DNA of 64,000 nt from Rickettsia typhi (lineage in GTDB: Bacteria > Pseudomonadota > Alphaproteobacteria > Rickettsiales > UBA1997): assembly GCA_945862075.1 (NCBI GenBank), contig CAMAWV010000001.1, positions 2,721-66,720 of the forward strand. Direction: 5' to 3'. This document shows, one piece after another, positions 1-64,000 of this stretch. The position numbers and the translations under genes are program-made. Position 1 is the stretch's first letter; the number at the start of each line of letters is the position of its first letter. The notes under the pieces were generated by a model, which made no database searches, was not told the DNA's origin, and saw only the letters and a program-made list of their open reading frames with translations.

Positions 1-10024: not shown

Positions 10025-10666
10025 CTATGTTAAATGATGATACTTCTGCGACGATTGACCTCCACCAAAACGACGAGCAACAAAACCTGTCGGACGAGTT
10101 GCAGGCACCAATCCTACCCACTCCTCTTCTTCTTGCTGTTCTGTTTTTAGCTGTGCGGTAAATAATCTCTGCCCTGCTTGCATCAATCTTGTTAACAATT
10201 TAGGCTTTTTAATATCAAAAGGAACAATGAATTCTTTCACTTTACTTGTCTTGCTTGCTTCTAAAATAGATGGCAAATCTGACGACTTTAATTCACTACA
10301 ACCTGTCAAATCCAATTTTTCTAGATCTGGAAATTGTGCTATTATTCCTGGTAATCTTTTAACAGAAAGCTTTGTATTTGTTAAAGATAATGATTTTAAA
10401 TTGTTAAATTTTGCTCCATTCCATTTCACATTATCAAGTTCTACATTTACAAGTTCTAATTTCTGTAGATTCGGAACTTGTTCTGCTATCTCTTTTAATA
10501 CTTGAGAAGTGTCATAAGTTTCTTGATTAACAGATGTTTCAAATTGCAATTTAACTAATTTATTTTCTGAGGATGCAGATTGAATGCTTGATATATCTTG
10601 CTCGGTTAATGTTTTGTTAATAAGAATAATTAATGCATTTTCTGATTCGCTAGAAGATGGTCTCAT
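10025..10666 (-). CDS. Leucine-rich repeat protein, CC-type/RNI-like repeats; candidate secreted effector
   Basis: 213-aa ORF with three consecutive ~24-25-aa LRRs: NLQKLELVNVELDNVKWNGAKF / NNLKSLSLTNTKLSVKRLPGIIAQF / PDLEKLDLTGCSELKSSDLPSILEA. No signal peptide is obvious. An acidic stretch (EQQEEEE) is followed by a basic Gly-rich C-terminus (RPTGFVARRFGGGQSSQKYHHLT). Confidence 0.6.
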   Translation of the reverse strand: MRPSSSESENALIILINKTLTEQDISSIQSASSENKLVKLQFETSVNQETYDTSQVLKEIAEQVPNLQKLELVNVELDNVKWNGAKFNNLKSLSLTNTKLSVKRLPGIIAQFPDLEKLDLTGCSELKSSDLPSILEASKTSKVKEFIVPFDIKKPKLLTRLMQAGQRLFTAQLKTEQQEEEEWVGLVPATRPTGFVARRFGGGQSSQKYHHLT

Positions 10667-10730
10667 ATTTGATAGTATTTAAATTTTAAAAATATTTGCT
10701 GTAAAGAAAAATGACACAATAAAAATTGAT

Positions 10731-11969
10731 TTAATTTTCTAAACCAAAAGCATCGTGTAAAATTCGCACTGCTAATTCACCATATTCTTTTGCTATTAAA
10801 ACCGAAATTTTAATTTCAGAAGTAGAAATTAGCAACAAATTTATCCCTTTATCTGCTAGTGTTTTAAACATAGTATAGGCAACACCAGAATGGCTAATCA
10901 TGCCAACACCAATTACCGAAATTTTAGCAATATTATCGTCTATTTTTAACTCGATAAAATTAACTTCGTTTTTAATATTAGCAATAGCTATTTTTGCCCT
11001 TTCTAGCTCATCTTTGCTAATAGTAAAAGTGATATCTATTTTTTTTCCATCGGCACTGATATTTTGCACAATCATATCAACATTAACACTTTGATTTGCT
11101 AATGCACCAAAAATAGTTGCCGATAAACCTGGATGATCTGGCATTTGTAAAAGAGTTACTCTAACATCGGTTTTACAGTAGCTAATGCCTGTAATTAATT
11201 GTTTTTCCATAATTTCTTGATTATTATTAACTAAAATTGTTCCTGAATTTTCATTAACTTCTTCAAAAGAAGAAAGTACTCTTACTTTAACGTTATGAGC
11301 CATTGCCATTGCTACCGAGCGAGTTTGTAAAACTTTTGAACCACTATATGCCATTTCAAGCATTTCTTCATAGGTTACTTTATTGAGTTTTTTTGCTTTA
11401 TCAGTGATTCGAGGATCAGTAGTGTAAACACCGTCAACATCAGTGTAAATATCGCAAATATCAGCATTTACTGCAGCTGCTATTGCCACCGCAGAAGTAT
11501 CGGAGCCTCCTCTACCAAGAGTGGTTATTTTATTAGAAGCAACATGCATGCCTTGAAAACCAGCTATTACAACTACCTGATATTGTTTTAAACTTTCTAA
11601 CAAAACAATACCATTTATTTCATCGATTCTAGCTTTACTATGCAAATTATCAGTGGTAAGGGGAATTTGCCAACCCAAGAAAGACCTAGCTTTATAACCC
11701 ATAGATTGAAGTTGTAGAGCCAACAAACCACAAGTAATTTGTTCGCCTGTTGCAACAATAGAATCGTATTCACTTAAAGCAGAATTATCAGTAAGATTAG
11801 AAACTTGATTGCAATAATCAACCAATTGATTAGTAACTCCAGACATTGCCGAAACCACAACAATTACTTGATTATTTTTTTTTAATTCAGCTTCAACTTT
11901 TTTGGCAACATTTTTGATTCGCTCGATATTGCCCACCGAAGTTCCGCCAAATTTCTGAACTACCAACAT
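10731..11969 (-). CDS. lysC: Aspartate kinase
   Basis: MLVVQKFGGTSVGNIERI, TLGRGGSDTSAVAIAAA and two C-terminal ACT-like regions; 412 aa. Confidence 0.95.
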   Translation of the reverse strand: MLVVQKFGGTSVGNIERIKNVAKKVEAELKKNNQVIVVVSAMSGVTNQLVDYCNQVSNLTDNSALSEYDSIVATGEQITCGLLALQLQSMGYKARSFLGWQIPLTTDNLHSKARIDEINGIVLLESLKQYQVVVIAGFQGMHVASNKITTLGRGGSDTSAVAIAAAVNADICDIYTDVDGVYTTDPRITDKAKKLNKVTYEEMLEMAYSGSKVLQTRSVAMAMAHNVKVRVLSSFEEVNENSGTILVNNNQEIMEKQLITGISYCKTDVRVTLLQMPDHPGLSATIFGALANQSVNVDMIVQNISADGKKIDITFTISKDELERAKIAIANIKNEVNFIELKIDDNIAKISVIGVGMISHSGVAYTMFKTLADKGINLLLISTSEIKISVLIAKEYGELAVRILHDAFGLEN

Positions 11970-12335
11970 AAAAATAAAATCATAAGTTTAAAATAAATTT
12001 GGTCAAAAATTTTAAACTCAACTTTCTTAAATACAAGTGCATTTTTAAAAAATTGCACTCTTGTTTAATTAATTATCAAAAGATAAAATTTTAGCAGTAA
12101 ATATTTTATCAAATAACTTAATAATCAATTATATATAAAAACCCCTTAAGTAGCAAAAGATATTGCCTATTGAGTATAGAATATGGAATAGAAAAATATT
12201 TTATTAACGAAAATACAAAATCCCCAAAAATATCTGATAAAGTTGAGGTTGTTTTGATTGTAGGAGAAGGTTTAAAGCCAAGAATTAAAAATTTGATAGT
12301 TAACAATTATAGAGTTTCAGCCATAGTCTTGTTTT

Positions 12336-12499
12336 TATACCAATTACCATTTTTAAATAATCAAATAACAAAATAGTTTTAAGTTAAAATTTAGCTTTAA
12401 AACCAAGGGTTTATCTAGATAAATCAAGGTTTTAAATTAAAAATTAAAATTAATAAATTATGAAGTTATTTTGATTATTTAAAGACGGGAATTGGTATA
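12336..12499. repeat. Imperfect 30-bp inverted repeat (27/30 complementary) flanking a 104-bp spacer, in a long divergent intergenic region
   Basis: The left arm is 12336-12365 (tataccaattaccatttttaaataatcaaa). The right arm is 12470-12499 (tttgattatttaaagacgggaattggtata). The right arm matches the reverse complement of the left at 27 of 30 positions. Confidence 0.5.
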
Positions 12500-12614
12500 A
12501 TAGTTAGCCATCTATTTCCTTCTAGTAAAGACTATAAAATATAAAAAAACTTTTGCTAATTAAAAAAAGTAGCTTAAAATATTGCCTTTGTTTGTTAAAA
12601 TTTAGTTCAAAAAT

Positions 12615-13499
12615 ATGCAACACATTCCTTTTGATAAAAGATCTGGCACCATTTGGTATAACGGAGAGTTTCTTGATTGGCAAAATGCCAAGGTTCACAT
12701 TTTAAATCACGGCTTGCACTATGCTTCTTGTGTTTTTGAGGGCGAGCGAATTTACAACAAAAAAATTTTTAAAAGCCAAGAGCATTCGCAAAGGCTTCAT
12801 AAATCTGCCGAAACTATGGATTTTACCATACCCTACAGTGTAGAAGATCTAGAAAAAATCAAACTACAACTTGTAGAAAAACAAGATATCACCAACGGTT
12901 ACATGAGGGCTTTTGCTTGGCGAGGCTCCGAAAAAATGGCAATTTCTGCCCAGCATAACACCATACACACTGCTATTGCCTGCTGGCACTTTGATACTTA
13001 TTATTCTGCCGATAATATCGCCACTGGCTTAAAGCTTGCTTTTGCCAAATATCGTAGACCAAGCCCAGATTCTGCCCCAGTTTCTGCTAAAGCGGCGGGG
13101 CTTTACATGATTTGCACTATCTCTAAACATACCGCCGAAAAAGATGGTTACCACGATGCTATTATGCTTGATTACCGCGGTTATTTAGCCGAAGCAACAG
13201 GAGCAAATTTATTTTTGGTAAGCAAAAATAATGAGCTACACACCCCCACCCCCGATTGTTTTTTAAATGGCATTACAAGACAAACCGTTATTGAATTAGC
13301 TTTGCAAAAAGGTATAAAAGTTGTTGAAAAACACATTTTACCAAGCGATCTCATTAATTACCAAGATGCTTTTCTTACAGGTAGTGCAGCTGAAATCACC
13401 CGAATTGGCTCTATTGATAACTTTATTTTTAGTAAGCCAAGCCAAATAACTCTCGATCTTGTTTCTAGTTATCACAATTTAGTAAGAGGAATTGCCTAA
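12615..13499 (+). CDS. ilvE: Branched-chain amino acid aminotransferase
   Basis: HGLHYASCVFEGERIY, the class IV aminotransferase pattern LAEATGANLFLV and TGSAAEITRIGSID; 294 aa. Confidence 0.9.
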   Translation: MQHIPFDKRSGTIWYNGEFLDWQNAKVHILNHGLHYASCVFEGERIYNKKIFKSQEHSQRLHKSAETMDFTIPYSVEDLEKIKLQLVEKQDITNGYMRAFAWRGSEKMAISAQHNTIHTAIACWHFDTYYSADNIATGLKLAFAKYRRPSPDSAPVSAKAAGLYMICTISKHTAEKDGYHDAIMLDYRGYLAEATGANLFLVSKNNELHTPTPDCFLNGITRQTVIELALQKGIKVVEKHILPSDLINYQDAFLTGSAAEITRIGSIDNFIFSKPSQITLDLVSSYHNLVRGIA

Positions 13500-13504
13500 A
13501 AATT

Positions 13505-14062
13505 ATGCTTTGGTTAAAGTTTGGTTTTTTAATTTTATTATTTTTTGCAAGCAAGGTTTTTGCCAACGAAAATAACCATGAAATACAACAAATATCAGGT
13601 AAAGCTTTTGTTTTAGATGGCGATTCTTTGGTTATTAAAAAAATCAAAATTCGGCTAAATGGCATTGATGCTCCCGAATTTACTCAAGAATGTTTAAATG
13701 GCAAATCACAACAATATCAATGCGGTTTAGCAAGTAAAAATTTTTTGATAAACCTAGTCAAAAACCAAGAGGTAGTTTGCCATTATCAAAAACTCGATAT
13801 TTATAATCGTATTTTAGGCGATTGCTATATCGATAAACTCAACATTAATCATCACTTATTAACTCATGGCATGGCAATTATCTATGATTTTAATTATGCT
13901 AACGAACAAGAAATAAAACTAGAACAAAGCGCTAAAGAGCAACAAAAAGGCATTTGGCAAGGCGCTTTTCAATTACCAAAAACTTATCGCAAACACAATA
14001 AAAAATATGATAAACGAAAAAACCATACCACTGGGCAAGAAAACCAAGTATCAGTTAATTAA
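13505..14062 (+). CDS. Secreted thermonuclease (staphylococcal nuclease/SNase-like) family protein
   Basis: Signal peptide [20 protein letters not shown] followed by an SNase fold signature VLDGDSLVI...[11 protein letters not shown]...NRILGDCY. The 3' end overlaps queF by 56 nt. Confidence 0.78.
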
Positions 14063-14465
14063 GCCAGATAAAAACTTGCTTTTTGCTATTGATAATCCTC
14101 ATACCGATGTTAATTATAGCATTAGGTTCACTTGTCCAGAGTTCACCTCGCTATGCCCCATAACTTCTCAACCAGATTTTGCTCATTTGGTGCTTGATTA
14201 TGTGCCTAATAATTTTATTATTGAAAGTAAATCATTAAAAATGTATTTGTTTTCTTATCGTAATCACGGATCTTTTCACGAAAGTTGCACAGTGCAAATT
14301 GCCAAAGATTTACTCGCTATTTTACAACCAAAATGGCTAAGATTTTCTGGTTATTGGTTTCCTAGGGGGGGCATTCCGATTGATGTTTTTTTTCAGAATG
14401 GCGAGTTACCAAAAGGGGTATTTGTCAAAAAACAACCTTCCTATCAATATTTGGCTAGAATTTAA
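14007..14465 (+). CDS. queF: NADPH-dependent 7-cyano-7-deazaguanine reductase (type I QueF)
   Basis: [19 protein letters not shown] (catalytic Cys motif) and [20 protein letters not shown] (QueF motif). The N-terminal [10 protein letters not shown] aligns with the usual QueF N-terminus, which supports the ATG at 14007. Confidence 0.9.
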
Positions 14466-14587
14466 CTGTTTTTAAATGCAATATCAATTTTATTAAAATT
14501 GATATAATTTTATCTTGCAAAAAAAATAAATTACTGCTAAAATTATTATTGATTAACTTTTATTTTTAATTTTTTAAAAAATCTACT

Positions 14588-15226
14588 ATGAAAAAAATAA
14601 TTTTTACAATTTTAACATCGGCACTTCTTTTTTCTGCTTGTGCCACTAAAACAGAAATGAAAAAAGAAGCAGGTAAACAACTAAAAGATTTGCCAGAATG
14701 GGTTTTAAACCCTAACTCCGAGGTTAAAGAAGGTGTTGCAGGCGTTGGTATTGCGGGCCCTTCACGCGGTGGCATTACTGTGCAAATTCCAAAAGCCGAG
14801 CTAGATGCTAAAGCTAATATTGCCTCTACCATTCAATCTGAAATTTCTAGAGTAACTAAAAATGCTCTTCGTTCTGCCAAAGTAAATGATAACGACGATG
14901 TTGAAGAGTTTTTTGCTCAAGCTAGCAAAGAGGTGGTAAAAAATCTACCAATGTCTGGAGCTAAACGCGATAAAATCTTTAAAGCCGAAGATGATACTCT
15001 TTACATCAGAATGATTCTTGGCACAGAAGATTATAGCAAATTCTTAAAAAATAGCCAAAAAGAATTTGAAGACAAGCTCGCCAAATCTAACTTGAGCCGA
15101 AATAATATCACTAAATCTCAAGAAGCTACAAAAGATCTTTTTGATGAACTCGAAAAAGAAAGAAAAAACGAAGCAAAAACCGAAACAAAAGTTTCTACAA
15201 AAGAAGAGACTACTAAAAAAGAATAA
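14588..15226 (+). CDS. LPP20-family outer-membrane lipoprotein
   Basis: Lipobox LLFSAC. LPEWVLNP...GVAGVGIAGPSRGG...AELDAKANIASTIQSEI is the LPP20-like domain pattern. The C-terminal tail is K/E-rich. Confidence 0.72.
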   Translation: MKKIIFTILTSALLFSACATKTEMKKEAGKQLKDLPEWVLNPNSEVKEGVAGVGIAGPSRGGITVQIPKAELDAKANIASTIQSEISRVTKNALRSAKVNDNDDVEEFFAQASKEVVKNLPMSGAKRDKIFKAEDDTLYIRMILGTEDYSKFLKNSQKEFEDKLAKSNLSRNNITKSQEATKDLFDELEKERKNEAKTETKVSTKEETTKKE

Positions 15227-15240
15227 ATTTTTTATTTCAA

Positions 15241-15268
15241 CAAGGGGTTAAAAAAACCCCTTGTTTCA
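15241..15268 (+). terminator. Rho-independent terminator candidate after the LPP20 gene
   Basis: A perfect 9-bp GC-containing stem, caaggggtt (15241-15249) pairing with aaccccttg (15255-15263), has a 5-nt A loop and is followed by tttc. Confidence 0.55.
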
Positions 15269-15315
15269 AATTGTAAAGCGGTTAAAACCCCTTATTTTAA
15301 TTTTATATATTTTTT

Positions 15316-15477
15316 ATGAAAATAGTTAAATCAATTTCTTTATTGTTTGTTTTATTGTTTTGCAGTTGTGCTAAAATTTTAACCGATGCCGAAAAAACCG
15401 CAAAAAATTCTTCTGCTTCTAGTCGAATTAATAATTCGCAATCTAGTTCTAATAATACTCTTAAAGACCTTGATTAA
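15316..15477 (+). CDS. Small (53 aa) putative lipoprotein
   Basis: Not in the ORF track (<60 aa). MKIVKSISLLFVLLFCSCAKILTD... carries a signal peptide plus lipobox (LFCSC) and a Ser/Asn-rich tail. It ends 8 nt before the next gene. Confidence 0.42.
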   Translation: MKIVKSISLLFVLLFCSCAKILTDAEKTAKNSSASSRINNSQSSSNNTLKDLD

Positions 15478-15485
15478 CAATAAAA

Positions 15486-16460
15486 ATGAAAATAATTAAA
15501 TATCTTTTAATCTTTTTATTGTTACCAACTATTCTTTTAGCAAAAGAATCAACCCCCAAATGGTTTGCCAGCCCAAAACAAAACGATTCCCAAAATCTTT
15601 ATGGCACCGCCTCTGCTAGCACTTTGGAAGAAGCTACCAAATATGCTCTTGCCGATTTGGCATCGAGGCTGATAGTTTCTATTTCAAGCGAATCGCAATT
15701 AACTAGAGAAGAAAATCAACAAAGTTTCAACGAAGAAATGAAACAAAAAGTTCAACAATCTATCGAACAAATTAGTTTTAGCAATTATCAAGTTACTAGA
15801 AGCACAGAAGAAAATCAAAAGTTTTTTGTAGAAGTCTCGGTTGAAAAAGATCCTTTCGTTGCCGAACAACAAGATAGAGTGCATTTTTTGCAAAAAAAAA
15901 TAACCGATCTTGATAATTTACTTCCTTCTGCTAATTTTTTACAAAAACACATCACCTTAAATAAAATAATCCCTTTGGTGCAAGAGCTTGAGCTAAAAAC
16001 TAGAATTATTAATGGAGCTGGAGTACAAGCTAATTTGGCAAGTGTTTTAGATATGCTTGCCAAATATCAAAATGAGTTAAATCAATCAACACTTTCTGCC
16101 GAATTTTACTTCGAGAAATCATCAGATACCAAGCTTGTTAATGTTATCAAACCTTTTTTAAATAAAGATGGTTTTACTATTGGCAATACCGAAAACAACA
16201 CTAGTCCAAAACAAGTAAAACTTATTGCTAAATATAATTCTAGCTACAATTTTCTTTATAATACTCACATAGTTAAAGTAAAAATTAGTTTTGAAAATAT
16301 GGTACAAAACAAAACCATTGCGAGCAACTCCTTTGAAATTACTGGAAATTCGGCAATTAGCCAAGAAGAGGCCATCAATGCTGCCTTACAATCTTTCAAA
16401 CAACAAATCGAAAAAAACGGTATTTTAAACACTCTGGGAATCATTAACAACAAAAATTAA
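15486..16460 (+). CDS. Exported LPP20-like domain protein
   Basis: Signal peptide MKIIKYLLIFLLLPTILLA followed by PKWFASP...LYGTASASTLEEATKYALADLASRLIVSISSES. This parallels the LPP20-like domain of the upstream gene. 324 aa. Confidence 0.5.
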   Translation: MKIIKYLLIFLLLPTILLAKESTPKWFASPKQNDSQNLYGTASASTLEEATKYALADLASRLIVSISSESQLTREENQQSFNEEMKQKVQQSIEQISFSNYQVTRSTEENQKFFVEVSVEKDPFVAEQQDRVHFLQKKITDLDNLLPSANFLQKHITLNKIIPLVQELELKTRIINGAGVQANLASVLDMLAKYQNELNQSTLSAEFYFEKSSDTKLVNVIKPFLNKDGFTIGNTENNTSPKQVKLIAKYNSSYNFLYNTHIVKVKISFENMVQNKTIASNSFEITGNSAISQEEAINAALQSFKQQIEKNGILNTLGIINNKN

Positions 16461-16472
16461 TACCATCTCATT

Positions 16473-17063
16473 ATGAACAAATTATTGAGTGGCTTAAAGC
16501 TGATTATTGTTATGCAATTATTTATTTCTTTAACTGGGTGCACTAGCGTTAAAACTATGATAAATACTTATTATCATGACAATTTTAAGTTTAAAAAAAA
16601 GAAATGGATGATGCTTTAAAAATATGCTGGTATATTAGTAAAGAATATTCTTATAAAGGAGAATTTTATTCTGCGGTAAAAGGTTTATATGGTGAAAAAG
16701 AATTTTTTTTTGCTCAAGAAGTATTTTGGCAAAAATATCACAAGAAAAAAATAAATTCTAACGAGATTTGGTATCGGTATAGCCAAGAACACATCATTCC
16801 TTTTTGGAGAAGCGAGTTATGTAAAAATATATATATATACAACTATTGGCATAATTACTGCAATACCCACTTTTGGTCTTTTTTCTGAACTCTTTTTTTT
16901 CCCAGATGCAAATAAAGATCTTGAATATTCTTCATCTTCTGTTTTTTATGAAAATTTTTGTTCTAAACCATCTTATAAAAAAGCAATATTTTATTGCGAC
17001 ACTCAATATGAAAAATATATAAAAACCATGCAAGAATATAAAAATAAAGAGCTTTATATTTAA
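16473..17063 (+). pseudogene. Lipoprotein gene broken into three same-strand fragments by frameshifts at homopolymer runs (pseudogene, slippage-prone gene or assembly error)
   Basis: Fragment 1 (16473-16619) is MNKLLSGLKLIIVMQLFISLTGC... with a lipobox, and stops just after the A8 run at 16593-16600. Adding one A joins it in frame to ORF 16604-16888. That ORF ends inside T-runs (16877-16900). The +1 frame is open across that point and continues to the TAA at 17061-17063 (...PDANKDLEYSSSSVFYENFCSKPSYKKAIFYCDTQYEKYIKTMQEYKNKELYI). Confidence 0.4.
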
Positions 17064-17341
17064 CATATTAGCCTAAAAATAGTAATAAATTATGCTTTCT
17101 GCATTAGTGTAACTAAATTTATTATCCAAAAATGGCACATAAAGTCCGATATAATTTAAAATGCAACCCCCTTTTATAATCTACTCTCAAATACCCCTTC
17201 ATACTTTCAGTATTTTGGTGTAAATTTAGCTTGCATTTAAAATAAGATTGGTTTATATTTGGCAACGATAAATTAAAAAACAGTGCTTTAAATACTAATT
17301 TTCAATATTTTTGGCATAATCAATAACAAATAAAAGACAAA

Positions 17342-18391
17342 ATGAAAAAACTTATCTTTCTTCTAATTTTTACTCTATCAGCATCTTGCACTCCTACTAT
17401 TAAAAATTTTGATAAATACCAAAAACAATTTGCTAGCAAAAGCTCTTTTATGCCTACAGAAGAACAACTCGATAAAAAAACTGTGAAAGTTGCTGTTTTT
17501 GATTTTGACGAAAAAGATATTGAACTAGCTAAACAAGCTAATTTAGGCAAATCTTTGGCAGGTGAGCTAGAAACCTTTTTAGCAAAAAACAAACTTGCCG
17601 AGCTTGTCGATCGTAGTGCCAGCTCTAAATTACAACAAGAAATACAATTAGCCGAAATGAACAAAACTGGTGCTTATGCAGGGCCAAAAGTTGCCGATTA
17701 TGCAGTTTCTGGCATCATTACTAATGCCGATTTTAATAGCAAATATGTTGAAGGCAGTGTTTATATTAATCCTAAAAATGGCAATACCATAACCATTCCT
17801 CCTAAATTTGTTTATAAAGCTTCAGTAAGTGGCAATATTAAAGTTTATGAACTACCTTCTCTTGATATAGTTAATACAATCGAGCTTTCTGGCTTAGCAA
17901 CACGCAGTGAAAATGTGCAAAATAACGGCGGTTTAAGTATAGGTGGCATTCGAATTGGTGGCGAAAATGCCGAAGGTGTTAAGAGAGATGATGGTTTAGT
18001 AAGAAAAGCAGTGAGTGATGCTATATCTTTTTCCGAAGCTAATATTTTAAATGCTTTTGCAAAAAGAGGTTATATTTTAGAAAAACGAACTCTCAACAAA
18101 GAAACTATTTTTAAAGTTAATCTTGGCCTTGAAGACGGCTTAAAACATGGTGATAAATTTGATGTTTTGGGTCAATATGAAATCGAAAATCCTATCACAG
18201 GAAAAGCTGAAATCGAAAAAAAAATTATTGCTGGTGGTACAATTTCACAAATAATCGATCCTAAAACTTGCTGGATTATTATTTCTGATAGCAAACAAGC
18301 TTCTGCCATAAGAATTGGCGATGCGGTAAAACTAAAATATAAAGCTAGCTCTATTAAATCTATCGATCGTATTGCAAAACAAATAATGTAA
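17342..18391 (+). CDS. CsgG/HfaB-family outer-membrane lipoprotein with a C-terminal extension
   Basis: Lipobox TLSASC. KVAVFDFDEK...LGKSLAGELETFLAKNKLAELVDRS...LQQEIQL and ADYAVSGIITNADF match the CsgG-family N-terminal pattern. 349 aa. Confidence 0.68.
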   Translation: MKKLIFLLIFTLSASCTPTIKNFDKYQKQFASKSSFMPTEEQLDKKTVKVAVFDFDEKDIELAKQANLGKSLAGELETFLAKNKLAELVDRSASSKLQQEIQLAEMNKTGAYAGPKVADYAVSGIITNADFNSKYVEGSVYINPKNGNTITIPPKFVYKASVSGNIKVYELPSLDIVNTIELSGLATRSENVQNNGGLSIGGIRIGGENAEGVKRDDGLVRKAVSDAISFSEANILNAFAKRGYILEKRTLNKETIFKVNLGLEDGLKHGDKFDVLGQYEIENPITGKAEIEKKIIAGGTISQIIDPKTCWIIISDSKQASAIRIGDAVKLKYKASSIKSIDRIAKQIM

Positions 18392-18424
18392 TGTTATTTC
18401 CAAAAATAAAAAAATTGTAGCCAA

Positions 18425-19249
18425 TTGAATAGTAAAAAAATTAATTTACACTTAATATCTGATTCCACTGGTGAAACTTTGGGTTCAATTGCTAGAGCAG
18501 TATTATCGCAGTTTGAAAATGTTGAAACTACCGATTTTATTTGGTCTCTTATCAGAACCAAAGCCCAGCTTGATAAAGTATTAGAAGCTATTTCGCAATA
18601 TCCAGGCATTGTGCTTTACACTATTATGCAAGACGAATTTGTTGAGCAATTACGAAAAAAGTGTCATCAGTTGCAATTGCCTTGCATTCCAGTTTTATCG
18701 CACATTATTGCAGAGTTTTCAAAATATTTAAACATGAATATCACTCATGCTGTAGGTAGGCAACATTTACTTGATCAGCAATATTTTTCGAGAGTTGATG
18801 CAATTAGCTATACTTTAACTCACGATGATGGGCAAGCTTCTTTTGATTATTATGAAGCCGATATTATTATTATTGGGGTTTCACGCACTTCTAAATCGCC
18901 TACCTCTATTTATTTATCTTTACGAGGCTATAAAGTTGCCAACATACCATTTGTAAGCATACAAACCATTCCAGCAACAATTTATGAATTAAAAAAACCA
19001 CTTATTGTAGGGTTGGTAATTAATCCAGAAAAATTAGTCAATATTCGGCAAACCAGATTAAATTATATTGGCGAAAACAATATTTGCGACTATACCAACA
19101 TTGAAAATATAAAGAATGAAATTGCCGAATCAAAAAAGCTTTTTGGCAAATTGCAATGCAATGTAATTGATGTTACCAAAAAATCTGTTGAAGAAACTTC
19201 AGCAAAAATCATCCAGCTTTTACAAGATAAAAAGTTAGAAAAAAAATAA
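18425..19249 (+). CDS. ppsR: Pyruvate, phosphate dikinase / PEP synthase regulatory protein (bifunctional kinase-pyrophosphorylase, DUF299)
   Basis: HLISDSTGETL near the N-terminus and the P-loop IIGVSRTSKSPTSIYL. 274 aa with a TTG start. Confidence 0.88.
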   Translation: MNSKKINLHLISDSTGETLGSIARAVLSQFENVETTDFIWSLIRTKAQLDKVLEAISQYPGIVLYTIMQDEFVEQLRKKCHQLQLPCIPVLSHIIAEFSKYLNMNITHAVGRQHLLDQQYFSRVDAISYTLTHDDGQASFDYYEADIIIIGVSRTSKSPTSIYLSLRGYKVANIPFVSIQTIPATIYELKKPLIVGLVINPEKLVNIRQTRLNYIGENNICDYTNIENIKNEIAESKKLFGKLQCNVIDVTKKSVEETSAKIIQLLQDKKLEKK

Positions 19250-19303
19250 AAATAATGTTGCTCTACCTATTATTTCTATTTGTTAAGATACAAAATATAG
19301 CAA

Positions 19304-22300
19304 TCATACCAAGCTTAAATATTGTTTACTGAGTTTTTCTAGCACTGAATTTTGTTTACATCGATGATGAAGTTGGGTAAAATCAAAAGTATCGAGGTTT
19401 TGATCTTGGCTAGCGCAAGCAAAAAAATATTCTGCTCCATTTTTAGTATATTTTTTTTGTAAACACTGCCCACACACTCCTTTTAACATACATTGCATCG
19501 GAGAATTTAAACTCACTACCGCTGTTTGCGCTTGTTTTAATGAATCAAGATTTTTACGTAATTTTGCAACTTCATCCATCAAGTAATTGTTGCCAACTGT
19601 TAAAATATGATTGATTTTTAGATTGTTTTGCTGACTAAAATAATTTATTACCAAATCAAGCGAACTTCCGCAAAAAAACTTACTGGGTTGCTTGGTGGCA
19701 ATAAAAAGCTGATGGCAAGATTTTTGCATTTTAGTATAATTAGCAATATCGGCCTCACTTTCGTAACCTGCAAAAAACCATACTTTGCAACCATTATTTT
19801 GAAATAATTTAGCCAATGCAGTAAGCGGTTGATTGCCCCTGCCTCCGCCAATTAATAGTACATTTTGATTTTTGACAATACTAGTAGGTTCGCCACTTGG
19901 CCCCATAAAAACACAACGATCGTTAGGCTGAAAATTAGCAATGAGGCTAGTTGAACCGCCAGTTTCTAGCACCATACCTGTAATAATTTTGGTTTTTTTG
20001 TTAATATTTATAGCAGTTACGGCTACTCCTTCCATTAGTTCGTTTTTAGTAAAAGCTTTATAATTTTGTAGGCGAAAAATATGGCCTGGTTTAGTTTTTT
20101 GACATAATAAAGGTGCATAAACTTTAATTTGCACCACACTTTTTGATAATCTTTTTACCGAGTGTATTTTGGTAAAAAAATCATTTTGATAATTTTTTTT
20201 AGCAGATTTTACTAACTGTTGTTGCAATAACCAATCAATTTGAGCATAACCATATTTGGCGCTTGCCATGGCTTTTACTACACTTCCCGAAAATTGCGGA
20301 TGTAAATCGCCAAAAAAACTAATAGCTTGATAATTTTTATAATTTATATAGTTTAAAAAATTGGGCTGATTAACAAAAATTTGCTTCATTTTTGGCGGTA
20401 AATTGGCAAAAGTAAAGTTTTTTTGATGATAAAATAATTGTTTATCATCAAGAGCGGGCGAAATATTAGCAGAAGTGCCAGTAGCAAAAATAAGAGCTTG
20501 GCAAGGAATTATTTTGGCATCATTTAACATCACAGAACACACTGCCCCGAATTCGTTGGTAATAATTTGTGTTATCTCTTGTTTTTCAATAATGTTTATG
20601 CCCTGATTAATTGCTTGCTGCACTTCTAAATCGTTTAGTTTGTAAGCAGGAGATTTGTTAATTTCTTGTCGATAAATAATAGTTACCTCAACATTTAATT
20701 GCTGTTTGGCAAGCAAACTAGCATCTTGCATAAATTGAGTAGCTATTTTTTTTTCTTCGACATCAAGTGTAGCAAAAAACTGTTCTTGATTCATTTGTTG
20801 TAGTTTTTTAGCAAATCTCTGCACCTGCACTTGATAATATATTTTTGCTTCACAGGCCACATCAATAGCAGTAAGACCACCGCCAACCACCACAATTGGT
20901 TGTTGCAGTTGTAAATTGCTAAAAATATTATCTTGATAAGCTCCTAAATTAAGTGCCATCAAAAAATCAGAGGCAAGACGCACACCTTTAGCAAAATTAT
21001 TAGGCAAATCTAAAAAATTAGGCTTTCCTGCACCAAAACACATGGCGATATGAGAAAAACCATAAAGCTGAAAAGCTATTTTACTTGTGATAGAAGAGCC
21101 AAATCTAATACCAGAATACAAATAAAAATTTTGTCTTCGAGAAAGTAAAATATAAATAATATCGAGAAAATTTTTATTCCACCGAGAAGTTATCCCATAT
21201 TCGGCAACACCTCCAAAACCATTTATTGAGCGAGTTTTTAAATTTTGTGTTTCAAAATATTTAATGGCCGAAAAGCTAGTTTTATTACCAGCAAAATCAA
21301 TGCCACTTAAATTACCAGGAAGTGGCTCAATTTTTAGACCATCAATTGCCACCACCTCATGACCACAATTAAGCAGGTAATGAGCCAAAGTATAACCAGC
21401 AGGACCCATTCCGCACACTAAAACTTTTTTATTAGTAAAGCTTAAAGGAATAGGAAATTGCTTGTTTAAAGGCGAAAAACGAGTGAGTAAAGAATAAATT
21501 TCAAAACCATAAGGCAAGGCCAAAACTTCTTGCAAGATGGCGGTTTCTATTTGCGGAATATCCACAGGCTCTTGTTTTTGAAAAATGCAAGCTTTACTGC
21601 AATCATTGCAAATTCTATGCCCAGTGCCTGCCAACAGAGGATTATCAAGCGTTGCCATCACTAAACTAGCAATACTTAGGCCTTTACTTTTTAGATAATT
21701 CATCTCCGATATTTTTTGCCCAAGCGGACAACCGTTTAAAGAAACTCCCAGCTCATTTTGTTTGATTTGATGGCTATTTGGTAAAGTTAAGCCAACTCGG
21801 CAAGAATCTTTCTTTTGCTTGTGACAATGCAGGCAATAATTGGCTTCGGCCATAATTTTTGCCGAGCTAGCAAAGTTACTACATAAACTAAAATCTTGTC
21901 TTGGTTTAGTGTTAAACAAACTGAAATCTAATAAATTTTGCTGATCTAATTTTTTTGGCAAAATAAACAAAGCTCCTTGTTGATGTTTTTCTTGCCCTTC
22001 ATTACTAAAAAAAGCCCATAAACAATAATTTTGCAAAGCTTCGCTAAAATTATTGTTAATAATTTTGTTGGCCAAAGCAAGCTCAATAGCAATAATGTTT
22101 TCATCAGGTATTTGCAGTTCTTGTAGGCATTTTTCTGCAAAATTTTTGGTAAAATTATTAACATATTGCAAATTAAAATTTTTAGCCAAGTTTCGCTGAA
22201 TATAAATTAATCTGGCCTGATAAATTAAGTTTAAAGCCAAGTTTTGATTTTGCAGATCTTGGTTTTGCTTGACTAAACAAAAAAGATCAACTAAAAATTC

Positions 22301-22480
22301 TTGAGTAGCAATTGCTAGTTCAATTAAAATTTCAGAGCTAAAATGTTGATTATTTTGGTAAATTTGGCTTAAATTTGGGTGATTTTTGGCTAAAAAATCT
22401 AGAAAACAGCTATAAACTTTTTTTAATCCTGTTGGTTGATATAAATCAAAAAAATCTAGACAATAAACAGGATTAAGCAT
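19304..22480 (-). CDS. Large multidomain oxidoreductase: GltD-like Fe-S/FAD-NAD(P) module fused to a PyrK-like ferredoxin-reductase module
   Basis: Cys clusters CLHCHKQKKDSC, GCPLG and CNDCSKAC. Dinucleotide fold KKVLVCGMGPAGYTLAH and a second fold VVVGGGLTAIDVA. The C-terminal region has VLLIGGGRGNQPL and a 2Fe-2S-type motif CMLKGVCGQC. 1058 aa. Confidence 0.72.
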   Translation of the reverse strand: MLNPVYCLDFFDLYQPTGLKKVYSCFLDFLAKNHPNLSQIYQNNQHFSSEILIELAIATQEFLVDLFCLVKQNQDLQNQNLALNLIYQARLIYIQRNLAKNFNLQYVNNFTKNFAEKCLQELQIPDENIIAIELALANKIINNNFSEALQNYCLWAFFSNEGQEKHQQGALFILPKKLDQQNLLDFSLFNTKPRQDFSLCSNFASSAKIMAEANYCLHCHKQKKDSCRVGLTLPNSHQIKQNELGVSLNGCPLGQKISEMNYLKSKGLSIASLVMATLDNPLLAGTGHRICNDCSKACIFQKQEPVDIPQIETAILQEVLALPYGFEIYSLLTRFSPLNKQFPIPLSFTNKKVLVCGMGPAGYTLAHYLLNCGHEVVAIDGLKIEPLPGNLSGIDFAGNKTSFSAIKYFETQNLKTRSINGFGGVAEYGITSRWNKNFLDIIYILLSRRQNFYLYSGIRFGSSITSKIAFQLYGFSHIAMCFGAGKPNFLDLPNNFAKGVRLASDFLMALNLGAYQDNIFSNLQLQQPIVVVGGGLTAIDVACEAKIYYQVQVQRFAKKLQQMNQEQFFATLDVEEKKIATQFMQDASLLAKQQLNVEVTIIYRQEINKSPAYKLNDLEVQQAINQGINIIEKQEITQIITNEFGAVCSVMLNDAKIIPCQALIFATGTSANISPALDDKQLFYHQKNFTFANLPPKMKQIFVNQPNFLNYINYKNYQAISFFGDLHPQFSGSVVKAMASAKYGYAQIDWLLQQQLVKSAKKNYQNDFFTKIHSVKRLSKSVVQIKVYAPLLCQKTKPGHIFRLQNYKAFTKNELMEGVAVTAININKKTKIITGMVLETGGSTSLIANFQPNDRCVFMGPSGEPTSIVKNQNVLLIGGGRGNQPLTALAKLFQNNGCKVWFFAGYESEADIANYTKMQKSCHQLFIATKQPSKFFCGSSLDLVINYFSQQNNLKINHILTVGNNYLMDEVAKLRKNLDSLKQAQTAVVSLNSPMQCMLKGVCGQCLQKKYTKNGAEYFFACASQDQNLDTFDFTQLHHRCKQNSVLEKLSKQYLSLV

Positions 22481-22485
22481 ATAAT

Positions 22486-23982
22486 TTAACTAATAGCATT
22501 AAGCACAATTTGTTCTTCGTCAAAAGGCAAAGATTCGTTGCCAATAATTTGATATTTTTCATGACCTTTTCCTGCTAAAATTAAAATATCATGGGGCAAA
22601 AGCATAGAAATTGCCTGCAAAATGGCAGTTTTACGATTGGCTATTTCGATGGTTTTAACTAAATTACAACCTTGCAAAATTTGTTGACGAATCTGGCTAG
22701 CATTTTCAAGCCTTGGATTATCATCGGTTACAATGATTAAATCGGCTAAATTACAACAAATTTCGCCCATTAATTTTCGTTTTGCAGAATCACGATTACC
22801 TCCGCACCCAAACAACACTATAAGCCGATGATGAGGAATTTTTTTTGCCGAAGAAAGTATGTTAAATAAACCATCTGGAGAGTGAGCGAAATCAATAAAA
22901 ATTTTTGCTTGATTAGATGTGGTGGCAACCAATTGCATTCTGCCTTGCGGAGCTTGAATTGTAAATAAATTATTAGCAATAAGCTGCATTTGCTCTGATG
23001 AAATATTATGTAGTTTTGATACAGCAAGCAGAGCACACAAAAAATTATAAGCCTGAAAATCACCTTGTGGTGAAAAACTTGCTAAATATTGATTTTGTTG
23101 ATATTGCCAAGCTATTTTACCATTTTCAAAACTTAATAATTGCAAATCGGCAAAATTTTTACTATAAGCACTAATTTTTAAATTGTTATTTTCGCATATT
23201 TGTTTAATTTGCTGATATTCTACAATATCGGCATTTAATACTGCAAAACTAGTAGGTTTTAATAATTGCGAAAACAATAGCATTTTGCTGTGAAAATAAT
23301 TTTGCATATCACCATGATAATCGAGATGATCTTGACTAAAATTAGTAAAACAACCCACAGAAAAAGGTAAATTGCCAAGGCGATTTTGTTGTAAACCAAT
23401 AGAGCTAGTTTCTATTGCCACATCATCAATTTGATGCTTTTTTAATAGAGCCAAATTATGATACAACGAGGCTAAATCTGGAGTGGTAAGATTAGTTGTT
23501 AAAAAATCGTCAGCAAAATTGTGAGAAAAGTTAGTTTGAATACCTATAGTACCAATTGATGCCGATTTTTTCTGCAATAAACCTAAAATTTGACAAATAT
23601 AATTTACTACCGAAGTTTTACCATTAGTGCCAGTAACTGCATACAAATTTTTAGGCAAACTACAATAAAATTTTGGCAACAAGCAAGCAAGCAACATTTT
23701 AGAATCACCTACTACAACGGTAATAGAATATTTTTTTAGTAAATGATGATAATTATAGTTTGATTTTTCGTCGATTATCAAAACTTGTGCACCTTTCATA
23801 ATGGCTTGTTCGCTAAAATTTGCTCCATCAAATTTTACCCCTAAAAGGCCTACAAAAACACTATTACTTACAGCGAAATTAGCATTACTTACAATAGCAG
23901 AAATTGTGCTATGATGATAGTTATCGCTAGAAAAAATTTGATAGTTAATATTTAAATTAGCCAGCAATTGCTGTAGTTTCAT
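22486..23982 (-). CDS. murE: UDP-N-acetylmuramoyl-L-alanyl-D-glutamate--2,6-diaminopimelate ligase
   Basis: AVTGTNGKTS P-loop, the Mur ligase central domain and the DAP-specific VTDDNPR motif. 498 aa. Confidence 0.92.
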   Translation of the reverse strand: MKLQQLLANLNINYQIFSSDNYHHSTISAIVSNANFAVSNSVFVGLLGVKFDGANFSEQAIMKGAQVLIIDEKSNYNYHHLLKKYSITVVVGDSKMLLACLLPKFYCSLPKNLYAVTGTNGKTSVVNYICQILGLLQKKSASIGTIGIQTNFSHNFADDFLTTNLTTPDLASLYHNLALLKKHQIDDVAIETSSIGLQQNRLGNLPFSVGCFTNFSQDHLDYHGDMQNYFHSKMLLFSQLLKPTSFAVLNADIVEYQQIKQICENNNLKISAYSKNFADLQLLSFENGKIAWQYQQNQYLASFSPQGDFQAYNFLCALLAVSKLHNISSEQMQLIANNLFTIQAPQGRMQLVATTSNQAKIFIDFAHSPDGLFNILSSAKKIPHHRLIVLFGCGGNRDSAKRKLMGEICCNLADLIIVTDDNPRLENASQIRQQILQGCNLVKTIEIANRKTAILQAISMLLPHDILILAGKGHEKYQIIGNESLPFDEEQIVLNAIS

Positions 23983-24658
23983 AGATTATTTTATTGATGT
24001 TTTTTACCGCTAAAATAGGGTCATGGTGAGCGGTAATTGGCCTACCAATCACCAAATGTGAAGAGCCGTTTTGAATAGCAAGCTCTACTGTTGCTACTCT
24101 TTTTTGATCGGCGGTTTCTTGGCAAGCAGGCCTAATTCCAGGAGTAATGATGGCAAAATCGTTGCCGAAATTAGCCCTTAAAATTTGAGTTTCAAGAGCA
24201 GAAGCCACCACTCCATCTAGATTGCATTGCAAGGCTAACTTGGTTTTTTGGCAAACTAAATTTGGCAAGCTAATATTGGCATCAAAGCCCATTTCAAGTA
24301 AATTTTGCTGATTTAAACTAGTAAGCACAGTTACTGCAATAATTTTGATATGCTTTTTATGTTGGTTGGCAGCAAGCATCATTTCGTGGTTAGCGGCATG
24401 AATAGTAAGAAGTTCGATGTTATAAGAAGCAAGATTTGCCACTGCTTTACCTACTGTTTGCGGAATATCATAAAGCTTTAAGTCGGCGAAAATTTTTTTT
24501 TGCTTTTTTTCTAGAGCAGCAAGCAAAGTAAAATAGTTTCCTGTCATCATGAGTTCGAGCCCAATTTTATAAAAATCTACCGATGATCCAAGTTTATCAA
24601 CTAAATTTAAAGCTAAATCAACATTAGAAAAATCGAGAGCCACTACTAATTTTGCCAT
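23957..24658 (-). CDS. pyrF: Orotidine 5'-phosphate decarboxylase
   Basis: LVVALDF, FYKIGLEL, ADLKLYDIPQTV and LVIGRPI. 233 aa. Confidence 0.9.
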   Translation of the reverse strand: MAKLVVALDFSNVDLALNLVDKLGSSVDFYKIGLELMMTGNYFTLLAALEKKQKKIFADLKLYDIPQTVGKAVANLASYNIELLTIHAANHEMMLAANQHKKHIKIIAVTVLTSLNQQNLLEMGFDANISLPNLVCQKTKLALQCNLDGVVASALETQILRANFGNDFAIITPGIRPACQETADQKRVATVELAIQNGSSHLVIGRPITAHHDPILAVKNINKIIYETTAIAG

Positions 24659-24659
24659 A

Positions 24660-25235
24660 TTATTTTTCTGTTTTGTTAATTAAACGTAAAATATTTTGCC
24701 AGTGCTTTACTACAATAATAATTGCTAAAGCAAGCCAAATTAAATGTTGCCAAAAAGCAAAGCCAAACAAACCAGCGAATAAACCTATACATAAACAAGA
24801 AAAAATTCCAGCAATCGAAGATATTTTAAAAATCATATAAATACTAAGCCATAAAAATAAGCCAGCCAAACCTAAAAAAGGCTGTAAAGCCACAGTGCAG
24901 GCTAAAAAAGTAGCAACTCCCTTGCCCCCTTGAAATTTTAGATAAATAGAGAATATATGCCCCAAAACCGCCATACTAGCAATTGCAACAAGATTAATAA
25001 AATCAAGGTGCCAATAGTGTTTGGCAAGCAAAATTATTATCACTCCTTTAAAGGCATCGAGCAAAAAAGTTGCGATGCCGAGTTTTTTACCTAAAACCCT
25101 ATTAACATTAGTTGCTCCAATATTTTTTGAACCAAAATTTCGTATATCGGTTGAGGCAAAAATTTTTGCCAAAAGCAATCCAAAAGGCACACTGCCTAAT
25201 AAATAACCAATAATGAGCAAACTAACAAATAACAT
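24660..25235 (-). CDS. plsY: Glycerol-3-phosphate acyltransferase PlsY
   Basis: GYLLGSVPFG, GSKNIGATNV and GGKGVATF in a polytopic 191-aa protein. Confidence 0.9.
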   Translation of the reverse strand: MLFVSLLIIGYLLGSVPFGLLLAKIFASTDIRNFGSKNIGATNVNRVLGKKLGIATFLLDAFKGVIIILLAKHYWHLDFINLVAIASMAVLGHIFSIYLKFQGGKGVATFLACTVALQPFLGLAGLFLWLSIYMIFKISSIAGIFSCLCIGLFAGLFGFAFWQHLIWLALAIIIVVKHWQNILRLINKTEK

Positions 25236-25237
25236 AA

Positions 25238-25720
25238 TTAAGATTTTTTAGGTTTATTGCGAAAATCAGAAAAAGAAATGACATTTGCAGAATCAGAAAT
25301 AGCCGAATGTTCTGGTTGTTGATTGTTAAAAACTGGCTGAGAAAAATTTTCGACCTCATCTTCGTTATATTCGACATTAAATTTTAAAGAGAAATTCATA
25401 GAAGGATCAGAAAAAGAAGAGATTGCCTTGTATGGAATAACCAAAGTTTCTGGCTTGCCACCAAAAAATAAAACTATGCGAAAGTTTTCCAATTCAACCA
25501 GCATTGATTTAAATTGAAATTGAATAGCAATAGTCATTTCTTTTGGGTATTGTTCAAGCAAACGAGGAGAAATTTTAACTCCTGGAAATTTTGTAAGAAA
25601 ACCAAGTAAAAAGTAGTGTTTACCAGGTAAGCCATTATTGGCAACTTTTTTTAACACTTCATAAATTACCAAGCGCATTGAATTTTCTACAATTTCGTCG
25701 TAACCGATAAGATCTTCCAT
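25238..25720 (-). CDS. sspB: ClpXP adaptor SspB (alphaproteobacterial type)
   Basis: LIGYDEIVENSMRLVIYEVLKKVANNGLPGKHYFLLGF...EQYPKEMTIAIQFQF closely parallels alpha-type SspB. The C-terminal tail looks disordered. Confidence 0.8.
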   Translation of the reverse strand: MEDLIGYDEIVENSMRLVIYEVLKKVANNGLPGKHYFLLGFLTKFPGVKISPRLLEQYPKEMTIAIQFQFKSMLVELENFRIVLFFGGKPETLVIPYKAISSFSDPSMNFSLKFNVEYNEDEVENFSQPVFNNQQPEHSAISDSANVISFSDFRNKPKKS

Positions 25721-25734
25721 AAAATAAATAAAAA

Positions 25735-26832
25735 TTAATTAGCAAAACGGAAATGAAAAACATCACCATCTTGCACCACATATTCTTTGCCTTCAAGCCT
25801 TAATTTACCAGCAGTTTTGCAACCTTCCTCGCCCTCAAATTTTATATAATCAAGATAAGAAATAGTTTCGGCTCTAATAAATCCTTTTTCAAAATCGGTA
25901 TGAATAACCCCAGCAGCCTTTGGAGCCGTGAGCCCTTTTTGCAACACCCAACTATGACATTCTTTTGGCCCTACGGTAAAAAATGAAATCAGGTTTAATA
26001 AAGTAAAGCCAGTTTTAATAATTTGTGACAAGCCAGTTTGGTTAAGCCCTGCCGCTTTTAAATATTCGAGTTTTTCAGATAAACTATCAAGCGAAGCAAC
26101 TTCGGCTTCAATTTGGGCAGAAATATTTAAACAAACATAATTATTTTTCTGACAATAATCTAAAACATTTTGCGAGTGCTTATTACCAGACACTTCGTGC
26201 TCGGCTAAATTACAGACAAAAAGTTGCGGTTTAGCAGTGATAAGTTGTAAATTTTTAAGTATTTTTTGCTCATCAGCATCAATTGTAGCAAAAGAACTAA
26301 CTGGTTTACCTTCTGCTAAAATCAAAATTATCTTTTTTATTAAAGCAACTTGTAGTAATAGATCTTTGTCGGTTTTAGCTTTTTTTTCGAGGGCAGGAAG
26401 ACGTTTTTCGAGGCTTTCAAGATCGGCAATAGCAAGCTCGAGCTGAATTAACTCAATATCGCGCACAGGATTTATTGAGTTTTCAACATGTACAATGTTA
26501 TTATCTTCGAAACATCGCACCACATTAATAATAGCATCAACTTCACGTATATGAGATAAAAATTGATTGCCTAAACCCTCGCCTTTGCTAGCTCCTTTTA
26601 CTAAACCAGCAATATCAACAAATTCTATTTGTGAAGCAATAATTTCGGCAGAACCTGCAATTTTTGCTAACTGCTCCAAGCGAGTATCTGGCACATTTAC
26701 TTTACCTACATTAGGCTCAATGGTGCAGAATGGGTAATTTGCCGCTTCGGCAGAAATAGTTTGAGTAAGCGCATTAAATAAAGTTGATTTACCAACATTT
26801 GGCAATCCGACGATACCACATTTTAAAGACAT
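25735..26832 (-). CDS. ychF: Redox-regulated ribosome-binding ATPase YchF
   Basis: GIVGLPNVGKSTLFNALT, the central coiled-coil insert and the C-terminal TGS-like domain (GFIRAE...). 365 aa. Confidence 0.95.
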   Translation of the reverse strand: MSLKCGIVGLPNVGKSTLFNALTQTISAEAANYPFCTIEPNVGKVNVPDTRLEQLAKIAGSAEIIASQIEFVDIAGLVKGASKGEGLGNQFLSHIREVDAIINVVRCFEDNNIVHVENSINPVRDIELIQLELAIADLESLEKRLPALEKKAKTDKDLLLQVALIKKIILILAEGKPVSSFATIDADEQKILKNLQLITAKPQLFVCNLAEHEVSGNKHSQNVLDYCQKNNYVCLNISAQIEAEVASLDSLSEKLEYLKAAGLNQTGLSQIIKTGFTLLNLISFFTVGPKECHSWVLQKGLTAPKAAGVIHTDFEKGFIRAETISYLDYIKFEGEEGCKTAGKLRLEGKEYVVQDGDVFHFRFAN

Positions 26833-26914
26833 ATAAATAATTTTGATTTGAAAATAAATAATTAGTTTACTAAACTTATCTTAACTTTTCAATCAAAAAA
26901 TTCTTAATATTACT

Positions 26915-28000
26915 ATGGTTTGTCAAATATTTTCTTTAGTTTTCGTTTTAATAATATTAGGAAGTTGTTTTTTAAATAAAAAAGCCACAATTAAACATAA
27001 TAATTTTACATTAAAAGAGCTACATTTTTCACAACTAAATAACTGGCAACAAGATAATCATCTAGAAGCTTTGCAGGCTTTTTTAAATTCTTGCGATAAA
27101 ATGGCAAAACTCCAGCAAAATAAGCCAATAAACGGCTCTATTTTACACATCACCCCCGCTGATTATTCTGATGTTTGTCAAATAGCTCAAGTAGTTAGCA
27201 CCTTAAATAACCAACAAGCCAAAAACTTTTTTGAAAACTGGTTTAGAGTTTTTAAAATTGAGGGCAAGCAGGAAAATAAGCTTTTTACTGGCTACTATGA
27301 AGCAACTTTATTTGGTAGCTATAAAAAAAATCATCGCTACAAATACCCTGTTTATGGTTTACCAAGTAATAGTTGGTTTGATTTTTCTACCACCAGAGAA
27401 CAAATTAATAACGGAGCATTGGCAAATAAAAAACTCGAATTACTTTATGTTGATAATGCAGTTGATTTATTTTTTACTCATATTCAAGGATCGGCTACGG
27501 TAATTTTGCCAAATCATAAAAAAATCAAACTTGTTTATGCTGGTAAAAATCAGCAAAAATTTGTGGCAATCGGTAATTATTTATTAAAAAATGGTATCTT
27601 AAATTTTGAAAACATTAGCCCCATAGCTATTAAAAAATGGCTTAAACAAAACCCAGAAAAACAACAAGAGATATTTAACTTAAATCCTTCTTACATTTTT
27701 TTTACTACATCTAATGCGAAACACACTATTGGCTCTTTTAATGCTCCGCTTACCGCCGAAAGATCGCTTGCTATTGACAACGAATTAATCACTTATGGCA
27801 GTTTGTTATGGGTAGAAATTGAAAAACAAAATTTTTATAAATTAATGACAGCACAAGATACTGGCTCCGATATCAAAGGCTTAGGCAGAGGAGATATATT
27901 TTTTGGCAGTGGCTTGCAAGCCGAAGAAAAGGCATCAAAAATGTATGGCAATGGCGAATATTATTTACTAATACCGAGTAATATCATTTCTACTTTATAA
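26915..28000 (+). CDS. mltA: Murein transglycosylase A
   Basis: Signal or anchor sequence, FTGYYE, HIQGSA and the C-terminal 3D-domain pattern DTGSDIKG..RGDIFFG. 361 aa. Confidence 0.85.
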   Translation: MVCQIFSLVFVLIILGSCFLNKKATIKHNNFTLKELHFSQLNNWQQDNHLEALQAFLNSCDKMAKLQQNKPINGSILHITPADYSDVCQIAQVVSTLNNQQAKNFFENWFRVFKIEGKQENKLFTGYYEATLFGSYKKNHRYKYPVYGLPSNSWFDFSTTREQINNGALANKKLELLYVDNAVDLFFTHIQGSATVILPNHKKIKLVYAGKNQQKFVAIGNYLLKNGILNFENISPIAIKKWLKQNPEKQQEIFNLNPSYIFFTTSNAKHTIGSFNAPLTAERSLAIDNELITYGSLLWVEIEKQNFYKLMTAQDTGSDIKGLGRGDIFFGSGLQAEEKASKMYGNGEYYLLIPSNIISTL

Positions 28001-28011
28001 ATAAAAGTTAT

Positions 28012-28869
28012 ATGCCTAGATCACAAAAAATTATTATTATTTCTGGGCCAACCGCTTCTGGCAAATCGGCTTATGCAATAAAATTAGCCAAACAATTTAA
28101 TGGAGCAGTAATTAATGCCGATGCTTTACAAATTTATGATAGTTTACCAATTTTATCTGCCCAGCCTAATTCAGAAGAGCAACAAGGAGTTTTGCATTAT
28201 CTTTATGGTAGCCTAAACTATACACAACAATGTTCGGTAGCAATTTGGCTAAAACTAGCAAAAGAAAGTATTGCAACTTGTTTTTTACAAAATCTAACAC
28301 CAATAGTTGTTGGTGGCACTGGCATGTATTTATCGGCTTTGCTTGATGGTCTTAATTTTATTCCTGAAATCGACAAAATATTTATCTTGCAAGCAGAAAA
28401 TTTATATCAACAAATCGGACAGCAAAAATTTGCTAATCAATTTGGAAACAATAAAATTGTTGATAAGCAAAAACTTATTCGCTATGCTTCGGTTTATTTA
28501 CAAACCAATAAAACTATTGATTTTTGGCATCAACAAGAAAAAATAAAAATATTTCCCCATGCCACATTTGAACATTATACTATGAAATTACCCAGACAAC
28601 AACTCTATGAAAATTGTAATTTACGCTTTTTACAAATGTTAAAAAACGGAGCAATACTAGAAGTAGAAAAATTACAAGAACAAATTAATGGCAATATTTA
28701 CAACATAACAAAAACCATTGGTTTTACAGAAATTTCACAATATTTAGCAGGAAAACTTGATTTACAATCGGCCATTAACTTAGCAAGCCAAAAAACTCGA
28801 AACTATGCTAAAAGACAACTCACCTGGATAAACAATCGCTTTTCATCAGCAAATGAAATTAGAATTTGA
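28012..28869 (+). CDS. miaA: tRNA dimethylallyltransferase
   Basis: IIIISGPTASGKSAYAI P-loop, NADALQIY, VGGTGMY and RNYAKRQLTW. 285 aa. Confidence 0.9.
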   Translation: MPRSQKIIIISGPTASGKSAYAIKLAKQFNGAVINADALQIYDSLPILSAQPNSEEQQGVLHYLYGSLNYTQQCSVAIWLKLAKESIATCFLQNLTPIVVGGTGMYLSALLDGLNFIPEIDKIFILQAENLYQQIGQQKFANQFGNNKIVDKQKLIRYASVYLQTNKTIDFWHQQEKIKIFPHATFEHYTMKLPRQQLYENCNLRFLQMLKNGAILEVEKLQEQINGNIYNITKTIGFTEISQYLAGKLDLQSAINLASQKTRNYAKRQLTWINNRFSSANEIRI

Positions 28870-28909
28870 ACTATTTCTTGCGGTATTTAAAAGTAAAAAA
28901 GATGTTATA

Positions 28910-29542
28910 TTATAAAAAATTCCATAAAATATCTAAAAAAGATAAAATCAAGGCAAAACTTAATGGCACTATCAAGTTATCATCGAGTTTTAATAAATCA
29001 GACCTAGCCTCTAGAGTTGTAGCAAAAATCACTGCGATTAGTGAATAAACATAAAAACTCCAACTTTTATATTGAAAATACCAACCATAAACAGCAACCA
29101 AAAGCGCTGCTAAACAAAAAAAAGTAATTGAACCAGCCAAAGTTTTTTGATAAAAAGGTCGGCTTTTAATTAATTTACCAATAATAGATGCAAAACCATC
29201 GGCAATTGCCAAAATAAACAAAGACATTATTGCCACAACTGGCTTTGCTAAAGCAAAAACCACACTTGCTGAAAGAAAAGTATAGCTTAAACCAGATAAT
29301 TTTGGTTGATTTTTCTCATGGTCTCGCATGATTTTACCAAAAATAACCAAAAATAAGCTATTTAAAATATTATTTTTATGTCTAAAAAAATCAGCAAGCA
29401 CAATTATAAAAGTTGCCACAAACAAAGAGATAAAAAAGATTTTTTTATTTTTTACTATTACATAGCTTATCGGCAATAATATTAAACAAAAATGAAAAAC
29501 TTTACGATATATTTCAAACTTAAATTTCAATATCTGTTGCAT
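28910..29542 (-). CDS. Polytopic membrane protein, diacylglycerol/polyprenol (dolichol/phytol) kinase-like family
   Basis: 210-aa protein with 6-7 predicted TM helices. It has the N-terminal RKVFH motif, AIADGFASIIG and GSITFF, which are typical of the CTP-dependent polyprenol kinase / CdsA-like superfamily. Confidence 0.45.
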   Translation of the reverse strand: MQQILKFKFEIYRKVFHFCLILLPISYVIVKNKKIFFISLFVATFIIVLADFFRHKNNILNSLFLVIFGKIMRDHEKNQPKLSGLSYTFLSASVVFALAKPVVAIMSLFILAIADGFASIIGKLIKSRPFYQKTLAGSITFFCLAALLVAVYGWYFQYKSWSFYVYSLIAVIFATTLEARSDLLKLDDNLIVPLSFALILSFLDILWNFL

Positions 29543-29558
29543 AAAAAAAATCTCAAAA

Positions 29559-29900
29559 TTACTGGTTTTTACGATATAAAACTACTTCATTTTTATTGAT
29601 ATAGCCTAAAATTTTTCGAGATTGTTCGTCTACCAAATCGAGATCAAGAGATTGTAAATTCATATTTTCTACCGCTTTAGATTTTGCTTGTAAATTTTGT
29701 TGTAAAATTTGCTTGGTTAGTTGCAGATCATTAAAATTATATAACACATTTTTATAAGCAAAAAAACCTTTGTTGCCAAAAAAAGCAATAATTAAAAAAT
29801 AAATAATCAAACCAAAACAAATACAGTAAGAAATAAAAAAGCTTTTCGATATTTGATAGTTATCAACCAAATTGTAGAGATAATTACGAGTTTTTAGCAT
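29559..29900 (-). CDS. Septum formation initiator (FtsB/DivIC-like) protein
   Basis: 113 aa. It has a single N-terminal TM helix followed by a short coiled-coil (LQLTKQILQQNLQAKSKAVENMN) and DLDLVDEQSRKILGY. It is adjacent to pdhAB, as is common in alphaproteobacteria. Confidence 0.58.
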   Translation of the reverse strand: MLKTRNYLYNLVDNYQISKSFFISYCICFGLIIYFLIIAFFGNKGFFAYKNVLYNFNDLQLTKQILQQNLQAKSKAVENMNLQSLDLDLVDEQSRKILGYINKNEVVLYRKNQ

Positions 29901-29909
29901 TTTTTATTT

Positions 29910-30905
29910 TTATAAGCCTTCGCATATTGCTAAAGCCGATTCAACAATATTATGAGTTTTTGGTAATGCTAATTTTTCAAGATTAGCAGCATAAGGCAAT
30001 GGAGAATCTACCGAGGCAAGCTTTTTTACTGGCGCATCGAGATAATCAAATGCTTGATCCATCACTACATAAGCAATTTCACTTCCTACACTGGCAAACG
30101 GAAAGCCCTCTTCAACAGTAAGGCATCGACCAGTTTTCTGCACAGAAGAAATAATTGTGGCAGTATCAAGAGGCCTAATAGTGCGAAGATCGATAACTTC
30201 TGCCGAAATATTATATTTTTCTTGCAATTCTTCTGCAGCCTCAAGAGCATATTTAACCATTAAAGAAAAGGCAACAATAGTAATATCAGAGCCTTCTCTT
30301 GCTATTTTTGCCTTGCCAATTTCAACCAAATGATCTTGCGAATATTCTTCTTCAAAAGAAAAGCCATAAGTAATTTCGTTTTCTAAAAAAATAACAGGAT
30401 TTGGATCGCGTATTGCTGATTTTAATAAACCTTTAGCATCGGCAGAACTATAAGGGGCAACAACTTTTAAACCAGGAATTGAGGCATACCAAGCGGCATA
30501 ACATTGCGAATGTTGAGCCCCTACTCTAGCAGCAGGACCATTTGGCCCTCTAAACACAATAGGGCATTTTACTTGCCCTCCCGACATATAATTGGTTTTG
30601 GCTGCCGAATTAACAATTTGATCGATTGCTTGCATGGCAAAATTAAAAGTCATAAATTCAACCACTGGATGTAAGCCAACAAAAGCCGAACCAACCGCTA
30701 AACCAGCAAAACCATGCTCAGTAATTGGAGTGTCAATTACTCTTTTTGACCCAAATTCAGCTAATAATCCTTGAGTTACTTTGTAGGCACCGTTATATTC
30801 AGCAACCTCTTCGCCCATTACATAAACTTGCGGATTTAGCCTCATTTCTTCTGTCATCGCTTCTCTTAAAGCTTCTCGAACTGTGAGTTTTCTGAAAGTA
30901 GCCAT
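29910..30905 (-). CDS. pdhB: Pyruvate dehydrogenase E1 component, beta subunit
   Basis: [38 protein letters not shown]; 331 aa. Confidence 0.95.
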
Positions 30906-30926
30906 ATGTGTGTTTTGGTTATTTTG

Positions 30927-31922
30927 TTAATGATAGATTTCGGTTAAAAGCTCTGATTCTGCTGGTTCTGGACTATTTTTTGCAAATTCAACAACATCAT
31001 TTATTTGTGCTTTTATTTTATTTTCGATAGATTTAAAATCGTCTTCGTTAGCTATTTTATGCTCTAAAATATTATTTTTTAAGCTATCGATAGGATCTTG
31101 TTCTTTTTTACAATTAAGCTCTTCTTTAGAGCGATAGGTAGCAGGATCAGACATTGAGTGCCCCCTATAACGGTAGGTATCAAATTCGAGCAATACAGGG
31201 CCATTACCAGATCGAACAAAATCAACAGCCTTTTGCCCTTCGGCCATTACCTGAAAAATATCCATACCATTAATTTTAAAACCAGGAATATTAAAACCAA
31301 CTCCCCTTTTATGTAACTCGGCGATAGAAGAAGAACGTGAAACTGAAGTTCCCATGGCGTAATGATTATTTTCGATGATAAATAAAATAGGCAAATTCCA
31401 CAACTTTGCCATATTAAAAGATTCATAAACCTGACCTTGATGAGCTGCTCCGTCGCCAAAATAACAATAAGTTACATTATTAGTATTATTGTATTTATCG
31501 GCAAAAGCCAAGCCAGCACCAATTGGCACTGATGCCCCAACAATGCCATGCCCACCATAAAAATGTTTTTCTAGATCAAATAAATGCATTGAACCACCCT
31601 TGCCTTTAGAAGATCCGTCGGCTCTGCCTAAAAGCTCGGCCATAATTTTTTTAGGATCAGAGCCAAGAGAAATCATATGGCCATGATCACGATAAGTGGT
31701 AATTACTTTATCGCCTTGTTGCATAGTGTGGTGCATGCCAGTAGAAATAGCTTCTTGCCCAATATATAAATGACAAAAACCAGCAATTAGACCCATGCCA
31801 TAAAGCTGCCCTGCTTTTTCTTCGAACCTTCGAATTAACAACATTTCTTGGTAAAAAGCAAGTAATTGTTGTTTAGAAAAGTTATTAATAAAATTATTGT
31901 TTTTATCGCTGTTTTTAGCCAT
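30927..31922 (-). CDS. pdhA: Pyruvate dehydrogenase E1 component, alpha subunit
   Basis: RRFEEKAGQLYGMGLIAGFCHLYIGQEA, the ThDP motif GDGAAHQGQVYES...NN and YRYRGHSMSDP. 331 aa. Confidence 0.95.
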   Translation of the reverse strand: MAKNSDKNNNFINNFSKQQLLAFYQEMLLIRRFEEKAGQLYGMGLIAGFCHLYIGQEAISTGMHHTMQQGDKVITTYRDHGHMISLGSDPKKIMAELLGRADGSSKGKGGSMHLFDLEKHFYGGHGIVGASVPIGAGLAFADKYNNTNNVTYCYFGDGAAHQGQVYESFNMAKLWNLPILFIIENNHYAMGTSVSRSSSIAELHKRGVGFNIPGFKINGMDIFQVMAEGQKAVDFVRSGNGPVLLEFDTYRYRGHSMSDPATYRSKEELNCKKEQDPIDSLKNNILEHKIANEDDFKSIENKIKAQINDVVEFAKNSPEPAESELLTEIYH

Positions 31923-32092
31923 ATGAAACTTTGATTATGAAAATGAAATAAAAATATAAGTTAATTATGCAACAGTTTTATTATAGTATTTTAACAAAAA
32001 CAATGTCAACAAATTTATTTTAAAACAAAACTTATTGCTTAACAAAATATAGTAATTTAAAATAATTCTAATTTATTAAAATCTAATTTGCT

Positions 32093-33166
32093 ATGAAAAT
32101 TTTTTTACTTATCATAATAATTATTGCTTTGGTGGTGCTTACTTCTTGCATTTTTTTTAACGAAAAAAATTATTATCATGGCAATATTTCAAACCATTTT
32201 GATGGCAAAAAATTTCATAATTTAAATTCTGAAGGGGCAAAAAGTTTTTCTTCTTATCATAAATCTAAGCAAGAATATATTAAAACTCACGGCAAAACAC
32301 AATGGCCACAGCAAGAAATTGAAATTAAAACCATTGTTCCAACTCAAAAAGTTGATAACAATCAAATTATTAGCACTTTTGTAGGGCATTCTACTTTTTT
32401 AATTCAGTTTGCTGGGCTAAATATTTTAACCGATCCTATTTGGTCAAAAAGAGCAAGCCCTATTAGCTTTGCTGGGCCAAAAAGAGCCAAAAAACCAGGC
32501 ATTAATTTTGCCGATTTACCTAAAATTGATGTAGTATTAATTAGCCATTCTCATTACGACCATCTCGATTTACCAACTGTTAAACAACTTCAAAAACATT
32601 CTAATCCACATTTTTTTGTAGGCTTGGGCATGTGTTATTTTTTAAACAACCTAAAAAATTTAAAATTAAACTGCACCGAACTTGATTGGGGGCAGTCTTT
32701 TATGTTTAATCAAAATTTGCAAATTAGTTTTTTACCTACCAAACACTGGTCAAAACGCTATTTATTTGGCAATAATGCTACTTTATGGGGTGCTTTTGCC
32801 ATGCAGGCAAAACTTAATAATGAGCAGTTAGCAAAAATTTATTTTGCTGGCGACACAGGTTTTGACAATCATTTTCTAGAAGCTGGTAAGCAATTTAATG
32901 GTTTTGATTTAGCTTTTTTACCAATCGGAGCCTACAAGCCAGAAAACTTTATGAGCAAACACCATACTAGTCCGCAAGAGGCGGTGCTTGCAATGCAACA
33001 ATTACAAGCAAAACAAGCTGTGGCTATGCATTTTGAAACTTTTCCTATGGCTTCCGATAATTTTTTTGACCCCGCTTCTGATTTAAAACAAGCCTTACAA
33101 CAGCAAAACATCAGCGAAAAACAATTTTTAACTCTACAACCCGGACAACAATTAATTTTACCATGA
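32093..33166 (+). CDS. Membrane-anchored or exported MBL-fold metallo-hydrolase (NAPE-PLD-like)
   Basis: N-terminal hydrophobic segment, then VGHSTFLIQ, LISHSHYDHLD (HxHxDH) and the later FAGDTG and HF motifs. 357 aa. Confidence 0.78.
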   Translation: MKIFLLIIIIIALVVLTSCIFFNEKNYYHGNISNHFDGKKFHNLNSEGAKSFSSYHKSKQEYIKTHGKTQWPQQEIEIKTIVPTQKVDNNQIISTFVGHSTFLIQFAGLNILTDPIWSKRASPISFAGPKRAKKPGINFADLPKIDVVLISHSHYDHLDLPTVKQLQKHSNPHFFVGLGMCYFLNNLKNLKLNCTELDWGQSFMFNQNLQISFLPTKHWSKRYLFGNNATLWGAFAMQAKLNNEQLAKIYFAGDTGFDNHFLEAGKQFNGFDLAFLPIGAYKPENFMSKHHTSPQEAVLAMQQLQAKQAVAMHFETFPMASDNFFDPASDLKQALQQQNISEKQFLTLQPGQQLILP

Positions 33167-34008
33167 AAATAGCTTTTCAAGGTATTGCTGGAGCCAACTC
33201 ACATTTGGCTTGCTTGCAGTTTTACCCACAACTTATCACTCAAAATTATTCAACATTTGAAGAAGTTTTTTTAGCAGTTCAAAATGATGAAGTACATTAT
33301 GGTTTAGTGCCTCTTGAAAACTCTTATGCTGGCAGAGTTGCCGAAATTCATCATTTACTGCAAAAATATCAGCTAAACATTATTGCCGAACATTTTTTTG
33401 TCGTCAATCATCAGTTAGCAGGAGCAAAAGGGGCATCAATCAGCAATATCACCAAGGTAATTTCGCATCCGCAAGCTTTAATGCAGTGCCAAAATTTTTT
33501 ACAAAAACTTAACCTAGAAAAACAAGAAAGCATCAACACTGCAGTTTCTGCCGAGATGGTTTTTTTACATCATCAACAAACTGGACAAAAAAATTTAGCA
33601 GCAATTTGTTCGGATTTTGCTATTGAAAAATATAATTTACAATTGTTAGCAAAAAACATTCAAGATGCCAAAGATCAAAATATAACAATTTTTATTGTCA
33701 TATCTAAAGCTCAACCAAACATTGATTTTGTTATAAAACCTACTATCACATCGTTATTTTTTACTATCAGAAATATTCCAGGGGCACTTTACAAAGCTTT
33801 AGGAGGTTTTGCCACTAATAATGTAAGCATTGTCAAGCTCGAAAGTTATATTCCAGGAGGGTTTTCAAAGCAGGCTCGATTTTTTATTAGCATTAACGGG
33901 CATCCGCAACAAAACAATGTTCGATTAGCACTTGAAGAACTTGGTTTTTTTTCGCAAGAAGTAAAGTTTCTTGGCATTTATTATGCTAGCCCCACTAGAA
34001 AAGAATAG
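33163..34008 (+). CDS. pheA: Prephenate dehydratase
   Basis: IAFQGIAGANSH, GLVPLENSYAGRV and the C-terminal ACT region containing ESYIP. ATGA overlap with the upstream gene. 281 aa. Confidence 0.9.
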   Translation: MKIAFQGIAGANSHLACLQFYPQLITQNYSTFEEVFLAVQNDEVHYGLVPLENSYAGRVAEIHHLLQKYQLNIIAEHFFVVNHQLAGAKGASISNITKVISHPQALMQCQNFLQKLNLEKQESINTAVSAEMVFLHHQQTGQKNLAAICSDFAIEKYNLQLLAKNIQDAKDQNITIFIVISKAQPNIDFVIKPTITSLFFTIRNIPGALYKALGGFATNNVSIVKLESYIPGGFSKQARFFISINGHPQQNNVRLALEELGFFSQEVKFLGIYYASPTRKE

Positions 34009-34074
34009 TAATCTGAGAAAGTTATATTAGTTTTCATCTTAAAATAACCAAATAACAAAATAGTTTTGGCTTAA

Positions 34075-34695
34075 TTATTTTAAAAATCTACTACCAGGTT
34101 TAACAGCAGGAATATTTTGTAGATAGGACGGAATATTTTGACTATCAAAAGTTTCTACCTCAAGCTCTAACAAAGAAAATAATTGCACAGGCAAAGTTTG
34201 AAGTAAGTTTTTATCTCGACGATCTATTAAACAACCAATTGCTACCACATTTGCACCATAACTTTTAACTAAATTAATGGTTTCAATGGTTGATTTACCA
34301 GTAGTAATAACATCTTCAATAACCACAACAGGTTGATTTTGCTGTAAAGAAAAACCTCTTCTGAATTCAAAATTACCATTTACTCTTTCACAAAATATTG
34401 CGGTAGCATTAAGATGTTTGGCTACTTCAAAACCCACCACCACACCACCCATTGCTGGCGAAACCACAACAAGATTGTCATAAAAATTGCTTGATAAAAA
34501 AGAGTTAATTTTTTGAGCCAATTGAGTACAGATTTGTTGTGCCACATCAGGATGCATCAACACTTTTGCCGATTGCAAGTAGATATTAGAATGCAAACCA
34601 GAAGATAAAATAAAATGTCCTTTTAATATTGCTTCGTATTCTTGAAATATAGCAAATACTTTTGACTTATTTAATTTTTCTGAGTTATGAATCAT
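34075..34695 (-). CDS. pyrE: Orotate phosphoribosyltransferase
   Basis: FILSSGLHSNIYLQ and the PRPP-binding loop VVVIEDVITTGKST. 206 aa. Confidence 0.9.
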   Translation of the reverse strand: MIHNSEKLNKSKVFAIFQEYEAILKGHFILSSGLHSNIYLQSAKVLMHPDVAQQICTQLAQKINSFLSSNFYDNLVVVSPAMGGVVVGFEVAKHLNATAIFCERVNGNFEFRRGFSLQQNQPVVVIEDVITTGKSTIETINLVKSYGANVVAIGCLIDRRDKNLLQTLPVQLFSLLELEVETFDSQNIPSYLQNIPAVKPGSRFLK

Positions 34696-34704
34696 GATAG
34701 ATTT

Positions 34705-34995
34705 TTAAGCAACTAATTGGAGCTTTTTCTTAATTTTTAGCCTTAATACTTGAGCACTAGTAGAAAGTTTATTAAAGCGAAAATTAAGCAAAAAGTTATC
34801 AATATCGCCATATTTATTTATGGTACGTAAAGTAGAAGTAGCTACCGATAATTTTATATTTACTCCTAAAACCTTGCTAGGAAAAGACATTTGTTTTAAG
34901 TTAGGCAAAAATCTTCGACGATTTTTACGGTTAGAGTGAGAAACAGTATTACCACTTTGCGGCTTAACAGAAAGCATTTGACAAATTTTTGACAT
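34705..34995 (-). CDS. rpmB: 50S ribosomal protein L28
   Basis: MSKICQMLSVKPQSGNTVSHSNRKNRRRFLPNLKQ is a typical L28 N-terminus. 96 aa. Confidence 0.9.
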   Translation of the reverse strand: MSKICQMLSVKPQSGNTVSHSNRKNRRRFLPNLKQMSFPSKVLGVNIKLSVATSTLRTINKYGDIDNFLLNFRFNKLSTSAQVLRLKIKKKLQLVA

Positions 34996-35045
34996 ATAAT
35001 TTTAGTAATTATTTAATTATCTATTTTTAAGTAAGTTTGCACTAT

Positions 35046-35408
35046 TTATATTTTTTGAGGATCTGCACCTGTACATTGACCACTATCGTTGCCAGTAATT
35101 CCAGAATAAAGGCTAGGAGCACCAAAAATAACAGCCACACCCAAACAAACACCAATAATTGTTTTGATCTCTATTTTACCAAGTAAAAAACCAGCACCAA
35201 CTGCCATAACCATAAGTGAAGCAATAATTTTTATTGGGGTACCTCTTAATATTGCAACACCGTTACAAAGAACTTTGGAGACACTATTTTCCTTATCTCG
35301 AATAATAACAATCTGAGCATTTGCTGTTGAAAAAAGTGGCAATAATAACAAAATACTAAAAACCATCAACAAAAAATAGCCCTTAATTTTTAAAAAAATG
35401 TTTAACAT
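35046..35408 (-). CDS. virB2: TrbC/VirB2-family type IV secretion pilin-like protein
   Basis: 120 aa. A long signal peptide ends in ANA|Q (LLLLPLFSTANAQ). A short polar segment follows, then two hydrophobic helices separated by a small basic loop (IIASLMVMAVGAGFLLGKIEIKTIIGVCLGVAVIFGA). This is the VirB2/TrbC pilin layout. Confidence 0.68.
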   Translation of the reverse strand: MLNIFLKIKGYFLLMVFSILLLLPLFSTANAQIVIIRDKENSVSKVLCNGVAILRGTPIKIIASLMVMAVGAGFLLGKIEIKTIIGVCLGVAVIFGAPSLYSGITGNDSGQCTGADPQKI

Positions 35409-35566
35409 AAAAAAAGTTTTAATTAATAACCAAGCAAAAAATTATAAAGTCAAAAAAATAATTGTCAATTTAATTTTCGTAGATTTTTTAAATTATTTTT
35501 TTTTAGATGTTGCCTTTCAAAAAATCAAGTTTTATTATTAATGTTTTAATTAAATAATAATAACTT

Positions 35567-36136
35567 ATGAAAACCAATGCTAATTCTATTAAAATAGGCA
35601 ATGTTCTTGAGTTTCAAGGTCAATTATGGAAGGTTCTTAAAAGAGAACATGTTAAACCCGGTAAAGGTGGAGCCTACATTCAGATTGAAATGAAAAACAT
35701 CCAAACTGGCAATAAAACCAATACCAGATTTGCCTCAAGCGAAGATGTTGATATTGCTTTTGTTGAGCAACAAAATTTGTTGTTTCAATATTTTGAGCAA
35801 AATAATTTGGTTGCCATGAACATGGAAACCTTTGAAACTTTTGAATTTCCCAAAAATTTAGTTGGCGATGCTCTACCTTTTTTAAGCGAAGGCATGAATA
35901 TTCGAGTTGAATACTGCAATCAAAAACCTATAAGCATTTTTCTGCCAGAGCAAGCGAATGCTGTTATTGCTCAAGCCGATGCCGTGGTAAAAGGACAAAC
36001 CGCCGCCGCCTCTTACAAGCCAGCCATCTTAGAAAATGGAGTAAAAATTATGGTTCCTCCTTTTATTGAATCTGGCGAAGAAATAATTGTTAACACCACC
36101 GATTTTAATTATGTTAGTAGAGCCAAAAACAACTAG
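35567..36136 (+). CDS. efp: Elongation factor P
   Basis: IKIGNVLEF...LWKVLKREHVKPGKGGAYIQIEMKNI contains the conserved KPGKG loop. 189 aa. Confidence 0.95.
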   Translation: MKTNANSIKIGNVLEFQGQLWKVLKREHVKPGKGGAYIQIEMKNIQTGNKTNTRFASSEDVDIAFVEQQNLLFQYFEQNNLVAMNMETFETFEFPKNLVGDALPFLSEGMNIRVEYCNQKPISIFLPEQANAVIAQADAVVKGQTAAASYKPAILENGVKIMVPPFIESGEEIIVNTTDFNYVSRAKNN

Positions 36137-36935
36137 CAATTTTTTTTATAAAATGAGCGGTCTTGATAACGATTTTATCATTATCGACAACCGTATACAT
36201 CACTATAATTTTTTATACCCACAAATTAGTCAAATTTGTCATAAATTATGCTATCGCAAAAACATTGGTTGCGATCAGCTCATTATTTTAAATAATAGCC
36301 AAATTGCCGATGTTGCTATTGATATTTTTAACTCAGATGGTTCAAAATCTGGAGCTTGTGGCAATGCCACCAGATGTGTCGCTTCTTTAATTTTTGCCGA
36401 AAAACAATCAACAAACATTACTATTGCAGTTGGTGAAAAAATTTTACCTTGCACTAAAATAGATCATCAAAACATTGCGGTTAATATGGGAAAAGCAAAT
36501 ATTCTGCATCAAAACTTAGTGTTTCACCAGTTAAATTTTATGGCTCTTGATGTTGGCAACCCGCATGCTGTTTGTTTTGTTGATAAACCATTGCTAGAAA
36601 ATCTTTTTTATACCATCGGTCCTGTGGTTGAAAATAACTTGCAATATTTTCCAAATAAAACTAATGTTGAATTCGCTCAAATTATTAATCGCCATACTAT
36701 TGCAGTGCGAGTTTGGGAAAGAGGAGTTGGCGAAACCTCGGCTTGTGGCTCTGGAGCTTGTGCGGTAGCAGTTGCTGCTATTACTCAAAATTTAGTTGAT
36801 AACACCGAAATTACCATTATTTTTGCTGGTGGTAAGCTAACCATAAACTGGCAAAAACACGAAAATATTATCATGACTGGCGGTTGTCAAAAAATTTTTA
36901 CTGGTTTTTTTGATAACAATTTTTTAACACATTAA
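36111..36935 (+). CDS. dapF: Diaminopimelate epimerase
   Basis: FYKMSGLDNDFIIIDNR, the catalytic NSDGSKSGACGNATRC and GVGETSACGSGA. The start is uncertain: ATG at 36111 (preferred), TTG at 36087 or ATG at 36153. It overlaps the end of efp. Confidence 0.88.
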   Translation: MLVEPKTTSNFFYKMSGLDNDFIIIDNRIHHYNFLYPQISQICHKLCYRKNIGCDQLIILNNSQIADVAIDIFNSDGSKSGACGNATRCVASLIFAEKQSTNITIAVGEKILPCTKIDHQNIAVNMGKANILHQNLVFHQLNFMALDVGNPHAVCFVDKPLLENLFYTIGPVVENNLQYFPNKTNVEFAQIINRHTIAVRVWERGVGETSACGSGACAVAVAAITQNLVDNTEITIIFAGGKLTINWQKHENIIMTGGCQKIFTGFFDNNFLTH

Positions 36936-36940
36936 ATATA

Positions 36941-36969
36941 TTGACAAATCAATATATAATTTTATTATT
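36941..36969 (+). promoter_or_regulatory. Sigma-70-like promoter candidate upstream of the first giant VirB6-like gene
   Basis: TTGACA at 36941-36946, a 16-nt spacer, then TATTAT at 36963-36968, about 50 nt upstream of the GTG start. Such matches are frequent by chance in AT-rich DNA. Confidence 0.25.
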
Positions 36970-37017
36970 AAAAAATTTTGGCAAAATTATTAATTTTAAA
37001 TCAATTGCCCTATTTAA

Positions 37018-40000
37018 GTGTTTCAATCTCTTAAAAAATATATCATTATTTTACTATCTGTTTTGTTGCTAGTTTTTTTTGTTTGTGAAAAAGCAAAAGC
37101 AGCCATGGTTGGTGGTTGCACCGACGATCCTGGAGACGGATCTATAATGGTTACCGCTAAACCTGCTACTATTTTTTCTAATGGCTCCGATGATTTATGG
37201 CAAACACAACTTTCTGATTGGCAAGAAACTCCCTATTATACAAATGGCGAAGATATCATAATAAATATTGCCATAAGAAACTCAGGCTATATCAATGCTC
37301 ATGGCGATAATGACAATAAGCTAAAATATCCTTGTAACATTTGCTCAAAAATTGTTAAATACAATACAAATGGTTCAATAGCCTATCAAACACCTAATTG
37401 CATTTGTGGTCCAAAAATTTATGTTCCACCCATACCTCAAGTTCAATCTTTTAGATACTGGCCTGGCTCAAAAGAAATATTTAAGCCAATCGAAACCATA
37501 AAACCAGAATGCGAAATAATTCTCGGTTACCCAGAAAAGGCACATTATGGCATAATAGATAATAACCAAAGAATTGCCTGTAGAAAAGGTTCTAGCAATG
37601 AGATAATAGAAATATCCAGTAATCATGTAGATATTGTGTCACCATTATTAAAAACCGATATAAATTCACAAGAATACACTTGTATCCCAATGGAATGGGC
37701 ACTAAATTTAGGCACTAACCATCCTAATTTTATTGCATCAAATTCTAAAATTACAACTTTCTTAAATCAAAATTACATAGATAAAGGTAAATACTATAGT
37801 AGGGCAACCCACTTACTTACTACAGATTTTAAAAAAATTCCCGATGAAAACGGTCAATCTGGTTATGAAATTGTGCATTTTCCTATAAATTACTATGAAA
37901 AAGAACTAAGTACCACAGAAACAGATCAAGCTAAAATTACCCTACTAAAAGATGTTAATTATCACCATACAAACAGCTGCAATGCTTCAAATGGCTTTAG
38001 TTTATATCTTGGTTTATTTCCAGAAAATTCTGATATGCCCGGATATAACGGCAAAATTTATGCTTATCATCTTTATTCTTTTAACCAAATATGCCGAATT
38101 TATCGCAATGGAATTTGTGAAAATGCAGTAACTCAATTTAAATTATCAAAATCAAATCTAGATTCTATATTGCCAAGTTCTTTTTTAGATAATAATAACA
38201 ATCCAATATCTATACCACATGGATATAAAATAAAATTTAAAATCTACGATAATTTTTACACATCTAACGAAGTGCGAGATCTATACAATGTCACTATAAC
38301 AAGTGGCATAGAAACTCAAAACTATGCAAAACCAAATCAAGATGAAGGGCTTTTTACTAATGTAAAATCTAAAATTGATGCAATTTTACAAGGTGCCCAA
38401 AGCTATAATTTTAATATTTCCAATATCAATTATGCTTCTTTATTTATATCCCCTGTTTATGCCGCAGATATAATTGAAGAAGCCACAATAGAAAATGCTA
38501 AAAAAAATGGTTTGATACGTGTTACTTACGAAAATTTTATAGTAAAAAATATAACCATTATTAGATATACATTAATTTTATTTTTGATGTTTTATGCCAT
38601 AAGCTACTTAATGGGATTATCAGAAATAAATCAAAAAGAATTAATACTGCGCCTATTCAAAATAGCGATAGTTCTTGCTTTTCTCGATCCTGCTTTAATT
38701 GATTTAACAACAAAAACTAAAATTTCACTAGATCCTAGCAAAACAATTCAAAAACAATATTCATTTCAAACAACTGCCACTTTGGGTTTTTTATTTTATC
38801 AAAAATATATTATTAATACTGCCATAGGAGGTCTAAACGATCTTATAGCAATAATTACTAATTTTTGCAAAGCTCTTAATCTAGACAGTGCTTCCGCTAT
38901 GCAAACAGAAGTTTCTTTGAGTAACAATGTTAATTTTGCCTATTTCGATAAAATATTAGAAAAAATCTTTTCAATAAAAACAGTAGGAGCAATAGTAAGT
39001 GCCATTTTCACTAAATGGCTAATTGGAGCGGTGCTTTTAGTGGTATTTTTATATTTTTTAGTAAAAACAATTTTTAAACTCCTAGTGACCTATATTTTAA
39101 ATTGGTTGCAAATTATCTTAGCATTGTCTTTAGGACCTATTTTCTTTTTATTTTTACTTTTTTCAAAAACGAAAGGGTTTTTCACTAAATGGATTGCTTT
39201 TACATTTGCCAGAGCCCTAGATATAGTTATTTTGGTAGCTCTTACCTTTCCGTTTATTGGCATCATATATGTTGATTTATTAGCTATTATTGGCGAAGAA
39301 TCTTGTTTAAGAGCAATTGGCCCTTCTTTTTTAAGACTTGAAGTATGGATTCAAAACGATAATCGTAACTCAGACTTAAATAATTTTTTTAGCTATATAT
39401 TTGCGTTAGCAAAAGATATTGCTTTAGTTTACATGATAAACCTAATCGCTTCTTATGCTCCTGAAATTTCTGGTAAAATTATTAATATTGCCGATAATCA
39501 AAACTCCGCAGGAAACTCAAAAGCAGCATCTAACATAGCAGCACAAACCACTGCTCAAGCCTTAAGTACCATAGCTTCTGGTATAAAATTTGCCAATTCT
39601 TCTTATGTTGGCGGTATGGCAAAATCTTATGTCAAACAAGGAGCTCTTGGCTTAAGCAACTTTGTTGGAGCAACTCGTGTTGCAACATTTGCCAAAAATA
39701 CCGCATTGAATCTTGGAAACCAGTTATACGAAGGCTTAACACTTAGAAATGCCGCTCAAATTCTTTTAGGCAAAGAAACCGCTGAAGCTATTTTTGGCAA
39801 AAAAAATACTACCAATACTGGCAGAGATGGCGGTGGTTCTGATGGCGGTAGCGGTGGTTCTGATGGTGGTAGCGGTGGTTCTGATGGTGGTAGCGGTGGT
39901 TCTGGCGGTGCTTTTGCTAGCAGTAGAACTAGTGCCTCTGGTAGCACTCCTGCTGATGGTAGCGGTGTTCCTGGCGGTGCTTTTGCTGGTGGTGCTCCTG

Positions 40001-49050: not shown

Positions 49051-50886
49051 TTACTCAACAGTTACTGATTTTGCTAGGTTGCGTGGTTGATCGATATCGT
49101 TACCTTTTAACAAGGCAACCTGATAAGCAAGCATTTGCATAGGAATTATAGGCAAAATTGCCTCTTGAATAAAGCCTTCGGTAGCAGGAATGGTGATAAT
49201 ATCGCAACTAAGATCGGTAAAATAATGGCTTTTATGATGATTGGTAACAACAATAATTTTACCGTCTCTAGCTTTAATTTCTTGTAAATTAGAGATGATT
49301 TTTTCAAAAATATGACTTTGCGGATTATCGCAAGCAATAGCAATTGAATAAATTTGATCATCAATTAAAGCTATTGTGCCGTGTTTTAACTCGCCACAAG
49401 GAATACCGTAGGCATTTATATAGGTTAGTTCGCGAAATTTAAGGGCAGATTCAAGGGCGGTGATATAAGAAATTAATCTGCCTGCATAGATGATATTTTG
49501 TGAATTAACAAGTTTTTGAGCGATATTTTGTAAGTTTAGATTTTGTAAAATTGCCTGCGATTTAGCAACACAAGCAATCAACTCGGCAATTAATTGTTGT
49601 TTTTGAGTGGTAGAAATAATTTTTCTTTGGTAAGCTAAATAAATGGCAAAAATTACTAAAACAGCAATTTGAGCGGTGTAGGCTTTAGTGGAAGCAACCC
49701 CAATTTCTGGACCAGCAACAGTTTTAAACACACAATCTGCAAGCATGGCGATGTTGCTATGCAAAACATTAACAATTGCCATTGTGGGCTGATTATGTTG
49801 CAAAGCATATTTAAGAGAAGCTAAAGTATCGGCAGTTTCGCCTGATTGCGAAATAAAAATAACCAAATTATTATTGCTAAAATATGGTTGGCGATAACGA
49901 AATTCTGAGGCAATATCAACTTCAACTTCAATTTTAGCAAAAGTTTCAAGCAAATGCTTGCCAATTAAACCAGCATAATAAGAGGTTCCACAGGCAACAA
50001 TAGTGATTTTATTAATAGCTAAACAATCAAAAGTAAAATTAGGTAAATTAAAACTATAATTACTTATATCAAGATAGGTTTCGATAGTTTCTTGTAAAAC
50101 TGTGGGTTGTTCATAGATTTCTTTTAGCATAAAATGCTCAAAGCCGTTTTTATGTAGCGAATTACTGACTTTAGCAAATGTTTGACATTTTCGCACAACA
50201 GACTGATTTTGCTGATTGTAGACCATAATTTCTTGATCGGAAATATAACCAAAATCATCATCTTGAAGCATAATTATTTGATCAGTATAACTAGCGATAC
50301 CATAATAATCGGAGGCAATAAAATTGTGGTTTAAACCTTTACCAATTACCATAGGTGAACCATGTTTGGCAAAAATAATAATGTTTGGATTACTAGCTAA
50401 AATAATTGCTAAAGCATAAGTGCCAACAATAGTTTTTTGCAAAGAAAGCAAGGCTTGATTTAGATCTTGCTTATGTTGTAAAAAATATTTTTCAAATAAA
50501 TGTGGCAAAACCTCGGTATCGGTTTGACTATAAAATTTAACACCATCTAAAATAAGTTGTTGTTTAAGTTCGGCGAAGTTTTCGATGATTCCGTTATGCA
50601 CTACAGCACAAAATTGACCCTGATGTGGATGAGCATTTTCGTTACTTGGTTTGCCATGAGTTGCCCAACGAGTATGCCCGATAGCAATTTGACTATTGAT
50701 ATTTTGTGAATTTAGTAATTGTTGTAAATTAGCAATTTTACCTTCTTGTTTTAGCAGTTTAATTTGTTGATTTTCAACCACCGCTAAGCCAGCAGAATCG
50801 TAGCCACGATACTCGAGCTTTTTTAGGCCATCTATAACAATTTGACAGGCATTTTGATTACCAACAACACCAATGATTCCGCACAT
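49051..50886 (-). CDS. glmS: Glutamine--fructose-6-phosphate aminotransferase
   Basis: MCGIIGVVG (N-terminal catalytic Cys), two SIS domains and the C-terminal AKSVTVE. 611 aa. Confidence 0.95.
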   Translation of the reverse strand: MCGIIGVVGNQNACQIVIDGLKKLEYRGYDSAGLAVVENQQIKLLKQEGKIANLQQLLNSQNINSQIAIGHTRWATHGKPSNENAHPHQGQFCAVVHNGIIENFAELKQQLILDGVKFYSQTDTEVLPHLFEKYFLQHKQDLNQALLSLQKTIVGTYALAIILASNPNIIIFAKHGSPMVIGKGLNHNFIASDYYGIASYTDQIIMLQDDDFGYISDQEIMVYNQQNQSVVRKCQTFAKVSNSLHKNGFEHFMLKEIYEQPTVLQETIETYLDISNYSFNLPNFTFDCLAINKITIVACGTSYYAGLIGKHLLETFAKIEVEVDIASEFRYRQPYFSNNNLVIFISQSGETADTLASLKYALQHNQPTMAIVNVLHSNIAMLADCVFKTVAGPEIGVASTKAYTAQIAVLVIFAIYLAYQRKIISTTQKQQLIAELIACVAKSQAILQNLNLQNIAQKLVNSQNIIYAGRLISYITALESALKFRELTYINAYGIPCGELKHGTIALIDDQIYSIAIACDNPQSHIFEKIISNLQEIKARDGKIIVVTNHHKSHYFTDLSCDIITIPATEGFIQEAILPIIPMQMLAYQVALLKGNDIDQPRNLAKSVTVE

Positions 50887-51025
50887 AAAATAAAATTTGT
50901 GTTAAAGAAAATATTTTATACCATTAATACAAAAATCTCATTATTACTATAAACATAATGTTTTATTAAGTGAAATGTTATCTTTTGTTATTTTTTGCTA
51001 TTTTTTGCAAGAAAACAAAATCTCT

Positions 51026-51054
51026 TTGACTTTTTAAAAAAAACTAGCTAAATT
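51026..51054 (+). promoter_or_regulatory. Sigma-70-like promoter candidate upstream of the tandem giant VirB6-like genes
   Basis: TTGACT (51026-51031), a 17-nt spacer, then TAAATT (51049-51054), about 28 nt before the ATG at 51083. The chance-match caveat for AT-rich DNA applies. Confidence 0.28.
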
Positions 51055-51082
51055 TTGACAAAACATCAATTTTTCTTTTTTA

Positions 51083-54000
51083 ATGCCTGGCAAAATCAAA
51101 AATTCATTGCTAATAACTCTTATTGTTTTGCTTATTTTATGTGCTTTACCAATTTATTTTGTCGTAAATTATCAAAAGCAATTTAATACACAGGCAACAG
51201 CATCAGCAACAACACCTAATGTTTTAGCTGTTAACAAAGCTGAGACTAACCATGACAACGGTGGCGATTATTTTGAATATCAAAAAACAACAGATGATCC
51301 TTTTTATAGTAATACAATACCTAGCGGTACCGCAATATCTCAAAACTTTTTCTTACGCAAAGGACAATCCTTATTGTTTTATAAACATGCAATAACAAGT
51401 TCAGATAATAATTGTGGAGATTTAACTAGATTAACAGTAACAACCACTCCTCAACCAGCAGTTTTGTGCAAAGGAACTTATCCAGCCACTAGGCCAAATT
51501 CACAATGCATTGATTTTGTTGAAATTTGTGAGTTCAAAAATTCTGGTGGTTCGTTGCAATATAAAATTAAACAACAAGAATCTAATATAGATTGCATCAG
51601 TATTACTAAAATTTGCCTGCCAAGTGTAAGTGAAAAATGCCCTGTTAGTTCTACTACATATTCTGATGCTTATAAATGCATAGATAATACTGGTGCTACT
51701 TGCTCTAGCACTTTATGCCAAGTTAATTTTCCTACCGTTACTGTTTCTACCGGTGCGAATCTTGTTGTTCCGCAATGTTCTTCGCAAACATTGCAAACAA
51801 AAACAGCACAAGAAATCTTATTTTCTAGTTACAATTGTAGTAGCGATCTTACATTATGCCCAACAGCAAGAGATATAGCAGATCTAGTTAGAAATTTCTC
51901 AAGTCTAAAAACAGATCCCACACAAGCGCCACAATTTGCAACAGTAACCCCTCCTGCCTCTACATGTGAAAATGCATTAAAGTCAGCAATTCAACAATCA
52001 GACTTAATTCAAATAACAGCTCAAAACAACGATGCATGCTATGATTTAACCAATTATACTGGCCAAGTAGCAAATATTCCTCCAGCAGAAAACTATGCAG
52101 AATATTTAGGTTTTTTAAATAACGGTAAAAATGCTAAACCAATCGCTCCTATATCTAGTCTTTCTGCTGATAAATATTTTGGTAACCTCGATTACAGTGT
52201 CTCAAAAACCATATTTATCAACGAAAAAGGTGAGCTTAGCAACTTACCAGAATTTCAAGTAAGTAGCGATGGTTTGCAAATGAAAATGCTGTTTGTTAAT
52301 AACACAGATTTAAGCTCAACACCAACAGCAAACACGCTACCAGCTGCAGGTTTACAAACCAATATCAGTTTTCACCAAAATCAAACTTATAAAAACGGTC
52401 AAATGTTAAAAGTGGTTTTATGTAAAGAAGATGATGCGGCTTATCTAGATGATAACCAAAAATATAAATTTAACGAAAAATACGAAACAAAATGCGAAAA
52501 TTATTTTTTACCACCAGCTAATATTGAAGAAAATCTCATCAAAACTTACAATTCTTCTTTATCTAGTAGAGTTATGACATCTATGCCAAATTCCCTATCA
52601 GATGCCGATTATTTTACACAAAACACTACGGAACGATTTACAGATTTTACGGATTTTATTCATAAAACAGATAGCATTAAAGTTGTTAATCAAAGTGTAG
52701 CCGATAGACCAGTTTCTAGTGGTGTTTATAATAATGACAACCAAACACTTCGTTCACCTTATATGTTTGATAAAAATGGTTGGTTAAAATTAATGGTTGC
52801 CAACGAACCAAGATTACTCAAAGAATCAACATTAAGAAGCACCTCAATAAATATAAACAAACCAATTTGTCATAATTACGATAACAATTTTTATTGTCAC
52901 AACTCTTATGCAACACTATTTCCGCCAGAAGGAACTCCTAAATTAGATGATATCAAAAATTGGGAATACAAACAACTAAAACATGATTTACGATTAAGAC
53001 TCGCCTTTCAGATTGACGACCCCGATATTAATAAAAAGGAAATTACAACAACCTACTATCCAAATGCCGTCCTTGACAGTACATCACCTAGTATCGCCGC
53101 AGGCAATGAAGCATATAACAATAACACTGGTAAATACGAAGTAACAGTAAAAGTAACCAACCCTGCAAGAAAAGCTCAATTAGAAGTCATGACAAGATTA
53201 AACAATATCGTAAATGCTTTGTCCTTAACTACTCTATTTAAATTTGATAAACCAATTGGAGAGGAAAAAGATCAATCAAATGCTGAAAAAAAAAGTATGT
53301 TTAGTTATTTAATTACAAATAGTAAATTGAAATCTGTAGTAAAACTTTCGGCAGTTTTAATGTTAATGATTTTTGCTTTAATGTATTTAATGGGTTTAAG
53401 TAAGCTTGATCATCAAACTCTAGTCTCTATAATTCTAAAACTCTCTTTTGTTTTAGGTTTATTTAGCTCAGATGCTTGGCAACTCTATCATGATATTTTT
53501 GTCGAAAGAATTATCGAAATATTTAACGATATAAGCTACAAAACACTTACCATTTTATCGCCCCAAGATATTATTGATTCTCAAACAATACCAACTTTTG
53601 ATAAAGCAAACATAGCTACTTATTTTTATCAATCAATAGATGTTATTACCATGATTTTTAATCAAAAAAATCATTTCAAAATTATGGCAATATTTTTCAG
53701 TTATAGCTATGGTTTTGTTTATGTTTTTATTATTTATTACGGATTTTATATATATTTATTTGCTTCCGCCAATGCTATTTTAATGTTTATTTTAGCAAAA
53801 ATCATCATGATATTACTAATTAATTTATTGCCTTTGTTTTTATTGTGTTTGTTCTTTAAAACAACACAAAAAATGCTCGATAATTGGTTTTCACTGATAC
53901 TTGGCTATGGTTTTCAACAAATTTTTATTATTATTGCTGTTGCCTTTTTTAATATCATGATTGTATATATTTTAAAAATGATTTTAGGTTATAAAATATG

Positions 54001-56491
54001 CTGGGATTCTGTTTTAAAAATTAACTCTGGCAGTTTAGGTTATGGACTTCCTTTTAACGATATTATACTGTTTAAATTTTGGCAAGTTGAAGATTCTGAA
54101 AATGGCAACTATATTCCTTCTTTATTTCATATACTTTATTTTTTAATTTTGGTTTATGCCATGCAACACTTTATTAATTTCGCCGCTGGTTTAGGATCTA
54201 GAATAGCTGGTGGAGTAAGTGTTGAAGGTATTGCTAATGCTATTAAAGCTGATTTAACTGGTAACATCGCCTCTAAAATGGCACTAAAAGCTGTTAATAA
54301 ATTAACCAAAGATATGAAAAATCGCCTAATTGATAAAATTTCTTTTGGGTATAGCGGGGAATTGGCCGATAAAAGAATCCAACAAGCTAACGAGAGAATA
54401 AATGATCACAGAGAAGCTTTTCAAGATGTTCAAAAAGAATTAAATACATATCAATCATCAAGTGAATTTTTAGCATTAAGTGACGAAGAAAAAGATATTG
54501 TGTTGAAATCAAAAGCAAATCAGCTAGCTGAAGAGTCTGGCTATGGTAACTATGCAAATTTAATAAAATCCGCTAATCAATCAAAACAATCTTCCTCAAC
54601 CACACTTCCTGGAATGCTATTTGATGTTACTGGATCTCAAGGTCAAAAATATATTGGTAAAGCAACTAATGCCATTACTGGCAGAAACTTAGTAACTGGC
54701 CTTGCAAATGATACTGGTGATTTTAACGAAGCAAACTTACTAGGTATTAACAGAAGAATAAATTCAAAAGATGTTGTAGAAGCTCAAAAAGTTATTGATA
54801 GAAAGATAGGAGAATTAGAAAACATAGTCCTCACACAACCAAACTTAACCCCGGATCAACAAACTGCAATAAGAAACAGAATAGAAAATTTAAAAATACA
54901 AAAAGAATCAATTAAACTCAAGCAAACCACTTGGTCATCTATGGAAAAATTAAGATCTTTTACTAACAAACATAGCATCGAAGCAACAATAGGTGTAGCT
55001 ACAATTGGTGCGGTTGGTGGAGTTTTAGGTGGTGCGACAGGTGCATTAGTTGGTGCGGTTGGTGGAGTTTTAGGTGGATCTAAAGGTGGAGCTGTTGCTG
55101 GACATGATATCGCTGTTAGTATTAAAACAAATGTTGGTTCTTTGGTGGGTGTTTTGCCAGGTGGTGCGGTAGGTGGTGCGCTAGGTGGTGCGCTAGGTAA
55201 ATTATTTGTTGGGTTAGGTGCTATAGCAGGTGGTTTCATAGGCTTAGCTGTTGGCATAACTAGAGGCCCAGTAAGTGGCATAACTAGAGGCACAGTAAGT
55301 GGCACATATGCAGGAGTTACTACAGGTATTAGATTTAGCAATGCTAATATTCGTAACATCAATCCTGCTTATTTAAGAGCTAAGATTCGTAACACCAATC
55401 TTGCTTATTTAAGAACAGGTTTCGTTGCCAATGCAAAGAATTTAAGAACAGGTTTCGTTGCCAATGCAAAGAAACTGGCACAATTTACAGAAAATGAATC
55501 CATAACTTCAAAAACATTAATTGAAAATACTTCTAGCAAAATCGGAAGAGCTACAGGTTCAGCCGCAAGAGCTGCAGGTTCAGCCGCAATAGCTACAGGT
55601 TCAGCTATTATGAACATCGCAAGAGCTGCAAGTAATCCTACTAGCAACATCGCAAGAGCTGTAAGTTCAGCTAGTAGGAACATCGCAAGAGCTGCAAGTT
55701 CAGCTAGTAGCAATATAAAGCGTTTTGGCCATTCAGCTATCTCCCGAGGGTCTTTTGCCTATAATGTTAGCCGAAATTTTGTCGCAAGTGCTTTTGTTAA
55801 AATCGCCCAAAACGATACAAGTGCTTTTGTTAAAATCGCCCAAAACGATGCAAAATATAATTTGCAACAAAAACTAAAAAGTAATCCTAAAAATATTTCT
55901 ACAGATAAACAAGAAGAAATAATTGATAATTTTATTGAACAAATTAAGCCTTATTTATCAGGTTCCAATCTAAATAAATTAAACAGCCTATTGCAAGTAA
56001 CAGATTATCAAGATCGTAATCTTGGCAAAATTCACAATATTATTGAAAACAACCTAGCAAAACTCAACCAAGATAAAACACTTTTTAATTTATTTGTAAA
56101 AATAGCTCAACAAGAAAAGAAAAAACGTTATGAAAGCAATGATATTGGAAATTTAACTTCTTCTACTGTTGGTGCGACTTTGGTTGGAGCTGGTTATGCG
56201 ACTGGATATACAATGCAATCAATACAAAATTATCGAGAAAAATCAGCTTTACAACATAAACAACACAAAGCATTACAAACTATTGATACTTTAATGAGTA
56301 CTTTAACAGAATCTTCAAGGGAAAAAATAAAAACACTTACAAAAGAAATAGAAAAGCCACATTCTCAAAATATAAATGGGTTAATCAAAGATGCTGTACG
56401 CGAAGTAACAACAAACGATATCACAACACAATATACAGATAAAGCCAAACTTTTACTTGCTTTACAAGAATATGCTAAAACCATAAATTAA
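51083..56491 (+). CDS. virB6: Giant VirB6/TrbL-like type IV secretion membrane protein (1802 aa)
   Basis: N-terminal anchor SLLITLIVLLILCALPIYFVV and a ~720-aa Cys-rich N-domain. The polytopic core is about aa 751-1042 (nt ~53335-54210), with LSAVLMLMIFALMYLMGLSKLDHQ and LPLFLLCLFFKTTQKMLDNWFSL. The C-terminal ~750 aa contains glycine-zipper segments and many short tandem duplications. Confidence 0.75.
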   Translation: MPGKIKNSLLITLIVLLILCALPIYFVVNYQKQFNTQATASATTPNVLAVNKAETNHDNGGDYFEYQKTTDDPFYSNTIPSGTAISQNFFLRKGQSLLFYKHAITSSDNNCGDLTRLTVTTTPQPAVLCKGTYPATRPNSQCIDFVEICEFKNSGGSLQYKIKQQESNIDCISITKICLPSVSEKCPVSSTTYSDAYKCIDNTGATCSSTLCQVNFPTVTVSTGANLVVPQCSSQTLQTKTAQEILFSSYNCSSDLTLCPTARDIADLVRNFSSLKTDPTQAPQFATVTPPASTCENALKSAIQQSDLIQITAQNNDACYDLTNYTGQVANIPPAENYAEYLGFLNNGKNAKPIAPISSLSADKYFGNLDYSVSKTIFINEKGELSNLPEFQVSSDGLQMKMLFVNNTDLSSTPTANTLPAAGLQTNISFHQNQTYKNGQMLKVVLCKEDDAAYLDDNQKYKFNEKYETKCENYFLPPANIEENLIKTYNSSLSSRVMTSMPNSLSDADYFTQNTTERFTDFTDFIHKTDSIKVVNQSVADRPVSSGVYNNDNQTLRSPYMFDKNGWLKLMVANEPRLLKESTLRSTSININKPICHNYDNNFYCHNSYATLFPPEGTPKLDDIKNWEYKQLKHDLRLRLAFQIDDPDINKKEITTTYYPNAVLDSTSPSIAAGNEAYNNNTGKYEVTVKVTNPARKAQLEVMTRLNNIVNALSLTTLFKFDKPIGEEKDQSNAEKKSMFSYLITNSKLKSVVKLSAVLMLMIFALMYLMGLSKLDHQTLVSIILKLSFVLGLFSSDAWQLYHDIFVERIIEIFNDISYKTLTILSPQDIIDSQTIPTFDKANIATYFYQSIDVITMIFNQKNHFKIMAIFFSYSYGFVYVFIIYYGFYIYLFASANAILMFILAKIIMILLINLLPLFLLCLFFKTTQKMLDNWFSLILGYGFQQIFIIIAVAFFNIMIVYILKMILGYKICWDSVLKINSGSLGYGLPFNDIILFKFWQVEDSENGNYIPSLFHILYFLILVYAMQHFINFAAGLGSRIAGGVSVEGIANAIKADLTGNIASKMALKAVNKLTKDMKNRLIDKISFGYSGELADKRIQQANERINDHREAFQDVQKELNTYQSSSEFLALSDEEKDIVLKSKANQLAEESGYGNYANLIKSANQSKQSSSTTLPGMLFDVTGSQGQKYIGKATNAITGRNLVTGLANDTGDFNEANLLGINRRINSKDVVEAQKVIDRKIGELENIVLTQPNLTPDQQTAIRNRIENLKIQKESIKLKQTTWSSMEKLRSFTNKHSIEATIGVATIGAVGGVLGGATGALVGAVGGVLGGSKGGAVAGHDIAVSIKTNVGSLVGVLPGGAVGGALGGALGKLFVGLGAIAGGFIGLAVGITRGPVSGITRGTVSGTYAGVTTGIRFSNANIRNINPAYLRAKIRNTNLAYLRTGFVANAKNLRTGFVANAKKLAQFTENESITSKTLIENTSSKIGRATGSAARAAGSAAIATGSAIMNIARAASNPTSNIARAVSSASRNIARAASSASSNIKRFGHSAISRGSFAYNVSRNFVASAFVKIAQNDTSAFVKIAQNDAKYNLQQKLKSNPKNISTDKQEEIIDNFIEQIKPYLSGSNLNKLNSLLQVTDYQDRNLGKIHNIIENNLAKLNQDKTLFNLFVKIAQQEKKKRYESNDIGNLTSSTVGATLVGAGYATGYTMQSIQNYREKSALQHKQHKALQTIDTLMSTLTESSREKIKTLTKEIEKPHSQNINGLIKDAVREVTTNDITTQYTDKAKLLLALQEYAKTIN
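55007..55852 (+). repeat. Patchwork of at least seven different short in-frame tandem duplications inside the C-terminal extension of the second giant gene
   Basis: 45-bp period, two copies of ggtgcggttggtggagttttaggtgg (55007, 55052). 24 bp x2 (55253-55300, GITRGxVS). 36 bp x2 (55346-55417, xIRNxNxAYLRx). 33 bp x2 (55418-55483, GFVANAKxL..). 21 bp x3 (55547-55609, xAxGSAx). 33 bp x3 (55613-55711, NIARAxSxxxx). 33 bp x2 (55787-55852, SAFVKIAQNDx). Confidence 0.88.
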
Positions 56492-56492
56492 C

Positions 56493-59400
56493 ATGAATTT
56501 TTTTAAAAATAACATAAAATTACTAAAAAAAATCTTAGCAATATTTTTTATGCTGTGTTTAATATCTTGCAAAGATCAAGGTTGTACCGAAGGTGATGAT
56601 TTTGGCGAATTCACTATTCAAAATTTACAATTTCCACCTTATGCAGGAGGAATAAAAAAACGTTTAGATTATAATAAAACAATATGCAATGACTACAACA
56701 AAGAATTATTAAAACTGATAAATGTAGATTTATGTAACGATGGCACCATGATAAACTGCTCTTCTAGTACAAGAGGCAACGATCAAAACTGCACTCTTAA
56801 TCTTGGAACAACTTGCAATAATGATTTGGTAAATCTTTATACACTGCAAAATAAATGTTATAGTACCTATGCTAAAAAACAAACCTCTGACGGTGGTAAA
56901 AGCTATGTTTTTGCTACACATGATGATGAAAATAATCCAGACTTTTATTTATTCCCAGATGCCGATATTTCGGTAAAAATCCGAGGAGAAATTACTATAA
57001 ATAGATCATCACCAAATACAGCTATAACTATTCAAAAAAATTCGCCATCAGAACTGCTAAAGGTAAATCAAAATGAGAAAATAGATGTTTTTTTAAAAAA
57101 TGATGTCAGTAATATTTATTTTGATTTTTATAAGGCTATCCCAACAGTTAAAGGAATCTGTGATACTGATTTTTTGGACCTACATATACCAAATAATCAA
57201 CAAGATTTTTACACAATGCAAGAAAATGTTAATAATGATTACCACAACGCAACAAATGGCATACAAAACAAACTAAAAACAATTATTGTTTATAATATAC
57301 CTTATGTTGGTGAAACAACTTTTATCGCCCCTGATATTAACACGTTGGAGTCTGATAACGGTAAATGGATAGTAAATAAAAACAACGAAGAATTAAAAAT
57401 AGATAATGCAAGCTCCACAAAAAAAAGAAAACTTGGTACAGGTTTTGTTGTAGCAACAACAGAACTTAACGGTTTTGGTTTGCAAACGATGAGTAGCGAC
57501 GAATATTTATTAGCAAGACAAGATATAGTAGATTATTACAAAACCTCTTCTCCTTGCTCTAATTTTACTTATAGGGGAAGTTATATTAACAATGTTGTTG
57601 GTTCTTCTCTTGTTGGAACCAGATCAGTTTCTTCAGGCGTGACTTTTGGTGCTAATTCTATTTTAAAAGCAGGATCTACTGCCAGTTTTCTTGTTCTTCC
57701 TACAGGGTCACCCCCCCCCAGCTGCACATTTAACCCAATGTTAAGTGTAACACAAGATATTTCTGGCTTTGTAGAATTTGGCTTTGCTTGTTTGCAAAAT
57801 ACTAGTCCTTGCACACAATCTAGTTTACCTAGCACAATTACAGTTAGTATAGTAAGTTCGGAAGGTGATTTTGAAGTATTTCCTTCTTTATCTCCAGCTA
57901 TTGAAAAACAAATAAATATTCCAGGTGGTAAAATTTTTGTTAAAAAAGGTAGTACTTTACTTATTCATACAACACCATCAAGCTCAACAACCTCAACAAC
58001 TATTGCAAATCTTAAAACAAATGGTCTTTATGTCAAAACCACTCCTCGACCAGCAATTTACTGTTCAAAACAAAAATTTCGAATACAAAAAAACACTATG
58101 TGCATTAATTCTAATCCAGAATTTTGCATAATTGATCCTCAATTTTGTACATCAGTTCAAAAAGGCAGTACTACTGCAACTCATAAATGCGAATGTGCTA
58201 GTAACAAATTTTTTCAAACACAATCATGGTCTCCAGCATTTACAAAGGATTCATCATCGCCAGCTTATAAAATTAATCTAGATCAACTGAAAAATGACTA
58301 TTGTAGCGATCAAACAAAATTGGATGAGTGCAAAGCATGCCTAATAGAACTACAAAATAGCCCCGGATTGTCTAACACAAATAATATTCAAAAAACACTA
58401 TATGATACCACAAAATCTGAAAATGTTTGTTTTGATCTAGAAGAGATTAGAAACAGAATAAGTGATGCAACAAAAATTATTGATGACATCCAGATCGAAC
58501 CAAAGAAAAACGATCTAGATTGGATCATGGAAAAAATATTAAACACAAAAATTAAAATTTTACCTTATTTTTCAGATAACTCTTATGGAGTTTTGCCAAA
58601 ACCATCTTTGTCTAATTTAAAGCTTCCTATTCCTACTACCGTCACTGCCCATGCTGATGTTTGCAATCAATCACGACAACTTCAAACCACCATAAAAAGC
58701 AAATTTAATGGTAAAATAGAATTATATATTGCTGATAATGATGAGGTTACAAACACAAATTATATACCATCAACAACAGAAAAATTTCGGATCACTACAA
58801 ATAATCAATTCACTTTACGAGATGGTGCTGGTTTAAAAATTAGCTTGAAAAATATTACAAATAAATCAACAGGCGATACTACTCGATATGATTACAATAA
58901 TAGTTGCGATTATTTAATTGGAAATTCTGCATCTTCCTCCCCGTCTTGCCAAGATTTATATACTCTAAAAAATGGTAATTTAATGCGAAATAGCATCCAA
59001 TACAGCATTAATCCTCTTAATGTATGTATAAAAAACGACTCCAACCTTTCTTATAACCCATTCGCAGGTGCTTATCAAGAAATATTTTGCTATAAAAAAA
59101 CTTCATCAGAAGAAGTAAAAAATATGGGCTTAAAGTTTGAGCTAGACACAACAGGTGACACAAAAAATATTTTTGTTAACAATTGCTACAAATCATCAGG
59201 TACGATAACTGAAAACTGCCAAATTACTTGTCCGAGTCCGTCGAGTGGGTCGTCGACATGTAATATGTGCAATGCAATGAAAATTGTTAATCCGAGCTTC
59301 GACTCTCCAACACCAAACAACAATATTGGAATCAATTCAAGCGATTACTACACTTGCATAGGAAAAGAGGAAATATCTAAAGCGATTTCAGGTAGTTATA

Positions 59401-64000: not shown

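What the first reader, a model, noticed from the sequence alone, without database searches (positions are those of the whole stretch)
39832..39903. The Gly/Ser repeat of giant gene 1 is close to the reverse complement of the polyproline repeat of giant gene 3
Seen: the reverse complement of 39832-39903 reads ...gaaccaccgctaccaccatca gaaccaccgctaccaccatca gaaccaccgctaccgccatca.... The sense strand at 62601-62660 reads gagccaccgttaccgccagagctaccacca (x2). The 18-mers gaRccaccgYtaccRcca agree at 15-16 of 18 positions. In line with this, the antisense ORF 39756-40232 translates as ...EPPLPPSEPPLPPSEPPLPPSEPPP. That is almost the sense translation of the gene-3 tail (SEPPLPPELPPEPPLPPE). The antisense of the gene-3 tail in turn encodes GGSSGGNGGS. 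Known: GGN and NCC codon complementarity makes Gly-rich and Pro-rich coding partly interconvertible between strands. Inference: either a shared GC-rich repeat cassette was captured in opposite orientations in two paralogs and is read as a flexible GS linker in one and a PPII tail in the other, or this is a by-product of codon complementarity. These are also the only strongly GC-rich islands I noticed in the window.
Basis: seen in the sequence. Interest (0 to 1): 0.55.

Follow-up and report, generated by a model that had tools for sequence, protein, structure and literature searches.

The report
Gly/Pro repeat mirror match is codon complementarity
Two short GC-rich repeats in two giant secretion-system (VirB6-like) genes of a freshwater Rickettsiales bacterium do look like mirror images. 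The likeness is what glycine (GGN) and proline (CCN) codons always give on opposite strands, and each repeat most likely arose on its own inside its own gene, so the finding is ordinary.

Summary
The reverse complement of 39832-39903 matches 62601-62660 at 16/18, 19/21 and 23/30 positions, and the best gapped alignment is 22/25. The antisense translations are as quoted.

The match carries no information beyond codon content. Shuffling the codon order within each region gives an equal or better match in 70-89% of trials. The reverse complement of gene 3's own Gly-rich stretch scores almost the same (16.0 against 17.5). The shared degenerate 18-mer occurs in more than 120 unrelated metagenome contigs, read mostly as GG[S/N]GGS and six times as EPPLPP.

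Orthologs point to separate, in-place origins. The case is strong for gene 1 and weaker for gene 3.
- **Gene 1:** syntenic orthologs at 71% and 56% identity carry a Gly/Ala/Pro array at the same site with the same codon choices. The GGSGGSD unit differs by 2 nt from the neighbouring DGSGVPGG unit.
- **Gene 3:** the Pro-rich tail exists only in near-identical strains. A 57% ortholog has LPPD (TTG CCG CCA GAT) at the aligned spot and a different repeat of its own.

The three giant genes are extended VirB6/TrbL paralogs, a class already known for variable C-terminal repeats. One mild oddity remains: the tail uses codons that are rare in this genome (CCG, GAG, CTA).

The parts
37018..42024 (+). 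Giant gene 1: extended VirB6/TrbL-like protein, 1668 aa. Layout: N-terminal signal or anchor, large Cys-containing N-domain, polytopic core at about aa 514-759, then a long hydrophilic C-terminal extension.
   Evidence: Pfam TrbL scores 24.1 bits, just under the 25.9 cutoff. BLASTP to the gene 3 core gives E = 1e-24. The 96% ortholog is named 'type IV secretory pathway VirB6-like protein' by JGI.
39830..39904 (+). 21-nt tandem repeat GGTGGTTCTGATGGYGGTAGC, 3.6 copies, encoding (DGGSGGS)n.
   Evidence: TRF: period 21, 98% matches, score 143. It is present only in the window and in the 96% ortholog L003.
39938..40161 (+). Gly/Ala/Pro-rich array (DGSGVPGGAFAGGAPAGG units; periods 15, 48 and 63) directly after the GS repeat. 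It is the parent array from which the GS unit derives.
   Evidence: TRF. Whole-unit indels of 21, 6, 93 and 18 nt separate the window from L003, and the last GS unit differs by 2 nt from the DGSGVPGG unit. Arrays sit at the same site in the syntenic orthologs L009 and L010.
39756..40232 (-). Antisense ORF of 158 aa. It is an artefact of stop-free GC-rich low-complexity sequence, not a gene.
   Evidence: Translation. Two to three antisense frames are open at once across the array in the window, L003, L009 and L010.
51083..56491 (+). Giant gene 2: extended VirB6/TrbL-like protein, 1802 aa, with many tandem repeats in its C-terminal part (55007-55853).
   Evidence: Pfam TrbL 49.6 bits. BLASTP to gene 3 gives E = 3e-50. 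TRF.
56493..62744 (+). Giant gene 3: extended VirB6/TrbL-like protein, 2083 aa. It has a lipoprotein-like N-terminus (LISC), a Cys-rich N-domain of about 1100 aa, the TrbL core at aa 1123-1327, a K-rich stretch, a G/A/V-rich stretch and the Pro-rich tail.
   Evidence: Pfam TrbL 74.4 bits. Nine orthologs at 42-100% identity. Alignment A1.
62599..62729 (+). Pro-rich C-terminal tail SEPPLPPELPPEPPLPPELPPELQPELPSPPEEPPPPMPPPPE. A degenerate 12-nt unit CCG CCA GAG CTA (PPEL) underlies a 30-nt repeat of 2.2 copies.
   Evidence: TRF periods 12, 30 and 42. Codons: Pro CCA 14, CCG 10, CCT 0; Glu GAG 8 of 11; Leu CTA 4 of 7. Apart from the window's own protein (P0001), it is present only in the two close strains P0002 and P0020.
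61602..62153 (+). Gly/Ala/Val-rich stretches of gene 3, with tandem repeats at 61602-61660, 61786-61868 and 62087-62153. They serve as an internal control: the reverse complement of 61600-61870 matches the tail nearly as well as the gene 1 repeat does.
   Evidence: TRF. Local alignment score is 16.0, against 17.5 for the gene 1 GS repeat.

Best explanation
The two GC-rich islands are independent low-complexity tandem repeats. Each most likely grew in place by replication slippage, inside the fast-evolving hydrophilic C-terminal extension of a different extended VirB6 (TrbL) paralog of a freshwater Rickettsiales bacterium.

**Why they mirror each other.** Their reverse-complement likeness follows from the genetic code. 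GGT GGT on one strand is ACC ACC on the other, which reads CCA CC one base out of frame. GGC corresponds to CCG, AGC to the CTA in P-L-P, and TCT to GAx. So any (G-G-x)n repeat written in GGT/GGC mirrors any (x-P-P)n repeat written in CCA/CCG.

**Probable roles (inferred, not shown).**
- The Gly/Ser/Ala/Pro array of gene 1 is a flexible disordered spacer between the membrane core and a C-terminal region of about 620 aa rich in K, L, Q and E.
- The gene 3 tail is a polyproline-II-type terminal segment with PPLP and PPPP motifs. It may serve as a rigid arm or a docking site for proline-recognition domains on an exposed C-terminus.
For: **Codon content explains the match.**
- Synonymous shuffling within each region reaches 16/18 or better in 86% of trials. 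Full codon-order shuffling does so in 89% of trials, with a mean best of 16.3/18.
- The gapped local score is 17.5, against a shuffle mean of 19.4 (P = 0.70).

**The gene 1 repeat is not a special partner.**
- The reverse complements of the gene 1 G/A/P array and of gene 3's own Gly-rich stretch both score 16.0 against the tail.
- An unrelated small ORF at 46747-46869 gives 16/18 on the same strand.

**The 18-mer is commonplace.**
- In 94 of the 120 the longest open frame lies on the opposite strand, almost always reading GG[S/N]GGS. Six read EPPLPP on the same strand.

**Gene 1: local origin.**
- Syntenic orthologs (TrbC, EF-P, DapF, gene 1, 125-aa ORF) at 71% and 56% identity carry a G/A/P array at the same site, right after KETAEAIFGKK.
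- Those arrays use the same GGT/GGC/GCT/CCT/AGC codons.
- The GS unit is 2 nt away from the adjacent DGSGVPGG unit, and array copy number differs between strains.

**Gene 3: local origin.**
- Apart from the window's own protein (P0001), the tail occurs only in close strains P0002 and P0020. It is absent from all orthologs at 57% identity or below.
- The 57% ortholog has TTG CCG CCA GAT ATA GCG GCA GAA (LPPDIAAE) where MAFFT places the window's LPPELPPE. It also has its own unrelated 24-nt repeat.

**Codon choice.** CCG/CCA mixed pairs are over-used in Pro-Pro dipeptides of this clade: 5/17 in the window (P = 0.006) and 8/38 in related loci (P = 0.004), against 7% expected.

**No cassette behaviour.**
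- No other copy of either unit (3 mismatches or fewer) exists in the window or in ten related loci.
- The periods differ: 21 nt against 12/30 nt.
- The genes align only in the membrane core.

**Literature.** Strain-variable C-terminal tandem repeats are a described property of Rickettsiales VirB6 paralogs, with evidence of surface exposure (PMC3556328, PMC7648143).
Against: - **Residual signal.** If only the peptides are fixed and codons are drawn from the genome's usage, the match sits in the upper tail. This holds even with the observed GG and PP codon-pair usage. P(16/18 or better) is 0.24-0.27 with independent codons and 0.06-0.08 unit-wise. P(19/21 or better) is 0.03 and 0.005-0.008.
- **What that residue amounts to.** The tail is built from codons that are rare in this genome: CCG 8%, GAG 16%, CTA 11%, and no CCT although CCT makes up 38% of Pro codons. 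Its antisense uses exactly the favoured Gly and Ser codons of gene 1 (GGT, GGC, AGC, TCT).
- **The proposed local seed is weak.** The DNA alignment scores 14, with P = 0.18 for the whole tail and 0.03 for the Pro-rich part alone.
- **No intermediate ortholog.** None between 57% and 89% identity was available.
- **Other limits.** The PP codon-pair counts are small and partly come from orthologous sites. The functional roles of linker and tail are inferred from composition only.
Confidence: 0.88

Rival explanations
1. Inverted capture. After the split from the 57%-identity lineage, a short piece of a Gly/Ser-coding repeat (from gene 1 or from another GGT/GGC-rich stretch) was copied in inverted orientation into the 3' end of gene 3. 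It was then read out of frame as EPPLPP and re-expanded with a new period.
For: - The tail's codons (CCA/CCG only, GAG, CTA) are atypical for the genome. They are the exact complements of the favoured Gly and Ser codons GGT, GGC, TCT and AGC used in gene 1.
- With genome codon usage as the null, the 21-mer statistic gives P = 0.005-0.03.
- The tail is a recent, lineage-specific addition.
Against: - The order of codons adds nothing to the match.
- The periods differ: 21 nt against 12/30 nt.
- There is no flanking similarity and no extra copies.
- The antisense of the tail contains AAC (Asn) and AGC-TCT doublets that gene 1's array lacks.
- Gene 3's own Gly-rich stretch matches nearly as well.
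- CCG-CCA is the clade's usual Pro-Pro spelling, and it is already present at the aligned site of the 57% ortholog.
- The 18-mer arises independently in more than 120 unrelated contigs.
Confidence: 0.06
2. Shared constraint at the nucleic-acid level. Both arrays are kept GC-rich and mutually complementary because the DNA or RNA itself has a role, for example long-range pairing between the two transcripts, or recombination hot spots that drive variation.
For: They are the two strongest GC islands in a 32% GC window. The gene 1 array varies in copy number between strains.
Against: - Complementarity is only 71-77% over 30-41 nt, no better than chance AT-rich pairs in the same window.
- The sites are 22.8 kb apart, in separate transcription units.
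- The GC richness follows directly from the Gly, Pro and Ala content.
- Orthologs keep the amino-acid character of the gene 1 array but not the GS unit, and they lack the Pro tail altogether.
Confidence: 0.02
3. The antisense ORF 39756-40232 is a real overlapping gene that encodes a Pro-rich protein related to the gene 3 tail.
For: It is a 158-aa ORF with an ATG start.
Against: - Two or three antisense frames are open at once across the array in every ortholog examined, as expected for stop-poor GC-rich low-complexity sequence.
- The open stretches end just outside the array.
- The gene callers behind the related contigs did not call it.
Confidence: 0.02

Closest known systems
C-terminal tandem-repeat extensions of Rickettsiales VirB6 paralogs, for example Anaplasma phagocytophilum VirB6-3 and VirB6-4 (PMC3556328, PMC7648143)
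   Same: Multiple VirB6/TrbL paralogs, with giant proteins. A hydrophilic C-terminal extension follows a polytopic core. Lineage-specific tandem repeats in that extension differ between strains.
   Different: The repeats here are tiny (75-220 nt, units of 12-63 nt), against kilobase arrays of 84-405-nt units. The proteins also carry N-terminal Cys-containing domains of 500-1100 aa. The genes are not next to virB3/virB4 in this window. The organism is an uncultured freshwater MAG lineage. Surface exposure is untested.
Extended VirB6 proteins of conjugation systems (F-plasmid TraG, SXT TraG), as discussed in PMC7648143
   Same: A VirB6-like polytopic domain plus a large hydrophilic extension.
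   Different: No sequence similarity outside the TrbL core was tested or seen. There is no conjugative context in the window.
Sense/antisense Gly-Pro coding symmetry, for example GGGGCC/CCCCGG repeats that give Gly- and Pro-containing dipeptide repeats from opposite strands (own knowledge, not checked here)
   Same: GGN and NCC are complementary, so Gly-rich coding repeats always carry a Pro-rich reading on the other strand.
   Different: Here the two readings sit in two different genes at two different loci, and each is read on one strand only.
Pro-rich rigid or docking segments in bacterial envelope and effector proteins: the TonB (EP)n(KP)n spacer (own knowledge) and the Rickettsia RalF 'variable with Pro-rich region' (PMC11077975)
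   Same: A Glu/Pro/Leu-rich polyproline-type segment. [quoted passage not shown]
   Different: No homology was shown. The gene 3 segment is a 48-aa terminal tail, not a spacer between domains. No binding partner is known.

Membership tests
Extended VirB6/TrbL proteins of the Rickettsiales vir homolog (rvh) T4SS | TrbL/VirB6 domain (PF04610) | tested here: met
   Gene 3 scores 74.4 bits and gene 2 scores 49.6 bits, against a cutoff of 25.9. Gene 1 scores 24.1 bits, just below the cutoff, but aligns to the gene 3 core at E = 1e-24.
Extended VirB6/TrbL proteins of the Rickettsiales vir homolog (rvh) T4SS | Polytopic membrane core followed by a long hydrophilic C-terminal extension | tested here: met
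   Kyte-Doolittle segments fall at aa 514-759 in gene 1. In gene 3 only one segment (aa 1245-1294) passes the threshold within the TrbL core (aa 1123-1327). About 900 aa (gene 1) and about 750 aa (gene 3) follow the core. This is a crude hydropathy measure only.
Extended VirB6/TrbL proteins of the Rickettsiales vir homolog (rvh) T4SS | Several VirB6 paralogs per genome in a Rickettsiales organism | tested here: met
   Three paralogs lie in the window, two of them in tandem. Relatives found in GTDB genomes are titled 'MAG: Rickettsiales bacterium'. Multicopy RvhB6 is listed as an rvh hallmark in PMC11077975.
Extended VirB6/TrbL proteins of the Rickettsiales vir homolog (rvh) T4SS | Linkage to other rvh genes (virB3/virB4 upstream of the virB6 cluster) | tested here: not met
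   Genes 2 and 3 lie between glmS and dprA. Gene 1 lies after EF-P and DapF. Only a TrbC/VirB2-like ORF (35046-35408, minus strand) is nearby. The rest of the genome was not available.
Extended VirB6/TrbL proteins of the Rickettsiales vir homolog (rvh) T4SS | Strain-variable tandem repeats in the C-terminal extension | tested here: met
   The gene 1 array differs from the 96% ortholog by whole-unit indels. The gene 3 tail is identical in copy number in three strains.
Shared or mobile repeat cassette present in two orientations | Similarity beyond what the codon content of the two regions gives | tested here: not met
   Codon shuffles reach the observed match in 70-97% of trials, depending on the statistic.
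Shared or mobile repeat cassette present in two orientations | Same unit length, similarity in the flanks, or further copies elsewhere | tested here: not met
   Periods are 21 nt against 12/30 nt. The best alignment stops at 25 nt. No other copies exist in the window or in ten related loci.
Shared or mobile repeat cassette present in two orientations | Orthologs show the unit arriving as a block or flipping orientation | tested here: not met
   The gene 1 array is ancestral at its site. The gene 3 tail has a possible local seed, and no ortholog carries a Gly/Ser tail.
Polyproline-II ligand motifs (PPLP, PxxP or polyPro, recognised by WW, SH3, EVH1 and profilin domains) | Presence of the motifs in an accessible segment | tested here: inconclusive
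   PPLP occurs twice and PPPP twice at the extreme C-terminus. Accessibility, topology and the existence of any partner cannot be tested with these tools.

The most novel reading that the evidence does not exclude
The Pro-rich tail of gene 3 was created recently by inverted duplication of a Gly/Ser-coding repeat. That would be a new protein segment born from the antisense strand of an existing coding repeat, and it would explain the tail's rare-codon make-up (CCG, GAG, CTA and no CCT).
Probability: 0.05. Interest if true: 0.5.

Novelty: new member of a known kind. Interest (0 to 1): 0.1.

Why it matters
It matters little. The mirror likeness of Gly-rich and Pro-rich repeats follows directly from the genetic code, and variable C-terminal repeats in Rickettsiales VirB6 paralogs are already described.

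The work has two uses:
- **A worked control.** Conditioning on codon content removes the signal. One 18-mer was found coding GG[S/N]GGS in most of 120 unrelated contigs and EPPLPP in six others. Such matches should therefore not be taken as evidence of common descent.
- **A record of how these proteins change.** It documents how fast the C-terminal extensions of extended VirB6 proteins change in an uncultured freshwater Rickettsiales lineage. If those extensions are exposed, as reported for Anaplasma, the PPLP/PPPP tail is a candidate contact motif worth testing.

Tried and rejected
1. **Protein search with the last 400 aa of gene 3**, meant to find tail variants on short contigs. It returned nothing, not even the query's own protein. 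Probably low-complexity words filled the 8000-candidate list. This was a dead end.
2. **GTDB genome scan**. It gave four Rickettsiales MAG loci. Two gene 3 orthologs run off their contigs before the C-terminus. One is the already known 57% ortholog and one is a 43% ortholog without a comparable tail. No intermediate was found.
3. **Cluster look-up**. It gave no names or accessions. It yielded one further strain, P0020, with an identical tail.
4. **Conservation of the tail between the window and the 89% ortholog.** I considered reading the zero differences over about 135 nt as a sign of selection. I rejected this because the whole C-terminal third of the gene is 97-100% identical at the DNA level.
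5. **A null model using the clade's GG and PP codon-pair usage**. It raised the probabilities only slightly over the plain genome-usage null, so pair bias alone does not remove the residual rare-codon signal.
6. **The local-seed alignment to L006.** It is suggestive but not significant on its own.
7. **The antisense ORF as a gene.** Rejected.
Full report
**1. What is in the window**

The window is 32.3% GC. It carries three giant ORFs on the + strand: 37018-42024 (1668 aa), 51083-56491 (1802 aa) and 56493-62744 (2083 aa).

All three match Pfam TrbL/VirB6 (PF04610). Genes 2 and 3 score well above the cutoff. Gene 1 falls just below it (24.1 against 25.9 bits), but it aligns to the gene 3 core at 28% identity with E = 1e-24. 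Genes 2 and 3 align over the same core at 30% identity, E = 3e-50. Outside that membrane core the three proteins do not align.

Each protein has the same layout:
- an N-terminal signal or anchor;
- a large N-terminal domain;
- a polytopic core;
- a long hydrophilic C-terminal extension.

Relatives found in GTDB genomes are all titled 'MAG: Rickettsiales bacterium' and come from lake metagenomes. The surrounding genes are ordinary chromosomal genes. These are therefore extended VirB6 paralogs of a freshwater Rickettsiales lineage. Multicopy VirB6 is a listed hallmark of the Rickettsiales rvh secretion system (PMC11077975).

**2. The observation**

It is correct in every detail.

| Item | Result |
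|---|---|
| 39830-39904 | 21-nt repeat, 3.6 copies, 98% matches, encoding DGGSGGS |
| 62599-62664 | 30-nt repeat, 2.2 copies, over a 12-nt CCGCCAGAGCTA periodicity reaching about 62702 |
| Best ungapped match, reverse complement against the tail | 16/18, 18-19/21, 23/30 |
| Best gapped alignment | 22/25 |
| Antisense ORF 39756-40232 | reads ...EPPLPPSEPPLPPSEPPLPPSEPPPS... |
| 100-nt windows reaching 60% GC | only in 39805-40184 and 62556-62757 |
| Weaker GC islands (55-57%) | in Gly/Ala/Val-rich parts of gene 3 |

**3. Is it more than chance?**

*Codon shuffles.* Synonymous codons shuffled within each region reach 16/18 or better in 86% of trials. With the whole codon order shuffled, which destroys the peptide order, the figure is 89%, with a mean best of 16.3/18. 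The observed 30-mer value is below average. With gaps allowed, the observed score of 17.5 is below the codon-shuffle mean of 19.4 (P = 0.70). Given the codons used, any arrangement mirrors as well.

*Internal controls.* The reverse complement of the gene 1 Gly/Ala/Pro array scores 16.0 against the tail. So does the reverse complement of gene 3's own Gly-rich stretch at 61600-61870. A scan of the whole window also finds a 16/18 same-strand match in an unrelated 40-aa ORF at 46747-46869, which spells QPPPN as CAA CCA CCG CCA AAC.

In 94 of the 120 the longest open frame is on the opposite strand and almost always reads GG[S/N]GGS. In six it reads EPPLPP on the same strand. The motif therefore arises repeatedly and independently in both readings.

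*The mechanism is arithmetic.*
- GGT GGT is ACC ACC on the other strand, which is CCA CC one base out of frame.
- GGC gives CCG.
- An AGC between Gly pairs gives CCG CTA CC (P-L-P).
- TCT gives GAx.

**4. The residue**

If only the peptides are fixed and codons are drawn from the genome's usage, the match lies in the upper tail.

| Statistic | Independent codons | Unit-wise |
|---|---|---|
| P(16/18 or better) | 0.24 | 0.06 |
| P(19/21 or better) | 0.026 | 0.005 |

This reflects one fact: the tail is spelled with codons that are rare here.

| Codon | In the tail | Elsewhere in the window |
|---|---|---|
| Pro CCG | 10 of 24 | 8% |
| Pro CCT | 0 of 24 | 38% |
| Glu GAG | 8 of 11 | 16% |
| Leu CTA | 4 of 7 | 11% |

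Part of this is the clade's habit. CCG/CCA mixed pairs make up 5 of 17 Pro-Pro dipeptides elsewhere in the window (P = 0.006) and 8 of 38 in loci from related species (P = 0.004), against 7% expected. A null that uses these pair frequencies moves the probabilities only a little, to 0.27/0.08 for the 18-mer and 0.03/0.008 for the 21-mer.

The rest is most simply a founder effect. One 12-nt unit, CCG CCA GAG CTA, was amplified, so only about four codons were ever chosen independently.

**5. Orthologs, gene 1**

- The 96% ortholog (L003) has the same GS repeat. Its array differs from the window by whole-unit indels of 21, 6, 93 and 18 nt.
- Where the window has GGT GGT TCT GGC GGT GCT TTT GCT, L003 has GGT GTT CCT GGC GGT GCT TTT GCT. 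The GS unit is therefore 2 nt away from the neighbouring DGSGVPGGAFA unit.
- Orthologs at 71% (L009) and 56% (L010) share the synteny TrbC, EF-P, DapF, gene 1, 125-aa ORF.
- Both carry a Gly/Ala/Pro array at the same place, right after KETAEAIFGKK. Both use the same codons: GGT/GGC, GCT, CCT, AGC, as in GAT GGT GGT GTT CCT GCT GGT AGC GGT.
- The array is therefore old at this site, and the GGSGGSD unit is a recent local derivative of it.

**6. Orthologs, gene 3**

- The Pro-rich tail occurs in the window's own protein and two close strains (P0002, P0020), with the same copy number. The whole C-terminal third of the gene is 97-100% identical at the DNA level between the window and the P0002 locus (L001), so this says nothing about selection.
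- All orthologs at 57% identity or below end differently.
- The 57% ortholog (L006) reads ...NLPPDIAAEQLQEKLQ..., and MAFFT places this under the window's LPPELPPE-LQPEL.
- At the DNA level it has TTG CCG CCA GAT ATA GCG GCA GAA against TTA CCG CCA GAG CTA CCG CCA GAG.
- That alignment is only suggestive: P = 0.18 for the whole tail and 0.03 for the Pro-rich part alone.
- L006 also has its own 24-nt repeat (DPVDRTPS, about 3.5 copies). This shows that these tails gain repeats independently in each lineage.

**7. No sign of a cassette**

- Neither unit occurs anywhere else (3 mismatches or fewer) in the window or in ten related loci.
- The periods differ: 21 nt against 12/30 nt.
- The alignment does not extend past 25 nt.
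- The repeats lie at non-homologous positions: aa 937-963, about 180 aa after the core in gene 1, against the last 48 aa of gene 3.
- Both repeats are far younger than the gene duplication.
- The antisense ORF is not a gene. Two or three antisense frames are open at once across the array in every ortholog.

**8. What it most likely is and does**

*Shown:*
- There are two independent tandem repeats in the C-terminal extensions of two VirB6 paralogs.
- One of them varies between strains.
- The mirror likeness is explained by codon content.

*Inferred from composition and from the literature:*
- The gene 1 array is a flexible spacer.
- The gene 3 tail is a polyproline-type terminal segment with PPLP and PPPP motifs.
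- In Anaplasma, the C-terminal repeat regions of VirB6-3 and VirB6-4 vary between strains. Trypsin-shaving data suggest they are surface exposed, and release into the host cell has been proposed (PMC3556328, PMC7648143).
- A docking role for the tail is therefore plausible but untested.

**9. Verdict**

- The one loose end is the rare-codon spelling of the tail. It leaves about a 5% chance of an origin by inversion of a Gly/Ser-coding repeat.
- Novelty: a new member of a known kind, namely extended VirB6 proteins with lineage-specific C-terminal repeats.
- Interest: low.

Noticed in passing
window 46747-46869 (+): An uncalled 40-aa lipoprotein-like ORF (MKQILLKILLILLILNSCGRKSPLQPPPNYKRPSFDNYFE). 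Its ATG overlaps the TGA stop of the argininosuccinate-lyase-like gene (ATGA). It spells PPP as CCA CCG CCA and gives a 16/18 same-strand match to the gene 3 tail.
   Followed up: partly
window 55007-55853 (gene 2, + strand): The C-terminal part of gene 2 is packed with near-perfect tandem repeats of 12 to 66 nt. Examples are a 33-nt unit in 2 copies at 100% (55407-55473) and SAFVKIAQND in 2 copies (55785-55853). This suggests very recent slippage or duplication.
   Followed up: no
window 40601-40646 (gene 1, + strand): A further 15-nt repeat encoding PVQTT in 3 copies, in the C-terminal extension of gene 1.
   Followed up: no
L006 3100-3200 (57% ortholog of gene 3): The ortholog's tail carries its own unrelated 24-nt repeat (GATCCGGTCGACCGAACTCCATCA, DPVDRTPS, about 3.5 copies). 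This shows lineage-specific gain of repeats in these tails.
   Followed up: partly
whole window and loci L005-L010: Codon-pair bias: CCG makes up 8% of Pro codons, but CCG-CCA or CCA-CCG pairs make up 21-29% of Pro-Pro dipeptides, against 7% expected (P about 0.005 in each set). The counts are small and partly come from orthologous sites.
   Followed up: partly
window 42031-42408 (+): A 125-aa ORF 6 nt after gene 1, conserved in the same position in L003, L009 and L010, with no Pfam match. It may be a partner of gene 1.
   Followed up: no
window 35046-35408 (-): A TrbC/VirB2-like ORF (Pfam PF04956 in the orthologous loci). EF-P and DapF separate it from gene 1, and the arrangement is conserved in L003, L009 and L010.
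   Followed up: no
window 4288-5718, 10731-11969, 33163-34008, 36087-36935, 45356-46750: The window encodes class II DAHP synthase, aspartokinase, prephenate dehydratase, DapF and an argininosuccinate-lyase-like enzyme. This is more biosynthesis than in classical host-restricted Rickettsiales, and it fits the aquatic, metabolically richer lineages described in PMC11077975.
   Followed up: no
window 56493-59800 (gene 3 N-terminal domain): The N-terminal domain of about 1100 aa starts with a lipobox-like LISC. It has dozens of invariant Cys residues across nine orthologs (alignment A1) and no Pfam match. It is a large conserved extracytoplasmic module of unknown fold attached to a VirB6 core.
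   Followed up: no

Follow-up and report, generated by a model that had tools for sequence, protein, structure and literature searches.

The closest described relatives of the proteins reported here are the extended VirB6 proteins of Rickettsiales type IV secretion systems (T4SSs), defined by at least five hydrophobic helices and at least one large hydrophilic domain flanking the core (PMC12857230, PMC7648143). The rvh virB6 genes stand in tandem downstream of virB3-virB4 (PMC7648143), and further rvh hallmarks are the absence of VirB5 and the duplication of VirB4, VirB8, and VirB9 (PMC11077975). Tails of the Anaplasma extended VirB6 proteins are surface-exposed (PMC7648143), and in Ehrlichia the VirB6 paralogs interact among themselves, to judge from the title of a study (Bao et al. 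2009) in the reference list of PMC8035066. The function of the extended-VirB6 domains is unknown (PMC12857230), and the role of the extensions is an explicit open question both in the Rickettsiales and in other T4SSs (PMC2653234, PMC12857230). VirB6 of the solved R388 machine is pentameric, and its hydrophobic helices include some that pack outside the bilayer, only two of five being in the membrane (PMC9259494).

Here, we describe glycine-zipper segments in the C-terminal tails of two giant VirB6-like proteins encoded in a 64-kb window, by which we mean the whole stretch of DNA analyzed; these tails are a variant of the already known extended VirB6 type. Transmembrane glycine zippers of the form (G/A/S)xxxGxxxG reportedly occur in the homo-oligomeric channels MscL, MscS, KcsA, and VacA, an observation attributed to Kim et al. 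in PNAS in 2005.

Giant VirB6-like proteins of the window

Three VirB6-like paralogs are encoded in the 64 kb, two of them (paralogs 2 and 3) by adjacent genes (Table 1), in keeping with the multiple virB6 copies of rvh RvhB6. A first-pass annotation had placed zipper segments downstream of VirB6-like cores in paralogs 2 and 3, and a TrbL/VirB6 core does lie upstream of them in both. A profile built from the three cores (A2) matches R388 TrwI/VirB6 (7o3v; E 1e-7), and the best Foldseek matches of the paralog 3 core are the TrwI chains 8rtd_L, 8rt9_F, and 7o3v_G (probability 1.00, TM-score ~0.45-0.5 on the target), whose VirB6 fold is a bundle of long helices. All three proteins have the build of an extended VirB6, with 5 to 7 hydrophobic peaks in the core, N-terminal extensions of ~500 to 1100 aa, and C-terminal tails of ~680 to 850 aa. 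Paralog 2 starts with a signal anchor, followed by a ~720-aa Cys-rich domain, the core, and a ~760-aa repeat-rich tail, and paralog 3 with a lipobox, followed by a ~1100-aa Cys-rich domain, the core, and a ~680-aa tail. The post-core domain of paralog 3 is all-helical in the AF2 model (pLDDT 90-96) and conserved across orthologs; a Foldseek search of the PDB gave no match to its fold. The tail of paralog 1 contains polar Gly-rich repeats only (nt 39830-40161), without a hydrophobic zipper.

The neighbors of the giant virB6-like ORFs are efp, dapF, a PBP-like gene, pntB, argH, spoT, glmS, and dprA, and a syntenic contig (L005) carries the same neighbor genes. No further T4SS domains were found among 20 additional ORFs, and the virB6-like genes do not adjoin virB3/virB4 in the window, such that the tandem arrangement of rvh is not seen here.

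Table 1. Features of the VirB6-like genes and of the zipper segments in the 64-kb window
Feature	Coordinates	Strand	Residues	Remarks
Paralog 1, VirB6-like comparator	37018..42024	+	1668 aa	PF04610 24.1 bits, slightly under the 25.9 cut-off
Paralog 2, giant extended VirB6-like protein	51083..56491	+	1802 aa	ORF; PF04610 49.6 bits (cut-off 25.9)
Paralog 2 VirB6/TrbL core	53300..54232	+	aa 740-1050	Pfam match aa 758-960; profile A2 vs R388 TrwI
Paralog 2 zipper segment 1	54983..55081	+	aa 1301-1333	ATIGVATIGAVGGVLGGATGALVGAVGGVLGGS; invariant A5 columns G48/G52/G56; overlaps 21-nt tandem repeat
Paralog 2 zipper segment 2	55133..55261	+	aa 1351-1393	two blocks with a single Lys between them, VGSLVGVLPGGAVGGALGGALG-K-LFVGLGAIAGGFIGLAVGIT
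Paralog 3, giant extended VirB6-like protein	56493..62744	+	2083 aa	ORF; PF04610 74.4 bits (cut-off 25.9)
Paralog 3 VirB6/TrbL core	59805..60722	+	aa 1105-1410	AF2 pLDDT 75-95; Foldseek to R388 TrwI/VirB6
Paralog 3 post-core helical domain	60852..61544	+	aa ~1454-1684	AF2; between core and first zipper
Paralog 3 zipper segment 1	61596..61676	+	aa 1702-1728	LLGGGVGMVGGAVGMVGGIFGIVLGGT; invariant A6 columns G26/G30/G34; overlaps 21-nt repeat
Paralog 3 zipper segment 2	61770..61889	+	aa 1760-1799	overlaps 12- and 27-nt repeats
Paralog 3 zipper segment 3 (GZ3)	62088..62165	+	aa 1866-1891	VGALYGAAVGGVVGGFVGGVGGLLAS; identical in 89% ortholog
Paralog 3 zipper segment 4 (GZ4)	62301..62366	+	aa 1937-1958	GGAATVGGIAGLVSGTGMLAGA; weakest segment

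Glycine-zipper segments in the tails of paralogs 2 and 3

The peptide strings of the first-pass annotation are all present in the predicted proteins. Its paralog 2 zipper at 54983-55265 translates exactly, on the plus strand, as ATIGVATIGAVGGVLGGATGALVGAVGGVLGGSKGGAVAGHDIAVSIKTNVGSLVGVLPGGAVGGALGGALGKLFVGLGAIAGGFIGLAVGITR (aa 1301-1394 of the ORF), and its four paralog 3 strings are all found in that ORF (nt 61596-62366; Table 1). Segments were picked as runs without D, E, K, R, H, N, or Q, giving six segments, or seven blocks if segment 2 of paralog 2 is counted as two, and the same criteria applied to all six frames of the window (21,473 aa of stop-free stretches) returned only these seven blocks. 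Runs free of these residues extend to 33 and 40 aa, within tails of which such residues make up 33 to 35% (0 of 5000 shuffles). The segments are 22 to 40 aa long and are composed of ~35% G, 16 to 20% A, and 16 to 19% V, together with Ile, Leu, and Phe and 1 to 2% P; K and R make up 21 to 23% of their flanks, against 3 to 10% for D and E. In being uncharged and hydrophobic they differ from a polar Gly linker, the type found in paralog 1.

The glycines are strongly periodic. Pairs at spacing 4 number 43 in the six segments, where shuffling within segments predicts 23.2 (z 6.1; 0 of 5000 shuffles), with spacing 8 also enriched (z 3.9) and spacing 2 depleted (z -5.5). For the copies in the window itself, 12-nt and 21-nt tandem DNA repeats account for part of this period-4 signal, but the periodicity recurs in divergent orthologs, with lag-4 z values of 8.9 and 7.7 after the window sequences and their 89% relative are left out. 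In alignments of orthologs at 27 to 50% identity, glycine columns four apart are invariant (A5, G48/G52/G56; A6, G26/G30/G34; A9, G22/G26 and G101/G105/G109). The assignment of these stretches to the glycine-zipper motif, taken as (G/A/S)xxxGxxxG or GxxxGxxx(G/S/T) within an uncharged hydrophobic stretch, stands, with GxxxGxxxG columns that are invariant at this divergence and a lag-4 signal above the level of composition. Every ortholog keeps the GxxxGxxxG register, the K/R flanks, and the position ~260 to 300 aa past the VirB6 core, directly behind the folded helical domain.

Mean KD values of the segments are 1.2 to 2.2, and 19-mer KD maxima are 1.5 to 2.2. Their Hessa sums (crude hydrophobicity sums) run from 0.06 to 4.3 kcal/mol and overlap the range of the proteins' own core helices (-3.7 to +4.5); hydrophobicity is marginal in four of the six, with sums of 3 to 4.3 kcal/mol, values to which it is lowered by a Gly content of 35 to 47%. 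In segment 2 of paralog 2, the best 19-mer reaches a KD of 2.21, with a Hessa sum of 0.06; the segment is longer than in orthologs by way of a 12-nt repeat (3.3 copies), and a conserved RGxxRGxxSG motif comes after it, with conserved G and R columns in the ortholog alignment. In paralog 3, segment 1 has a Hessa sum of 1.47, and segment 2 precedes a conserved AVPMxFxGARSGVN motif, with a ~64-aa insertion at this site in the 89%-identical ortholog. Segment 4 (KD 1.18, Hessa sum 4.34) has the same amino acids in that ortholog, with one synonymous change.

Distribution, repeat turnover, and family searches

Zipper segments are present in 13 of 13 members of the paralog-2 clade and 11 of 11 of the paralog-3 clade, and in none of the three paralog-1 clade members, P0037 and P0038 included. 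The 12 orthologs of paralog 2 share 42 to 89% identity with it, and those of paralog 3 (P0001-P0009) 42 to 100%. Elsewhere zippers are sporadic (4 of ~100 other giant VirB6-like proteins), and 99 of 115 long-tailed relatives lack hydrophobic segments in the tail altogether, which bears out the earlier view that such segments are unusual for the family. The two zipper-positive clades are not sisters, and no homology was detected between the paralog 2 and paralog 3 tails, for which the sole profile-profile match covers 25 low-complexity columns. The giant VirB6-like proteins themselves form a large uncharacterized metagenomic family, with 279 representatives at E≤1e-30.

Directly under the zipper segments are tandem DNA repeats with units of 12, 21, and 27 nt. 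Zipper blocks 1 and 2 are the most divergent part of both genes between close relatives; those of paralog 2 have an amino acid identity of 0.48 and a dS of 0.39, against 0.006 to 0.06 in the flanks. Because these blocks coincide with tandem repeats, slippage contributes to the pattern. The paralog 2 tail contains many other perfect 24- to 36-nt duplications outside the zippers, and the N-terminal domains have dN/dS of at least 1. Apart from the register, the K/R flanks, and the position, the zipper sequence turns over fast by repeat expansion and contraction.

Kinship with Gly-zipper_Omp, Gly-zipper_YMGG, and Rick_17kDa_Anti had also been raised, and here the outcome is negative, the isolated segments having no Pfam match at E≤10. 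The Gly-zipper families PF13488, PF13441, PF13436, and PF05433 were matched neither by these segments at that threshold nor by the full proteins at E≤1, in searches where the HMMER bias filter may mask weak low-complexity matches. Rick_17kDa_Anti, one of the Pfam Gly-zipper families, is a Rickettsia antigen. The only NCBIfam match is a 33-aa one to the PdsO zipper (E 2.8e-4; 20.6 bits, against a cut-off of 152), a hairpin profile found no match at E≤0.01 among 5.8 billion proteins, and there is no sequence relative in the PDB. AlphaFold2 assigns the zippers a pLDDT of 20 to 30, even where it models the core and post-core domain with confidence; the zippers are mostly coil in the paralog 3 model and form only short low-confidence helices in that of paralog 2. 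In the part of the literature that we covered, we found no mention of a glycine zipper in VirB6; a paper in which both terms occur applies "glycine zipper" to the unrelated Cdz system only.

Discussion

We hold with moderate confidence that the segments are selected helix-packing hairpins by which the tails are anchored or oligomerized in lipid surroundings, and which possibly link paralogs 2 and 3. The zippers would belong to the C-terminal extensions that two extended VirB6 subunits carry in a Rickettsiales-type T4SS, and their helices would be paired hairpin-like, with one pair in paralog 2 and two pairs in paralog 3. Their small-residue faces could pack tightly, helix against helix, in lipid or other hydrophobic surroundings, and may hold an otherwise hydrophilic tail to a membrane, or to VirB6 at its hydrophobic stalk; they might also drive homo- or hetero-oligomerization, VirB6 being pentameric in the R388 machine. 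That each module has an even count of segments suggests re-entrant hairpins, with the downstream tail staying on the same side. A topology does not follow from such segments, because most hydrophobic VirB6 helices lie outside the bilayer in R388. With only two of the five hydrophobic helices of that structure embedded in the membrane (PMC9259494), the notion of "canonical VirB6 TM helices" is shaky in its own right. That the two genes are adjacent and acquired the zipper trait in parallel may point to assembly of paralog 2 with paralog 3. A short, conserved, mutable zipper module offers a concrete handle on tail location and paralog co-assembly. Should the tails lie outside the cytoplasm, as they do in Anaplasma, the machine would have in its zippers candidate elements of its own for membrane insertion; if the zippers are no more than inner-membrane anchors, they would be a modest lineage-specific embellishment.

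The segments could instead be soluble, flexible low-complexity spacers, Gly/Ala/Val-rich stretches tolerated as linkers in a repeat-rich, fast-evolving tail, where slippage of 12- and 21-nt units of the GGT-GGT-GCT-GTT type leaves period 4 as a mutational by-product and not a packing surface. The 12-, 21-, and 27-nt tandem repeats do lie exactly under the segments, perfect 24- to 36-nt duplications abound elsewhere in the paralog 2 tail, the zipper blocks are hot spots of divergence and indels between 89%-identical orthologs, with raised dS, and their AlphaFold pLDDT is 20 to 30; 3' tandem-repeat variation is also known in Anaplasma virB6-4 (PMC7648143). Nonetheless, we consider this explanation unlikely. 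A neutral spacer would not hold an invariant G-x3-G-x3-G, K/R flanks, and position in 24 of 24 members of two clades down to ~42% identity, nor stay charge-free over 17 to 71 residues in those members, and GZ3 and GZ4 are unchanged in amino acid sequence relative to the 89% ortholog. The same genome has a polar Gly spacer, in paralog 1, which looks different, and an uncharged, V/I/L/F-rich, P-poor stretch with KD 1.2 to 2.2 does not have the composition of a disordered linker.

Alternatively, the tail may be extracytoplasmic or released, with the zippers as a delivered module inserting into a target or host membrane, or into the cell's own outer membrane, as an oligomeric pore or anchor like the zippers of secreted toxins, and perhaps replacing VirB5 in a tip- or pore-like role. 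Two secreted effectors, Tde1 of a T6SS (PMC10240207) and TelE of a T7SS (PMC10434224), depend on glycine zippers for membrane translocation or toxicity, and glycine zippers are also present in Cdz proteins (PMC5380434); the C-terminal extensions of Anaplasma phagocytophilum VirB6-3 and VirB6-4 are trypsin-accessible on intact cells, with release into the host having been proposed (PMC7648143). In R388, VirB6 is mostly periplasmic and is topped by VirB5, whose N terminus resembles pore formers (PMC9259494), and the rvh hallmarks include the lack of a VirB5 (PMC11077975); the hypervariability of zipper blocks 1 and 2 and the N-terminal dN/dS of at least 1 would fit exposure at the surface or to the host. 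We nevertheless regard delivery as quite improbable, given that the proteins have no recognizable secretion signal and their sequences no sign of tail export or cleavage, that no immunity-like gene adjoins, and that the well-folded helical domain at the start of the tail and the K/R-rich stretch after the last core helix would fit the cytoplasm under the classical Agrobacterium tumefaciens topology (as relayed in PMC7648143).

As a long shot, the hairpins of paralogs 2 and 3 might assemble, possibly mixed, into a membrane-inserting bundle of at least ten helices with the five-fold symmetry of the VirB6 stalk, threaded outward into the outer or target-cell membrane, where it would give a VirB5-less T4SS an integral tip or translocon; this would be a structural subunit with its own pore-forming element, rapidly remodeled by repeat turnover. 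Beta-rich or amyloid-like self-association, or peripheral membrane binding, in place of bilayer-spanning helices is very improbable: G/A/V-rich stretches do recall Abeta/PrP or periplasmic Gly-zipper lipoproteins and might aggregate or coat a surface, and the Val/Ile/Gly richness, a strict period of 4 rather than 3.6, the weak 33-aa match to the zipper of the OmpA-like PdsO (E 2.8e-4, far under cut-off), and the want of a confident AlphaFold helix are compatible with this, but the Rick_17kDa_Anti and Gly-zipper_Omp/YMGG profiles give no match, and the argument is one of composition.

Comparison with known systems

The Pfam Gly-zipper families (PF13488, PF13441, PF13436, PF05433) share the general look of the segments, rich in G, A, V, and L with GxxxG spacing, but are small lipoproteins or outer-membrane-associated proteins, whereas the present segments are in the tails of a polytopic T4SS subunit. 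With the zippers of secreted toxins (T6SS Tde1, T7SS TelE/LXG, and Caulobacter CdzC/D), which are required for membrane crossing or damage (PMC10240207, PMC10434224, PMC5380434), they share a short zipper on a protein handled by a secretion machine; here, however, two to four copies are borne by a structural subunit of the machine, without a toxin domain or immunity gene. Transmembrane glycine zippers likewise have small-xxx-small repeats in uncharged hydrophobic stretches, a conserved register, and a homo-oligomeric host protein (VirB6; PMC9259494), but the Gly content here (35 to 47%) is far higher than is typical, and the segments are built from and remodeled by short tandem DNA repeats.

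The closest likeness is to the extended VirB6 proteins of the Rickettsiales (RvhB6a-e of Rickettsia and VirB6-1 to VirB6-4 of Anaplasma and Ehrlichia) and, more broadly, to F-plasmid TraG. Shared are the several divergent VirB6/TrbL paralogs per genome, with large hydrophilic extensions at the N terminus, the C terminus, or both, and the repeat-rich, strain-variable tails (PMC2653234, PMC8035066, PMC7648143, PMC12857230), as well as a core that matches PF04610 and the TrwI/VirB6 fold. The present proteins differ in being much larger (1668 to 2083 aa), with a Cys-rich N-terminal domain of ~700 to 1100 aa, in being encoded by genes that do not lie beside virB3/virB4 in the window, and, for two of them, in carrying hydrophobic zipper hairpins in the tail.

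Glycine-zipper segments in the tails of paralogs 2 and 3

Three very large TrbL/VirB6-domain proteins (paralogs 1 to 3; see table) are encoded in the window, which has a G+C content of ~32% and whose closest genome records are freshwater MAGs titled 'Rickettsiales bacterium'. A profile built from the three TrbL/VirB6 cores matched R388 TrwI/VirB6 in the PDB at an E value of 1e-7, and TrwI chains were the top Foldseek matches (probability, 1.00) to the AlphaFold2 model of the paralog 3 core (pLDDT 75-95).

With one fixed criterion (an unbroken stretch of 17 or more residues lacking D, E, K, R, H, N, and Q, with 25% Gly or more, a mean KD hydrophobicity of 1.0 or above, and two or more GxxxG motifs), seven blocks were found in all six frames of the whole window, and all lie in the paralog 2 and paralog 3 tails. 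Nucleotides 54983-55265 translate exactly as the first-pass annotation had written, and the four glycine-rich strings it quoted from paralog 3 are present in that protein. The zipper pattern exceeds what composition predicts: a Gly-Gly spacing of four occurs 43 times, compared with 23.2 expected (z = 6.1; 0 of 5000 shuffles), a spacing of eight is also enriched in the window segments, spacings of two and six are depleted, and no shuffle of the tails yielded uncharged stretches as long as those observed (33 and 40 aa). The two antisense ORFs overlying the zipper DNA are probably by-products of GGN/GCN codon repeats, because the sense frame is kept over 1800 aa in 12 orthologs.

Features of the paralogs and their tails (nucleotide positions in the window, or alignment columns)
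Feature	Position	Strand	Description
Paralog 1	37018-42024	+	1668 aa, TrbL/VirB6 domain
Paralog 1 N terminus	37018-37140		GCTDDPGDG motif
Paralog 1 polar Gly repeats	39830-40161		(GGSDGGSGGS)n and (PGGAFAGGAPAGG)n from 21- and 63-nt repeats, up to 98% identity
Paralog 2	51083-56491	+	1802 aa, TrbL/VirB6 domain
Paralog 2 N-terminal domain	51170-53299		Cys-rich
Antisense ORF	54856-55362	-	Over zipper DNA
Antisense ORF	55405-55713	-	Over zipper DNA
Paralog 2 tail duplications	55252-55853		Short perfect or near-perfect tandem units (24, 36, 33, 21, 33, and 33 nt), with identity as high as 100%
Paralog 3	56493-62744	+	2083 aa, TrbL/VirB6 domain
Paralog 3 N terminus	56493-56620		Lipoprotein-type signal ...FFMLCLISC, then CKDQGCTEGDDFGEF
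Paralog 3 N-terminal domain	56580-59804		Cys-rich
Paralog 3 post-core domain	60852-61544		aa ~1454-1684, predicted all-helical, pLDDT 90-96, directly behind the VirB6 core
Paralog 3 C-terminal repeat	62599-62702		Proline-rich PPELPPEPPLPPELPPELQPELPSPPEEPPPPMPPPP, tandem 30/42-nt units
Paralog 2 zipper-module alignment A5	G48, G52, G56		Invariant Gly
Paralog 2 zipper-module alignment A9	G22, G26 and G101, G105, G109		Invariant Gly, plus a near-invariant Arg
Paralog 3 zipper-module alignment A6	G26, G30, G34		Invariant Gly

Conservation and turnover of the zipper modules

Zipper segments, one to five in each protein, occupy the corresponding place in the tail of every database ortholog of paralog 2 (12 proteins, 42-89% identity) and paralog 3 (9 proteins, 42-100% identity). 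The glycine periodicity recurs in these orthologs when the window and its closest relative are excluded (z = 8.9 and 7.7); their segments share a composition of 35% G, 16-20% A, 16-19% V, and 1-2% P as well as K/R-rich flanks, and the invariant columns of the module alignments are glycines four apart. In paralog 2 the conserved layout is a helix with NTWxSMxKLR, zipper 1, a polar loop of 10-25 aa, zipper 2, and RGxxRGxxSG; in paralog 3, zipper 1 is followed by a loop with SGKH, zipper 2, AVPMxFxGARSGVN, and two more zippers. The reading we favor, with about an even chance, is that the zippers are selected helix-packing elements arranged in hairpin pairs, which would tether and/or oligomerize the tails within a hydrophobic environment.

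The segments coincide with tandem repeats of 12, 21, and 27 nt, and divergence was compared between the window and the syntenic contig L005, whose proteins are 89% identical. In the zipper block of paralog 2, identity falls to 48%, and dS is 0.39, compared with 0.006-0.06 in the flanks. Zippers 1 and 2 of paralog 3 have 21 nonsynonymous and 2 synonymous changes, with a ~64-aa insertion in the L005 relative, and zippers 3 and 4 are identical in amino acid sequence. Together, the repeat overlap and divergence indicate that repeat turnover evidently remodels the exact zipper sequence while zipper character is kept. A flexible linker generated by slippage is an unlikely alternative explanation.

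Repeats of other kinds are also present in the tails. The duplications in the paralog 2 tail encode ITRGxVSG, IRNxNxAYLR, TGFVANAK, NIARAASS, and SAFVKIAQND repeats, whose copy number is altered in the 89% ortholog; the pattern indicates active repeat turnover in this tail. The proline-rich repeat of paralog 3 is present in the 89% ortholog and missing from more distant ones, and may resemble TonB/VirB10-type spacers or eukaryotic Pro-rich ligands. Paralog 1 is also Gly-rich, but its tandem repeats are polar, a tail element of a different kind from the zippers. A distant VirB6-like relative outside the window (P0010; 3399 aa) has a Gal_Lectin domain (PF02140) and, in its N-terminal part, many poly-Gly blocks with hydrophobic flanks (such as VIAIAGGGGGGGGASI), another kind of Gly-rich repeat architecture inside the same superfamily.

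Distribution of zippers among VirB6-like proteins

A search of 1.84 billion representative proteins with the core profile gave 2521 matches (279 at E<=1e-30), and the best 150 of these are nearly all giant proteins of 1500-2600 aa. Of 115 such proteins whose tails are 300 aa or longer, 99 lack any 19-mer reaching a KD of 1.6 in the tail; the others have small-residue hydrophobic stretches, mostly 225-370 aa past the core. Glycine zippers proper are confined, in the 115 tails, to the two ortholog groups and the scattered relatives P0080, P0061, P0092, and P0045, which bears out the earlier view that such segments are unusual for the family.

All members of the paralog 2 clade (13/13) and the paralog 3 clade (11/11) are zipper-positive and the paralog 1 clade is negative; the two positive clades are not sisters in a neighbor-joining core tree, midpoint-rooted and carrying no bootstrap support. 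BLASTP detects no similarity between the paralog 2 and paralog 3 tails (best E value, 0.81). We did not accept homology of the tail modules from an hhalign probability of 92.5 that spans just 25 low-complexity columns, nor recent gene conversion between zipper DNAs that are just 60-79% identical. With nonsister clades and tails of no detectable similarity, it seems that two paralogs of a single lineage acquired the trait in parallel, which hints at a common role or else a common mutational bias.

Membrane placement of the zipper segments

Crude hydrophobicity measures give a mixed prediction for membrane insertion. KD maxima of the zippers are 1.5-2.2, and Hessa 2005 sums (kcal/mol) are 0.06 for LFVGLGAIAGGFIGLAVGI of paralog 2, 1.47 for zipper 1 of paralog 3, and 3-4.3 for the other segments; the core helices of the same proteins range from -3.7 to +4.5. 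The zippers have a pLDDT of 20-30 in both AlphaFold2 models: that of paralog 2 (aa 740-1450; 13-sequence alignment; mean pLDDT 43.6) is uninformative even for the core, and that of paralog 3 (aa 1105-1990; 55 sequences) resolves the core and post-core domain but not the zippers.

The first-pass annotation had pointed to the Gly-zipper families, and neither the isolated segments nor the whole tails gave a Gly-zipper match in Pfam or NCBIfam; the only matches were faint and partial, to DUF5862, HK97 tape-measure protein, PdsO, and MtfM. Comparison of the zipper module with PDB sequences gave chance-level matches only. A profile of the paralog 2 hairpin (A9) found nothing at E<=0.01 among 5.8 billion proteins, but it missed its own orthologs too, and absence elsewhere is not implied. 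The segments might instead constitute a delivered membrane-inserting or pore module, for which zippers in Tde1, TelE, and Cdz offer an analogy (PMC10240207, PMC10434224), but we consider this quite improbable. The R388 VirB6 is a pentamer in which the bilayer holds only two of five hydrophobic helices, so hydrophobic VirB6 helices are not safely read as transmembrane (PMC9259494). Beta-rich or peripheral association of the segments is very improbable.

N-terminal and post-core domains

The Cys-rich N-terminal domains of paralogs 2 and 3 have dN/dS values of 1.02 and 1.65 relative to L005 (111 nonsynonymous and 18 synonymous differences over 1064 codons in paralog 3), compared with ~0.5 for the VirB6 cores. 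These values suggest relaxed or diversifying selection on domains that are probably periplasmic or surface located. At the paralog 3 N terminus we note a motif type, SCxDxGCIEADDFGEY, that is the consensus of ~100 metagenomic giant VirB6-like proteins, and the paralog 1 motif is related. The post-core domain is kept in paralog 3 orthologs, with a weaker consensus across the wider giant VirB6-like alignment, and has no fold match in the PDB.

Comparison with known systems

Repeat-rich, variable tails are already known in extended VirB6 proteins, and glycine zippers are known as well; no description of the combination was found in the literature searched, where three papers mention both terms and one of these uses 'glycine zipper' solely for the unrelated Cdz system. 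The virB6 paralogs are embedded among housekeeping genes, to which the remaining ORFs examined in the window belong, and neither virB3, virB4, nor any further T4SS gene is among the ORFs examined in these 64 kb. Paralog 1 lies between efp-dapF and a pstS-like gene, and paralogs 2 and 3 between pntB-argH-spoT-glmS and dprA; the order spoT-glmS-paralog 2-paralog 3-dprA is kept in the syntenic relative (loci L005 and L006 compared). Classical Rickettsiales have a virB3-virB4-virB6 operon, whereas the virB6 paralogs described here are arranged otherwise.
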